From: Trinickia sp.
GTDB taxonomy: Bacteria > Pseudomonadota > Gammaproteobacteria > Burkholderiales > Burkholderiaceae
Assembly (NCBI RefSeq): GCF_036503415.1
Contig: NZ_DASXWY010000180.1
Coordinates: forward strand, 5,065 to 69,064
Reading direction: 5' to 3'
Length of the DNA stretch: 64,000 bases
In this document: positions 1 to 64,000 of the stretch, piece after piece
How the letters are laid out: the number at the start of each line of letters is the position of its first letter
Numbering within the stretch: position 1 is the first letter of the stretch
Notes under the pieces: generated by a model
Told to the model about the DNA's origin: nothing
Database searches by the model: none
Seen by the model: only the letters and a program-made list of their open reading frames with translations
Made by a program: the position numbers and the translations under genes

Positions 1-1
1 G

Positions 2-877
2 CAATCGCAGAGCGAGGGCTTGCGCTCGCCGCTCGACACGCTCGCTTATCAACATGCGCTGCTCGATATCATGCGCCAGCTCGAAGCCGTGCGCGATCAG
101 CTCGAGGAAGCCAAGCCGCGGCTCGCCTCGTTGATGAACATTGCGCCCGGCACTGATTTCACGCTCGCGCCGCCGGCGGATTTCACGGTGCCTAGCTTCG
201 AGATGCCGATGGACCGCATGGAAGAGACGGCGCTCGAGCGCCGGCCAGAACTCGTCGAAGCCGGCTACAACGAGCGCATCAGCATCAACGAGACGCATAA
301 GGCAATCGCCAAACTGTTGCCCGGCATCGAGGTGCAGTTGGGCGGCCATTACGACAGCAACAGCTTGCTCGCCTATCACGCATGGCGTGCGGCCGGTATC
401 AATGTGAGCTGGAATCTGCTGAATCTGCTCAACGCGAAGAACATCCGCGGCATGGCCCGTGCCCAGCGCGACGTCGCGCATGCGCAGCGGCTCGCGCTGT
501 CGATGGCCGTGCTCACGCAAGTTCACGTCGCGAACGCCGAGCTCGGCGCCAAGCAGCGACAGTTCGATTTGTACAAGCAGCTCAACGACGTGGATGGCCA
601 GATCCTGCAGCACACGCACAACGCGACGGTGGCGAATGCGCAAGGCAAGCTCGAGGAGATTCGCGCGGCCACTTCGGCCATGATCTCGGAGCTGCGCCTC
701 TATCAAAGCTACGGCGAGCTCGAAAGCGCCTATGGCCAACTGCTTGCGACGCTCGGACTCGACCCGGTTCCGGCCGACACGCGCAATGGCGATCTGAAAT
801 CGATCGAGCAATCGCTCGACAAGGAGCAAGCGCGATGGGCCGAGTTCGGCCACGCGAACGGAGTTACGGCGCAATGA
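2..877 (+). CDS. TolC-family outer membrane efflux protein (5' truncated by window edge)
   Basis: Frame open from base 2. Outer-membrane-factor repeats (ALERRPELVEA; AQRLALSMAVLTQVHVA; ELRLYQSYGELESAYGQLLATLG). Stop overlaps the next ATG (ATGA at 874-877). Confidence 0.85.
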   Translation, partial: QSQSEGLRSPLDTLAYQHALLDIMRQLEAVRDQLEEAKPRLASLMNIAPGTDFTLAPPADFTVPSFEMPMDRMEETALERRPELVEAGYNERISINETHKAIAKLLPGIEVQLGGHYDSNSLLAYHAWRAAGINVSWNLLNLLNAKNIRGMARAQRDVAHAQRLALSMAVLTQVHVANAELGAKQRQFDLYKQLNDVDGQILQHTHNATVANAQGKLEEIRAATSAMISELRLYQSYGELESAYGQLLATLGLDPVPADTRNGDLKSIEQSLDKEQARWAEFGHANGVTAQ

Positions 878-1683
878 AGCGATGGGGCAGGGCAGGGCTT
901 GGCGGTGCGGTATTGATGATGGCGGTTCAGGGTGGTTGGGCTGCAGGGGTGCAATCGGGGACCCCGGCCCCGGCGGCGTCGGGATCCTCGGGTGTGCCCG
1001 TCGCGCATGCCGAGGACGACGGACGCATCCGTATTCAGCTCGTTGCGCGCGACGAGGTCGAAGTGTCGAGCGAAATCAGCGCGAAGATCGCCTCGATGCC
1101 GTTTCGCGATGGCGATGCGTTCCGCGTGGGCCAGACGCTCGTGTCGCTCGATTGCTCGCTGTACGCGGCTCAACTGCACAAGGCGCAAGCCGAGTCCGAC
1201 GCCGCCGTGGAGTTGAAGCGCGTCAACGATCGGCTGTCGCAGCTCCATTCGATCGGCCAGATCGACGTCGAGCAAGCCGCGGCAAAGGCGAAAGCGAGCG
1301 CGGCCGAGGTGGCCTACATGCAGGCGACGGTGCGCAAGTGCGCCATTGCGGCGCCGTTCGACGGGCGCGTCGTCAAGCGCAGCGCTTCGGCGCAGCAGTT
1401 TGCGCAGCCCGGCAAAGCACTGATGACGATCGTCGACACGAGCCACCTGGAGCTCAAGATGATCGTCCCGTCGAAATGGCTCGCCTGGCTCAAGCCGGGC
1501 CATCCGCTGACGGTCAAGGTCGATGAGGTCGGCAAGGTGTATCCGGCCACGGTCGCTCGCATCGGCGCGCGCGTCGATCCCGTCACGCAGACCATCGATG
1601 TGACGGCCGCATTGTCCGGGCACGCATCCGAGCTCCTGCCCGGTATGAGCGGGTGGGCGAGCTTCGCCGGCGCGAGCCGCTAG
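874..1683 (+). CDS. Periplasmic adaptor / membrane fusion protein (HlyD/RND type)
   Basis: Signal-like N-terminus; lipoyl halves (EISAKIASMPFRDGDAFRVGQTLVSLDC; CAIAAPFDGRVV); beta-barrel with RIGARVDPVTQT. Start placed at the ATGA overlap, not the track start at 382. Confidence 0.85.
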   Translation: MKRWGRAGLGGAVLMMAVQGGWAAGVQSGTPAPAASGSSGVPVAHAEDDGRIRIQLVARDEVEVSSEISAKIASMPFRDGDAFRVGQTLVSLDCSLYAAQLHKAQAESDAAVELKRVNDRLSQLHSIGQIDVEQAAAKAKASAAEVAYMQATVRKCAIAAPFDGRVVKRSASAQQFAQPGKALMTIVDTSHLELKMIVPSKWLAWLKPGHPLTVKVDEVGKVYPATVARIGARVDPVTQTIDVTAALSGHASELLPGMSGWASFAGASR

Positions 1684-1688
1684 CCGTC

Positions 1689-3113
1689 ATGAACGCCCCC
1701 TTGCGGATCCAGGCGGACGCGCTCGCGCTGCTATGGCAGTTGTCAGCACGCGCCCGGCAAGCACCGAGCGAGGAGACGCTCGGCTTCGTCATCGTCAATG
1801 AGTCCCTTTCGCTCGTCCCTTATCGTCAAGCGGCGTGGTGGCGGGCGCCGGCGCCGCTTCCGGGTGCGGTCGCAGCGGTCTCGGGGCTGCCGCAGAGCGA
1901 TCCCGGCGCACCCTATGTGCAATGGCTCGGCCAAGTGTGTCGCGAGCTTGAAAAACGTCATTCGACGCAAGCGGACGCGTCATCGGCATCGCAGCAGGCG
2001 GACGCGCGCGAGGGGGCGGGTGCCGGCGATCAGCCGGCCCTCGATTGGCCCTATGCCTTTGTTGCGGACAGCCTGCCGGAGCCGCTCGCTGCCGAATGGG
2101 ACGCCTGGTGGCCGGCACATGCTCTATGGGTGCCGCTTTTCGATCGCACCGGCCGCTCGCTCGGCGGTGTCCTCTTTGCGCGCGACGAGCCGTGGACGCA
2201 GCTCGACGAAGCGCTGCTAGCCGAGCTCGCGCGCGTTTGGTCGCACGCCCTCGCGGCATTTTCGCCACGCGCTTCCTGGCTGCAGCGCACGAAACTCGCC
2301 CTGCGCGCCGGCAAACATCGACGCCGGCTGTTTGCAGCCGTCGCCGTTGCGCTCGTCATACCCGTGCCGCTGACGGTGCTCGCGCCGGCCGAAGTCACGC
2401 CGAAGGATCCGTTCGTCGTGCGCGCGCCGCTCGACGGCGTCATCGACAAGCTCTTCGCGCAGCCGAATCAGCGCGTCGAGGCGGGCGCGCCGCTCTTCGC
2501 ACTCGACTCGACGACACTCGCTTCGCGCTATGCGCTTGCAAACAAAAACTACGCCACAGCGCAGGAGGAATACCGGCAGACCGCGCAACTGGCCGTCACC
2601 GACGATAAAGACCGGCTCGACATGGCGTTGCGCAAAGGCAAACTCGATCAGAGCGCGGTCGAACTCGACTATACGGCGCGCGAGCTCGCGCGCGTGCGCG
2701 TGAATGCGCCACGCGGCGGCGTCGCGGTGTTCTCCGATCCGAACGATTGGAACGGCAAGGCGGTATCGATCGGGGAGAAGGTGATGCTGCTCGCCGATCC
2801 GGTCCATGTTGAGTTGACCGCCTATGTGCCCGTTGCCGACAACGTCGATGTCGTACCTGGCGCGACCGTCACGCTTTATCCGAAGAGCTCGCCGCTCGCG
2901 TCCTACGATGCCCGCATCGATACGGTGGCGTATCGCGCCGAGCCGACACCCGACGGCGTGGTCGCCTACCGTGTGAAGGCAACGTTCGTCGATGCTGCCA
3001 AGCCGCCGCTCGGCACGATGGGTACCGCGCGCATTCATGGTCGATGGGTGCCGCTCGCCTACTATCTGCTGCGCCGCCCGCTCGCATCGGCCCGGCAGTG
3101 GTTCGGCTGGTAG
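1689..3113 (+). CDS. GAF-like domain + TM + HlyD-family adaptor protein
   Basis: N-terminal GAF-like region (ALWVPLFDRTGRSLGGVLFARDEPW), one TM (LFAAVAVALVIPVPL), adaptor motifs VVRAPLDGVIDKLFAQPNQRVEAGAPLF and VNAPRGGVAV. Confidence 0.8.
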   Translation: MNAPLRIQADALALLWQLSARARQAPSEETLGFVIVNESLSLVPYRQAAWWRAPAPLPGAVAAVSGLPQSDPGAPYVQWLGQVCRELEKRHSTQADASSASQQADAREGAGAGDQPALDWPYAFVADSLPEPLAAEWDAWWPAHALWVPLFDRTGRSLGGVLFARDEPWTQLDEALLAELARVWSHALAAFSPRASWLQRTKLALRAGKHRRRLFAAVAVALVIPVPLTVLAPAEVTPKDPFVVRAPLDGVIDKLFAQPNQRVEAGAPLFALDSTTLASRYALANKNYATAQEEYRQTAQLAVTDDKDRLDMALRKGKLDQSAVELDYTARELARVRVNAPRGGVAVFSDPNDWNGKAVSIGEKVMLLADPVHVELTAYVPVADNVDVVPGATVTLYPKSSPLASYDARIDTVAYRAEPTPDGVVAYRVKATFVDAAKPPLGTMGTARIHGRWVPLAYYLLRRPLASARQWFGW

Positions 3114-3153
3114 GTCGGTCCATGACCACGCCTTGTGAAATGACGTAGCTTCG

Positions 3154-5265
3154 ATGCCCCGCCTTCCATCCCTTCGCCAAGAACTGAGTCTCACGCCCGG
3201 CGCCGCGACGCCGGACGGCGCCCCGACGTGGATGCTCCACGATCCGGCGGCGAATCGTTTCTTCCAGATCGGGTGGCCCGCGTTCGAGATGCTCTCGCGC
3301 TGGCCGCTCGACGATGCAAGGGCGATCGTCGCTTCGGTCAACGCCGAGACGACGTTGAACCTGACGATGGAGGACTTCGAGTCGCTCGTACGGACGCTGC
3401 TTCATCAGAATCTGCTCGTCGCGACGAGCGCGGCCGACACGGGACGGCTCGCGAGCGCAGCCGCGGCGGGCAAGCTGTCGCACGCCATGTGGCTGCTCAA
3501 GCATTATTTGATGGTTCGCGTGCCACTGTGGCGGCCGATGCCTTTTCTGCGGCGCTTCGCGCGTTACGCCGAACTCGCCTACCGCCCCGCGTTCTGGATC
3601 GGCGTCGCGGTTGCGGCGCTGATCGGGCTCGTGCTCGTGTCGCGACGCTGGGACGAATTCGTCCACACCTTCCACGGCTACGCCGATCTACGCGGGCTTG
3701 CCGCGATCGCTCTCGCACTGGGCTGTGCCAAGGTGCTGCACGAGTTCGGCCATGCGTTCACGGCGCATCGCTACGGTTGCCGCGTGCCGACGATGGGCGT
3801 CGCGCTGCTCGTCATGGTGCCAGTGCTCTATACCGATACCACCGAAGCCTGGAAGGTGCCGGGGCGCGCCGAACGCTTGCGCATTGGTGCTGCCGGGATG
3901 GTGACCGAGCTTGCATTGGCCGCATTCGCCACGCTGGCCTGGAGCCTGTTGCCCGATGGCCCGTTGCGCGCGGGCGCATTCCTGCTCGCAACGACGACCT
4001 GGATCGGCACGTTGACGATCAACGCGAGCCCGTTCATGCGCTTCGACGGCTATTTTCTGCTGTCCGATTGGCTCGACATGCCGAATCTGCACGATCGCGC
4101 GTTTGCGTTCGGCCGCTGGTGGATGCGCGAGCAGCTGTTCGGTTTTGGCGATCCCCAGCCCGAGCCGTGCGCAGCACGCCGCAGACGCTTTTTGATCGCG
4201 TTCTCGTTCGCGACCTGGCTCTATCGGCTCGTCGTCTTCTTTTCGATTGCACTCATCGTCTATCACGCTTTTTTCAAGGCGCTGGGCTTGATCCTGTTTT
4301 GCGTCGAATTCGGCTGGTTCATCGCACGGCCGATCGTGCGCGAAGTCATCGCCTGCTGGCATCGCCGTTCGGCGCTGCGTTGGTGCCGGCAGACCCGGCG
4401 TAGCGCGGCCCTCGGCGCGATCCTGTTTGCGCTTGTCGTGCTGCCCTGGCACGGCGGTGTGGGCGCGCCGGCCGTGCTGGGGCCGCAGCGCGCGCAAGGC
4501 CTCTACGCTCCCGAGGCGGCTTACGCGAGCGGCGAGGCACCGATCGCCCGCGACGGTCAGCGCGTACATGCGGGTGACGTACTTGCCGTGCTGAGCTCGC
4601 CCGATCTGACGCATCGACTGCAAGCAGCACGAGCCGACGAAGCGTTGTTGCGCTGGCAGGTCGAGCAGCAGTCGTTCGATACGCGGCTACTCGAACAGGG
4701 TGTCGCGCTGCGGCGGCGCTGGGACGCTGCCCGCGAAACGGTGGCGGGGCTCTCGGCGCAAGTCGCGCAACTCACGCTGCGTGCGCCGTTCGAAGGTGTC
4801 GTGCAAACCGATGACGCGCTCGCGCCCGGTACCTGGCTGCCGCGCGGCGAGCATCTGTTCGACGTCGTCGGGCCGATGGGGGTGAAGGGCGAGGCGTTCG
4901 TCGGTGAAGACGATGCGGCGCGCATCGCGTCCGGCGAGCCGGTGACATTCGTTGCGTCGCTGCCCGAACGGGGTGCGCTGCACTGCCGCGTAACGGCCGT
5001 CGATCGCGTCAATCTTGCCGCGCTCGATGTGCCCTCGCTGGCAAGCGTGTACGGTGGGCCGCTGCCTGTGCAGTCGCAGCCGGGCACGCATCAGCTCGTG
5101 CCGCTCGCGGCCACCTATCGCGTACGGATCGGCGCGTGCCCCGGGAACGAGGCGTGGCCGCGCGAGATCGTCGGCACCGCGACGATCGGCGCGGCGCGTC
5201 AAAGTTTTGCGTGGCGAGCGTTGAAGTGGCTTGCGGCCGTATTTGTGCGCGAGGGTGGCGCTTGA
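3154..5265 (+). CDS. Site-2 (M50) membrane zinc metalloprotease fused to a HlyD-type adaptor, with an N-terminal PqqD/RRE-like domain
   Basis: HEFGH zinc motif; NASPFMRFDGY third-ligand motif; multiple TMs; C-terminal hairpin/lipoyl region (LRAPFEGVV); N-terminal WMLHDPAANRFFQIGWPAFEML resembles PqqD-like domains. Confidence 0.8.
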   Translation: MPRLPSLRQELSLTPGAATPDGAPTWMLHDPAANRFFQIGWPAFEMLSRWPLDDARAIVASVNAETTLNLTMEDFESLVRTLLHQNLLVATSAADTGRLASAAAAGKLSHAMWLLKHYLMVRVPLWRPMPFLRRFARYAELAYRPAFWIGVAVAALIGLVLVSRRWDEFVHTFHGYADLRGLAAIALALGCAKVLHEFGHAFTAHRYGCRVPTMGVALLVMVPVLYTDTTEAWKVPGRAERLRIGAAGMVTELALAAFATLAWSLLPDGPLRAGAFLLATTTWIGTLTINASPFMRFDGYFLLSDWLDMPNLHDRAFAFGRWWMREQLFGFGDPQPEPCAARRRRFLIAFSFATWLYRLVVFFSIALIVYHAFFKALGLILFCVEFGWFIARPIVREVIACWHRRSALRWCRQTRRSAALGAILFALVVLPWHGGVGAPAVLGPQRAQGLYAPEAAYASGEAPIARDGQRVHAGDVLAVLSSPDLTHRLQAARADEALLRWQVEQQSFDTRLLEQGVALRRRWDAARETVAGLSAQVAQLTLRAPFEGVVQTDDALAPGTWLPRGEHLFDVVGPMGVKGEAFVGEDDAARIASGEPVTFVASLPERGALHCRVTAVDRVNLAALDVPSLASVYGGPLPVQSQPGTHQLVPLAATYRVRIGACPGNEAWPREIVGTATIGAARQSFAWRALKWLAAVFVREGGA

Positions 5266-5325
5266 CGATGCGATCGCCTTCCGTGGCGACTATCGTGATG
5301 CCGAAGACGATCGCATGCTCGGCAG

Positions 5326-5703
5326 TTACTTCACCGAAAACGTATACCGCCCCTGTGTGCGATGCCCGTCCGCGGCAACGGCGACCCACACCACGGTGTA
5401 CTTGCCGGGCGCGAGTGTGCCGACCGAAACCGACATGTGCTTCGGGTTCGCCGCATCGACAGCCGACTTGCCGCTGACGACGGACTTGCCTTGTGCATTG
5501 GTCACATCGATCGAACTGAACGCCGGTTCGAGACGGTCGTCGAAATCGATGGCAACTTTGTTGATCGTCGCCGGGATAGTGGCGCCGGCGGCGGGCTCCT
5601 GACGAGTCGGCCTGGCGTGAGCGAACGCGAGCGAGGCGGCGGCAAGCGTCAGTGCGGCGGCGGCAATGTGCGCCGCGGAAACGATCGATAGATGCTTCTT
5701 CAT
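5326..5703 (-). CDS. copC: Periplasmic copper-binding protein CopC
   Basis: Signal peptide followed by N-terminal His (AFA-HARP); C-terminal YTVVWVAVAADGHRTQGRYTFSV motif. Confidence 0.9.
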   Translation of the reverse strand: MKKHLSIVSAAHIAAAALTLAAASLAFAHARPTRQEPAAGATIPATINKVAIDFDDRLEPAFSSIDVTNAQGKSVVSGKSAVDAANPKHMSVSVGTLAPGKYTVVWVAVAADGHRTQGRYTFSVK

Positions 5704-5950
5704 ATCCTCAGTGACCTTTCAATGCAGTGCAAAGCGGGCGCGTGACTAGGGCTCCGATCGTAGCCGATCGGCCGTAGTGTCGCAAACGAGGCATGCCACA
5801 CCAACGGGGGCACGCGAAAATGCATGTGATAGCCTACACATCGTTCTCCTGCCATATCGGACGTCGCTCGCGTTGCTCACGTTGCTCGCGTCGCGCACAT
5901 TGCGCACGCTGGCCGTTGCCGTTGCGATGAAAAGACAAAAAGAGGAACAC

Positions 5951-8815
5951 ATGCGCTGGATCTTTGGGGTGGTGGGCCTGGTGATCGGCTCGGCGATGGC
6001 GCGGCTTCTCGGTGCCTCCGATGTGAGCGGGGCGATAGTGGGAGCGCTGGCCGGCTTCATGTTCGGCGTGTGGCTCCGCCGGGCATCGCCGGCTCAAACA
6101 ACCGCTGACGCGGGCGCGGAAAAGGCTTTCGACGGTTCGACGACGCTCGCTGCGCGCGTCGAGCAGCTCGAACGCCAGGTCGCCGCATTGACGCAGGAAC
6201 TCGCGCGGCTGCATTCGCCCGAGGCGCAACCCCCTCAGGTGTCTCCCATCGCGCAGCCGCTCCCCGGCGACGCTGTCGCCGCGCAGACGACAGTAGCGCC
6301 TGTCGGGCCCTCCGATTCCGGCACGCCGCCGGCCTCCCGTGACGACGCAAGCGAAGTTCAGCCCGGAACCGCGGCGATGTCCGTGCCCATGCCCGGCGAG
6401 CGCAACGAGCAGACCGTTCCGACCGCACCGATCGCACCGATCGCACCGACGATCTTCGAGCGTGCGGTGCGAGCGGCGCGCGATTGGCTCGTCGGCGGTA
6501 ACACGGTAGTGCGGGTGGGCATCATCGTCCTCTTTTTCGGCGTGGCGTTCCTGCTCAAATATGCGGCCGACAACGCGATGCTGCCAGTTGAGTTCCGCCT
6601 CGCGGGTGTCGCGCTCGGCGCCGTCGTGCTGCTCGTACTGGGCTGGCGTATCGGCCCGCGGCGCGGTGCTTATGGCCTCGTACTGCAAGGCGGCGGTATC
6701 GGTGTGCTGTACCTGACGGTGTTTGCGGCGACCAAGCTGTACGGGCTGCTGCCCGCCAGTGCGGCGTTCCCATTGATGGTCGTCATTTGTGCCCTGGGTG
6801 TGTTTCTGGCGGTACGCCAGGACGCGCCCGCGCTTGCGTTTCTCGCGAGTGCGGGCGGCTTCCTGGCGCCGGTGCTGATTTCGACAGGTGGCGGCAGTCA
6901 CGTCGTTCTGTTCAGTTATTACGCACTGCTCGATGCCGGCATCTTCGCCATCGCCTGGTTCAAGGCCTGGCGTCCACTCAATTTACTCGGCTTTACGTTC
7001 ACTTTCGCCATCGGCACAGCCTGGGGAGTGACGTCGTACCGGCCTGAATTGCTCGCGAGCACCGAGCCGTTTCTGATCCTCTTCTTTCTGATGTACGTCG
7101 GCATCGCACTGCTTTATGCGATGCGCCGCGAACTCGCGATCCAGCATTACGTCGACGGCACGCTCGTATTCGGCACCCCCATCGTCGCGCTCGGTTTGCA
7201 GGCTGCGCTGATGAGGCACATTCCATTCGGCCTTGCCTGGAGCGCGGTGGCACTGGGCGCTTTCTACCTGAGCGTAGCCGCGTGGCTCGCGCGTCGGCGC
7301 GAGCGATTGGCGTTGCTGTTTCAGTCCGCGGCGGCCATTGGCGTCGTCTTCGCGACGCTCGCTATTCCACTCGCGTTCAGCGGACCGACGACGAGCGCGG
7401 CCTGGGCGGTCGAAGGCGCCGCCGTCACCTGGCTCGGCGTGCGTCAACGGCGCTACTTGCCGCTTGCTTTCGGGCTCCTCATGCAGCTCGCGGCAGCCGG
7501 CGCATTTTTCGTGAGTCAGCTTTTCGCGAGCGCACCCGCTACGCCGGTGCTGAACGGCGCCTATCTGGCGACATTGCTGATTGCAGCGGGCGGCGTTTTC
7601 ACCGGTTGGCAACTGCATGGGCGCGACGAAGGGCGCGCGTGGCGTCCGTGGACCGGGCAACTGGGCCTCGCGGCGGCGATCTGGGGGCTTCTCTGGTGGA
7701 TCGGCGGCGGAGCGGACGAGATCGCGGCCTACGCGCAAATGCATGCCGTCGGGGCGCCACAGCGTTTCGCTATCGATGCCTCGATACTCTTTGCCGTGCT
7801 GACAGCCTGGTTCGCGCATGCGCTTCGCCACGCGCTTGCATGGCCTGCGGCGCGATGGCCCGCACTGGCGCTCGCGCCGGTACTGGCGTGGCTTTCGCTC
7901 GCCGCGCTGGGCTTGAACGAGGCGCCGCTCACGGGTCTCGGGGCAATTGCGTGGCCGGCCGCATTCGTGTTCGGATATCTGCTGCTATGGCGCGAGCAAA
8001 GCGATGCGCCTGGCCGGACTGCGGATGCGCTGCATACGGTGATGTTCTGGGTGCTCTGCTGTGTGCTCGCCCAGCAAGCGTATTGGCGTTTGCGCACGTA
8101 CGTGCCCGAGGGTGCCTGGAGTTGGAGCGCGTGGGCATACGGCGTCGGCATGGCGGTTTTACTCGTGTCGACCGTCGGGACACGCTTGCGTTGGCCCATC
8201 GGGCGATTCGCGCGTGCCTATCAGCTGTGGGCGGCCGGGCCGCTTGCCGCACTGCTCTGGGTATGGACCCTCGCCAGTTTGCAAAGCGATGGCAGCGCGG
8301 CGCCGTTGCTGTGGCTGCCGCTACTCAATCCACTCGATGTCGCGCAGATGCTCGTGTTCGTTGCGATGGCGGCATGGCTGCGGCGCGCGTCGACATTCGG
8401 TTTTGCGTTACCGTCCCGCGTGTTCGCTTACGCGACACTGGCCACGGGATTTCTCTGGCTCAACGCGTTGCTGTTGCGCGCGCTTCATCATTGGATCGGT
8501 CTGCCGTACAGCCTCGGCGAAATGGCGCGCTCCACGTTGGCGCAAGCCTGCGTCTCGATCCTCTGGGCGGTGAGCGCGCTTGCCATGACCATCTGGGCCA
8601 CGCACAAGGGCGCACGCGCGGTCTGGTTCGTAGCGGCCGGCCTGCTCGCCTTGACCGTCTTGAAGCTGTTCGTGTTCGACTTGTCGCACATTCAGGGGCT
8701 CGAGCGCATCGTGTCGTTCATCGGGATCGGCGTGATGCTGCTGTTGATCGGCTACTTTTCGCCGCTGCCGCCGAAAGTTTCGGAGCACGAAACAACGGGA
8801 GGGAACCTCACCTGA
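5951..8815 (+). CDS. Large polytopic membrane protein, DUF2339 family
   Basis: WLVGGNTVVRVGIIVLFFGVAFLLKYA and C-terminal KLFVFDLSHIQGLERIVSFIGIGVMLLLIGYFSP signatures; AGAGGA RBS before ATG 5951. Confidence 0.85.
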   Translation: MRWIFGVVGLVIGSAMARLLGASDVSGAIVGALAGFMFGVWLRRASPAQTTADAGAEKAFDGSTTLAARVEQLERQVAALTQELARLHSPEAQPPQVSPIAQPLPGDAVAAQTTVAPVGPSDSGTPPASRDDASEVQPGTAAMSVPMPGERNEQTVPTAPIAPIAPTIFERAVRAARDWLVGGNTVVRVGIIVLFFGVAFLLKYAADNAMLPVEFRLAGVALGAVVLLVLGWRIGPRRGAYGLVLQGGGIGVLYLTVFAATKLYGLLPASAAFPLMVVICALGVFLAVRQDAPALAFLASAGGFLAPVLISTGGGSHVVLFSYYALLDAGIFAIAWFKAWRPLNLLGFTFTFAIGTAWGVTSYRPELLASTEPFLILFFLMYVGIALLYAMRRELAIQHYVDGTLVFGTPIVALGLQAALMRHIPFGLAWSAVALGAFYLSVAAWLARRRERLALLFQSAAAIGVVFATLAIPLAFSGPTTSAAWAVEGAAVTWLGVRQRRYLPLAFGLLMQLAAAGAFFVSQLFASAPATPVLNGAYLATLLIAAGGVFTGWQLHGRDEGRAWRPWTGQLGLAAAIWGLLWWIGGGADEIAAYAQMHAVGAPQRFAIDASILFAVLTAWFAHALRHALAWPAARWPALALAPVLAWLSLAALGLNEAPLTGLGAIAWPAAFVFGYLLLWREQSDAPGRTADALHTVMFWVLCCVLAQQAYWRLRTYVPEGAWSWSAWAYGVGMAVLLVSTVGTRLRWPIGRFARAYQLWAAGPLAALLWVWTLASLQSDGSAAPLLWLPLLNPLDVAQMLVFVAMAAWLRRASTFGFALPSRVFAYATLATGFLWLNALLLRALHHWIGLPYSLGEMARSTLAQACVSILWAVSALAMTIWATHKGARAVWFVAAGLLALTVLKLFVFDLSHIQGLERIVSFIGIGVMLLLIGYFSPLPPKVSEHETTGGNLT

Positions 8816-10164
8816 AGCGTTTCGTTGCAGGCTGCGGCGCGGCGGTTCTCGCGGCGTTCGCCATTGGGCTGCCGGTTGCGGCGCAAGCTGCGCCAACGCC
8901 GTTCATGCATCGCTTTGCGCTCGAACTGGACGGCAGCGCGCCGTACTACGTGCTTGCCGTGCCACCGGCCGTTTATGCCGCGAGCCGTCGATCCGATCTC
9001 GGAGACGTGCGTGTGCTCAATGGCGCAGGCGAGCCCGTGCCTTATTCGCTCGATGCGCCCGTGGCCCATCAGGCGCCGACGCTGCGTCCGGTCAACTGGT
9101 TTCCGTTGCCGACCGCCGCTGCGAATGCGCCCGCCGCAACGGCCGGCGTGTCCATCGCACAGGATGGGACACTGCGCCTCACGACGGCCGCACCGAACGC
9201 GGGCGCGCGCGATGCGGACCTGCTCGATATCGGTTCTGCCGCGCAGCACGTGGGCGCGCTTGTCATCCATGTGCGGGAGGACAGCTACCAAGGACGCGTG
9301 CATGTCGATGCCAGCGCCGATCTGCAAAGCTGGCGTGCGGTGGCCGATGCCTCGATCCTCGAGGCCAATCACAACGGCGAGCGTCTTGCGCAGGAACGCA
9401 TCGCGCTCGATAACCTCGGGCAGACAGAGCGCTATTTGCGGCTTCGGTGGCTTGGCGGCGGCCCGGAGATTGCATCGGTCGACGTCGAGCTTTATCCCGA
9501 TGAAGCCCGCCCATCCGATGGCGCCCGCCAATGGCGCGAGGGCCTCGTCGCCCGTGCGGGCAAAGCTGCGGGCGAATACCTGTTCGAAACGGGCGGCGCC
9601 TACCCGGTCGACCGCCTCAGAATCGATGTGCCGCAACTGAATACGGTGGCGCAAGCCACCGTCTACTCGCGCCCGAACGGCGATGTGCCGTGGCGCGAGA
9701 TTGCGCACGCGCTGCTTTTTCGCGTCGCGCAACACGGCGAGGCGCGCAATCCGCCTTTGGAATTCGCGCCGGATACGGATGGTCAATGGCGAATCGTCGT
9801 CGACATGCGCAACGGCGGACTGGGCAACGGCATGCCGAGCGCCGCAGTGGGCTGGCAACCGGCACGGCTCACGTTCGTCGCTCGCGGCGCCGGACCGTTC
9901 TCGCTTGGCGTCGGCAATGCGCGCGTTGCCGGGGCCGCCGAGCCGCGCGACGACATCCTCGTGGGGGGCGAGGGCGGGGCGGGTGTCAAGCCGGCACATC
10001 TGGGCGCGCCGCTGCCGGTCGACGAGGATGAAGCGCGGCGAGCCGCCGGCAATGCGGACTCAGGGCGCCGATACGTGCTCTGGGGCGCGTTGCTATTGGC
10101 CGTCGCCGTGCTCGCCGCGATGGCTTGGCGCCTCTTGCGGCCGCAAGATACGGCGCGGTCGTGA
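8812..10164 (+). CDS. DUF3999-family exported protein with C-terminal TM; probable CTG start
   Basis: SRRSDLGDVRVLNGAGEPVPY and WQPARLTFVARGAGPFSLGVG motifs, C-terminal TM. The signal peptide lies upstream of the first in-frame ATG (8905). GGGAGGG at 8797-8803 precedes in-frame CTG at 8812, which overlaps the upstream TGA. Confidence 0.75.
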   Translation: MKRFVAGCGAAVLAAFAIGLPVAAQAAPTPFMHRFALELDGSAPYYVLAVPPAVYAASRRSDLGDVRVLNGAGEPVPYSLDAPVAHQAPTLRPVNWFPLPTAAANAPAATAGVSIAQDGTLRLTTAAPNAGARDADLLDIGSAAQHVGALVIHVREDSYQGRVHVDASADLQSWRAVADASILEANHNGERLAQERIALDNLGQTERYLRLRWLGGGPEIASVDVELYPDEARPSDGARQWREGLVARAGKAAGEYLFETGGAYPVDRLRIDVPQLNTVAQATVYSRPNGDVPWREIAHALLFRVAQHGEARNPPLEFAPDTDGQWRIVVDMRNGGLGNGMPSAAVGWQPARLTFVARGAGPFSLGVGNARVAGAAEPRDDILVGGEGGAGVKPAHLGAPLPVDEDEARRAAGNADSGRRYVLWGALLLAVAVLAAMAWRLLRPQDTARS

Positions 10165-10367
10165 CGCTCGCCCGTGGCGACGATCGGCACGCCTGACGTT
10201 TCGTAGTGCCAACGCGAGAGCTTTCTTTCAGTGTGCTTACGTGCTATAGATGCGCGTGTTCCGGGTCTTGCAAGACTCTCAGCGTGCTTTTCCGCGACGA
10301 CTATTTGACTCGCTCGCCGGTTAGGGCGAAGCTACGCACCAGCATTTCTTCCGCCCATCGGATATTC

Positions 10368-10874
10368 ATGAGTTCATCGCTGACAGTTCGCCGTATTGCT
10401 GCCGACCAGGGCCCAACACTGCGCGAATTGCGCACCGCTGCATTACGCGAAGCGCCCTACGCGTTCGGGCAGACGCTGGAGGAGGCGCTCCACGAACAGA
10501 CGGAAACGTTCGAAGCGATCGCCGCCCGCCATGCCGGATCCGACATCTCCACGTCTTTCATTCTCTACACGGAAGGTTACCCGGCGGGGCTGATCGGCGC
10601 TTACTTCGACGACGGGCACAAGGCGTTCGTCTGCGCGCTATGGGTCGCGCCGGCCGTGCGCCATTTGCGCGGTGGAGAGCTGCTGGTCAATACGGCGAGC
10701 GAATGGCTCGCCGAGCGCGGCGCCGACGAAATCCACGCGTGGGTGACCGACATCAACCGCAACGCGATGCGGTTCTACGAGCGCCTCGGCTTCGGGCCGA
10801 CGGGCGACCACGCACGCATGCCACGTCAACCGGAAGCGTGGGAAACGCTGCTGGTGCGGCACGTCAAGCGCTGA
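10368..10874 (+). CDS. GNAT-family N-acetyltransferase
   Basis: ALWVAPAVRHLRGGELL acetyl-CoA motif A; NRNAMRFYERLGF motif B. Confidence 0.85.
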   Translation: MSSSLTVRRIAADQGPTLRELRTAALREAPYAFGQTLEEALHEQTETFEAIAARHAGSDISTSFILYTEGYPAGLIGAYFDDGHKAFVCALWVAPAVRHLRGGELLVNTASEWLAERGADEIHAWVTDINRNAMRFYERLGFGPTGDHARMPRQPEAWETLLVRHVKR

Positions 10875-11044
10875 GTGCGCCCCATCCTGCCTCCTGCGTC
10901 ATCTCCTTCGGAATCGGCTCTGACGGGTTGCGCACCGTTCGCTGACGGGCCATTCCGGCCACCGCAGCCATTCCTCATATCGGAAAAATCGTCGCCGCAC
11001 GCGCGGACCCCTGTAAAATACGCAAAATTTTTTGCCTCAATGCT

Positions 11045-11782
11045 ATGTCGCTGAATAAATCGCCATTCTTCGAACTACGCAGCGGCTCGGTCGATACGCT
11101 CTTGTTCGTCGTCAAGACGACCGACCTCGGTGCGCTGAAGAGCGAGCTCACGCGGCGCTTCGAGGCGACTCCCGAATTCTTCGCGGGCGATGTCGTCGCC
11201 ATCGATGTACGGCGCCTTGCCGATGACGAGCGCGTGCCGGTCGACGAGCTGACGGCACTGCTGGGCGAAGTCAGAATGCGCGCGCTCGGCGTCGTTGCCG
11301 CGCCACATCAGACCGAGTGGGCCGCTCGCGGCGGGCTGCCTTTGCTCGAAGCGCGCGACAGGCGCGCAGCGCCTCAGAAGGGCGAGCACGCAAGCGCCGC
11401 CGCGCCGCAGCCCGCGGACGTCGTTGCGCCGGTGCCGCAGGTCGCTGCGTCGGCGCTCGTCATCGATAAACCGCTGCGCTCGGGGCAGCAAATCTATGCG
11501 AAGGGCGACCTCATCGTGCTCGGGCTCGTGAGCTACGGCGCGGAAGTGATCGCCGAAGGCAACATCCATATTTACGCGCCGCTACGCGGGCGCGCACTCG
11601 CCGGCGTCCACGGCAATCACGACGCGCGGATTTTCTGCACGTGTCTCGAACCGGAACTGATTTCGATCGCAGGCATCTATCGGACGTCGGAAAACCCGTT
11701 GCCGGCCGAATTATTGGGCAAGTCGGTGCAAATCCGGCTTGCCGACGAACGACTGATCATCGAGCCGCTGCGGCTCACGTGA
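11045..11782 (+). CDS. minC: Septum site-determining protein MinC
   Basis: [45 protein letters not shown] beta-helix; operon with minD and minE. Confidence 0.97.
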
Positions 11783-11844
11783 GATGCGCGATACGCATCG
11801 CGCAAGCCTCATCGACTCAATTGACGAACACAGGGTAAGGGGAA

Positions 11845-12657
11845 ATGGCAAAAATCGTTGTGGTGACTTCGGGCAAGGGCGGCGTGGGCAAGACCACGAC
11901 GAGCGCGAGCTTCGCGTCGGGCCTCGCACTGAGGGGCTTCAAGACGGCCGTGATCGACTTCGACGTCGGGCTGCGCAATCTCGACCTCATCATGGGCTGC
12001 GAGCGCCGCGTCGTGTACGACTTCATCAACGTGATCCAGGGCGAGTCGAACCTCAACCAGGCGCTCATCAAGGACAAGAAGTGCGACAACCTCTTCGTCC
12101 TGCCTGCGTCGCAAACGCGCGACAAGGATGCGCTCACGCTCGAAGGTGTGGAGAAGGTCATCAACGATCTGAGCGGCATGGGCTTCGACTACATCGTCTG
12201 CGACTCTCCGGCCGGTATCGAATCGGGTGCGTTGCTCGCCATGCATTTTGCCGATGAGGCGCTGGTCGTGACGAATCCCGAAGTGTCGTCGGTGCGCGAT
12301 TCCGACCGCATTCTCGGCATCCTTTCCTCGAAGACGAAGCGCGCCATCGAGGGCAAGGAGCCGATCAAGGAACATCTGCTCATCACGCGCTACAACCCGA
12401 AGCGTGTGAGCGAAGGAGAAATGCTTTCGCTGTCCGATATCCAGGAGATCCTGCGTATCGAACTGATCGGCGTGGTGCCCGAATCGGAGGCGGTGCTGCA
12501 CGCCTCGAACCAGGGCTTGCCGGCCGTGCATATGGACGGCACCGACGTGGCCGAGTCGTACAAGGATATCGTTGCGCGCTTTCTGGGCGAGGACAAGGCG
12601 TTGCGCTTTACCGATTATCAGAAGCCGGGGCTTTTGCAGCGCCTCTTCGGCAAGTAA
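11845..12657 (+). CDS. minD: Septum site-determining ATPase MinD
   Basis: GKGGVGKTT deviant Walker A; DFDVGLRNLDLIMGCERRVVYD; C-terminal amphipathic GLLQRLFGK. Confidence 0.98.
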   Translation: MAKIVVVTSGKGGVGKTTTSASFASGLALRGFKTAVIDFDVGLRNLDLIMGCERRVVYDFINVIQGESNLNQALIKDKKCDNLFVLPASQTRDKDALTLEGVEKVINDLSGMGFDYIVCDSPAGIESGALLAMHFADEALVVTNPEVSSVRDSDRILGILSSKTKRAIEGKEPIKEHLLITRYNPKRVSEGEMLSLSDIQEILRIELIGVVPESEAVLHASNQGLPAVHMDGTDVAESYKDIVARFLGEDKALRFTDYQKPGLLQRLFGK

Positions 12658-12669
12658 GCGGAGCACGCC

Positions 12670-12924
12670 ATGTCGATACTTTCCTTTTTGCTCGGCGAAA
12701 AGAAGAAGTCCGCGGCGGTCGCGAAAGAGCGACTGCAACTCATCATTGCTCACGAACGCGGCGGTGGGCACGCGCCGGCCGATTATCTGCCGGCGCTGCA
12801 GCGGGAGCTCGTCGCGGTCATTTCGAAGTACGTCAAAATTTCGGACGACGATATCCGCGTGAGCCTCGAACGGCAAGACGATCTCGAAGTCCTCGAAGTC
12901 AAAATCGAAATTCCTCAGACTTGA
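12670..12924 (+). CDS. minE: Cell division topological specificity factor MinE
   Basis: [17 protein letters not shown] signature; [11 protein letters not shown]. Confidence 0.98.
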
Positions 12925-13015
12925 ACGAGATGCGGGCGTCTGACGTCCGCATCGCCGTCGCCGCTGCGCAACTTGCGTGGCTTGCTCATCTCCCCGGTTT
13001 TTGCGCGGTTGTCGA

Positions 13016-14413
13016 TCAACTGCTTCGCTCGTCAGCCGGCTTTGCCGGCGGCTCCTCGTCTTCGAAAAGCGGTTCGAGCGTCTTGGGCGATTCGGGCGCG
13101 GCCGCGGGTGGTGCCGCCGGCGTCAGATAACGGTGTGAAAGCGACTCGTAGAGCGGCGGCGCAATGAGCCGCGACACACGGCTGGAGATCAGTGCGGTCG
13201 CCATCAACGAGATCACGAGCGCATGACCGTTGATCATCTCCATCACGATGACGAAAGACGTAATCGGTGACTGCGTCACCGCTGCCAGATAGCCCACCAT
13301 CGCGAGCGCAATCAGCATCGGCAACTGCATGTTCGTGAACACCATGTGCAGCAGGTTGCCGAAGCCGGCACCGATCGATAGCGACGGTGCAAAGATGCCG
13401 CCCGGTATGCCGGGCAAATACGAGCCGACCATCGAGATCAGCTTGAGGAACGGATAAAACGCCGACAATTGTTCGCGTCCGTCGAGCAGGCCGCGCGCCT
13501 CGGCGTAGCCGCTGCCGAATGTCGTGCCGCCCGAGACGATGCCCACGACCGCAACCACGAGTCCGCACAGCGCGCCGAACAGTACCGGCTGCTCGCGATG
13601 CAACCGCTGCAACGCGGCGGGCTGCCAGCGCGAGGTGTGCAGCAGGAGCCACGCAAAAAAACCGCCCGCAAGCCCGGTTACCAGCGCAGTGATGACAACG
13701 GCGAGCGCGAGCAGATCGGGGAAATGCGAGCCGAGCTGGATCGTGCCGAAGTAGGTGTAATTCCCATTCATGCCCAGCGCGATCACGCCGGCCACGATGA
13801 TGGCCGTGATCAGCACGCCGCTCGCGCGTGCTTCGAAGCTGCGCGTCAACTCCTCGATGGCGAACACGATGCCGGCCAGCGGCGTATTGAAGGCCGCGGA
13901 GAGGCCCGCGGCCGCACCGGCGAGCACGAGCTGACGCTCGATGAGGGCATTCGAGCGCGGATAGAAACGGCGCAGGTTGTACATCAGCGTTGCACCAACC
14001 TGCACCGTCGGCCCTTCTCGTCCGATCGTAAAACCGCCGAGGATCGCGAGAAAGGAGACAGCGACTTTGCCGACGAGAATGCGCATGGCGAGCATGCGCG
14101 GCCCGAGCCTGGACGGGCCTTCTTCGAGCGTGGCGATGACCTGCGGGATGCCGCTGCCTTCCGCGCCTCGGAAAAAGCGTCGCGTGGCCCAGACGCACGC
14201 CGCGCCGACGGCTGGCGTGACGATCAGCGGCAGCCATGCGTGGCGATGCTGCATCGCCTGGAAGGTGCTGTAGCCCCAGTCGATCAGCCGCGCGTAGAAA
14301 ACGGCGAGCAATCCGACCGCAATCGCGCCTAGCCAGAAAATCCCATAGCGGCGCCATAGGTGCCGCGTGTAGCGGACGAGACCGGGGGATCGGGCGAGCT
14401 TGGTCCGGAGCAT
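13016..14413 (-). CDS. CLC-family chloride channel / H+/Cl- antiporter
   Basis: GSGIP, GREGP (gating Glu) and GGIFAP selectivity motifs. Start uncertain (14413 or 14431). Confidence 0.92.
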   Translation of the reverse strand: MLRTKLARSPGLVRYTRHLWRRYGIFWLGAIAVGLLAVFYARLIDWGYSTFQAMQHRHAWLPLIVTPAVGAACVWATRRFFRGAEGSGIPQVIATLEEGPSRLGPRMLAMRILVGKVAVSFLAILGGFTIGREGPTVQVGATLMYNLRRFYPRSNALIERQLVLAGAAAGLSAAFNTPLAGIVFAIEELTRSFEARASGVLITAIIVAGVIALGMNGNYTYFGTIQLGSHFPDLLALAVVITALVTGLAGGFFAWLLLHTSRWQPAALQRLHREQPVLFGALCGLVVAVVGIVSGGTTFGSGYAEARGLLDGREQLSAFYPFLKLISMVGSYLPGIPGGIFAPSLSIGAGFGNLLHMVFTNMQLPMLIALAMVGYLAAVTQSPITSFVIVMEMINGHALVISLMATALISSRVSRLIAPPLYESLSHRYLTPAAPPAAAPESPKTLEPLFEDEEPPAKPADERSS

Positions 14414-14756
14414 GGGGGAGTGGGCGGCCAAAGTGGCGATTATAGCGAGCCATCGTCTGTCACGCCTCGCAAGAATCGAGGCGATGTGCTTGCAGGATTG
14501 GGCGCTGCGCTCATTACAAGCCTGTTAAATCTGTGCCCGTTCGTTCACGGCGGCACCCATGCCGCCAGCGTACGCACCGTGTTCCACGCGCGATGCCGAT
14601 GTTCTGTAATACGTCCGCATCGGCTGCTTACAAATTGCAACGCTGCGGCATCGCGTGCTGCTGTCCAATCGACTCATCCGTCGAATTGGCCGCAACGATT
14701 CGACGTTCCGATGTTCGATATGCGCCGCATGCACGCGCTTGAGGGGAGAAGACGAA

Positions 14757-14894
14757 ATGAAACGCTCGATACTGACTTGGGTCGCGGGGGCGCTGCTGGC
14801 CGCGACATTGGCGGGATGTGTCGTGGTACCGGCCGGAGGTTACTATCCCGGCTACTACCATGGCGGCTATCATGGCCGTTATTACGATCGTTGA
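14757..14894 (+). CDS. 45-aa Gly/Tyr-rich lipoprotein
   Basis: GAGGGGAG RBS; MKRSILTWVAGALLAATLAG-C lipobox; mature part VVVPAGGYYPGYYHGGYHGRYYDR. Confidence 0.75.
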   Translation: MKRSILTWVAGALLAATLAGCVVVPAGGYYPGYYHGGYHGRYYDR

Positions 14895-15086
14895 ATCCAC
14901 GCATCGTTGCGCGGCGCACAACCCGCGCAGGCGCGAACCCTGCTTTTCATGAACGGCATCGGCTCGACGAGGAACGGACGAGGGAACAGGTTGTCCATCG
15001 CATTTGTTCGTCAGGAAACGAGGGTCGAGGCGGGGCGCCGATAGCATTGCCCGGTTGCCGCCGTCCGATTCGTTCGAGGGGATCCA

Positions 15087-16232
15087 ATGAGTGGGACTGC
15101 GGGACGTTCGGTCGAAGTGGATTTTTTGCGCGGTGCGGTGTTGATCGTCATCGCGCTCGATCACATCTCGAGGGGGATATTGCAACACGCGATGCTGCAT
15201 AGCTACGCGTATTGCGATGCCGCCGAAGTATTCGTATTTCTAGGCGGTTATGCTTCCGCGGCGGCCTATGGCGCGGTGGCTTCCAGCAACGGCGAAACCG
15301 GCGCCCGCCGACGCTTTTTCAAGCGGGCCGGAGAAATCTATCGGGCTTACTTGCTGACCGCGGCGCTGATGCTGGTCGGCGGTGCGTTGTTGACCCGCGT
15401 GCCCTGCGCGCAAGCGGCGATGGCCGATACGAGCTGGCCCGTCTTCGCGCGCCATCCGTTGCAGACGCTGGCGGACGTTGCGCTCTTTCGTCGTCAGCCT
15501 TATCTATCGGCCGTATTGCCGATGTATGTGCTGTTCGCGCTGGTTGTGCCGCTCATCGTGCCGCTTACGCGCCGCGCTCCGGCGGCCGTGCTGACGTCCA
15601 GTCTCGCCCTCTGGCTCGTCGCGCCATGGCTCGGCGCTTTGCTGCCGGCGGCGGGCGACGGGAGCTGGCCTTTCAATCCGTTTGCCTGGCAACTGATGTT
15701 CATGTTCGGCATCCTCGCACGGATACACCCGGTATCGGCCGAGACGCTGGCCACGGTGACGGGAAAGCGGGTAACGCGGGCCGCCTTCGTCGTGGCCCTG
15801 ACCTTTGCCTTCGTCAAGCTCTGCATCGATGCGCATCCGTCGCCGGGCTTCATGAAACAGAATCTCGCGAGCGTTCGCATCGTCAGCTTCCTCTCGATTG
15901 CCTGGCTGTGCGCACAAGCAGTGCGGCTAGGATGGTTGCGCAAGCTGGCCGATCGCTTGCCGAGCGTGGTGACGATCGGCAAACAAGGCCTCATCTGCTT
16001 CGTGGGCGGCACGGTGGTCTCGATGTCGATCGACGCGGCGTTGGCGCTCGCACGTGTGCAGACGAGCGATATCTGGACGGACTGGCCGACGCGTCTGCTC
16101 GGTGACGCGTCAGCCGTTGTTCTACTCGTGTCGCTCGGACACGCTGCAAGCGCGTTGAAGGCTCGCAAGCGTCCGGTCAGCGCGCCGGCAGCGATGGCAT
16201 GGCTTCCGGCCCGCTCCCGCGAGCGCGAGTAG
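15087..16232 (+). CDS. opgC: OpgC-domain membrane protein (periplasmic glucan succinyl/acyltransferase family)
   Basis: RSVEVDFLRG, DAAEVFVFLGG, VLPMY and WPFNPFAWQLMF signatures. Confidence 0.85.
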   Translation: MSGTAGRSVEVDFLRGAVLIVIALDHISRGILQHAMLHSYAYCDAAEVFVFLGGYASAAAYGAVASSNGETGARRRFFKRAGEIYRAYLLTAALMLVGGALLTRVPCAQAAMADTSWPVFARHPLQTLADVALFRRQPYLSAVLPMYVLFALVVPLIVPLTRRAPAAVLTSSLALWLVAPWLGALLPAAGDGSWPFNPFAWQLMFMFGILARIHPVSAETLATVTGKRVTRAAFVVALTFAFVKLCIDAHPSPGFMKQNLASVRIVSFLSIAWLCAQAVRLGWLRKLADRLPSVVTIGKQGLICFVGGTVVSMSIDAALALARVQTSDIWTDWPTRLLGDASAVVLLVSLGHAASALKARKRPVSAPAAMAWLPARSRERE

Positions 16233-16282
16233 GAGCCGGGCCGGCGGCTCGGCGCGGCCCGCCCCGTGCGTAAAGGAAACGC

Positions 16283-17599
16283 TCAGTTCAGCGCAATACC
16301 GCGTGTCTCGCGCATTGCGAGGACGGCGACGAGGCTGACGGCGGCGGCGATCGAGACATAAGCGCCGACCCACGCGAGGCCGCCGCGGGCCGCGAGCATC
16401 TGCGCGATATACGGCGCGACCGATGCGCCGAGAATCCCGCCGAGGTTGTACGACACCCCTGCGCCGGTGTAACGCACGCTCGTAGGAAAGAGCTCGGGCA
16501 ACAGCGCACCCATCGGCGCAAACGTGATGCCCATCAGAAACAGCTCGATGATGAGAAAGAGCGCGACGAGCGGCGGCGATCCGCTTCCGACGAGCGGTGC
16601 CATCGTAAAGCCCGAGGCGATGGCGGCCGCGATACCGGCTATGAGGACGGGCCGGCGGCCGAATCTGTCGCTGGCCCATGCCGCGAGCGGCGTCGCGAGC
16701 GCCATGAAAACGACGGCGAGGCATAGCAGCCCGAGGAAGCTTTGCCGTGAAAAATGCAGCGTCCCGACGCCATACGAGAGCGTGAAGACGGTGGAGATAT
16801 AAAAGAGCGTATAGCAGACGACCATCGCCAACGCCCCGAGCAGCGTTGGCCCGCCGTGGCGTGCGAACAGCGTGACGAGCGGCACGCGTACGCGTTCGCG
16901 CCGCTCGATTGCCGCGCGAAAGGCCGGGGTCTCGGCGATTTTCAACCGGACGTAAAGCCCGAGCGCGACGAGCACGGCGCTCAGCAGGAACGGCACGCGC
17001 CAGCCCCAGCTGCGAAACTGCTCGTCCGACAACGTGAGCGCCAATCCGAAGAAAAGTCCGTTCGATGCCAGAAAGCCGACGGACGGTCCGAGTTGCGGGA
17101 ACATGCCGAACCAGCCGCGGCGACCTGCCGGCGCGTACTCCGTGGCGAGCAACGCGGCGCCGCCCCATTCGCCGCCTAGACCGATTCCCTGCCCGAGACG
17201 CAGGATGCAGAGCAGCACCGGTGCCAGGCCGCCGATCGAATCGTAGCCGGGCACGAAACCGATCAATGTCGTCGATACGCCCATGACGAGCAGCGACGCA
17301 ACGAGTGTCGATTTGCGGCCGATGCGGTCTCCGAAATGCCCGAACAGCATCGAGCCGACCGGCCGCGCGATGAAAGCGAGGCCGAACGTGACGAACGCCG
17401 AGAGCGCCTGAGCCGTGGGCGAGCTGTGCGGGAAGAATACCGGGCCGATCACGAGCGCGGCCGCGGTGGCGTAGACGTAGAAATCGTAGAACTCGATCGC
17501 AGTACCGATGAAACTCGCGAATACGATGCGCGAGCGGCTCGTCGCGTTGTCTGCGTCGGATGAGGTAGCCATCGCGGGGGATGACGGCGAAGCCGGCAT
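16283..17599 (-). CDS. MFS metabolite:H+ symporter (MHS family)
   Basis: GTAIEFYDFYVY, FGHFGDRIGRK, GLGGEWGGAALLATEYAP motifs; GGAG RBS before 17599. Confidence 0.92.
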   Translation of the reverse strand: MPASPSSPAMATSSDADNATSRSRIVFASFIGTAIEFYDFYVYATAAALVIGPVFFPHSSPTAQALSAFVTFGLAFIARPVGSMLFGHFGDRIGRKSTLVASLLVMGVSTTLIGFVPGYDSIGGLAPVLLCILRLGQGIGLGGEWGGAALLATEYAPAGRRGWFGMFPQLGPSVGFLASNGLFFGLALTLSDEQFRSWGWRVPFLLSAVLVALGLYVRLKIAETPAFRAAIERRERVRVPLVTLFARHGGPTLLGALAMVVCYTLFYISTVFTLSYGVGTLHFSRQSFLGLLCLAVVFMALATPLAAWASDRFGRRPVLIAGIAAAIASGFTMAPLVGSGSPPLVALFLIIELFLMGITFAPMGALLPELFPTSVRYTGAGVSYNLGGILGASVAPYIAQMLAARGGLAWVGAYVSIAAAVSLVAVLAMRETRGIALN

Positions 17600-17816
17600 A
17601 GGAGTCTCCGTGGTCGTGACGCGCGATGCGAGGCCCGCGCGCGAAACCGCGCCGAACGCAGGCGGGGTCCGTTGTTGTGGATCGATCGGGAATCGCTGCG
17701 TTGCTCGACGCATTGGCCGCCAAGCGGTGCGACGCGGCCAGCGGTGCGATGCAATGCGGTCTGGATTATAGCGAGTCCGCCGACCTTGGCGTCGGCGGAT
17801 GCACGGTGCGAGCGTT

Positions 17817-18326
17817 TCAGTCGAACGCCTGGGCCTGCGGCGCGGCAAGTGTGCGCAGTTGGAACTTACCGTCGTCGTTGAAGAGCCAATCCTCGAACAT
17901 TTCGAGTTGACCGAGTGCGTTGAGCAGCTTGGGCGGAGGCGGTGGCAGCGGGGCGGCGCGGCGTAGCGAGGCCAGCGCCGTGGCTTCCGCTTCGTCGTCG
18001 CCGTTGGTGCGATAGACCGACGACGAGACCAGCTTGCCATCGCGATCGACCTTCATCGCAACGACGACGAGCGAGCGCAGCATCGCTTGCGGCGGGCGTT
18101 TTTGCACATAGGAAGGATTGCGCTCGACGATACGCTCGGCGACCAGCTTGCGGTACTGATCGAGCGTCGCACTGTTGACTGCGGCCGGCGGCGGGGCCGT
18201 CAGCGCGGACGGCCGCTGAGGCGGCGTGAATGTGCAGGCGCTCGCGAGAGCCAGCGCGCCCAAAGCTGGAAAGCGCCAATGCCCACGGACGCGCGGCGCG
18301 GGAAGGCGGCGAAAAATGGCGATCAT
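17817..18326 (-). CDS. Lipoprotein with a TonB/TolA C-terminal-like domain
   Basis: Lipobox LASA-C; Pro-rich linker; VVVAMKVDRDGKLVSSSVYRTNG...ALASLRRAAPLPPPP resembles TonB_C/TolA_C. Confidence 0.7.
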   Translation of the reverse strand: MIAIFRRLPAPRVRGHWRFPALGALALASACTFTPPQRPSALTAPPPAAVNSATLDQYRKLVAERIVERNPSYVQKRPPQAMLRSLVVVAMKVDRDGKLVSSSVYRTNGDDEAEATALASLRRAAPLPPPPPKLLNALGQLEMFEDWLFNDDGKFQLRTLAAPQAQAFD

Positions 18327-18487
18327 GGCGAGGTGCGGCTATCGATGGATGCTCGGCTGAGCGGGGGCAACGGGATAAGAAAAGAGTAGGCTACCGGCCG
18401 CCATTGCGCATCCGGGTTCGCGCGATTTTGTGTGCGCATGCGAACGAGCGCGAACTGTGCGGATGTTCGTTTCGAAGCGATCGAATC

Positions 18488-25377: not shown

Positions 25378-26595
25378 TCAGGCGCGCTCGTTCAAGAACA
25401 GCGCCTGCAGATCGTTGAGAAACCGCTGCCCGAGCGGCGTGGGCGCAATCCGTTCATGGTCGCGTGCGATCAAGCCGCGCTGCTCGGCTTCGCGCAGCGC
25501 GGGCTCGATTGCCGTGATCGCGAGCCCCGTTCGCTCGATGAACCGATGCACGGGAAAACCTTCGGTCAGCCTCAACGCGTTCAACATGAATTCGAACGGC
25601 AGATCGTGTGGCCCTACCTCGCGTTCCTCCTCGACGGGCGAGCCGGCGCGTGCCTTTTCGATGAAGGTGGCCGGGTGTTTGTAACGCGCCTGACGAACGA
25701 TCCGATGGGCGAACGACAGCTTGGAATGCGCACCGGCCCCGATGCCCAGATAGTCGCCGAAACGCCAGTAGTTGAGGTTGTGCTTGCACTGTCGATGCGG
25801 CTTGGCATAGGCCGACACCTCATAGCGTTCGTATCCGGCCGCCGCCGTGCGCTCATGGATCCAGTCCTGCATGTCCGCCGAGGCGTCGTCATCGGGCAGC
25901 GCCGGCGGGTACTTCGCGAAGAGCGTATTCGGCTCGAGCGTCAGGTGATAGAGCGAGAGATGGGGCGGGTCGAACGAAAGCGCGCGCTCCACGTCGGCAC
26001 GGCATTCGTCGAGTGTCTGTTGCGGAAGTGCGAACATCAGATCGAGGTTGAAGTTCTCGAAATGCCGCGCGGCAATTTCCACTGCCCGATGCGCGTCGCC
26101 GCTGTCGTGAATCCGGCCCAGCGCCTTCAAGTGCCGCTCGTTGAAGCTCTGAATGCCGACGGACAGGCGGTTGATGCCGCTTGCGCGAAATTGCGCGAAC
26201 TTCTCGGCTTCGAACGTGCCGGGATTGGCCTCCATCGTGATCTCGGCGTCCGCATCGAGCGGCAGCAGCGCGCGCACATCCGATAACAGCCGGTCCAGCC
26301 CGCTTGCCGACAGCAGGCTTGGTGTCCCGCCGCCAATGAAGACGGTGTGCACCTGCCGTCCCCAGACGAGGGGCAGCGCTTGCTCGAGATCGGCACGCAG
26401 CGCATCGAGATAATCGTTTTCGGGAAAGCGTTCGCCTTTCCATTCATGCGAATTGAAATCGCAATACGGGCACTTGCGCACACACCAGGGGAAGTGGACA
26501 TAGAGCGCCAGCGGCGGCAGCGAGCTCAGCGCAATCTTCCCAGGCGCGACGAACGCTTGAACGACGCGATGCCGATCGTACTCGGGGGTAGTCAT
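25378..26595 (-). CDS. hemW: Radical SAM heme chaperone HemW
   Basis: YVHFPWCVRKCPYCDFNS; GGGTPS; HNLNYW; position downstream of rdgB. Confidence 0.95.
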   Translation of the reverse strand: MTTPEYDRHRVVQAFVAPGKIALSSLPPLALYVHFPWCVRKCPYCDFNSHEWKGERFPENDYLDALRADLEQALPLVWGRQVHTVFIGGGTPSLLSASGLDRLLSDVRALLPLDADAEITMEANPGTFEAEKFAQFRASGINRLSVGIQSFNERHLKALGRIHDSGDAHRAVEIAARHFENFNLDLMFALPQQTLDECRADVERALSFDPPHLSLYHLTLEPNTLFAKYPPALPDDDASADMQDWIHERTAAAGYERYEVSAYAKPHRQCKHNLNYWRFGDYLGIGAGAHSKLSFAHRIVRQARYKHPATFIEKARAGSPVEEEREVGPHDLPFEFMLNALRLTEGFPVHRFIERTGLAITAIEPALREAEQRGLIARDHERIAPTPLGQRFLNDLQALFLNERA

Positions 26596-27251
26596 TGCGT
26601 CTCCCCAGCGAGCCGGGCGACGAGCGCACGCAGCGCCAGCGCGCGATGGCTATGTGCGTTCTTGGCGATGGGATCGAGCTGCGCCGCGCTGGCCGCAAGC
26701 GCCGGCACGAAGAAGTGCGGGTCGTAACCGAAGCCGTTGCTGCCGCGCGGCGTGTCGATGATTTCGCCATGCCAGCGGCCCTCGGCCACGAGCGGCTCCG
26801 GATCGTCAGCATGTCGCATCAGTACGAGCACGCAGTAGTAGTAGGCCCGCCGGTCCTGCACGCCCTGGAGCTCGGCGACGAGCCGCGCGTTATTGGCTGC
26901 GTCGCTTTTTTCGCCGCCCGCATCGAGTGCGAACCGCGCCGAATGCACGCCGGGTGCGCCGCCCAGCGCATGGACACACAAGCCGGAGTCGTCTGCAAGC
27001 GCGGGCATGCCGGTCAATGTCGCGGCATGGCGCGCCTTCGCCAGGGCATTCTCGATAAAGGTCGGATGCGGCTCGTCGGCCTCCGGGACGCCGAGCTCGC
27101 CTTGCGCGACGAGCGCAATGCCCGCATCGCCCAGCAACGCGGCGAATTCGCGCAGCTTGCCGGCGTTGTTCGACGCAACCACGACGCGCCCGAGCGAACG
27201 GGCGACACTGCCCGGCATGGTGCGCGAGGATTCGCTTGCGCGATCAGTCAC
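26592..27251 (-). CDS. rdgB: Non-canonical purine NTP pyrophosphatase
   Basis: [27 protein letters not shown] motifs; GGAGG RBS before GTG 27251. Confidence 0.95.
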
Positions 27252-27984
27252 CTGCAACCTCCAACGCTGCCTTTTGCTTGGCGATCAACTGTTCGATGCC
27301 GGATTGGGCCAGATCGAGCAGTGCATTCATTTCGTCGCGCGAAAAAGGGGTTCCCTCGGCCGTACCCTGGACTTCGACGAATCCGCCGTCGCCGGTCATG
27401 ACGACATTCATATCGGTATCGCAGCGCGAATCTTCCCGATAATCGAGGTCCAGCAGCGGCAGCCCCTCGTAGATGCCGACCGAAATAGCCGCCACATAGT
27501 CGAGAATCGGCGAGCTTTCGATGCGTCCTGCCGCGAGAAGCTTCGACACCGCGTCGTGCGCGGCGACGAACGCACCGGTGATGCTGGCCGTACGCGTGCC
27601 GCCGTCGGCCTGGATGACGTCGCAATCGACGTGCAGCGTGCGCTGACCGAGCCGCTCGAGGTCGAACACCGATCGCAGCGCGCGGCCGATGAGCCGCTGA
27701 ATCTCCTGTGTGCGCCCCGTCTGCTTGCCGCGCGCGGCTTCGCGATCGCTGCGCGTGTGCGTGGCGCGAGGCAGCATGCCGTATTCGGCGGTGAGCCAGC
27801 CCTGGCCGCGATCGCGCAGAAACTCGGGCACGCGCTCGAGCACGCTTGCCGTACAGATGACCTTGGTATCGCCGAATTCGACGAGCACGGACCCTTCCGC
27901 ATGCTTCGTGTAATGGCGCGTGATGTGCACGTCGCGCAGTGCATCGGCACGGCGCCCGCTCGGGCGTTCAACGAGATCGGTCAT
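27244..27984 (-). CDS. rph: Ribonuclease PH
   Basis: [46 protein letters not shown]. Confidence 0.98.
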
Positions 27985-28206
27985 GGTGGGCAAAGGTATG
28001 AGGAGGGAAACCGTGATTTTACCGTTCCGGAGGCGCCGCATCGCGCGTGCCGCCCCGAGCTGCCTTGCCACGCCCTGCGAGCGGCGCTCGGAGCAGGCGC
28101 CGGGCGCAAAAATGGGATAATGCCCCTTTCGCCTGCGCGACGCCTCATTGGCGCGACGGGCGCCTCGAACCACCGGCCGGCAACGGCCCCAAACGCGAGA
28201 CGGACG

Positions 28207-29130
28207 ATGATCTACAGCATGACAGGCTACGCGAGCGCTACGCGCGAAATTGCGGTGCCGGGCATTTCGGCGGGCATGAGCGTATCGGTCGAACTGCGCA
28301 CCGTGAATTCGCGTTTTCTGGACCTCAATTTCCGTATGCCCGAAGAGGTGCGCGCGTGCGAGCCGACGCTGCGCGAATTGCTCATGAGCAAGCTCTCCCG
28401 CGGCAAGGTCGACATCCGCATCAACGTGCAGCGCAGCGAGCAGACGCCGAGCGTCGGTGCGCTGAACGCCGAGGTGCTGCAGCAACTCGCCAAGCTCGAG
28501 CAGGCCGTCACCGATGCCTTTCCCGGCGTCGAGCGCATGCGCACGGGCGAGATCTTGCGCTGGCCCGGTGTGCTCGCGGAAAGCGGCGCATCGGCGGAGG
28601 CGCTGCGCGACGCCGTGCTCGCTTGCGGCAAGCAGGCGATCGCCGAACTCATCGATGTCCGCGGCCGCGAGGGTGCGCAGCTCGGTGCGATGTTGCTCGG
28701 CAACGTGACCGAGATGGAGGCGATCTTGCAGCGCATCTCGCCGCTCGTGCCGGAGCTCATCGGCAAGCATCAGCAAAAGATCGTCGAGCGCTTGCAAGAG
28801 GCGCTGGGGCTCGCAGCGCCCGACGGGGTCGCAACGATCGTCTCGCGCGAAGAGATCGCCGAGCGCATCCGTCAGGAAGTGACGATGTACGGTATCCGGA
28901 TCGATATCGCCGAAGAGTTGTCGCGCCTCACCGCGCATTTGAACGAGACGCGTCATGTGATCGAGAAGGGCGGCAAGGTCGGCAAGCGGCTCGATTTCAT
29001 GATGCAGGAACTGAACCGCGAGGCCAACACGCTGGGCTCGAAGGCGGCTGCGAAGGAGCTTGCCGACGCGTCGATGACGCTCAAGCTGCTGATCGAGCAG
29101 ATGCGCGAGCAAGTCCAGAACCTGGAGTGA
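28207..29130 (+). CDS. yicC: YicC/YloC-family endoribonuclease
   Basis: [52 protein letters not shown]. Confidence 0.95.
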
Positions 29131-29137
29131 ACCACCG

Positions 29138-29836
29138 ATGATCGACGCTACGTCCGCAGGCGGCGCGCGCAAAAGCGGCGCTCCGCGCAATCCCTACGCC
29201 GGGGTGTATCCCGGCAACCTTTTCATGGTCGTCGCCCCATCGGGGGCCGGCAAATCGACGCTCGTGAACGCGCTGCTGGCCGACGACGCAGCCATTCGTC
29301 TATCGATTTCATACACGACGAGAAAGCCGCGGCCTGGCGAACAGGACGGGCAGCACTACCACTTCACGACGGTCGACGACTTTCTGGCCCGTCACGCGGC
29401 CGGCGAGTTTCTCGAGAGCGCCGAAGTGCACGGCAATTACTATGCGACTTCGCGCGTGTGGATCGAGGAACAGATGAAAAGCGGCCATGACGTGCTGCTC
29501 GAAATCGATTGGCAGGGCGCGCAGCAGGTGAAAAAGCAGTTCCGCAACGCGGTCGAGATATTCATCCTGCCCCCGTCGCTCGAGGCGCTCGAGGTCCGTC
29601 TCAAGAAGCGAGGCCAGGACGAGCCGAACGTCATCACGCGCAGGCTACTTGCGGCCGGCAGCGAGATGGCGCACGCATCGGATGCTCAGTACGTGCTCAT
29701 CAACGAGCATTTCGATCGGGCCCTGGCCGAGTTGCGATGTATCGTTGCCGCGACGCGGCTGCGTTTCGATTCGCAGTACGCCCGCAACAGCGAGCTCTTC
29801 ATCGAGCTCGGCATCCATCTGCCGGCCGCCGAGTGA
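29138..29836 (+). CDS. gmk: Guanylate kinase
   Basis: APSGAGKS P-loop; [11 protein letters not shown]; HGNYY. Confidence 0.97.
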
Positions 29837-29896
29837 CGGTGGACGGCTGCATACATAAGGTAGAATAAGCAGCATATCAAGAAGGAATTTCCGAAC

Positions 29897-30100
29897 ATGG
29901 CCCGCATTACCGTCGAAGACTGCCTGAAGCAAATCCCGAATCGATTCGAGCTGGCGCTCGCCGCGACTTATCGCGCCCGCCAGTTGGCCCAGGGTCACAC
30001 GCCCAAGATCGAGAGCCGCGACAAACCCACCGTTGTCGCGCTGCGCGAGATCGCTGCAGGCCAGGTCGGTCTCGAGATGTTGAAGAAGGTACCCGTCTGA
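29897..30100 (+). CDS. rpoZ: RNA polymerase omega subunit
   Basis: [10 protein letters not shown]...NRFEL...RARQL...ALREIAAG. Confidence 0.98.
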
Positions 30101-30208
30101 GCATCGAGTTCGTGAAGCGCGGCGGCAGTATCCGTCGCCGCGACTTCGCGCAGTCTATCGAGCCAAACGCGCTCAACTGACCCGGCAACCACCGATACGG
30201 AGGCGAAT

Positions 30209-32587
30209 ATGAGCAACATCCCATCGTCCGCCTCCACTGCTGCCGAGGCCGTCAACCCGGAACACGAGACCGAAGCGCCGGGTGCCGCGCGCAAATACAT
30301 CGACGCGGTTCTGGAACAATCGTTCCGCCATCTGTTCGGGCCGACAGCCACGCCCGAGCAGCCCCGCAAGCACGACGTCGTTTCCATCGCCAAGCTCACC
30401 TCGATGCTCGCCGGCTACTTGAGCCCGGAGGAGATCAAGGAGGTCAAGGCCGCGTTCCATTTCAGCGACGAAGCGCATCTGGGCCAGTATCGCCAAAGCG
30501 GCGAGCCGTATATCACGCATCCCGTCGCCGTCGCGGAAACCTGTGCCGGCTGGAAGCTCGACGCGCAATCGATCATGGCCGCGCTGTTGCACGACGTCAT
30601 GGAAGACCAGGGCGTGACGAAGGCCGAACTCGCCGAGCGGTTCGGAGCGAAGGTGGCGGAGCTCGTCGACGGGTTGTCGAAACTCGACAAGATGGAGTTC
30701 CGCAATCGCGAGGAAGCGCAGGCGGAAAACTTCCGCAAGATGCTGCTTGCGATGGCGCGGGACGTGCGGGTGATTCTGGTCAAGCTCGCCGACCGCCTGC
30801 ACAACATGCGTACGCTCGGCGCCGTTCCGCCCGAGAAGCGCCGGCGTGTGGCACGCGAAACGCTCGACATCTATGCCCCGATCGCGCATCGGCTGGGCCT
30901 GAACAATACTTATCGCGAGCTGCAGGATCTGAGCTTTGCGAACTTCAATCCGAATCGCTACGCGACCCTCGAGAAAGCGGTCAAGGCGGCGCGGGGCAAC
31001 CGGCGCGAAGTCGTCGGCAAGATTCTGGAGTCGGTGCAGCGCGCCATCGGCGACGCACATATCGATGCGGAAGTGACGGGGCGCGAGAAGACGATCTTCA
31101 GCATCTACAAGAAGATGCGCGACAAGCAGCTCTCGTTTTCGCAGGTGCTGGACGTCTATGGTTTTCGCGTCGTCGTCGGCAGTGCGCTCGAATGCTATAC
31201 CTGCATCGGGGCGCTGCATGCGCTCTATAAGCCCGTGCCGGGCAAGTTCAAGGATTACATCGCGATCCCGAAGGTCAACGGCTATCAGTCGTTGCATACG
31301 ACGCTCGTCGGACCGTTCGGCGCGCCGATCGAATTCCAGGTGCGCACGCGCAAGATGCACGAGATCGCAGAGGCGGGCGTCGCGGCACATTGGCTGTACA
31401 AGAATGGTGGCGCCGATCTCAACGATGTGCAAAAGCGCGCACACCAATGGTTGAAGTCGCTATTGGACATCCAGAGCGAGGCAGGCGATTCGAGCGAGTT
31501 CCTCGAGCACGTCAAGATCGATCTGTTCCCGGACGCCGTCTACGTATTCACGCCGAAATCGAAAATCATGGCATTGCCGCGCGGCGCCACGGCGCTCGAC
31601 TTCGCCTATTCGATCCACAGCGACCTCGGCAATCAGTGCGTGGCCGTCAAGATCAACAACGAGCTGCTGCCGCTGCGCACGGAGCTCAAGAGCGGCGATA
31701 TCGTCGAAGTGATCACGGCGCCGTACTCGAAGCCGAACCCCGCGTGGCTCGGGTTCGTGCGCACCGGCAAGGCACGTTCGGCGATTCGTCACTATCTGAA
31801 GACGATGCGGCTGAACGAGTCGGTGCAACTGGGCGAGCGGCTCGTCGATCAGGGCCTCAAAGGCTACGGTCTGTCGTTGGCGGAGGTCGAACCCGAAATC
31901 TGGGAAAAGCTCGTTCAATGGACGGGCAACAAAAACCGTCAGGAAATCTTCGCCGATATAGGCTTGGGCCGGCGTGTTGCCGCGGTCATGGCCAAGCGCA
32001 TCGAAGTGCTCGTCAGTGGGCGAGATGCCGACGACGACCATCCGCGTACAGAGCACTCTACGGCGCCCCATGCGCCGCCGGTCGTCATCACTGGCACCGA
32101 GGGAATGTCCGTACAGCTTTCGGCGTGCTGCCGGCCGATACCGGGCGACGACATCATGGGTTACATCGGCATCGGTCTCGGCATGGCCATTCATACGACC
32201 GATTGCCGGGTCGCTCAGCGGATCCATCGGCGCGATCCCGCGCGCTGGATCGATGTGGCCTGGGCGCCGCAGCCCGGGCGCCTGTTCGACGTTGCCGTCA
32301 AGGTCCTCGTCAAGAACACCAAGGGCGTGTTCGCGCGCGTGGCGGCGGACATCACGTCGGCCGACGCGAACATCGTCCATATTGCGATGGACGAGGATTT
32401 GTCCCAGGAGTCGACGGTGCTGCGCTTCGTCATCCAGGTCAGCGATCGGGTTCACCTTGCGAACGTCATGCGACGCGTGCGGACGAACCCCGACGTCATG
32501 CGCATTGCGCGCGAGCGGCCGAGCGAGGAGGGGCATCACCGGCACGACGGCGGTATGCGCATCGAGCGGGAGCGGGCCGACTACTGA
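30209..32587 (+). CDS. spoT: Bifunctional (p)ppGpp synthetase/hydrolase
   Basis: HD hydrolase (ALLHDVMED), synthetase (EFQVRT), TGS and ACT domains; gmk-rpoZ-spoT synteny. Confidence 0.96.
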   Translation: MSNIPSSASTAAEAVNPEHETEAPGAARKYIDAVLEQSFRHLFGPTATPEQPRKHDVVSIAKLTSMLAGYLSPEEIKEVKAAFHFSDEAHLGQYRQSGEPYITHPVAVAETCAGWKLDAQSIMAALLHDVMEDQGVTKAELAERFGAKVAELVDGLSKLDKMEFRNREEAQAENFRKMLLAMARDVRVILVKLADRLHNMRTLGAVPPEKRRRVARETLDIYAPIAHRLGLNNTYRELQDLSFANFNPNRYATLEKAVKAARGNRREVVGKILESVQRAIGDAHIDAEVTGREKTIFSIYKKMRDKQLSFSQVLDVYGFRVVVGSALECYTCIGALHALYKPVPGKFKDYIAIPKVNGYQSLHTTLVGPFGAPIEFQVRTRKMHEIAEAGVAAHWLYKNGGADLNDVQKRAHQWLKSLLDIQSEAGDSSEFLEHVKIDLFPDAVYVFTPKSKIMALPRGATALDFAYSIHSDLGNQCVAVKINNELLPLRTELKSGDIVEVITAPYSKPNPAWLGFVRTGKARSAIRHYLKTMRLNESVQLGERLVDQGLKGYGLSLAEVEPEIWEKLVQWTGNKNRQEIFADIGLGRRVAAVMAKRIEVLVSGRDADDDHPRTEHSTAPHAPPVVITGTEGMSVQLSACCRPIPGDDIMGYIGIGLGMAIHTTDCRVAQRIHRRDPARWIDVAWAPQPGRLFDVAVKVLVKNTKGVFARVAADITSADANIVHIAMDEDLSQESTVLRFVIQVSDRVHLANVMRRVRTNPDVMRIARERPSEEGHHRHDGGMRIERERADY

Positions 32588-32620
32588 CGGCCGAGCGCCG
32601 GACAGGTCGACAAAAACAAA

Positions 32621-32642
32621 GGGCCTTCCGTTCGGAAGGCCC
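32621..32642. terminator. Hairpin between convergent spoT and tRNA-Arg
   Basis: GGGCCTTCCG-TT-CGGAAGGCCC preceded by an A-rich run (U-tail on the minus strand). Confidence 0.7.
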
Positions 32643-32650
32643 TTCGTAAT

Positions 32651-32727
32651 TGGTGCGGCTGGCAGGATTCGAACCCACGACCCCTTGGTTCGTAGCCAAG
32701 TACTCTATCCAACTGAGCTACAGCCGC
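32651..32727 (-). tRNA. tRNA-Arg(ACG)
   Basis: GCGGCTGTAGCTCAGTTGGATAGAGTACTTGGCTACGAACCAAG...GGTTCGAATCCTGCCAGCCGCACCA. Confidence 0.97.
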
Positions 32728-32841
32728 ACGCAGAAGCGAAAGTATAGCACGACCCTGGAAAAATGGAAGAGCTGCGAGGCGTTGCGCCCGGGGTTATCGT
32801 GTAGTCTTGAAGACTCATCGAATCGACGCAGTGGTTTCATC

Positions 32842-33405
32842 ATGAACAAAGCTTTTGTCAAAGAATCGGGCGAGGACGGCGATGACGATCTCGACGTCGC
32901 GCAGCCCGAGATCCCGCCAGGAACCAAGAACTACATCACGCCAGCAGGGCATAAACGCCTGCGCGACGAGTTGTTGCATCTGATCGACGAAGATCGGCCC
33001 GAGGTCGTGAAACTCGTGTCATGGGCCGCCTCGAATGGCGATCGTTCGGAGAACGGCGACTACATCTATGGCAAGCGCCGCTTGCGCGAGATCGATCGGC
33101 GCATCCGTTTTTTGACCAAACGGCTCGATTTGGCCGAGGTCGTCGACAGCAGCAGGCAGGAGAACGTCGATCAAGTCTTTTTCGGCGCGACCGTCGATTA
33201 CGCGGGTGTCGATGGCGAGACGCATACGGTCACCATCGTGGGCATCGACGAGGTCGATCTCGACTGCGGACACGTCAGCTGGATTTCGCCGATCGCGCGC
33301 GCCTTGCTCAAGGCACGTATCGGCGATGTCGTCACGCTGCACACGCCGGCGGGGCCGGAGCAGATCGATGTTCTCGATGTCCGTTATCCGCCAGCGAGCG
33401 CTTGA
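32842..33405 (+). CDS. greB: Transcription elongation factor GreB
   Basis: WAASNGDRSENGDYIYGKRRLREIDRRIRFL; SWISPIARALLK. Confidence 0.97.
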   Translation: MNKAFVKESGEDGDDDLDVAQPEIPPGTKNYITPAGHKRLRDELLHLIDEDRPEVVKLVSWAASNGDRSENGDYIYGKRRLREIDRRIRFLTKRLDLAEVVDSSRQENVDQVFFGATVDYAGVDGETHTVTIVGIDEVDLDCGHVSWISPIARALLKARIGDVVTLHTPAGPEQIDVLDVRYPPASA

Positions 33406-33461
33406 GCGCCCGATGGCGGCTTGACCGTCGCTTCATGCCGGCCGCTCGCGATTCGCCGACG

Positions 33462-33489
33462 AAAAAAAGGCGCCGCAAGCGGCGCCTTC
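33462..33489 (-). terminator. Rho-independent terminator for the porin gene
   Basis: A7 run, then AAGGCGCCGC-AA-GCGGCGCCTT hairpin (U-tail on the minus strand). Confidence 0.75.
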
Positions 33490-33517
33490 GAGGCATACAA
33501 CCGTTTTTCGATGCGTA

Positions 33518-34669
33518 TTAGAAGCGGTGACGCAGGCCGGCGGTCACGGCAACCTGGTTGTGCGTGGACGACGGAGCCAAGCCGTTGATGAAAGCCGTCA
33601 GGCCAGAGCCATCGGCCTTGATGTGCTGATATTCGCCCTGCAGATAAACGTCGGTACGCTTTGACAGCATGTAATCGGCTTGCAGGCCGAACGTGTGCCA
33701 TTTCGGATCCGTGCTGCCGACCTTGCCGTCGGTGAACGTGTACTGTCCCGCGAGGCTCAATGCAGGCGTCAGCGCATAACGACCATTGATTTCATAGTTG
33801 TTGAAGCGCAGACCCGTCGGCGCAGCGAACGCCAGCGAGCCGGAAGTTACCGGGTTGGCGTTGGCGATGCTCGTCGCATTGTTGACGCGCGACTGCGTAA
33901 ACACGACACCGGCCGTTGCCGGGCCGAACGTGTAGTTCGCGCCGGCACCCCAGACACGCTGACGCGTTCCGGCGAACGGCGAATCCGTCACTGCACCGCC
34001 CGTGTTCGCGGCGCCGAGCGCGGTGGCCGAGTTCAGACCGTTGTTCAACTGCAAGTACGCCGCGGCGAAGTTGAAGCCGCCGAAGTTGTACGATGCGCCG
34101 ACGCTGTACTCACGGTTGTTCGCGAAGCCGCCCGCGGCGTTCGAGAAACCATACATTGCGCCGAGCTTGAAGCCGCCGTAGTTGGCGCTCTGGTAGTGCA
34201 CCGAGTTGTTCACCCGGAACGAATTGTCGAGGTTGTCGTTATCGAACGGGTGGGCAAATCCGGTACCGCCGTATTGCGTACCCGTCAGCGACAGCGGCCC
34301 GAGGTACTGCACCACGTCGTCATACTGACGACCGAGAGTGACCGTACCGTAATCGGCGCTCGACAAGCCGACATAGGCTTGACGGCCGAACATGCGGCTT
34401 TGTTGCCCCAACGTACCGTTGTTGATGTTGAAGCCGTTTTCCAACGTGAAGATGGCCTTCAAACCGCCGCCGAGGTCTTCGGCGCCTCGCAGCCCCCAGC
34501 GGCTGCCGTTCACGCTACCGCTCGTCTCTTGCCAGTTGCTGTGGCCGCGCTGGTTGTTCGTGTAGGTGATGCCTGCGTCGATCAGGCCGTACAGCGTGAC
34601 GCTGCTTTGCGCATGCGCCATCGTTGCAAATACGCCGGTGAGGGCGCCGACCAGAAGAGTCTTCTTCAT
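33518..34669 (-). CDS. Betaproteobacterial general (Gram-negative) porin
   Basis: MKKTLL signal; AQSSVTLYGLIDAG; SRWGLRGAEDLGGGLKAIFTLENGF; C-terminal GLRHRF. Confidence 0.95.
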   Translation of the reverse strand: MKKTLLVGALTGVFATMAHAQSSVTLYGLIDAGITYTNNQRGHSNWQETSGSVNGSRWGLRGAEDLGGGLKAIFTLENGFNINNGTLGQQSRMFGRQAYVGLSSADYGTVTLGRQYDDVVQYLGPLSLTGTQYGGTGFAHPFDNDNLDNSFRVNNSVHYQSANYGGFKLGAMYGFSNAAGGFANNREYSVGASYNFGGFNFAAAYLQLNNGLNSATALGAANTGGAVTDSPFAGTRQRVWGAGANYTFGPATAGVVFTQSRVNNATSIANANPVTSGSLAFAAPTGLRFNNYEINGRYALTPALSLAGQYTFTDGKVGSTDPKWHTFGLQADYMLSKRTDVYLQGEYQHIKADGSGLTAFINGLAPSSTHNQVAVTAGLRHRF

Positions 34670-35132
34670 CTTTATCACTCCAGAACGGGAAATTTTTTGC
34701 AGCTTTCGGAAGACAGTCATGCCACCGACAGCGAGAGGCATTTGCGTGCAAGCGCGCCCACCACCATTAGGCGCTTTGTCTTCCAACCCGGCTGAGTGTA
34801 AATGAGCACCCCCCGCAGACTGCCATTTCAGTTCGCGCAATAAAGTATTTTGCGATGCGCAATGGCCAACAAGTCCCGCGCAATCGCTTGCCACGCAAGG
34901 CTTTCACGAAGGATTGCCGCTGTGATGGAGATATGCCGAGCTTTCGCTTGTTGCGTTTGCGATACAAATCAGTCCGCGTCTGTTCGTGGAAACAGACGCG
35001 CGTTTCAACTGATTATTGCGTAACGAGGAAGAGATGGTTGCGGATTATGTTGTCGATTGTCGCGTCCGCGGGGCCTTACACTGAGGGCTCTTTTTCGTAG
35101 AGAAAAAGGTCTCCGAGCTTGACGGCGCGGCC

Positions 35133-35151
35133 GCTGGCCGCGCTTTTTTTT
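35133..35151 (+). terminator. 3' arm and U-tail of a plus-strand intrinsic terminator with no upstream plus-strand CDS
   Basis: GCGCGGCC-GCT-GGCCGCGC followed by T7, just before the stop of the convergent gene at 35154. Confidence 0.6.
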
Positions 35152-35153
35152 AT

Positions 35154-35432
35154 TCAATGGCGACGACGCCGCCGGGCGGTATCGCCGTCTTTCTCCCAGG
35201 CTCCGGCTGACGACTCATCGAACGCAGGCGCCCAGTCTTCGACGACATAGTGACGTGCATCCATAGGCGAGGCGAGCAAGTTCTGCCAGTGGTCGCCGTG
35301 CCAGAAAGGATCGAAGCCGCTCCCAGGAGCGACGCCGGACGCTACGGACGCTAGAGGCTGGCGTGCGAAGGGCGCATGCATGAGCCGGGAGAACAGGCGT
35401 TTGAGGCGTTGCAATTGCATGATGGTCTCCAC
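35154..35432 (-). CDS. 92-aa hypothetical protein
   Basis: Fills the intergenic space; GGAG RBS before MQLQRL; acidic/Trp-rich core FDPFWHGDHWQNLLASPMDARHYVVEDW. Confidence 0.6.
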   Translation of the reverse strand: METIMQLQRLKRLFSRLMHAPFARQPLASVASGVAPGSGFDPFWHGDHWQNLLASPMDARHYVVEDWAPAFDESSAGAWEKDGDTARRRRRH

Positions 35433-35645
35433 AGCTAATAATCTGATTCAATCATCCGGCGCCGGTGGATCGCGGACAACTCGGATAAATACTTACATCG
35501 GAAATATTTTGTTGCAACTGCGGTATATTTTGCCGGGTTGATCCCCGTTATTGCGATGCTGCCGGCAATCTTGACGGGGGTTAATGCATTTATTTGCGCT
35601 TGATGCGTATAGCATCGCGCGGCCGTTCAGTTAATGAAAAAAATC

Positions 35646-35674
35646 TTGACGAGGGCTCTCGCTTCCCTTTATAA
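35646..35674 (+). promoter_or_regulatory. Sigma70 promoter for the cold-shock gene
   Basis: TTGACG-17 bp-TATAAA; implies a 5' UTR of ~115 nt. Confidence 0.7.
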
Positions 35675-35795
35675 AAGCAGCGCCGGATTGACCTGGCGAC
35701 GAGTCGCAGACGGAGAGACTGTGGCGTGTCGTCCACAAGGGGGTTTCGGTGGAGGGCGCTGCCCGTCTATTAAAAATCTCGAGGGAATCAGTACT

Positions 35796-36008
35796 ATGAG
35801 TACTCAGGAAACTGGTATCGTCAAATGGTTTAACGATGCTAAAGGTTTTGGCTTTATTACGGCTGATAAGGGCGGTGAGGATTTGTTTGCGCATTTCTCC
35901 GAAATCCAGGCCGATGGTTTTAAATCACTCAAAGAAAATCAACGCGTGACATTCGAGGTGAAAACCGGACCGAAAGGCAAGCAGGCGGCGAACATTCGTC
36001 CGATCTGA
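35796..36008 (+). CDS. CspA-family cold-shock protein
   Basis: [15 protein letters not shown] (RNP1), LFAHFSEI (RNP2), [10 protein letters not shown]. Confidence 0.97.
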
Positions 36009-36105
36009 CGCTGCGGGCCCGGGCCAAGGCGCCCGGCCGCGTTCGGTAGCCGGCGCTCGGGTGGTGCATACTTCGGTTATTGTTGCCCCCCGAGCGTTTT
36101 TGTTC

Positions 36106-37269
36106 ATGTCATCTTCTCCTTTGCCTGAATCGGCTGTCGATGCCCCGATCGTATTCGTCGACTTGGAAACGACCGGCGGATCGCTCGCGGATCATCGGAT
36201 TACCGAGATCGGCGTCGTCGAAGCGGGGCCCCACGGAATTTCGCGCTGGAGCACGCTCGTCAATCCCGGGCAGGCCATTCCCCCGTTCATTCAGCAGCTC
36301 ACCGGCATTACCAACGAGATGGTGCGCGAAGCTCCGAGCTTCGATGAGATCGCCTCCGAGCTCCATCGACGGCTCGACGGCAGGCTTTTCATCGCGCACA
36401 ACGCCAGTTTCGATCGGGGATTCCTGCGAAGCGAGTTCCAGCGCGTCGGTCTCGCGTTCAATCCCGACGTTCTATGCACCGTGCGCCTCTCGCGCGCGTT
36501 GAATCCGTCCGAGAAACGGCACGGGCTGGATGCGCTGATCGCCCGGCACGCGCTGGTGCCGATCGCGCGTCATCGAGCGCTCGCCGATGCGGACTTGCTC
36601 TGGCAGTTCTGGCATACGCTGCACGGGTTATGGCCGCTCGATGTGTTGCGCGAGCAGGTCGAGCGAACGATGCGCCGCTATCGCATTGCCGGCGATATCA
36701 CCGAAGATCTGCTCGATACCGCACCGGTCGGCTGCGGCGTCTACGCTTTTTACGACGAAGCGGGTACCGCGCTCTTCGTTGGCCGCAGCGTCAGGCTGCG
36801 TCAGCGTATCCGCGCCCATCTCGTTGGAGAACGCCGTTCGGCGCGCGAGTTGCGTCTCGCAGCCGAGGTTCGGCGGGTCGAGTGGCGCGATACGGGAGGG
36901 GAGCTGGGCGCGCTGCTGGCCGAAGCGCAATGGATCGCCACGCTGCAGCCCCGGTACAACCGGCAGCCACGCGCCGCACGTGGCGAGGCAAGCGATGCGC
37001 CCTGGCCGTTCAGCGGAGCGATTGCGGTCGTGGAGCATGGAGCGGATGGCGCCGTTCCCGTCTTCCACGTCGTCGATCGCTGGTGCTACCTCGGCGCGGC
37101 GCCGAGTGTCGAGCACGCGAGCGCGCTCGCCGTGGATTGCGCTCGATGCACGTTCGAGTCATCGACGTATCGCATTTTGCGAACGCATCTCGAGCGCGGC
37201 TTGCGCGTAATGCAGCTCGCGCCGGGATCGGCCGTCACCATGACGGCGTCCGAAGCGGCGCCTATCTGA
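36106..37269 (+). CDS. DEDDh 3'-5' exonuclease (DnaQ-like) fused to a GIY-YIG (UvrC/Cho-like) domain
   Basis: FVDLETTG, AHNASFD, HRALADA; GVYAFYD...LFVGRSVRLRQRIRAH. Confidence 0.9.
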   Translation: MSSSPLPESAVDAPIVFVDLETTGGSLADHRITEIGVVEAGPHGISRWSTLVNPGQAIPPFIQQLTGITNEMVREAPSFDEIASELHRRLDGRLFIAHNASFDRGFLRSEFQRVGLAFNPDVLCTVRLSRALNPSEKRHGLDALIARHALVPIARHRALADADLLWQFWHTLHGLWPLDVLREQVERTMRRYRIAGDITEDLLDTAPVGCGVYAFYDEAGTALFVGRSVRLRQRIRAHLVGERRSARELRLAAEVRRVEWRDTGGELGALLAEAQWIATLQPRYNRQPRAARGEASDAPWPFSGAIAVVEHGADGAVPVFHVVDRWCYLGAAPSVEHASALAVDCARCTFESSTYRILRTHLERGLRVMQLAPGSAVTMTASEAAPI

Positions 37270-37286
37270 ACGCGCCGCGCCCGGTT

Positions 37287-37883
37287 TCAGCCGGTGCCGC
37301 CCATTCCACCGGACGAGCAGACGTGCGCCAGCGCGGTCGTCAGCGCAGCGGTCTCGCCCGATTCATAGTGCGTCATGGCTTTCCAGTTCTCGACGCTGCG
37401 CTTGAGCCTCGTCGGGCAATCGGCGCTGTCGCGCAGCGGTTGAGCGCGCGCGAGCGCGGGAATCAGCGCCTGCGTCAGCTGATCGAGCGCGGGGCGGGTA
37501 GTGGCGGCCAGGTCGGGCGCGGGCCCCTCGGGCGGCTTCGTTGTCTTCCATCGGTCGAACAGCGCAGTCTGAATTTGCTTGCTGGCTTCAATCTGATCCT
37601 GAAAGAAGGCGTGAGCGAAGGCGGGATCGACACCTGCCGCGCGTGCGCGCTTGTCCACGTCGGCCAGCAGTGCCGCTTCGCGCGGCGGATCCGTGATCGC
37701 CCGACCGTTTGCCCATTTCCATTGGGCGACGGGTACGGCCAGGGCAAGCCGTTTCGAGGCCAGCGCGACGAGGTTGATGAGCGGGGTATCGTCGCCCTCG
37801 GCCCGCGCGTGACGGGGCATGACGGACAAGGCGGCGCATAACGCGATGGCGCCGAGCGCTGCAGCACTCAGTGGACGTTTCAT
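37287..37883 (-). CDS. Periplasmic (exported) chorismate mutase, AroQ gamma class
   Basis: Signal peptide; RLALAVPVAQWKW...ITDPPREA; FFQDQIEASKQIQ; PDLAATTRPALDQL. Confidence 0.88.
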   Translation of the reverse strand: MKRPLSAAALGAIALCAALSVMPRHARAEGDDTPLINLVALASKRLALAVPVAQWKWANGRAITDPPREAALLADVDKRARAAGVDPAFAHAFFQDQIEASKQIQTALFDRWKTTKPPEGPAPDLAATTRPALDQLTQALIPALARAQPLRDSADCPTRLKRSVENWKAMTHYESGETAALTTALAHVCSSGGMGGTG

Positions 37884-38084
37884 GGGGGTAAGGTTCAGGC
37901 AGTCAGCCGGCCGGGCCGGCAAGGAACGCCGCACGACCGCCGGCACGGCGGACGGTCGGCGGCAGCGGGATGACAGCGCGGTGCCGCCATAGCGGCACGC
38001 ATGTGGAGGCGAGCACTGCGCGCGCGCAGACTCATGACGCGCGGACGACCGCGCGATGCAAAGCAGCTTCCGAGCGGTGTCCGC

Positions 38085-38234
38085 TCACTTCGATTCGAAG
38101 GATCTGCGTTGTTCGTCGAAGAACGCGCGAACATGTTCCGGGAGCTCGGCACCCAGAAATTCGACGCCCACCGGCTCCGGATCCGGGCTTGCGATTTTGT
38201 CGGGGGGCGGAATGTGGGTGGGCTTCGCTTCCAT
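38085..38234 (-). CDS. 49-aa small protein absent from the ORF track
   Basis: AGGAG RBS then ATG; MEAKPTHIPPPDKIASPDPEPVGVEFLGAELPEHVRAFFDEQRRSFESK*. Confidence 0.6.
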   Translation of the reverse strand: MEAKPTHIPPPDKIASPDPEPVGVEFLGAELPEHVRAFFDEQRRSFESK

Positions 38235-38481
38235 GATCTCTCTCCTGATACAAAGCGATTATCTGACGCGTCCGTCGATCGGTGCCAGCGCCGAATCGCT
38301 TTTTAACGATTTGTTGCATTAACGGCACACGTGCGCCTGCTTTGAAGAGCGATTCAGGGTAATCAACGAGTCGAATCCTGTCGCACACTGCCTGCGCGCC
38401 GGGCAGCCATCGGGTACAGCTTGCCCGACGGGCAGCGATGGCTCAGTGCCCCGACGCACACGGCAGCGGCATGGATCCTCG

Positions 38482-39600
38482 TTAGACCGATGGCGAAGGC
38501 GCGGGCACGATGACGGGCTCGTCGTAGCGCCGAGGCTTGCTGGCGACTTCCACATGGCCGTGGATGCGCGCCTGGTGACCGTCCGCGAACATGTAGTAGG
38601 GGAACGGCCGGTCGGGTTGCGACACGGCATCGAGACGCGCGGCAAGCTCGGGCGCGAGCGTGAAATCGAGCGATGCAAGCGAATCCTCGAGCTGCTCGGG
38701 TTTCGTCGCTCCAACGATGATGCTCGAGACTCCGCGCTTGTCGTGCAGCCAGTTCAGCGCAACCTGGGCCATCGGGCGGCCGGCTTCGGCGGCCACCGCC
38801 TCGAGCTCGGCGACGATTCGGAAGTTGCGCGGCGTCAGCTTGTCGAAACCGGGCGGCATGCGCCCCGCCGTTTGCTCGCTCACGGTCTGAAGGCGCCCGG
38901 CGCCCGATGCACCCTCCGATGGCCGATATTTGCCCGACAACAGACCCATGGCGAGCGGACTCCAGGGAACCAGCCCCATGCCGAATTCGACGGCCAGATC
39001 GGCGAACTCGTTTTCCGCGTTGCGCTCGATCAGGGAGTACTCGAGCTGCATGGCCGCGACGGGCTCGAAGCCTCTCCATTGCGCCAGCGTCTGCGCGCGC
39101 GCCGCGAACCACGCGGGGGTGTCGGAGAGCCCGACGTAGCGAATCTTGCCCGCCCGGACGGCATCGTCCAGTGTGCGCATCACCTCGTCCACGGGCGTCA
39201 TGCGGTCCCACGTGTGCACGTAATAGAGGTCGATGTAGTCGGTGCCGAGCCGCGCGAGCGACGCATCGAGCGCACGCATCAGATTCTTGCGATGGTTGCC
39301 CCCGGCGTTCGGGTTGCCGGCCTGAGCGTTATAACTGTATTTCGTCGCGAGGACGATTTTGTCGCGCAACCCGCTTTCGGCGACGAATTTGCCCAGCCAA
39401 CGTTCGCTGGTGCCTTCGGTATAAAGGTCCGCGGTATCGATGAAGTTGCCGCCGGCATTCACGTAAATATCGAAAAGGCGACGCGCGGTTGCTTCCTCGG
39501 TGCCCCAGTTCCATTCGGTACCGAACGTCATCGTGCCGAGGGAAATCGGCGAAACGCGCAGCCCCGAGCGGCCGAGCAGCGTATAGCGGTCCATCGTCAT
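38482..39600 (-). CDS. Aldo/keto reductase
   Basis: LGRSGLRVSPISLGTMTFG, NFIDTADLY, LATK, YIDLYYVH, WSPLAMGLLSGKY. Confidence 0.95.
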   Translation of the reverse strand: MTMDRYTLLGRSGLRVSPISLGTMTFGTEWNWGTEEATARRLFDIYVNAGGNFIDTADLYTEGTSERWLGKFVAESGLRDKIVLATKYSYNAQAGNPNAGGNHRKNLMRALDASLARLGTDYIDLYYVHTWDRMTPVDEVMRTLDDAVRAGKIRYVGLSDTPAWFAARAQTLAQWRGFEPVAAMQLEYSLIERNAENEFADLAVEFGMGLVPWSPLAMGLLSGKYRPSEGASGAGRLQTVSEQTAGRMPPGFDKLTPRNFRIVAELEAVAAEAGRPMAQVALNWLHDKRGVSSIIVGATKPEQLEDSLASLDFTLAPELAARLDAVSQPDRPFPYYMFADGHQARIHGHVEVASKPRRYDEPVIVPAPSPSV

Positions 39601-39717
39601 GGCAGTTCTCCTTGTTGGTGAAGTATGTCGATGGCCGTATCGTGCCTGCGTTGATCCCTTGGAAAAAGGCCGCTATTCTGCAAGCATTTTGAAGCGCTGC
39701 TTAATAAAAGGATCGAT

Positions 39718-40659
39718 ATGGACCCAGCCCGACTTCCCGCGCTGGTGGCTTTTGCGAGCGTCGCGCGCCATGAGAGCTTCACGCGCGCAGCACTGGAGAG
39801 CGGGGTCTCGGCGTCCGCGCTTTCGCAGTCCGTCCGGGCACTCGAAGCGCAGCTCGGCGTGCGGCTCTTCAATCGCACGACCCGCCGGGTTGCGCTGACG
39901 GAGGCCGGCGCGGACTTTCTCGAGCGGGTCCGCCCGGCGCTTTCGATGCTCGACGCCGCCTTCGATGCGCTCGATGCGCAACGGGGCCATCCCGCCGGTA
40001 CGTTACGGATCAACCTGCCGCGCGTGGCGAGCGAGCTGCTCGTACTGCCGCATCTAGCTGAATTCAAGCGGCGCTACCCGCACGTCACGGTGGATATGAT
40101 GCTCGATGACGGACTGACGGATCTCGTCGGGGAGGGGTTCGACGCGGGGATCAGACTCGGCGAAATGCTGGCCCGCGATATGGTTGCGATTCCGTTATCC
40201 GGACCGCTGCGGATCGCCGTGGCCGGCTCCCCGGCCTATTTCGAGCGTTATGCGGTACCCGCGGTACCGGATGACCTCATGCGGCATGACTGTCTGCACT
40301 ATCGTTTTGCGACGAGCCGCGGGATCTATCGATGGGAGTTCGCACCGCCCGCCGATCCAACGCGGGTTTTCGAAGTGGATACGCCGGGCAGTTTCGTCAC
40401 CAACGATTTGCGCACCATGGTGCGCGCGGCCGTGGACGGCATCGGCCTCTTGCACGTCATCGAGGACTATGTCGCACCGGAACTGGCCGACGGCCGCCTC
40501 GTCCGCGTGCTCGACGATTGGTGTCCTACCTTCGACGGCTTTTGCCTCTATACATCGAGCCGCGTGCATATGCCGCTCAAACTGCGCGTTTTCATCGACT
40601 TGCTGCGGGAAAAACGCTTGCACTCGCCTACGGCGCGCGGAGATTCGGCTGGGCAATGA
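39718..40659 (+). CDS. LysR-family regulator (CrgA-like), divergent from the AKR gene
   Basis: FASVARHESFTRAA...LEAQLGVRLFNRTTRRVALTEAG; LVGEGFDAGIR. Confidence 0.95.
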   Translation: MDPARLPALVAFASVARHESFTRAALESGVSASALSQSVRALEAQLGVRLFNRTTRRVALTEAGADFLERVRPALSMLDAAFDALDAQRGHPAGTLRINLPRVASELLVLPHLAEFKRRYPHVTVDMMLDDGLTDLVGEGFDAGIRLGEMLARDMVAIPLSGPLRIAVAGSPAYFERYAVPAVPDDLMRHDCLHYRFATSRGIYRWEFAPPADPTRVFEVDTPGSFVTNDLRTMVRAAVDGIGLLHVIEDYVAPELADGRLVRVLDDWCPTFDGFCLYTSSRVHMPLKLRVFIDLLREKRLHSPTARGDSAGQ

Positions 40660-40671
40660 CGGCTGGAACGC

Positions 40672-41067
40672 TCATGAGCCACCGGCGGCGTCGGTTTCGT
40701 CAGCGAAGATCCGATCGGCGAGATGAAACGCGGAATTGGCCGCCGGCACGCCGCAATAAATGGCCGTCTGCAACAGCACTTCCTTGATTTCGTCTCGCGT
40801 CACGCCGTTGTTCTTCGCCGCGCGCAAATGCAGCGCGAGTTCCTCGCCGCGATTGAGCGCCACCATCATCGCAATGGTCAACAGACTGCGCGTATGGCGC
40901 GGCAAGCCCGGGCGCGTCCAGATCTCGCCCCATGCGTAGCGCGTGATGAGCGCTTGGAATTCGCTCGTCAATTCGTTTTGCTTGGCGAGCGATCGATCGA
41001 CGTGCGCATCGCCGAGCACGGCGCGGCGCACTTCCATGCCTGCGTCGTAGCGTTCCTGGTCGTTCAT
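40672..41067 (-). CDS. pcaC: 4-carboxymuconolactone decarboxylase
   Basis: GMEVRRAVLGDAHVDRS; YAWGEIWTRPGL; QTAIYCGVPAAN. Confidence 0.96.
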   Translation of the reverse strand: MNDQERYDAGMEVRRAVLGDAHVDRSLAKQNELTSEFQALITRYAWGEIWTRPGLPRHTRSLLTIAMMVALNRGEELALHLRAAKNNGVTRDEIKEVLLQTAIYCGVPAANSAFHLADRIFADETDAAGGS

Positions 41068-42468
41068 TTAGTCGGACTCCTGATCTCGATTGGTTCTGGC
41101 GGCTTCTTCGGCCCGCGATTCGCGAAACGCTGCAAGCACCGCGTCGACGAACGCGTGCGCGCGCCCCGCGTAGTTGGCCGGATCGAAGAGTGCATCGAGG
41201 CGAGCCGCGTCCAAGCGGCTCGTCACCTCGGTATCCTCGGCCAGCACGTCGCGCAGATTGCGTCCGCTTGCAACGGCCCGTTGCGACGCATGTTCGACGA
41301 GGCGATGCGCCGGTTGACGTCCCATCGATTCGCCGAGCGCGAGCATGACCGCTTCCGCGAGGATGAGGCCGTGAGTCGAACCGAGGTTGGCGGCAAGCCG
41401 CCCGGTGTCGACTTCGAGCCCGCGCGCGATCTCGTCGACGTGCGCGAGCGCTCCGCCGCAGAGCCGGGCGATCTCGGGCAGGGCCTCCCATTCGGCCTGC
41501 CAGCCGCCCAGGGCGCGTTCGTGTTCCTGAACCATGGCGGCGAGCACCGTCGCGACAAGCCCCGGTACGCGCACGGCGGCGCTCAGAACAGCGGCGCAGC
41601 CGACCGGATTGCGCTTGTGCGGCATCGTCGACGAACCGCCTTTGCCCGCGCCCGACGGTTCGGCAAGCTCGCCGATTTCGGTCTGCATCTGAAGCGATAC
41701 ATCGCGAGCAATCTTGCCGAGCGTACCCGTGATCAGTCCGAGCGTCGTCGCGATCTCCGCGATGCGATCGCGCTGCGTGTGCCACGGCAGCACCGGTACC
41801 GCCAGGGCCAACGCGCTGGCAAGCGCCTGCGTCACGGCATCGGCGCGCTCGCCGAGGCTCGCGAGCGTGCCGGCCGCGCCGCCGAATTGCAGCACGAGCG
41901 CGCTTTGGCGCAGGTGTGTCACGCGCGCCCGATGGCGCTCGAGCGTATCGAGCCATTGCGCGAACTTCATGCCGAGCGTGATCGGCAGCGCCTGCTGCAG
42001 CCAGGTGCGACCCACCATTGACGTGGCGCGATGTCGCTCGGCCAGGCCGGCCAGGACGTCGTCGAGCGACGCGATTTGCGCGTCGATCGAATTCAGCGCG
42101 TCGCGCAACTGCAGCACCATGCCCGTATCGATGATGTCCTGACTCGTGGCGCCCCAATGCACGTATTTCGCCGCTTCGGGAGCCTGCTCGGCGACCGCCG
42201 CGGTCAGTTGCTTCACGAGCGGAATAGCGAGATTGCCCGCCCGTGCGGCGGCGTGCGTCAGCGCGTCGGCATCGATGCACTCCGCGCGGCACGCGGCCTC
42301 GATGGGCCCGGACGCATCGCCCGGAATGACGCCGGCCGATGCGAGGGCCCGGGCCAATGCCGCCTCCACATCGAGCATGCGCTGGATCGTCGCGCGCGGC
42401 GAAAAGATTGCGATGAGCGCCTCGGTGGAGCTCAGGCGGTCGGTCAGTCGTCCGTCGAATTCGAGCAT
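41068..42468 (-). CDS. pcaB: 3-carboxy-cis,cis-muconate cycloisomerase
   Basis: HWGATSQDIIDT; GGSSTMPHKRNP fumarase-superfamily signature; QEHERALGGWQAEW. Confidence 0.95.
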   Translation of the reverse strand: MLEFDGRLTDRLSSTEALIAIFSPRATIQRMLDVEAALARALASAGVIPGDASGPIEAACRAECIDADALTHAAARAGNLAIPLVKQLTAAVAEQAPEAAKYVHWGATSQDIIDTGMVLQLRDALNSIDAQIASLDDVLAGLAERHRATSMVGRTWLQQALPITLGMKFAQWLDTLERHRARVTHLRQSALVLQFGGAAGTLASLGERADAVTQALASALALAVPVLPWHTQRDRIAEIATTLGLITGTLGKIARDVSLQMQTEIGELAEPSGAGKGGSSTMPHKRNPVGCAAVLSAAVRVPGLVATVLAAMVQEHERALGGWQAEWEALPEIARLCGGALAHVDEIARGLEVDTGRLAANLGSTHGLILAEAVMLALGESMGRQPAHRLVEHASQRAVASGRNLRDVLAEDTEVTSRLDAARLDALFDPANYAGRAHAFVDAVLAAFRESRAEEAARTNRDQESD

Positions 42469-42481
42469 GATGGTACAGTCG

Positions 42482-42521
42482 TTTGTTCGATCACCGAACA
42501 AAGTGTCATTTAACGAACAAT
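42482..42521. promoter_or_regulatory. PcaR/PcaU/PobR-type (IclR family) operator
   Basis: Perfect inverted repeat TTTGTTCG-ATCAC-CGAACAAA (42482-42502) plus a third CGAACAA half-site at 42514, just upstream of pcaB. Confidence 0.75.
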
Positions 42522-42555
42522 AATCGACGCATGGTATGCGTGAGGCCGCAGCGGG

Positions 42556-44395
<1,840 letters not shown>

Positions 44396-44396
<1 letters not shown>

Positions 44397-45043
44397 TGGC
44401 GCTGACACCGTTTGCTCCGTTCCATTTGAACGAAACCGCATCGCAGACCGGGGGGCCGTATGTGCACATCGGTCTTGCGCCGAAGCAGGCCGGTTTCGAT
44501 ATCTTCGAAAACAACTTCGGCAATGTGCTGGTCACGAGCGAGACACGAGGCGAGCGCATCGACATCGAAGGACGTGTCTACGACGGCTCCGGGTCGCTCG
44601 TGCGCGACGTGTTGATCGAAATCTGGCAAGCCAATGCGGCCGGGCGTTACGCTCATCCGGCGGACCGGCAGGACCTGCCGATCGATCCGTCGTTTCGCGG
44701 GTGGGGACGCACGGGCGCCGATTTCGAAACGGGCGTGTATCGATTCGAGACGATCAAGCCCGGCGCGGTGCTCGGGCGCAGCGGCACGCGGCAAGCGCCG
44801 CATATTCTCCTGGTGTTGTTCGCGCGCGGCATCAATCTCGGTTTGCATACGCGGCTTTATTTCAGCGACGAAGCCGAAGCCAATCTGCGCGATCCGGTGC
44901 TTGGCGGCATTGAATGGGATGTGCGCCGCAAGACGCTCATCGCCGAGCGCAGCGAGCGGGACGGCAAAGCCGTCTATACCTTCGACATTCGCTTGCAAGA
45001 CACGCCCGACGGTGGACGCGAGACGGTCTTCTTCGACATTTGA
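44396..45043 (+). CDS. pcaG: Protocatechuate 3,4-dioxygenase alpha subunit
   Basis: ETASQTGGPYVHIGL; EIWQANAAGRY; FARGINLGLHTRLYF; start overlaps the pcaH stop. Confidence 0.97.
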
Positions 45044-45119
45044 GTTGGGTTGCCGGCGCGCGCCCGCGGTGTGTACCGGGTGCGGTGCGTGCTGCCGCGA
45101 GAATGGCCACCAAAAAAGC

Positions 45120-45149
45120 AAAAAGCCCAGTCGCGAGACTGGGCTTTTT
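45120..45149. terminator. Bidirectional terminator between pcaG and tRNA-Thr
   Basis: AAAAAGCCCAGTC-GCGA-GACTGGGCTTTTT. Confidence 0.85.
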
Positions 45150-45161
45150 GTTTGAATCTTA

Positions 45162-45237
45162 TGGTGCCGGAAAGAGGAATCGAACCCCCGACCTTCGCAT
45201 TACGAATGCGCTGCTCTACCGTCTGAGCTATTCCGGC
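45162..45237 (-). tRNA. tRNA-Thr(CGT)
   Basis: GCCGGAATAGCTCAGACGGTAGAGCAGCGCATTCGTAATGCG...GGTTCGATTCCTCTTTCCGGCACCA; upstream TTGCTA-18-TATAAT. Confidence 0.97.
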
Positions 45238-45291
45238 ATCAGGAGAAACGCGATTATAGAGACATGTCGCGCCGGATAGCAAGCCCCCATC

Positions 45292-46308
45292 TTAACTTTT
45301 TTCTTCGCGATGGTAGCCCGTGACGCGCTCGACCTCGTTCTTCGAACCGAGGAACACCGCGATACGCTCATGCAGGCTCTCGGGCTGCACATCGAGAATG
45401 CGCTCGTGCCCGTTCGTCGCCGCGCCGCCGGCCTGCTCGACGATGAACGACATCGGATTCGCCTCGTACATGAGCCGCAGCTTGCCCGGTTTGTCCGGGG
45501 TCCGCTTGTCCGCCGGGTACATGAAGATGCCGCCGCGATGCAAGATCCGATGCACATCGGCAACCATCGATGCGACCCAGCGCATGTTGAAATCGGCCTG
45601 ACGCACGCCCGTCTTGCCGGCCAGCAGCTCGTCGACATATCGCTGTACTGGCGGATACCAGTGGCGAGCGTTCGAGGCGTTGATCGCGAATTCCCGCGTG
45701 TCTTCCGGAATGCGCAAGTTGGCATGCGTGAGCACCCACGAACCGAGTTCGCGGTCGAGCGTGAAGCCATTCACGCCATCGCCGGTCGTCAATACGAGCA
45801 TGGTTTGCGGTCCATAGACCGCGTAGCCTGCCGCGACCTGCTGCGTGCCGGGCTGAAGGAACGATTGCTCGGTCGCGACTTGCCCGTCAGGGCAGCGCAG
45901 CACCGAAAAAATAGTACCGATCGATACGTTGACGTCGATGTTCGATGAACCGTCCAGCGGGTCGAACACGAGCAGATATTCTCCGCGCGGATAGTTGGCC
46001 GGAATCGGAAACAGCTTTTCCATTTCCTCGGACGCCATCGCGGCAAGGTTGCCGCCCCATTCGTTCGCGTCGAGGAGAATTTCGTTCGACAGGATGTCGA
46101 GCTTTTTCTGGACCTCGCCTTGAACGTTTTCGCTGCCCGCCGTACCGAGCGCTTCCCCCAAAGCCCCTTTGCTGACGTGATAGCTGATGAGCTTGCAAGC
46201 GCGCGCGACGACTTCGATCAAAAGACGCAAGTCGGCCGGCAGCTTGTTGGTTTCGCGTTGTTGCTCGATCAGAAATTTCGTGAGGGTAGTGCGTCGTTGC
46301 AGAGACAT
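45292..46308 (-). CDS. fbp: Class 1 fructose-1,6-bisphosphatase
   Basis: [12 protein letters not shown]; SMVADVHR; [11 protein letters not shown]. Confidence 0.97.
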
Positions 46309-46468
46309 TGCGGTACTCCGAAAGCCAGGGGATGCCGTGGATTTTACCCGCCGCGACGCCGATGGCCGCGAGTTTTTGTAGGCAGGCGCACGGTCGGCAC
46401 GAAAAAAACGGGCACGTGCGTGCCCGTTCGTTGGGTCGCGAAGCGCCACCAAACGGCGCTCCACGGCA

Positions 46469-49159
46469 TCAAGCCAACGCTTTCTCGACGATCTCGCGTA
46501 CGTCGCGTGACGAAGCCTTCGCAGCCACTTGCTGCAGCGCCTCGCGCATGCGCTCGCGCAACGCCGGCGTGTAGCGACGCCAGAGTTCCAGCGAGCGTGC
46601 GAGGCGCGCGGCCACCTGGGGATTGAGCGCATCGAGCGCCACGACCTGTTCCGCCCAGAACGCGTAGCCCGAGCCGTCGGCCGCATGGAACTGCGCGGGA
46701 TTGCCCGAGCAGAAGCTGAAGATCAACGAACGCGCTCGGTTCGGATTGCGCAAGGTGAACGCCGGATGACTCATGAGCTTGCGCACGATCTCGATCACGG
46801 GCCGCTTCTCGCTACCGCGCTGCGTGGCCTGCATCGAGAACCACTTGTCGATGACGAGCGGCTCGCGCTCGAACCTGCGATAGAAGTCTTCGAGCGCACG
46901 CTCCGCGATCGGCGTATTCGTCGCGGCACCCGCGGCGATGAGCGTCGCGAGCGCGGCCGCACGATCGGTCATGTTGTCGGCGGCGTCGTACTGCGCATTC
47001 GCGAGCCGCACGGCGTCGGACGGGTCGTCGAGCTCGGCAAGGTAGGCCAGCGCGAGATTCTTGAGGGCGCGATGGCCCGCGGCTTGCGCCGTCGGCTCGT
47101 ACGGGTCCGGCGTCACATGATTTTCGTAGAGGCTCAGCCACTGGTCGCGCAGCGCCGTGGCGAGGCGCTTGCGCACGAATTGCCGCGCGCGGTGCACCGC
47201 CGACGGGTCGGACTCGGCCATCTGCTCGGCAAGGTACGACTCCGAGGGCAGCACGAGCGCGAGCTCGCGAAACGCGGGTGAGATCGTCTTGTCGGTCAGC
47301 ACACGCGCGAATGCCGCGACAACGGAATCGTCGAGCGTGAGCGGCTCGTCGGCTGCCGCGCGCGCGGCCAACGCCAGCAGCTCGCGCGTGGCGAGGCGCT
47401 GGCCAGCCTCCCATCGATTGAATGGATCGCTGTCGTGCGCGAGCAAAAACGCCAATTCGTCATGGGTGTAGTCGTACTCGACGATCACCGGTGCCGAAAA
47501 GTTGCGCAGCAGGGAAGGCAAGGGCGCTTCGGCCACATCGACGAACGTGAACTGCGCTTCGTTCTCCGTCAGCTCCAGCACACGCGTCGTCCCGGCCGCA
47601 GCGGGCTCCCCTTCGAGACGGAGCGGCAGATCGGCGCCGTTGCGGCCGATGAGACCCATCGCAAACGGAATCAGGAGCGGGCCTTGTTGTGTTTCGCGCG
47701 CAGCGGGCGCCGCGTCCGCATACCGTTGCGAGAGCGTGATCGTGAAGCGCTTGGTTTTTTCATCGTACGCTGTCCGCACGCCGACACGCGGCGTGCCGGC
47801 CTGGCTGTACCAGCGCTCGAATTGCGCCAGATCGCGCCCGTTCGCATCGGCCAGCGCATGGCGGAAATCGTCGCACGTGACGGCTTGCCCGTCATGCCGC
47901 TTGAAGTAGAGATCCATACCGCGGCGAAAACCGTCGCGCCCGAAGAGCGTCTGATACATGCGCACGACTTCGGCGCCTTTCTCGTAGACGGTCATCGTAT
48001 AGAAGTTGTTGATTTCGACGTAGCTCTCGGGGCGCACCGGATGCGCCATGGGGCCCGCGTCTTCCGCGAATTGCATCTGCCGCAGCACGCGTACATCCTC
48101 GATGCGTTTCACGGCGCGCGCCGTTTCGTCGGTCGCGCCGCCTTGCATATCGGCCGAGAACTCCTGATCGCGAAAGACGGTAAGCCCTTCCTTCAGGCTC
48201 AATTGGAACCAGTCGCGGCAGGTGACGCGATTGCCTGTCCAGTTATGGAAATACTCGTGGCCGACCACGGCCTCGATGTTGGCGAAATCGGTATCGGTGG
48301 CGGTTTCGGGGTTGGCCAGGACATACTTCGTGTTGAAGATGTTCAGGCCTTTGTTTTCCATGGCGCCCATGTTGAAATCGCTGACGGCGACGATCATGAA
48401 GCGGTCGAGATCGAGCTCGAGGCCGAAGCGCGCTTCGTCCCACCGAATCGCGTTGACGAGCGAATCCATGGCGTGTCGCGTCTTGTCGAGATCATGCGGC
48501 TCGACCCAGACCTGCAGCAGTTTTTCCTTGCCGGAGCCGGTGCGGATTCGCTCTTCGAGCGCGACGAGTTTGCCGGCGACCAGCGCGAAAAGGTAGCTCG
48601 GCTTCTTGAACGGGTCCTGCCATTTGGCGAAGTGGCGTCCGTCCGGCAAATCGCCCGTGTCGACGAGATTGCCGTTCGAGAGCAGGACCGGATAGGCGGT
48701 TTTGTCCGCGCGCAGCGTCACCGTGTAGGTGGCCATGACGTCGGGGCGATCGAGAAAGTAGGTGATGCGCCGAAAACCTTCGGCCTCGCATTGGGTGAAA
48801 AAGTTGCCGCTCGAGACGTAAAGGCCGGAGAGCGTCGTATTCTCGGCCGGCTTGCACGCGCTCACTATCGTCAGCTCGAACGTGTCGGGTACGGCGTCGA
48901 GCACCAGGCCGTGCTCGTGGACGCGATGCTCCGCGGAAGACGTGCCGTCGAGCGAGACCGAGAGAAGTTCCAACGCTTCGCCCATGAGTTCCAGGCGTGC
49001 AGCATGCGCGGCGCCGGGGTTGCGTCGCACCCGCATCGTGTTCTTGACGATCGTGCGTTCGGCAACGAGATCGAACTCGAGCGCAACCGAGTCGATGAGA
49101 AAAGCCGGCGGCGTATAGTCGGCCCGGCGGATCACAGCGGAATTGGCGGTATCGGACAT
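46469..49159 (-). CDS. pepN: Aminopeptidase N
   Basis: GAMEN; [25 protein letters not shown] (HEXXH-18-E). Confidence 0.98.
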
Positions 49160-49313
49160 GGCGGATCGGGAAAATGGACCGTTTGGGCTCGCGCATCAGC
49201 GGCGAGGTCGTCATCCATTGTACAAAGCCGGCCGGCGCGGCGCTGCAGGCTCGGCGTATCATCGCGACGAGGCCCGGGGTGAAGGCAGGCCCCGTAGCAA
49301 AACAGAGGAAGAT

Positions 49314-50018
49314 ATGAAGGCGAAGTGGCAACAGGTAAGACGTGCGGTCGCGCCGGTCTGCGCCGTGTCGGCATTGACGTTGGCGGGGTGTACGACCTAC
49401 GTGAGCTCGCAGGTCACGGCTTTTTCGGAATGGAGCGGCAGCGACGCAACGCGGACTTATTCATTCGACCGCACCCCGGCGCAGCAAAACAGCCTCGAGC
49501 AAGCGACCTACGAGCAACTCGTTGCCTCCGAGCTCGATCGTTATGCGTTCCGGCGTGTACCGCGTACCGACGCACATTATCTCGTGGGACTCGGTTACAA
49601 GACCGATGCCGGCGCGATGACTGTCACGCAGCCGGTCTACTATGGGAACCCCTGGCCGGGCCCGTTCTGGCGGCCCATGGGCCCGTTTGGGCCCTTTGGC
49701 GGGTTCCCGCCGGATTATGTGAGCCAAACCTATCCGGTCTACACGCATACGCTGGGCGTGCGGATCACCGAGCGCTCGACAGGCCGGGAAGTCTACAACG
49801 TCACCGCGCGCACAACGAACGATGAGCCCTCGCTAGTGCAGGCCATGCCTTATCTTGCCCGCAGCGCGTTGGCCGATTTCCCGCTCGGCAACGGGGTCGT
49901 GCGCACGGTGCGCATACCCGTCGATTCGCATGGCGGCGCGGCGTCGAACGAGGTGCCGGTCGCACCGCCGGCAACAGGCCGCGCTCCTGCTGCAGCATCC
50001 GTCCCGGCGGCGCAATAG
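49314..50018 (+). CDS. DUF4136-like lipoprotein
   Basis: Lipobox LAG-C; GAGG RBS; Pro/Gly/Trp-rich loop; HTLGVRITERSTGREVYNV. Confidence 0.75.
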   Translation: MKAKWQQVRRAVAPVCAVSALTLAGCTTYVSSQVTAFSEWSGSDATRTYSFDRTPAQQNSLEQATYEQLVASELDRYAFRRVPRTDAHYLVGLGYKTDAGAMTVTQPVYYGNPWPGPFWRPMGPFGPFGGFPPDYVSQTYPVYTHTLGVRITERSTGREVYNVTARTTNDEPSLVQAMPYLARSALADFPLGNGVVRTVRIPVDSHGGAASNEVPVAPPATGRAPAAASVPAAQ

Positions 50019-50061
50019 CATCGTCACGGCCGCCTGCTTTCGCCGCGGCCGTCCGCGCCCG

Positions 50062-50634
50062 TCAAACCGTTCCGCGCACCAGCCCGAGCACCCCGAGCAC
50101 GATGAACAGGACGGCTGCGATCACATGCACGGTGCGTGTCGGCAGACGGTGAGCGAAGCGCTCGCCGAGCAGGATGGCCGGCACGTTGGCCAGCATCATG
50201 CCGAGGGTGGTGCCGGCCACCACGCCGATGAAGTCGTGAAATCGTGCGGCCAGCGCGACGGTCGCGATCTGCGTCTTGTCGCCCATTTCAGCCAGAAAGA
50301 ACGTGACGAGGGTGGCGCCGAAGACGCCAAGCCGGCCGCGCGCGACGTTTGCCTCGTTTGCATCGAGCTTGTCGGGTATCAGCACCCAGATGCCCATGGC
50401 GATGAACGAGATCGTCAATGCCCAACGCATGACCGTCGGCGTGACGAGCGCGCCGAGCCAATTCCCGATTGCGCCGGCGCCCGCATGGTTGGCCAGCGTA
50501 GCGACGAGCACGCCGAGCATGATCGGAATGGGCTTGCGGTAGCGGGCCGCAAGGACTAGGGAGAGCAATTGAGTCTTGTCGCCGATTTCAGCGAGCGCGA
50601 CGGCGCCGGTCGAGATCAGAAAGGCTTGGTCCAC
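50062..50634 (-). CDS. TMEM165/GDT1 (UPF0016) Mn2+/Ca2+ exporter
   Basis: Two EXGDKTQ motifs (AEIGDKTQ, AEMGDKTQ); GTG start. Confidence 0.93.
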   Translation of the reverse strand: MDQAFLISTGAVALAEIGDKTQLLSLVLAARYRKPIPIMLGVLVATLANHAGAGAIGNWLGALVTPTVMRWALTISFIAMGIWVLIPDKLDANEANVARGRLGVFGATLVTFFLAEMGDKTQIATVALAARFHDFIGVVAGTTLGMMLANVPAILLGERFAHRLPTRTVHVIAAVLFIVLGVLGLVRGTV

Positions 50635-50711
50635 GTTGTTGGTTCTTCCCGGGCCGAGATGTGTACGAGCGACGACCCGCGGCGACACCGGGCCCATAAA
50701 CGGCGCGCGTG

Positions 50712-50845
50712 CGGGTCATCGGTCTCGCCAGGCCCGAGGCTGCATCCGCCATGGCCGTAGGCCAAGTCTGTTGACGGATGCCCCCGCCGCGCTCGGCATG
50801 ACCGGTGAACCGGCGCGAAGCGGCGGGGCGGCTACTCCCCAATGA
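50712..50845 (-). promoter_or_regulatory. yybP-ykoY manganese riboswitch
   Basis: Minus strand GGGGAGTAG...CGTCAACAGAC...GGCGAGACC, upstream of a UPF0016 gene. Boundaries approximate. Confidence 0.85.
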
Positions 50846-50920
50846 GGGACGGATTCTAACACAGGCGCGGCGCTGGGCCGCGGAACCGGGCGGCCGGGCA
50901 GCCTCGCGTCGCGCCGGCGT

Positions 50921-52276
50921 TCAGTGGGCGGCGAGCGCGCGTCGGCGGCGCGCATCGTCGTCGCGGCGATGTACGCATCGGCCTGCCACATAGGTCTCGA
51001 ATACTGCGCGATCGTCGCCGAGCAAGGCGAACGCGAACAGTCGTTCCTCGAGCGACTCGGCACGCTGCATACGCCGCTCGAGCAGCGGTGTGGCCTGCGG
51101 ATCGAGCACGATGAAATCGGCTTCGGTCTGCGGCGCCAGCGTGCCGATGGTCCCGTCCAGATCGAGAGCCTGCGCGGCACCGGCCGTGGCGAGCCAGAAC
51201 ATGCGCGTCGCGCTGAGGTGATGCCCGCTCAGACGCGCGACTTTATGCGCTTCGTTCATCGTCCGCAGCATGGAGAAAGCGGTGCCCCCGCCCACGTCGG
51301 TGCCGAGCGTCACCGCCATGCCATGCGCGCCTGCCTTGGCAATATCGAACAGACCGCTGCCGAGAAAGAGATTCGATGTCGGGCAATGCGAAGCGACGGC
51401 TCCGCTCTCGGCCATGCGAGCCCGATCGCGATCGTCGAAATGAATGCAGTGCCCATAAATCGCACGGCGGCGCAGCAGTCCATGGCGATCGTAGACATCG
51501 AGATAACTGCGATAACCCGGGTAGAGCGCGGCCACCCACTTGATCTCGTCGACGTTCTCGGCGACGTGCGTCTGAACGAATACGTCCGGATGGGCTTGCG
51601 CGAGCGCGCCGCATGCTTGCAGCTGCTCGGGCGTCGATGTCGGCGCGAAACGCGGAGTGAGCGCGTAGAGCTGCCGCCCTTTGCCGTGCCAGCGCGCGAT
51701 CAGCTCAGCGCTGTCGTCATAGCCCGATTGCGCGGTGTCGCGCAGGAATTCGGGGCAATTGCGGTCCATCAACACCTTGCCCGCGATCATGCGCAACTGC
51801 CGCGCTTCGCTCGCGGCGAAGAATGCGTCGACCGATTCCTTGTGCACGGTGCAGTAGACGAGCGCGGTCGTCGTGCCGCAAGCGAGCAGCTCCTCGAGGA
51901 AAAAGTCCGCGGTTTCCCGCGCCGATGCCGCGTCGGAAAAACGCCGTTCCGTCGGGAACGTGTAGTGCTCGAGCCAGGGGAGAAGGCCGGACGCCGGTGA
52001 GGCGATCATGTCCGTCTGCGGGTAGTGCACGTGCGTATCGATGAAGCCCGGTACGATCAGCTTGCCGGTGAGGTCGCGCAACTGCGTGTCGGGCGTCAAT
52101 TGGTCTGCAAGCGCGGCGTAGCTGCCTTTTGCGACCACATGCCCCGCTTCGACGATGAGCAGTCCGTCTTCTTCGAAGCGGGCCGCATCGTCGGATTCGG
52201 CTGGATCGCCGGCGAAGCCGAGCAGCATGGCGCGATAGGCGGTGCGTCCCACACCGTGCTTGTCGATTGGGCTCAT
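50921..52276 (-). CDS. guaD: Guanine deaminase
   Basis: PGFIDTHVHYPQ; TPRFAPTS; QTHVAEN; HCPTSNLFLGSG; GTDVGGG. Confidence 0.96.
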   Translation of the reverse strand: MSPIDKHGVGRTAYRAMLLGFAGDPAESDDAARFEEDGLLIVEAGHVVAKGSYAALADQLTPDTQLRDLTGKLIVPGFIDTHVHYPQTDMIASPASGLLPWLEHYTFPTERRFSDAASARETADFFLEELLACGTTTALVYCTVHKESVDAFFAASEARQLRMIAGKVLMDRNCPEFLRDTAQSGYDDSAELIARWHGKGRQLYALTPRFAPTSTPEQLQACGALAQAHPDVFVQTHVAENVDEIKWVAALYPGYRSYLDVYDRHGLLRRRAIYGHCIHFDDRDRARMAESGAVASHCPTSNLFLGSGLFDIAKAGAHGMAVTLGTDVGGGTAFSMLRTMNEAHKVARLSGHHLSATRMFWLATAGAAQALDLDGTIGTLAPQTEADFIVLDPQATPLLERRMQRAESLEERLFAFALLGDDRAVFETYVAGRCVHRRDDDARRRRALAAH

Positions 52277-52337
52277 GGTCGGAAATGTTCCTGTGCTGAA
52301 ACTGAAAAACGGCGCCGCATCGGTGCGGCGCGCACGT

Positions 52338-54423
<2,086 letters not shown>

Positions 54424-54439
54424 GCGGAGACGATCCTCT

Positions 54440-56806
54440 TCAGGCAGTGCTTGCTGTGCGACCCAACGCGCAGATGGCCGCGAGGATCGCTTCGGGCGTC
54501 GCCGGCGCGCGCAGCGGCGGGGCCGAGCGCGCGTGCGGGGCGGCCGCGGCGACGGCGTCGCGGATGGCCAGAAAAACCGAGAAGGCGAGCAGCAGTGGCG
54601 GCTCGCCGACGGCCTTCGAACGGAATACGGTCGGCTCCACGTTTTCGTTCCGATAAAGGGCGACGTGAAACGCGGCCGGCGTATCGCTGATCGCGGGGAT
54701 TTTATAGGTCGACGGGGCGTGGGTCATGAGCCGTCCATCAGCGTTCCACCAGAGTTCTTCGGTCGTCAGCCAGCCCATGCCCTGGATGAATCCCCCTTCG
54801 ACCTGCCCGAGATCGATCGCCGGGTTGATCGATCGGCCCGCATCGTGCAGCAAATCGGCACGCAGGAGCTTCCATTCGCCGGTCAGGGTGTCGACGACCA
54901 CTTCCGATACCGCGGCACCGTACGCAAAGTAGTAGAACGGGTGCCCCGTCAGCGTTTTCGCATCCCAATGCACTTTCGGGGTGGCGTAAAAACCGTCCGA
55001 CCAGAGTTGCACGCGGGCGAGGTAGGCCTCGTTTACCAACTGCGCGAAGGGCAACGATGCACCATCGAGCGATACGCAGCCGTTGGCGAAGATCGCATCG
55101 CCCGGCTGGCCGCCGAGCAGCCGCGCCGCCATTTCGGCCAAGCGCGCGCGGATGGTTTGCGCAGCCGCTTCGGCGGCCTTGCCGTTCAGGTCGCTGCCGG
55201 TCGAAGCCGCCGTGGCCGACGTATTGGCGACTTTCGACGTGTCCGTCGCCGTCACGCGCACCTGCTCGAGCGGCAGCCCCAGCACATGCGCGACGACTTG
55301 TGCCACTTTCGTATTGAGGCCCTGGCCCATCTCCGTGCCGCCGTGATTGACGAGTACGGAGCCGTCCCGATAGACGTGCACGAGCGCGCCGGCCTGATTG
55401 AGGAACGGCACGTTGAACGAGATGCCGAACTTGACCGGCGTGATCGCAATGCCGCGTTTGAGCACGGGGCTCGCTTCGTTGAATGCCGCGAGCGCCGCGC
55501 GGCGCTCGCGATAGTCGCTCGATTCGAGCAGTTGCGCAGTCAGCGGAGCAAGGATGTTGTCGTCGACGCGTTGGCCGTACGGCGTGACGTCCCGCTCGCC
55601 GATGCCGTAGAAATTGGCCAGACGGACATCGAGCGGGTCCCGCCCGAGCGCGCGCGCGATATCGTCGATCATGACTTCGGTCACGAGCGCGCCTTGCGGC
55701 CCCCCGAAGCCGCGAAACGCGGTATTCGATTGCGTGTTCGTCTTGCAGGCCAGCGCCGCGATTTCGACATCGGACAAATAGTAGGCGTTGTCGACGTGAC
55801 AGACCGCGCGCGTGGCGACGGCTCCCGAGAGATCCGCCGAATAGCCGGCGCGCAATGCAATTTCGACGCGCGCGCCCGCGATGCGGCCTTCGCTATCGAA
55901 GCCAACCTCGTATCGGTAGACGGCGTCGTGGCGCTTGCCCGTTATCAGAAAATCGTCGTCGCGGTCTGCGCGTAGTTTGACGGGCCGCTTGAGCTTTGAA
56001 GCGGCGAGCGCGGCAATACAGACGAACACGGCCGACTGCGACTCCTTCCCGCCAAAGCCCCCGCCCATGCGCCGGCATTCGCACAGGACGCGATGCGCGG
56101 GCCAGCCGAGCATATGCGCGACGACCTGCTGCATTTCGCTCGGATGCTGCGTCGAGCTATAGACGAGCATGCCGGCGCCTTCCTTCGGAACGGCATAGGC
56201 GATTTGCCCTTCGAGATAGAACTGTTCCTGTCCGCCGACTTCGAACTCGCCTGTCAACCGGTGCGGTGCGGCGGCAATCCTGGCCGCGGGATCGCCTCGC
56301 ACGAGATGCAGCGGAGGCAGCACGTACTGCTGGCGATCGCGGGCCGCTTGCGCGGTCAGCACGGCCTCCAGCGGTTCGTAGCGCACGATGTCGCCGCTTT
56401 TGGCGAGCGCCGCGGCTTGCCGCGCGAGGTCGCGGCTCGTCGCGATCACGGCAAAAACGGGTTGCCCGAGATAGGAGACGGTGCCCTCGGCAAGGATCGG
56501 ATCGTCGTGAAGGACCGGGCCACAGTTGTTTTCGCCGGGGATATCGGCCGCCGTCAATACCGCGACCACGCCCGGGGCAGCCCTCACGGTTTCGAGATCG
56601 AGCGAGACGATGTGCGCATGCGCGTGGCGCGATAAGCCGAGCGCGACATGGAGCGTGCCGGCGAACTCCGGCAGATCGTCGGTGTAGGCGGCTTCGCCGC
56701 TCACATGCAATTCGGCCGATTCGTGCGGGCGCGCCACGCCGATCGCGGCGCTCGGCTGGGAAGCCGTCCCCATGCGTTCGGCGGATGCTTCGGTCATCAG
56801 ATTCAT
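54440..56806 (-). CDS. xdhB: Xanthine dehydrogenase molybdopterin-binding subunit
   Basis: GGQEQFYLE; RRMGGGFGGKESQ; AFRGFGGPQG; SKAVGEPP. Confidence 0.97.
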   Translation of the reverse strand: MNLMTEASAERMGTASQPSAAIGVARPHESAELHVSGEAAYTDDLPEFAGTLHVALGLSRHAHAHIVSLDLETVRAAPGVVAVLTAADIPGENNCGPVLHDDPILAEGTVSYLGQPVFAVIATSRDLARQAAALAKSGDIVRYEPLEAVLTAQAARDRQQYVLPPLHLVRGDPAARIAAAPHRLTGEFEVGGQEQFYLEGQIAYAVPKEGAGMLVYSSTQHPSEMQQVVAHMLGWPAHRVLCECRRMGGGFGGKESQSAVFVCIAALAASKLKRPVKLRADRDDDFLITGKRHDAVYRYEVGFDSEGRIAGARVEIALRAGYSADLSGAVATRAVCHVDNAYYLSDVEIAALACKTNTQSNTAFRGFGGPQGALVTEVMIDDIARALGRDPLDVRLANFYGIGERDVTPYGQRVDDNILAPLTAQLLESSDYRERRAALAAFNEASPVLKRGIAITPVKFGISFNVPFLNQAGALVHVYRDGSVLVNHGGTEMGQGLNTKVAQVVAHVLGLPLEQVRVTATDTSKVANTSATAASTGSDLNGKAAEAAAQTIRARLAEMAARLLGGQPGDAIFANGCVSLDGASLPFAQLVNEAYLARVQLWSDGFYATPKVHWDAKTLTGHPFYYFAYGAAVSEVVVDTLTGEWKLLRADLLHDAGRSINPAIDLGQVEGGFIQGMGWLTTEELWWNADGRLMTHAPSTYKIPAISDTPAAFHVALYRNENVEPTVFRSKAVGEPPLLLAFSVFLAIRDAVAAAAPHARSAPPLRAPATPEAILAAICALGRTASTA

Positions 56807-58338
56807 CGCATCTCCTTGGCCGGTCGGGCGGTGGGCTCGAACGAGAACGCTTCGACCTCGCTTGCTGCCAACGGCGCCTCGTCGCGCGTTTCGAGATGAA
56901 AGCGCCAGAGCAGATTACGGGCGACGGTCATACGGTAGGTATTCGATGCGCGCATATCGGTGAGCGGCACGAAGTCCTGTTCGAGCGCATTCATGGCGCG
57001 TTGCGCGCTCGCCTCGTCCCACACCTCGCCGACGAGCGCGGCTTCGGCACTGGCCGCACGCTGTGGGGTCGCGGCCATGCCGCCGAAGGCGATACGCGCC
57101 GAGACGATTTTTCCGTTGTCGATTTCGAGTGCGAATGCGCCGCATACCGCCGAGATATCCTGATCGTAGCGCTTCGACACCTTGTACGTACGAAATCGCA
57201 GCTGGGCCCGCGGGAGCGGTACACGAACGGCGGCGAGGAATTCGCCCGGCTCGAGTGCCGTCTTCTGATAGCCGAGATAGAACGCGTCGAGCGCAAGCGT
57301 GCGGGAAGCCTTGTCCCGCCGCAACACGACCTGCGCGCCGAGCGCGATCAAAGCCGGCATCGAATCGCCGATGGGCGAGCCGTTCGCGACGTTGCCGCCG
57401 AGCGTGCCCGCATTGCGTATCGGCAGCGACGCGAAGCGCCGTGCCAGCTCGGCGAGCGCGGGGTACTCGCCGACGAGCGCGGCGTAGGCGTCCTCGAGCG
57501 AGGCGGCGGCGCCGATGGTGAGCATCGATGCGTCGCGCTCGATGCGCTTCAGTTCCTCGACGTTGCCGATATAGAGCAGATCGCCGAGGCCGCGCATTTG
57601 CTTCGTCACCCAGAGCCCGACGTCCGTGCTGCCCGCGAGCACGCATGCCTGGGGGTGTGCCGCGCGCAGGGCCGCGAATGCGTCGAGCGTCACCGGCGCG
57701 CGAAATGTCGTCGTGCCGGAGTCTGCAGTGTGCGTTTCGCGGCTCGCGTATTCGAACGTTTCGTCGCGGCGCAATGCGCGCAGCGCCGCGACGACGGGCG
57801 CGCGATCGAGCGCGGTGCGCGCATGGCGCCCGCCGTCGAACATGGCCTGTGCGGCCTCGACGATCGGCCGGTACCCGGTGCAGCGGCACAGATTGCCGGA
57901 CAGCGCGGTCGCGATTTCATCGCGCGAGGGCGCCTGGCTTTCTCCTTGCCGGTTTTCGTAGAGCGCCCACATCGACATGGCAAAGCCCGGCGTACAAAAA
58001 CCGCATTGCGATGCATGGCAATCGACGAGCGCGCGCTGCACGGGATGCAGCGTGCCATCCGGGCGGCGCAGGTCTTCGACCGTGAAAAGGGCGCGCGAAT
58101 CGAGCGTGGGCAGGAATTGAATGCAGGCGTTGACGGCCTTGAGCGCGAGCGCGCCGCGGGCGTCGAGTTCGCCGACGACCACCGTGCACGCGCCGCAGTC
58201 ACCCTCGGCGCAGCCCTCCTTGGTGCCCGTGCACTGGAGGTCTTCGCGCAAGTGCTGAAGCACGGTGCGGGTGGCCGGGGCGTCGTGCACTTCGTGAATC
58301 GCGCCGCGGTAGTAAAAGCGGATGGGATGCGTGGTCAT
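56803..58338 (-). CDS. xdhA: Xanthine dehydrogenase small subunit (2Fe-2S/FAD)
   Basis: GTKEGCAEGDCGAC; QCGFCTPG; GNLCRCTGY; SKRYDQDIS. Confidence 0.97.
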   Translation of the reverse strand: MTTHPIRFYYRGAIHEVHDAPATRTVLQHLREDLQCTGTKEGCAEGDCGACTVVVGELDARGALALKAVNACIQFLPTLDSRALFTVEDLRRPDGTLHPVQRALVDCHASQCGFCTPGFAMSMWALYENRQGESQAPSRDEIATALSGNLCRCTGYRPIVEAAQAMFDGGRHARTALDRAPVVAALRALRRDETFEYASRETHTADSGTTTFRAPVTLDAFAALRAAHPQACVLAGSTDVGLWVTKQMRGLGDLLYIGNVEELKRIERDASMLTIGAAASLEDAYAALVGEYPALAELARRFASLPIRNAGTLGGNVANGSPIGDSMPALIALGAQVVLRRDKASRTLALDAFYLGYQKTALEPGEFLAAVRVPLPRAQLRFRTYKVSKRYDQDISAVCGAFALEIDNGKIVSARIAFGGMAATPQRAASAEAALVGEVWDEASAQRAMNALEQDFVPLTDMRASNTYRMTVARNLLWRFHLETRDEAPLAASEVEAFSFEPTARPAKEMR

Positions 58339-58603
58339 GGCCGAATCCTGGAGTTGCGGATCAGGCGCGCGTTACGCTTCGTACCGGCAACGGCCGGCTC
58401 GCGCACGTGGATCGCCATCCAGAGCACAAGATAGCACCGCAATATGCGGCGAAGATCGTCCGGCGCTGATGGTCGCTATCAGCGCCAGCATAATTACGGC
58501 TCTACGATGCGCGGCACGCGTGGAAGTTGCAAGCCATCGCCGTGTTGCACCGCGAAGACGGCGGGGGGCGTGAGCCGGCCGCGTGTGTCGGCGCGCTCAG
58601 CGC

Positions 58604-59122
58604 TCAGACCGCATGCAGACGACCCTTGGCGCGCCGACGCCAGAGACTGGCGGCCACGGCGAGGAACGTCAGCACGAAGGCGACGAGCGCCCACCCGGGC
58701 AGCAGAAGACCGAGAATGGGCGGGTAAACCGTTTCGCACAGGCCCGCGACCTTGAACACGCTCGGCAGCCAATGGGCGGGCGGCAGGGCGTCGACGACGG
58801 GCTGCAGTGCATCGAATCCGCAGCTGAAGCCGGGATGGAGCTGGATGAAGAGGTGACGCACGGCGGTGCCGACGCCCGCGGCGGCGACGACCGCAATCAG
58901 TGTTTCGAACACGCGAACGCCTTGCCAGCCGCCGCGCGTTGCGCCGGCGAACGCCAGAATTGCGATCAGGATGAAGAAATAGCGCTGAATGATGCAAAGT
59001 GGGCAGGGATCTTCGCCCTTCGCGAACTGCAGATAAAGCGCGCCGCCGACGAGGCTCAGCGAGACGAGACCGAGCAGCACGAGTAGGCGGCGTTCGCGGC
59101 GCAGGGACAGGAGGTCGTTCAT
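58604..59122 (-). CDS. dsbB: Disulfide bond formation protein B
   Basis: Four TMs; CPLC motif; second Cys pair (SCG...GLCE). Confidence 0.93.
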
Positions 59123-59221
59123 GAAGCGTGGGCTCCGAGGGGCAAATCGCTGCATTTTAGTGTGAATTGCCGCAGCCAGTGGCATCGAGCGTGCGTGACG
59201 ATCCGCACGCCCTGAACCGGC

Positions 59222-60601
59222 TCAGCGAATCGAGTCGAGCACGCGTTCGACCGCGAGCGCCACGCCGAGGAGCGCGTCGTCGCGATGCGGTCCCGCGGCG
59301 AGCATCAGCCCCACGGGCGCGTCCCCGCGTGCGTGGCACGGCAGCGAAACGGCGCAGGCGTCCAGGACGTTGAACGTGCTCGGGTTACGCAGTACCAGCG
59401 CGTTGATGCGCGCATACGTTGCATCGTCGCGATCACAGTCTGCGACACGGGGCGGCGCGATCGGCACAGTCGGCGCGACGATCGCATCGAAGTGCTGCCA
59501 AAGGGTTTCTTCCGCGGCTTTCATGAGCGCTGCGCGCTCGGCGATGAGATCGAGGTAATCCGTCGCCCGGGCGCTTTCCCCTTTGAGAATCCGCGCGAGC
59601 ACGCGCGGATCGTAGCGCTCGCGCTGCGTGGCGATGTGCCCGCGATGCCAGGCGTAGGCCTCCATCGCCGAAAAGCCGAAACGGTTGATCTCGGGCAGGC
59701 GCTCGAGCGGTGCGAAATGGACATCGGAGAGGATCGCGCCGGCCGCTTCCAGGTGCTTGAGCGCTGTGTCGAGCGCTTGAGCGACGCTCGGCTCGACATC
59801 GTCGGTGACGTAGTGGGTCAGCACCCCGAGACGCACGCCTTCGAGCGGGCGCCGAGCGGGAACGCGCGGCTCGAGACCGGCGAGGATGCGATCGACGAGC
59901 GCACAGCAGGCCACGGATACGCCTATCGGCCCGAACGAATCGAGCGTGGTGGATAACGGCACGGCACCTTCGCGCGGAATACGGCTTGCGGTCGGCTTGA
60001 ACCCGGTCAGACCGCAAAATGCGGCCGGGATGCGGATCGAGCCGCCAGTGTCCGTGCTGAGCGCGACGGCGGCCATGCCGTCGGCGACCGACGCCCCTGC
60101 GCCCGACGACGAGCCGCCCGCGATGCGGGCCTCGCCCGGCTCGCCCCGACGGTACGGCGAGAGCGGCGTGCCGTAGTGCGGATTGAGGCCCAAGCCCGAA
60201 AACGCGAATTCGGACATGTTCGTGCGGCCGATGAGCACGGCGCCGGCGTTGCGCAAACGCGCCACGACGGGAGCGTCGGCTCGAGCCGGCGGCGCGTCGG
60301 CCAGCACGCGGGAGCTCGCGCGCGTGACCTGGCCCTTCACGTCGAACAGATCCTTGATCGAGACCGGGATGCCCGCGAGCGGGGACAGTACGGTCCCGGC
60401 GGCCCGCAGGCGATCGTGCGCGTCCGCGGCGGCACGTGCCGCTTCGGCATCCGCCTGCATGAAGACGGTCGAGCCTTGACCCGCCGGATCGCCAATGCGC
60501 TCGAGCGCGGTTTCGACGAGCACGCGGCTCGTCGTTTTACCGGTTGAGAGATCGTCGGCGAGGCGGGCGAGCGGAGGGAAGGGAGCGAATTCGGTGGCCA
60601 T
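59222..60601 (-). CDS. Amidase-signature family enzyme
   Basis: ISIKDLFDV; GRTNMSEFAFSG; GGSSSG; TDTGGSIRIPAA. Confidence 0.93.
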   Translation of the reverse strand: MATEFAPFPPLARLADDLSTGKTTSRVLVETALERIGDPAGQGSTVFMQADAEAARAAADAHDRLRAAGTVLSPLAGIPVSIKDLFDVKGQVTRASSRVLADAPPARADAPVVARLRNAGAVLIGRTNMSEFAFSGLGLNPHYGTPLSPYRRGEPGEARIAGGSSSGAGASVADGMAAVALSTDTGGSIRIPAAFCGLTGFKPTASRIPREGAVPLSTTLDSFGPIGVSVACCALVDRILAGLEPRVPARRPLEGVRLGVLTHYVTDDVEPSVAQALDTALKHLEAAGAILSDVHFAPLERLPEINRFGFSAMEAYAWHRGHIATQRERYDPRVLARILKGESARATDYLDLIAERAALMKAAEETLWQHFDAIVAPTVPIAPPRVADCDRDDATYARINALVLRNPSTFNVLDACAVSLPCHARGDAPVGLMLAAGPHRDDALLGVALAVERVLDSIR

Positions 60602-60839
60602 GGGGTGACGGTGTCGAGTCGGATGGGGGCATAGCGCACAGCATGCTGTAGGCATTGTAGCGGTGGCATGCGGCATGCGCAGGCAGGCGAGCCTGAGCGA
60701 AACAACCGGGTCGCACGGCGGGCGTCGCGGGGCCGCCGGCCCGCATCGATCCGCCACGATTGCCGCGACTTTGCACGGTGGCGGATAATGGGTGCTCTTT
60801 CATCGCTGTGCGTGCGACGCGCGCGCCTGTCCCATCGTC

Positions 60840-64000: not shown

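Follow-up and report, generated by a model that had tools for sequence, protein, structure and literature searches.

A widespread four-gene TolC–adaptor–M50 module without an ABC transporter, and its probable role in the export of adjacent giant proteins

A run of four genes in a 64-kb window (the whole stretch of DNA analysed here) encodes a TolC-family duct, three periplasmic adaptors and an intramembrane protease, with no motor or energy source among them, which raises the question of what such an assembly exports and how. The explanation that best fits the sequence comparisons, to which we assign a probability of roughly 0.6, is ABC-independent, TolC-dependent export or surface display of a giant protein with a LEPR-type leader, in which an RRE-M50 protein would serve as receptor and peptidase.

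Gene layout and domain composition

The four genes lie on one strand with tight spacing, as the initial annotation had read them: the TolC stop codon TGA (875–877) shares bases with the ATG of the plain adaptor (874–876, an ATGA overlap), followed by gaps of 5 bp between the 269-aa adaptor gene (874–1683) and the 474-aa gene (1689–3113) and of 40 bp between the latter and the 703-aa gene (3154–5265). A CopC gene is located just 3' of the module. The earlier statement that no ABC ATPase is in view also holds, no ORF with the ABC signature (Walker-A plus LSGGQ) being present in the whole window. The features are as follows.

2..877, + strand: 3' portion, 291 codons, of the gene for a TolC-family outer-membrane factor (Pfam OEP, E 2.7e-10)
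874..1683, + strand: short periplasmic adaptor MFP1, 269 aa (HlyD_3, E 1.6e-21)
1689..3113, + strand: GAF-like domain, one TM and periplasmic adaptor, 474 aa (HlyD_3, E 2.2e-14)
1689..2273, + strand: cytoplasmic GAF-fold domain, residues 1–195 of the 474-aa protein (AF2, Foldseek)
2328..2384, + strand: single transmembrane helix, residues 214–232 (hydropathy 2.56)
3154..5265, + strand: RRE/PqqD-like domain, M50 (site-2-protease-type) membrane domain and periplasmic adaptor, 703 aa (Pfam M50, HlyD_3)
3154..3423, + strand: cytoplasmic beta3-alpha3 (winged-helix, RRE/PqqD-like) domain, residues about 1–90 (AF2, hhalign)
3739..3753, + strand: HEFGH zinc-binding/catalytic motif, residues 196–200 (H196, E197, H200; from sequence)
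4021..4050, + strand: NASPFMRFDG, second S2P signature with the third zinc ligand, residues 290–299 (N290...P293...D298-G299)
4450..5262, + strand: periplasmic adaptor part, residues 433–703, with alpha-hairpin, lipoyl-like and beta-barrel parts (AF2, Foldseek)

The full TolC gene begins upstream of the window; on identical contigs (L001–L006) the complete protein has 518 aa with two OEP repeats (E 2.5e-27). HlyD_3/HlyD_D23 matches (Pfam/NCBIfam) were obtained for all three proteins that follow TolC. MFP1 passes the NCBIfam RND_mfp cut-off (119.9 bits against 94.9) and starts with a signal-peptide-like segment (nt 874–945) that lacks a lipobox Cys, while the adaptor part of the 703-aa protein, whose alpha-hairpin spans residues 483–538 (nt 4600–4767), has MexA, ZneB, MacA and EmrA as its best Foldseek matches (E about 1e-10). 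The adaptor fold with its alpha-hairpin and the TolC partner are shared with tripartite efflux pumps (AcrAB-TolC, MacAB-TolC, EmrAB-TolC), whereas the place of their energised inner-membrane transporter (RND, ABC or MFS) is taken here by an S2P-type protease domain joined to the adaptor itself.

The earlier domain labels 'GAF' and 'RRE/PqqD' find no Pfam match in the proteins of the window at thresholds as loose as E<=10, but both are upheld by predicted structure and remote homology. The N-domain of the 474-aa protein was modelled with pLDDT about 90 and matches GAF structures in Foldseek (6ob8/6oap/8w26, E 7e-5 to 2e-4), and its homologue in distant sister clusters, here termed type B, is a Pfam GAF match; KHRRR ahead of the transmembrane helix indicates an N-in, C-out orientation. 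For the 703-aa protein (AF2 model, pLDDT 84), the N-domain has the order beta-beta-beta-alpha-alpha-alpha (E12-15, E26-30, E35-39, H41-48, H55-65, H72-84) and returned no match in a PDB profile search. In hhalign (probability 100%, E 3.6e-52), the profile of the family can be aligned from one end to the other with a homologue from Methylosinus; Pfam recognises PqqD in the N-domain of that homologue and GAF in its partner adaptor.

The 703-aa protein places three parts in one chain: an RRE-like domain for peptide binding on the cytoplasmic side, an S2P-type zinc protease core that is intact, and a periplasmic adaptor with a TolC-type hairpin. The Pfam Peptidase_M50 match (residues 185–267) is marginal, its 28.5 bits lying just above the cut-off (27.2), and the sole PDB sequence matches at the M50 part are the S2Ps 3b4r and 7w6x. 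Like these proteins (MjS2P and RseP, respectively), it has HExxH and NxxPxxxxDG motifs and, in the AF2 model, a membrane-embedded beta-hairpin after the HExxH helix; unlike them, it lacks PDZ domains and an anti-sigma context, has additional TM helices on the C-terminal side and is fused to an adaptor. Both protease motifs are unchanged across 70 homologues, down to 35% identity, with N290, S292, P293, F294, R296, F297, D298 and G299 invariant in the second signature and R8, G22, P24, W26, D30, P31, N34, W41, E45 and W50 invariant in the RRE-like domain. This conservation supports a working receptor and peptidase, being as expected for one at the sequence level. That the protein binds and cleaves the cargo, by analogy with known RRE-dependent peptidases, is somewhat better than an even bet.

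Conserved association with giant proteins

The four-gene set is present in at least 397 species, and the 703-aa protein has 5244 cluster representatives at E<=1e-30, the top 150 of which are all full-length. For synteny, every ORF of 92 loci was searched by phmmer with the four proteins of the window as queries. Most loci on sufficiently long contigs preserve the order TolC, MFP, GAF-adaptor and M50-adaptor, and the GAF-adaptor is kept beside the M50 fusion wherever upstream sequence is present. A giant ORF adjoins the module wherever the contig allows, across four gene orders: ahead of TolC, inserted between the MFP and GAF-adaptor genes (L063/67/69/72/79), downstream of the module (Nitrospira L053/L085/L073) or divergent from it (L048). 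All-vs-all clustering of the flanking ORFs of the 92 loci, within 10-kb flanks that stop short of the region upstream of most giant genes, revealed nothing conserved besides the cargo and the four genes, and hence no recurring RND-type pump. ABC-like ORFs are confined to 6 loci, at scattered positions, and are mostly small stand-alone ATPase ORFs, so that neither pump type lies consistently in or near the operon, a placement that would have counted against the initial annotation. The sequence comparisons show cargo and apparatus to be one conserved module, and it is highly probable that the four genes form a dedicated export or display apparatus for the adjacent giant protein.

On contigs identical to the window, a giant repeat protein gene with adhesin-like features lies immediately upstream of TolC, in support of the earlier guess that the cargo is an upstream adhesin; these contigs end in repeats, and the window cargo is seen without its N-terminus. 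Cargo proteins carry an N-terminal leader of LEPR-XLL type, in which [LM]-E-[PQSA]-R-x-[LMFV]-[FY]-D-[GA] comes after a basic stretch. In the window subtype they also have a C-terminal module, in which a He_PIG Ig domain is joined by a linker to the motif G-[KR]-x-[SAG]-[LF]-x-x-Q-[LF], with ~30 residues of tail behind it; the motif lies at a median of 38 aa from the C-terminus. Both signals are essentially exclusive to the cargo: the LEPR-like motif was found in 16 of 1411 ORFs of >=300 aa, all 16 being cargo (18 occurrences anywhere), and the strict C-terminal motif lies within 80 residues of the end in 41 of 3467 ORFs of >=150 aa, again all cargo (49 occurrences in 1.8 M residues). The N-terminal leader is the signal common to all versions of the system, with the exception of a small cargo without it encoded on the 35.8-kb Magnetospirillum plasmid pMSR-1, which bears the module. 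NCBIfam LEPR-XLL (cut-off 17) gives 31 bits on type-B cargo and 16.9 and 16.2 on type-A leaders.

Sister clusters with a SecA paralogue

The type-B clusters of Rhizobiales and Rhodobacterales encode a GAF-adaptor, a PqqD-M50-adaptor, DUF3467 and a truncated SecA paralogue comprising NBD1-PPXD-NBD2 (NCBIfam SecA E 7e-179, under the cut-off). This arrangement was read directly in Methylosinus, Pseudohalocynthiibacter and Mesorhizobium, and on plasmids of Rhizobium and Alisedimentitalea the tblastn coordinates put the SecA paralogue in the vicinity of the M50 gene. The clusters resemble accessory SecA2 systems in devoting a shortened SecA paralogue to specific cargo; in contrast to those systems, they occur in Gram-negative alphaproteobacteria and couple it to adaptors, the M50 fusion and, where seen, TolC, and the window subtype has no SecA paralogue. 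Given the type-B paralogue and DUF3467, a SecA-type motor is the most economical guess; that it is the housekeeping SecA in the window subtype is doubtful.

Alternative explanations

One alternative, which we consider unlikely, is that general Sec carries the cargo across the inner membrane, the adaptors and TolC merely hold it in the envelope, and the M50 protease, regulated by the GAF domain, releases it by cutting a tether at one terminus, in functional analogy to LapD/LapG control of LapA. S2P proteases do cleave segments near the membrane, the cytoplasmic GAF domain points to control by a ligand, the conserved terminal modules could serve as tethers, and the type-B SecA paralogue fits Sec-dependent crossing. 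However, the LEPR leader has no normal hydrophobic core, a periplasmic intermediate is not evidenced, and a TolC duct with three adaptors is elaborate for mere retention.

Classical type I secretion, with the C-terminal motif and tail as signal, an unlinked HlyB-like ABC protein supplying ATP and the M50 fusion trimming or releasing the adhesin, is quite unlikely. As in the giant-adhesin systems LapA/LapBCE of Pseudomonas and SiiE/SiiCDF of Salmonella, a TolC-family duct and membrane-fusion adaptors, a T1SS hallmark, stand beside a giant repeat adhesin whose C-terminal element is conserved and whose N-terminal domain is folded, and for which surface display is the likely outcome. The motif close to the cargo end is placed like a T1SS-style C-terminal signal, which a model based on the N-terminal leader leaves without explanation, and the E. 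coli cargo shows VCBS and weak T1SS-143-repeat similarity. Unlike these systems, the module has no ABC transporter: 86 of the 92 loci lack a linked ABC gene, and an ABC gene was neither annotated nor detected in the stretches read of mobile copies, namely E. coli plasmid cassettes (bounded by ISKpn26 and IS1 on an IncF plasmid) and pMSR-1. Where those systems have a single adaptor, the module has three different ones, two of which carry cytoplasmic domains (RRE-M50 and GAF), which is not a T1SS feature. The 'Type I-like' label of the initial annotation probably needs revising, as the cargo shows no detectable RTX repeats, the N-terminal LEPR leader is shared, and the sister clusters recruit a SecA-family ATPase rather than an ABC protein.

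It is very improbable that the RRE-M50 protein cuts the leader off a small, unannotated precursor peptide exported via the adaptors and TolC, with the giant gene a mere neighbour. RRE domains are typical of RiPP pathways, and the best curated M50 relatives are RRE-dependent leader peptidases with an HExxH intramembrane protease: the daptide intramembrane metalloprotease MpaP (NF041824) is nearest (E 3e-45), with YydH/LiaK (NF058609) matching weakly. The logic may likewise be similar, a recognition element bringing a terminal leader to a membrane protease. Yet both family cut-offs are missed (155 against 300; 18 against 225), the protease here forms one protein with a periplasmic adaptor, and the putative substrate has thousands of residues. 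Flanking-ORF clustering linked neither modifying enzymes nor a conserved small ORF family, leaving the peptide cargo considered earlier unsupported, and the giant gene with its cargo-exclusive motifs stays adjacent through four gene orders. Least credible is small-molecule or metal efflux or envelope-stress signalling apart from protein export, for although the adaptors score best against RND/CusB-type models and the window has its CopC gene, neither an RND nor an MFS nor an ABC pump is linked, each lineage has other genes downstream and a sigma/anti-sigma pair is absent nearby.

A model for export and its implications

Under ABC-independent export of the giant protein, the three adaptors would form a mixed ring docking TolC, and the RRE domain would take one terminal motif of the cargo as a beta-strand. 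The LEPR leader is favoured as this ligand over the C-terminal motif because it is common to type-B clusters too, an assignment that is tentative and somewhat short of even odds. The bound leader would thereby reach the M50 active site, on the cytoplasmic side of the membrane, and be cut, as suggested by the RRE-dependent M50 leader peptidases of RiPP pathways, with the GAF domain possibly gating the process on a cytoplasmic ligand. A SecA-type ATPase (the housekeeping SecA in the window subtype) would drive threading of the polypeptide, and Ig/cadherin-like repeats folding outside the cell could act as a ratchet through TolC; to our knowledge, protein conduction by S2P proteins is not known. 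The weak hydrophobicity of the LEPR leader gives no evident sign of passage through SecYEG. In the window subtype the C-terminal module may be a stopper or anchor, or a late secretion signal.

No publication on the four-gene module was found in the literature. Fragments of its genes are present in root and rhizosphere metatranscriptome contigs, and the module represents a widespread, unstudied machine.

Architecture and domain content of the module

Four closely spaced genes at the start of the window encode a TolC-family protein and three adaptors, and their ORF coordinates bear out the layout described in the initial annotation, with all four on the forward strand, an ATGA overlap and gaps of 5 and 40 bp. 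The genes that follow, given here under Pfam labels from contigs identical to the window, are CopC, DUF2339, DUF3999, GNAT and minCDE, none of which is conserved beside the module in other lineages.

Features of the window at and downstream of the module.
2–877, + strand: TolC-family gene, last 291 codons, gene start upstream of the window (Pfam/NCBIfam OEP/TolC)
874–1683, + strand: short adaptor, 269 aa, its ATG overlapping the preceding TGA as ATGA (HlyD_3/HlyD_D23)
1689–3113, + strand: GAF-adaptor, 474 aa, after a 5-bp gap (HlyD_3/HlyD_D23)
3154–5265, + strand: RRE-M50-adaptor fusion, 703 aa, after a 40-bp gap (HlyD_3/HlyD_D23 and Peptidase_M50)
5326–5703, − strand: CopC
about 5950–8815, + strand: DUF2339 membrane protein
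about 8905–10164, + strand: DUF3999
within 10206–10874: GNAT gene, ~5 kb downstream of the module
11045–12657 and the minE gene following, + strand: minCDE

Current genome annotation labels the module genes 'efflux RND transporter periplasmic adaptor subunit', and the 269-aa adaptor, which has a signal-peptide-like N-terminus and no lipobox, scores above the cut-off of NCBIfam RND_mfp. In an AlphaFold2 (AF2) model of the 703-aa protein based on a 70-sequence alignment (pLDDT 84, pTM 0.62), residues 12–84 form a beta-beta-beta-alpha-alpha-alpha arrangement of RRE/PqqD topology (strands 12–15, 26–30 and 35–39; helices 41–48, 55–65 and 72–84; pLDDT 70–91). The M50 membrane domain has the HExxH helix at 179–206, a beta-hairpin at 214–227, a later helix at 270–290 and more helices to about residue 429, and the adaptor part contains an alpha-hairpin at 483–538, its closest PDB entries being MexA, ZneB, MacA and EmrA (E about 1e-10); a Foldseek search with the full-length fusion returned adaptor structures only. 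The model of the 474-aa protein has a pLDDT of 67 overall and of about 90 for residues 1–195, with an N-terminal half resembling the GAF domains 6ob8, 6oap and 8w26 (Foldseek, E 7e-5 to 2e-4 over about 210 columns) and a C-terminal half matching the PDB structures of CusB, MacA and EmrA. That the periplasmic parts are genuine TolC-type adaptors is well supported. The lone TM helix of the 474-aa protein has basic residues on its N-terminal side, as does the final TM helix of the 703-aa protein, which places the GAF and RRE domains in the cytoplasm and the adaptor parts in the periplasm.

The M50 call of the initial annotation holds up. Pfam Peptidase_M50 (PF02163) matches residues 185–267 of the fusion, marginally above its cut-off (28.5 vs 27.2 bits), and a PDB profile search with the M50 core found only site-2 proteases (S2P), namely MjS2P 3b4r (E 0.002) and RseP 7w6x (E 0.012). 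Like these proteases, the fusion combines an HExxH helix with a later NxxPxxxxDG motif (HEFGH at residues 196–200 and NASPFMRFDG at residues 290–299), and H196-E197-xx-H200 and N290...D298-G299 are invariant across 70 homologues. Judging from sequence conservation, strong constraint on the RRE-like domain and the S2P catalytic residues is well supported. The RRE/PqqD and GAF labels received no support from Pfam on the window proteins themselves, where neither PqqD (PF05402) nor GAF matched the two N-terminal domains at E ≤ 10, and a PDB profile search with the RRE-like domain gave chance-level matches only (for example BLF1); they stand on AF2, Foldseek and remote homology to the sister clusters treated below (type B, as opposed to the window's type A). 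The homologous N-domains of Methylosinus and Pseudohalocynthiibacter match Pfam PqqD (28.7 and 27.3 bits vs a cut-off of 23.4), and a type-B GAF-adaptor homologue matches Pfam GAF (PF01590, E 5e-13). The profile of the window's M50-fusion family can be aligned over its whole length with the Methylosinus PqqD-M50-adaptor protein (probability 100%, E 3.6e-52, 677 columns) and the GAF-adaptor families of the two types align with a probability of 97%, so that both domain calls are confirmed by homology.

Distribution, gene order and mobile copies

The 703-aa architecture gave 3550 matches among the candidates scored in a word-indexed search, and an exhaustive profile search retrieved 5244 cluster representatives at E ≤ 1e-30, the best 150 of which match the profile end to end (149 of about 700 aa, one of 1147 aa). 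At least 397 species of alpha-, beta-, gamma- and deltaproteobacteria and Nitrospira carry the M50-fusion architecture, and carriers of the module include Burkholderiaceae, Azospirillum, Chromobacterium, Nitrospira and mobile E. coli and Citrobacter plasmids. Fragments of module genes are also found in root and rhizosphere metatranscriptome contigs, which indicate presence only and hold no operon information. In one protein of 1147 aa (P0430), the GAF-adaptor, 32% identical to the product of window positions 1689–3113, and the RRE-M50-adaptor apparently form a single chain. Such a fusion, if real, would argue for a physical complex; we did not take it as evidence because the topology is implausible, with a cytoplasmic RRE directly after a periplasmic adaptor and no TM segment in between, and a lost stop codon or gene-calling artefact is suggested.

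Gene order was surveyed in 92 related loci (handles beginning with L) by comparing the four window proteins with every stop-to-stop ORF, a neighbourhood comparison envisaged in the initial annotation. The order TolC, adaptor, GAF-adaptor, M50-adaptor is found in most of the loci whose contig reaches far enough, and a giant gene adjoins the module across differing arrangements, lying between the short adaptor and the GAF-adaptor in L063, L067, L069, L072 and L079, downstream of the M50 fusion in the Nitrospira loci L053, L085 and L073, and divergently in L048. Because this adjacency survives rearrangement, it is strong evidence that the giant gene and the module are functionally coupled. In an all-versus-all clustering of the flanking ORFs of the 92 loci, only the cargo and the four genes proved to be conserved. 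GNAT acetyltransferase and phage-tail-collar ('tail fiber protein') genes were seen beside the module in 7–8 loci only, from Chromobacterium, Paludibacterium, Phytobacter, Azospirillum and Burkholderia.

GNAT and tail-collar genes beside the module, by locus.
L007, 5454–6068; L010, 1–1791 and 2199–2768; L072, 664–1689: GNAT / tail-collar genes
L025, L027, L032, L039 and L040, about 12.1–14.0 kb; L034, 7.7–9.4 kb: GNAT / tail-collar genes

Several copies are mobile. A Burkholderia anthina plasmid carries, in this order, a DUF4347 giant protein (3302 aa), TolC, two adaptors and the M50 fusion with unrelated genes on either side, an arrangement shared by Azospirillum brasilense, and the 35.8-kb Magnetospirillum plasmid pMSR-1 carries the module with a 492-aa cargo. 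The most compact description is provided by the E. coli copy:

L009, 18491–38242 (E. coli plasmid NZ_CP081785.1): five-gene cassette encoding a 4459-aa Ig-like protein, TolC and three adaptors

The E. coli IncFIA/FIB cassette is flanked by ISKpn26 and IS1. Of 5426 complete E. coli genomes, 24 contain the cassette at ≥99% identity (21 places on a plasmid, 4 on the chromosome), and the five-gene cassette also occurs on Citrobacter plasmids.

Giant proteins as probable cargo and their terminal motifs

The initial annotation had considered an upstream adhesin or peptide as possible cargo. Contigs that encode the identical 703-aa protein and reach beyond the window show that TolC is 518 aa long and follows the gene of a giant repeat protein. 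They cover 1268 or more residues of the C-terminal portion of this protein and break within the repeats, short of its N-terminus. Towards the C-terminus the cargoes share a He_PIG-type Ig domain, then a low-complexity linker and the motif G-[KR]-x-[SAG]-[LF]-x-x-Q-[LFVI], which starts a median of 38 residues before the end of the protein, and lastly a tail; the cargo of the window ends in ...GKPSLDQQFAQARAALHVSHPGGATRRI. Of 3467 ORFs of ≥150 aa, 41 have the strict motif among their final 80 residues, and all 41 are cargo; the motif occurs 49 times in 1.8 million residues. A Nitrospira cargo (L085, 12232–16731) with the leader LESRIMFDG lacks the strict C-terminal G-[KR]-x-S-L-x-x-Q-[LF], so the motif is not universal even within type A.

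All full-length giant cargoes have a basic stretch at the N-terminus and, after it, the motif [LM]-E-[PQSA]-R-x-[LMFV]-[FY]-D-[GA]. Our LEPR-like regular expression, with 18 occurrences overall, picked out 16 of 1411 ORFs of ≥300 aa, every one of which is cargo. On the NCBIfam 'LEPR-XLL domain' model (NF012209, cut-off 17), a type-B cargo scores 31 bits and type-A leaders 16.9 and 16.2 bits. The 492-aa pMSR-1 cargo (L012, 14511–15989) combines ELWxxDGT repeats, He_PIG and the C-terminal motif without a LEPR leader; it is either a degenerate remnant or a sign that the C-terminal module can be enough by itself.

In 7 of 10 full-length type-A cargoes the LEPR leader is followed by DUF4347:

L007, 6162–16070, residues 139–302; also cargo N-termini of L009, L010, L011, L032, L039 and L069: DUF4347

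Its 'SHG' and 'YGC' motifs are conserved and form a His/Cys pattern that recalls clan-CD peptidases; a PDB sequence search with the domain returned nothing meaningful. One idea is that DUF4347 is a caspase-like His/Cys domain; a part in self-processing or as a plug is pure speculation. A DUF4347 protein from B. thailandensis is listed as induced in stationary phase in a proteomics table (PMC12322963).

Sister clusters with a SecA paralogue

Weak tblastn matches on alphaproteobacterial plasmids led to the type-B clusters, in which a giant LEPR-XLL protein is followed by DUF3467, GAF-adaptor, PqqD-M50-adaptor, a protein of 638–668 aa, short adaptor and, in Methylosinus, TolC. The giant protein reaches 8847 aa in Methylosinus and 10,518 aa in Mesorhizobium. 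The 638–668-aa protein matches SecA_DEAD (E 1e-103), the preprotein cross-linking domain and the SecA P-loop domain (NBD1-PPXD-NBD2), and NCBIfam SecA (E 7e-179, below cut-off) over about the first 525 of 814 positions; by its domain content it is a truncated SecA. It is annotated as 'prepilin peptidase', 'hypothetical protein' or 'DEAD/DEAH box helicase'.

L094, 9604–11520; L093, 10051–12057; L096, 11764–13725: SecA paralogue (638–668 aa)

These paralogues share ~50% identity with one another, and on Rhizobium, Mesorhizobium and Rhodobacterales plasmids their genes either adjoin the M50 fusion or are separated from it by no more than a few hundred bases. No SecA paralogue was found in the 92 type-A loci, the window or type-A plasmids including those of E. 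coli, and no DUF3467 in the 92 type-A loci and the window except for one ORF in the Nitrospiraceae locus L053 (5544–5972, − strand), just upstream of TolC on the opposite strand. A PDB search with DUF3467 returned nothing meaningful; that it may be SecB-like is an idea.

Proposed mechanism and alternatives

There is good support for treating the four genes and their giant neighbour as a single functional unit without an ABC, RND or MFS engine. No ORF with Walker A and LSGGQ is present in the 64-kb window, and such ABC-like ORFs occur in 6 of the 92 loci, at differing positions and mostly as small stand-alone ATPase ORFs; the portions of sequence inspected around copies that are IS-bounded or on small plasmids showed no ABC gene. 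With these hits scattered and none in the window, no ABC or RND gene lies consistently in the operon, the finding that the initial annotation had named as one that would refute its reading. We propose, with a probability of about 0.4, a previously unrecognised diderm secretion class for giant LEPR-leader proteins, in which a TolC conduit with an RRE-gated site-2-protease-adaptor and a GAF-adaptor is powered by a SecA-family ATPase (the paralogue in type B, the housekeeping protein in type A) or by no cytoplasmic ATPase, with LEPR-XLL as the secretion signal.

The adaptors and TolC would form the conduit, the RRE-M50 unit may, by analogy, recognise and cut a terminal signal of the cargo, and the GAF domain is a candidate regulatory input. 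RRE-guided M50 peptidases of RiPP (daptide, epipeptide) pathways act on N-terminal leaders. The N-terminal LEPR leader is favoured as the signal read by the RRE-M50 unit because it is the sole signal common to both cluster types, which also share that unit, because those RiPP peptidases act on N-terminal leaders, and because threading by a SecA-type motor, which has a preprotein-binding domain, runs from N to C. The type-A C-terminal module would then enter last and might serve as a stopper or anchor, or as a release site. In type A the driving force could come from housekeeping SecA, as the analogy to type B would suggest, from proton-motive force, or from the Ig/cadherin-like repeats folding outside the cell and so acting as a ratchet, a mechanism established for RTX proteins in type I secretion systems (T1SS).

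Among the alternatives, a Sec-dependent 'retain and release' device, which partly overlaps with the secretion class proposed here, is unlikely. Somewhat more doubtful is a T1SS served by an unlinked ABC transporter. The module resembles a T1SS in its membrane fusion proteins and TolC-family outer-membrane factor (Pfam OEP, HlyD_3), and the conserved C-terminal motif and tail of the cargo would suit such a system; however, a dedicated HlyB-like ABC transporter is absent from the window and 86 of 92 loci, HemolysinCabind found no RTX repeats in the two cargoes scanned (the 1268-aa window fragment and the 3302-aa B. anthina protein), and both the mobile cassettes and the SecA-type sister clusters argue against it. 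Export of a RiPP peptide is very improbable: among curated families the M50 part comes closest to the daptide intramembrane leader peptidase (NCBIfam, E 3e-45), but the fusion falls below the equivalog cut-offs (155 vs 300 bits, and a weak 18 vs 225 bits for YydH/LiaK), and clustering of flanking ORFs found no conserved RiPP precursor or modifying-enzyme genes near the module. Small-molecule efflux is the least credible reading, since tripartite pumps have an energised inner-membrane partner (RND, ABC or MFS), and none is conserved among the flanking ORFs of the 92 loci.

Significance

Within the freely accessible full-text literature, we found no description of M50-adaptor fusions or of LEPR-XLL function, and none of DUF3467 in the module context or of a TolC-linked proteobacterial SecA paralogue; apparent matches were MacB residue numbers, reference DOIs, classical T1SS papers and unrelated giant proteins, none of which describes the module. 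Giant adhesins are key to biofilm formation and to root and host colonisation, and their exit from Gram-negative cells has so far been ascribed to ABC-driven type I systems or type V pathways. The module couples giant proteins with a TolC duct but without an ABC pump, in at least 397 species and thousands of protein clusters. If the cargo is exported, this would represent a new mode of energising and gating TolC-dependent protein export, would explain what the LEPR-XLL leader, DUF3467 and the misannotated proteobacterial SecA paralogue are for, and would correct the 'efflux RND transporter' annotation of the adaptors; it would also provide a compact five-gene cassette, functional-looking in E. 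coli, for genetic dissection or for the display of very large proteins.
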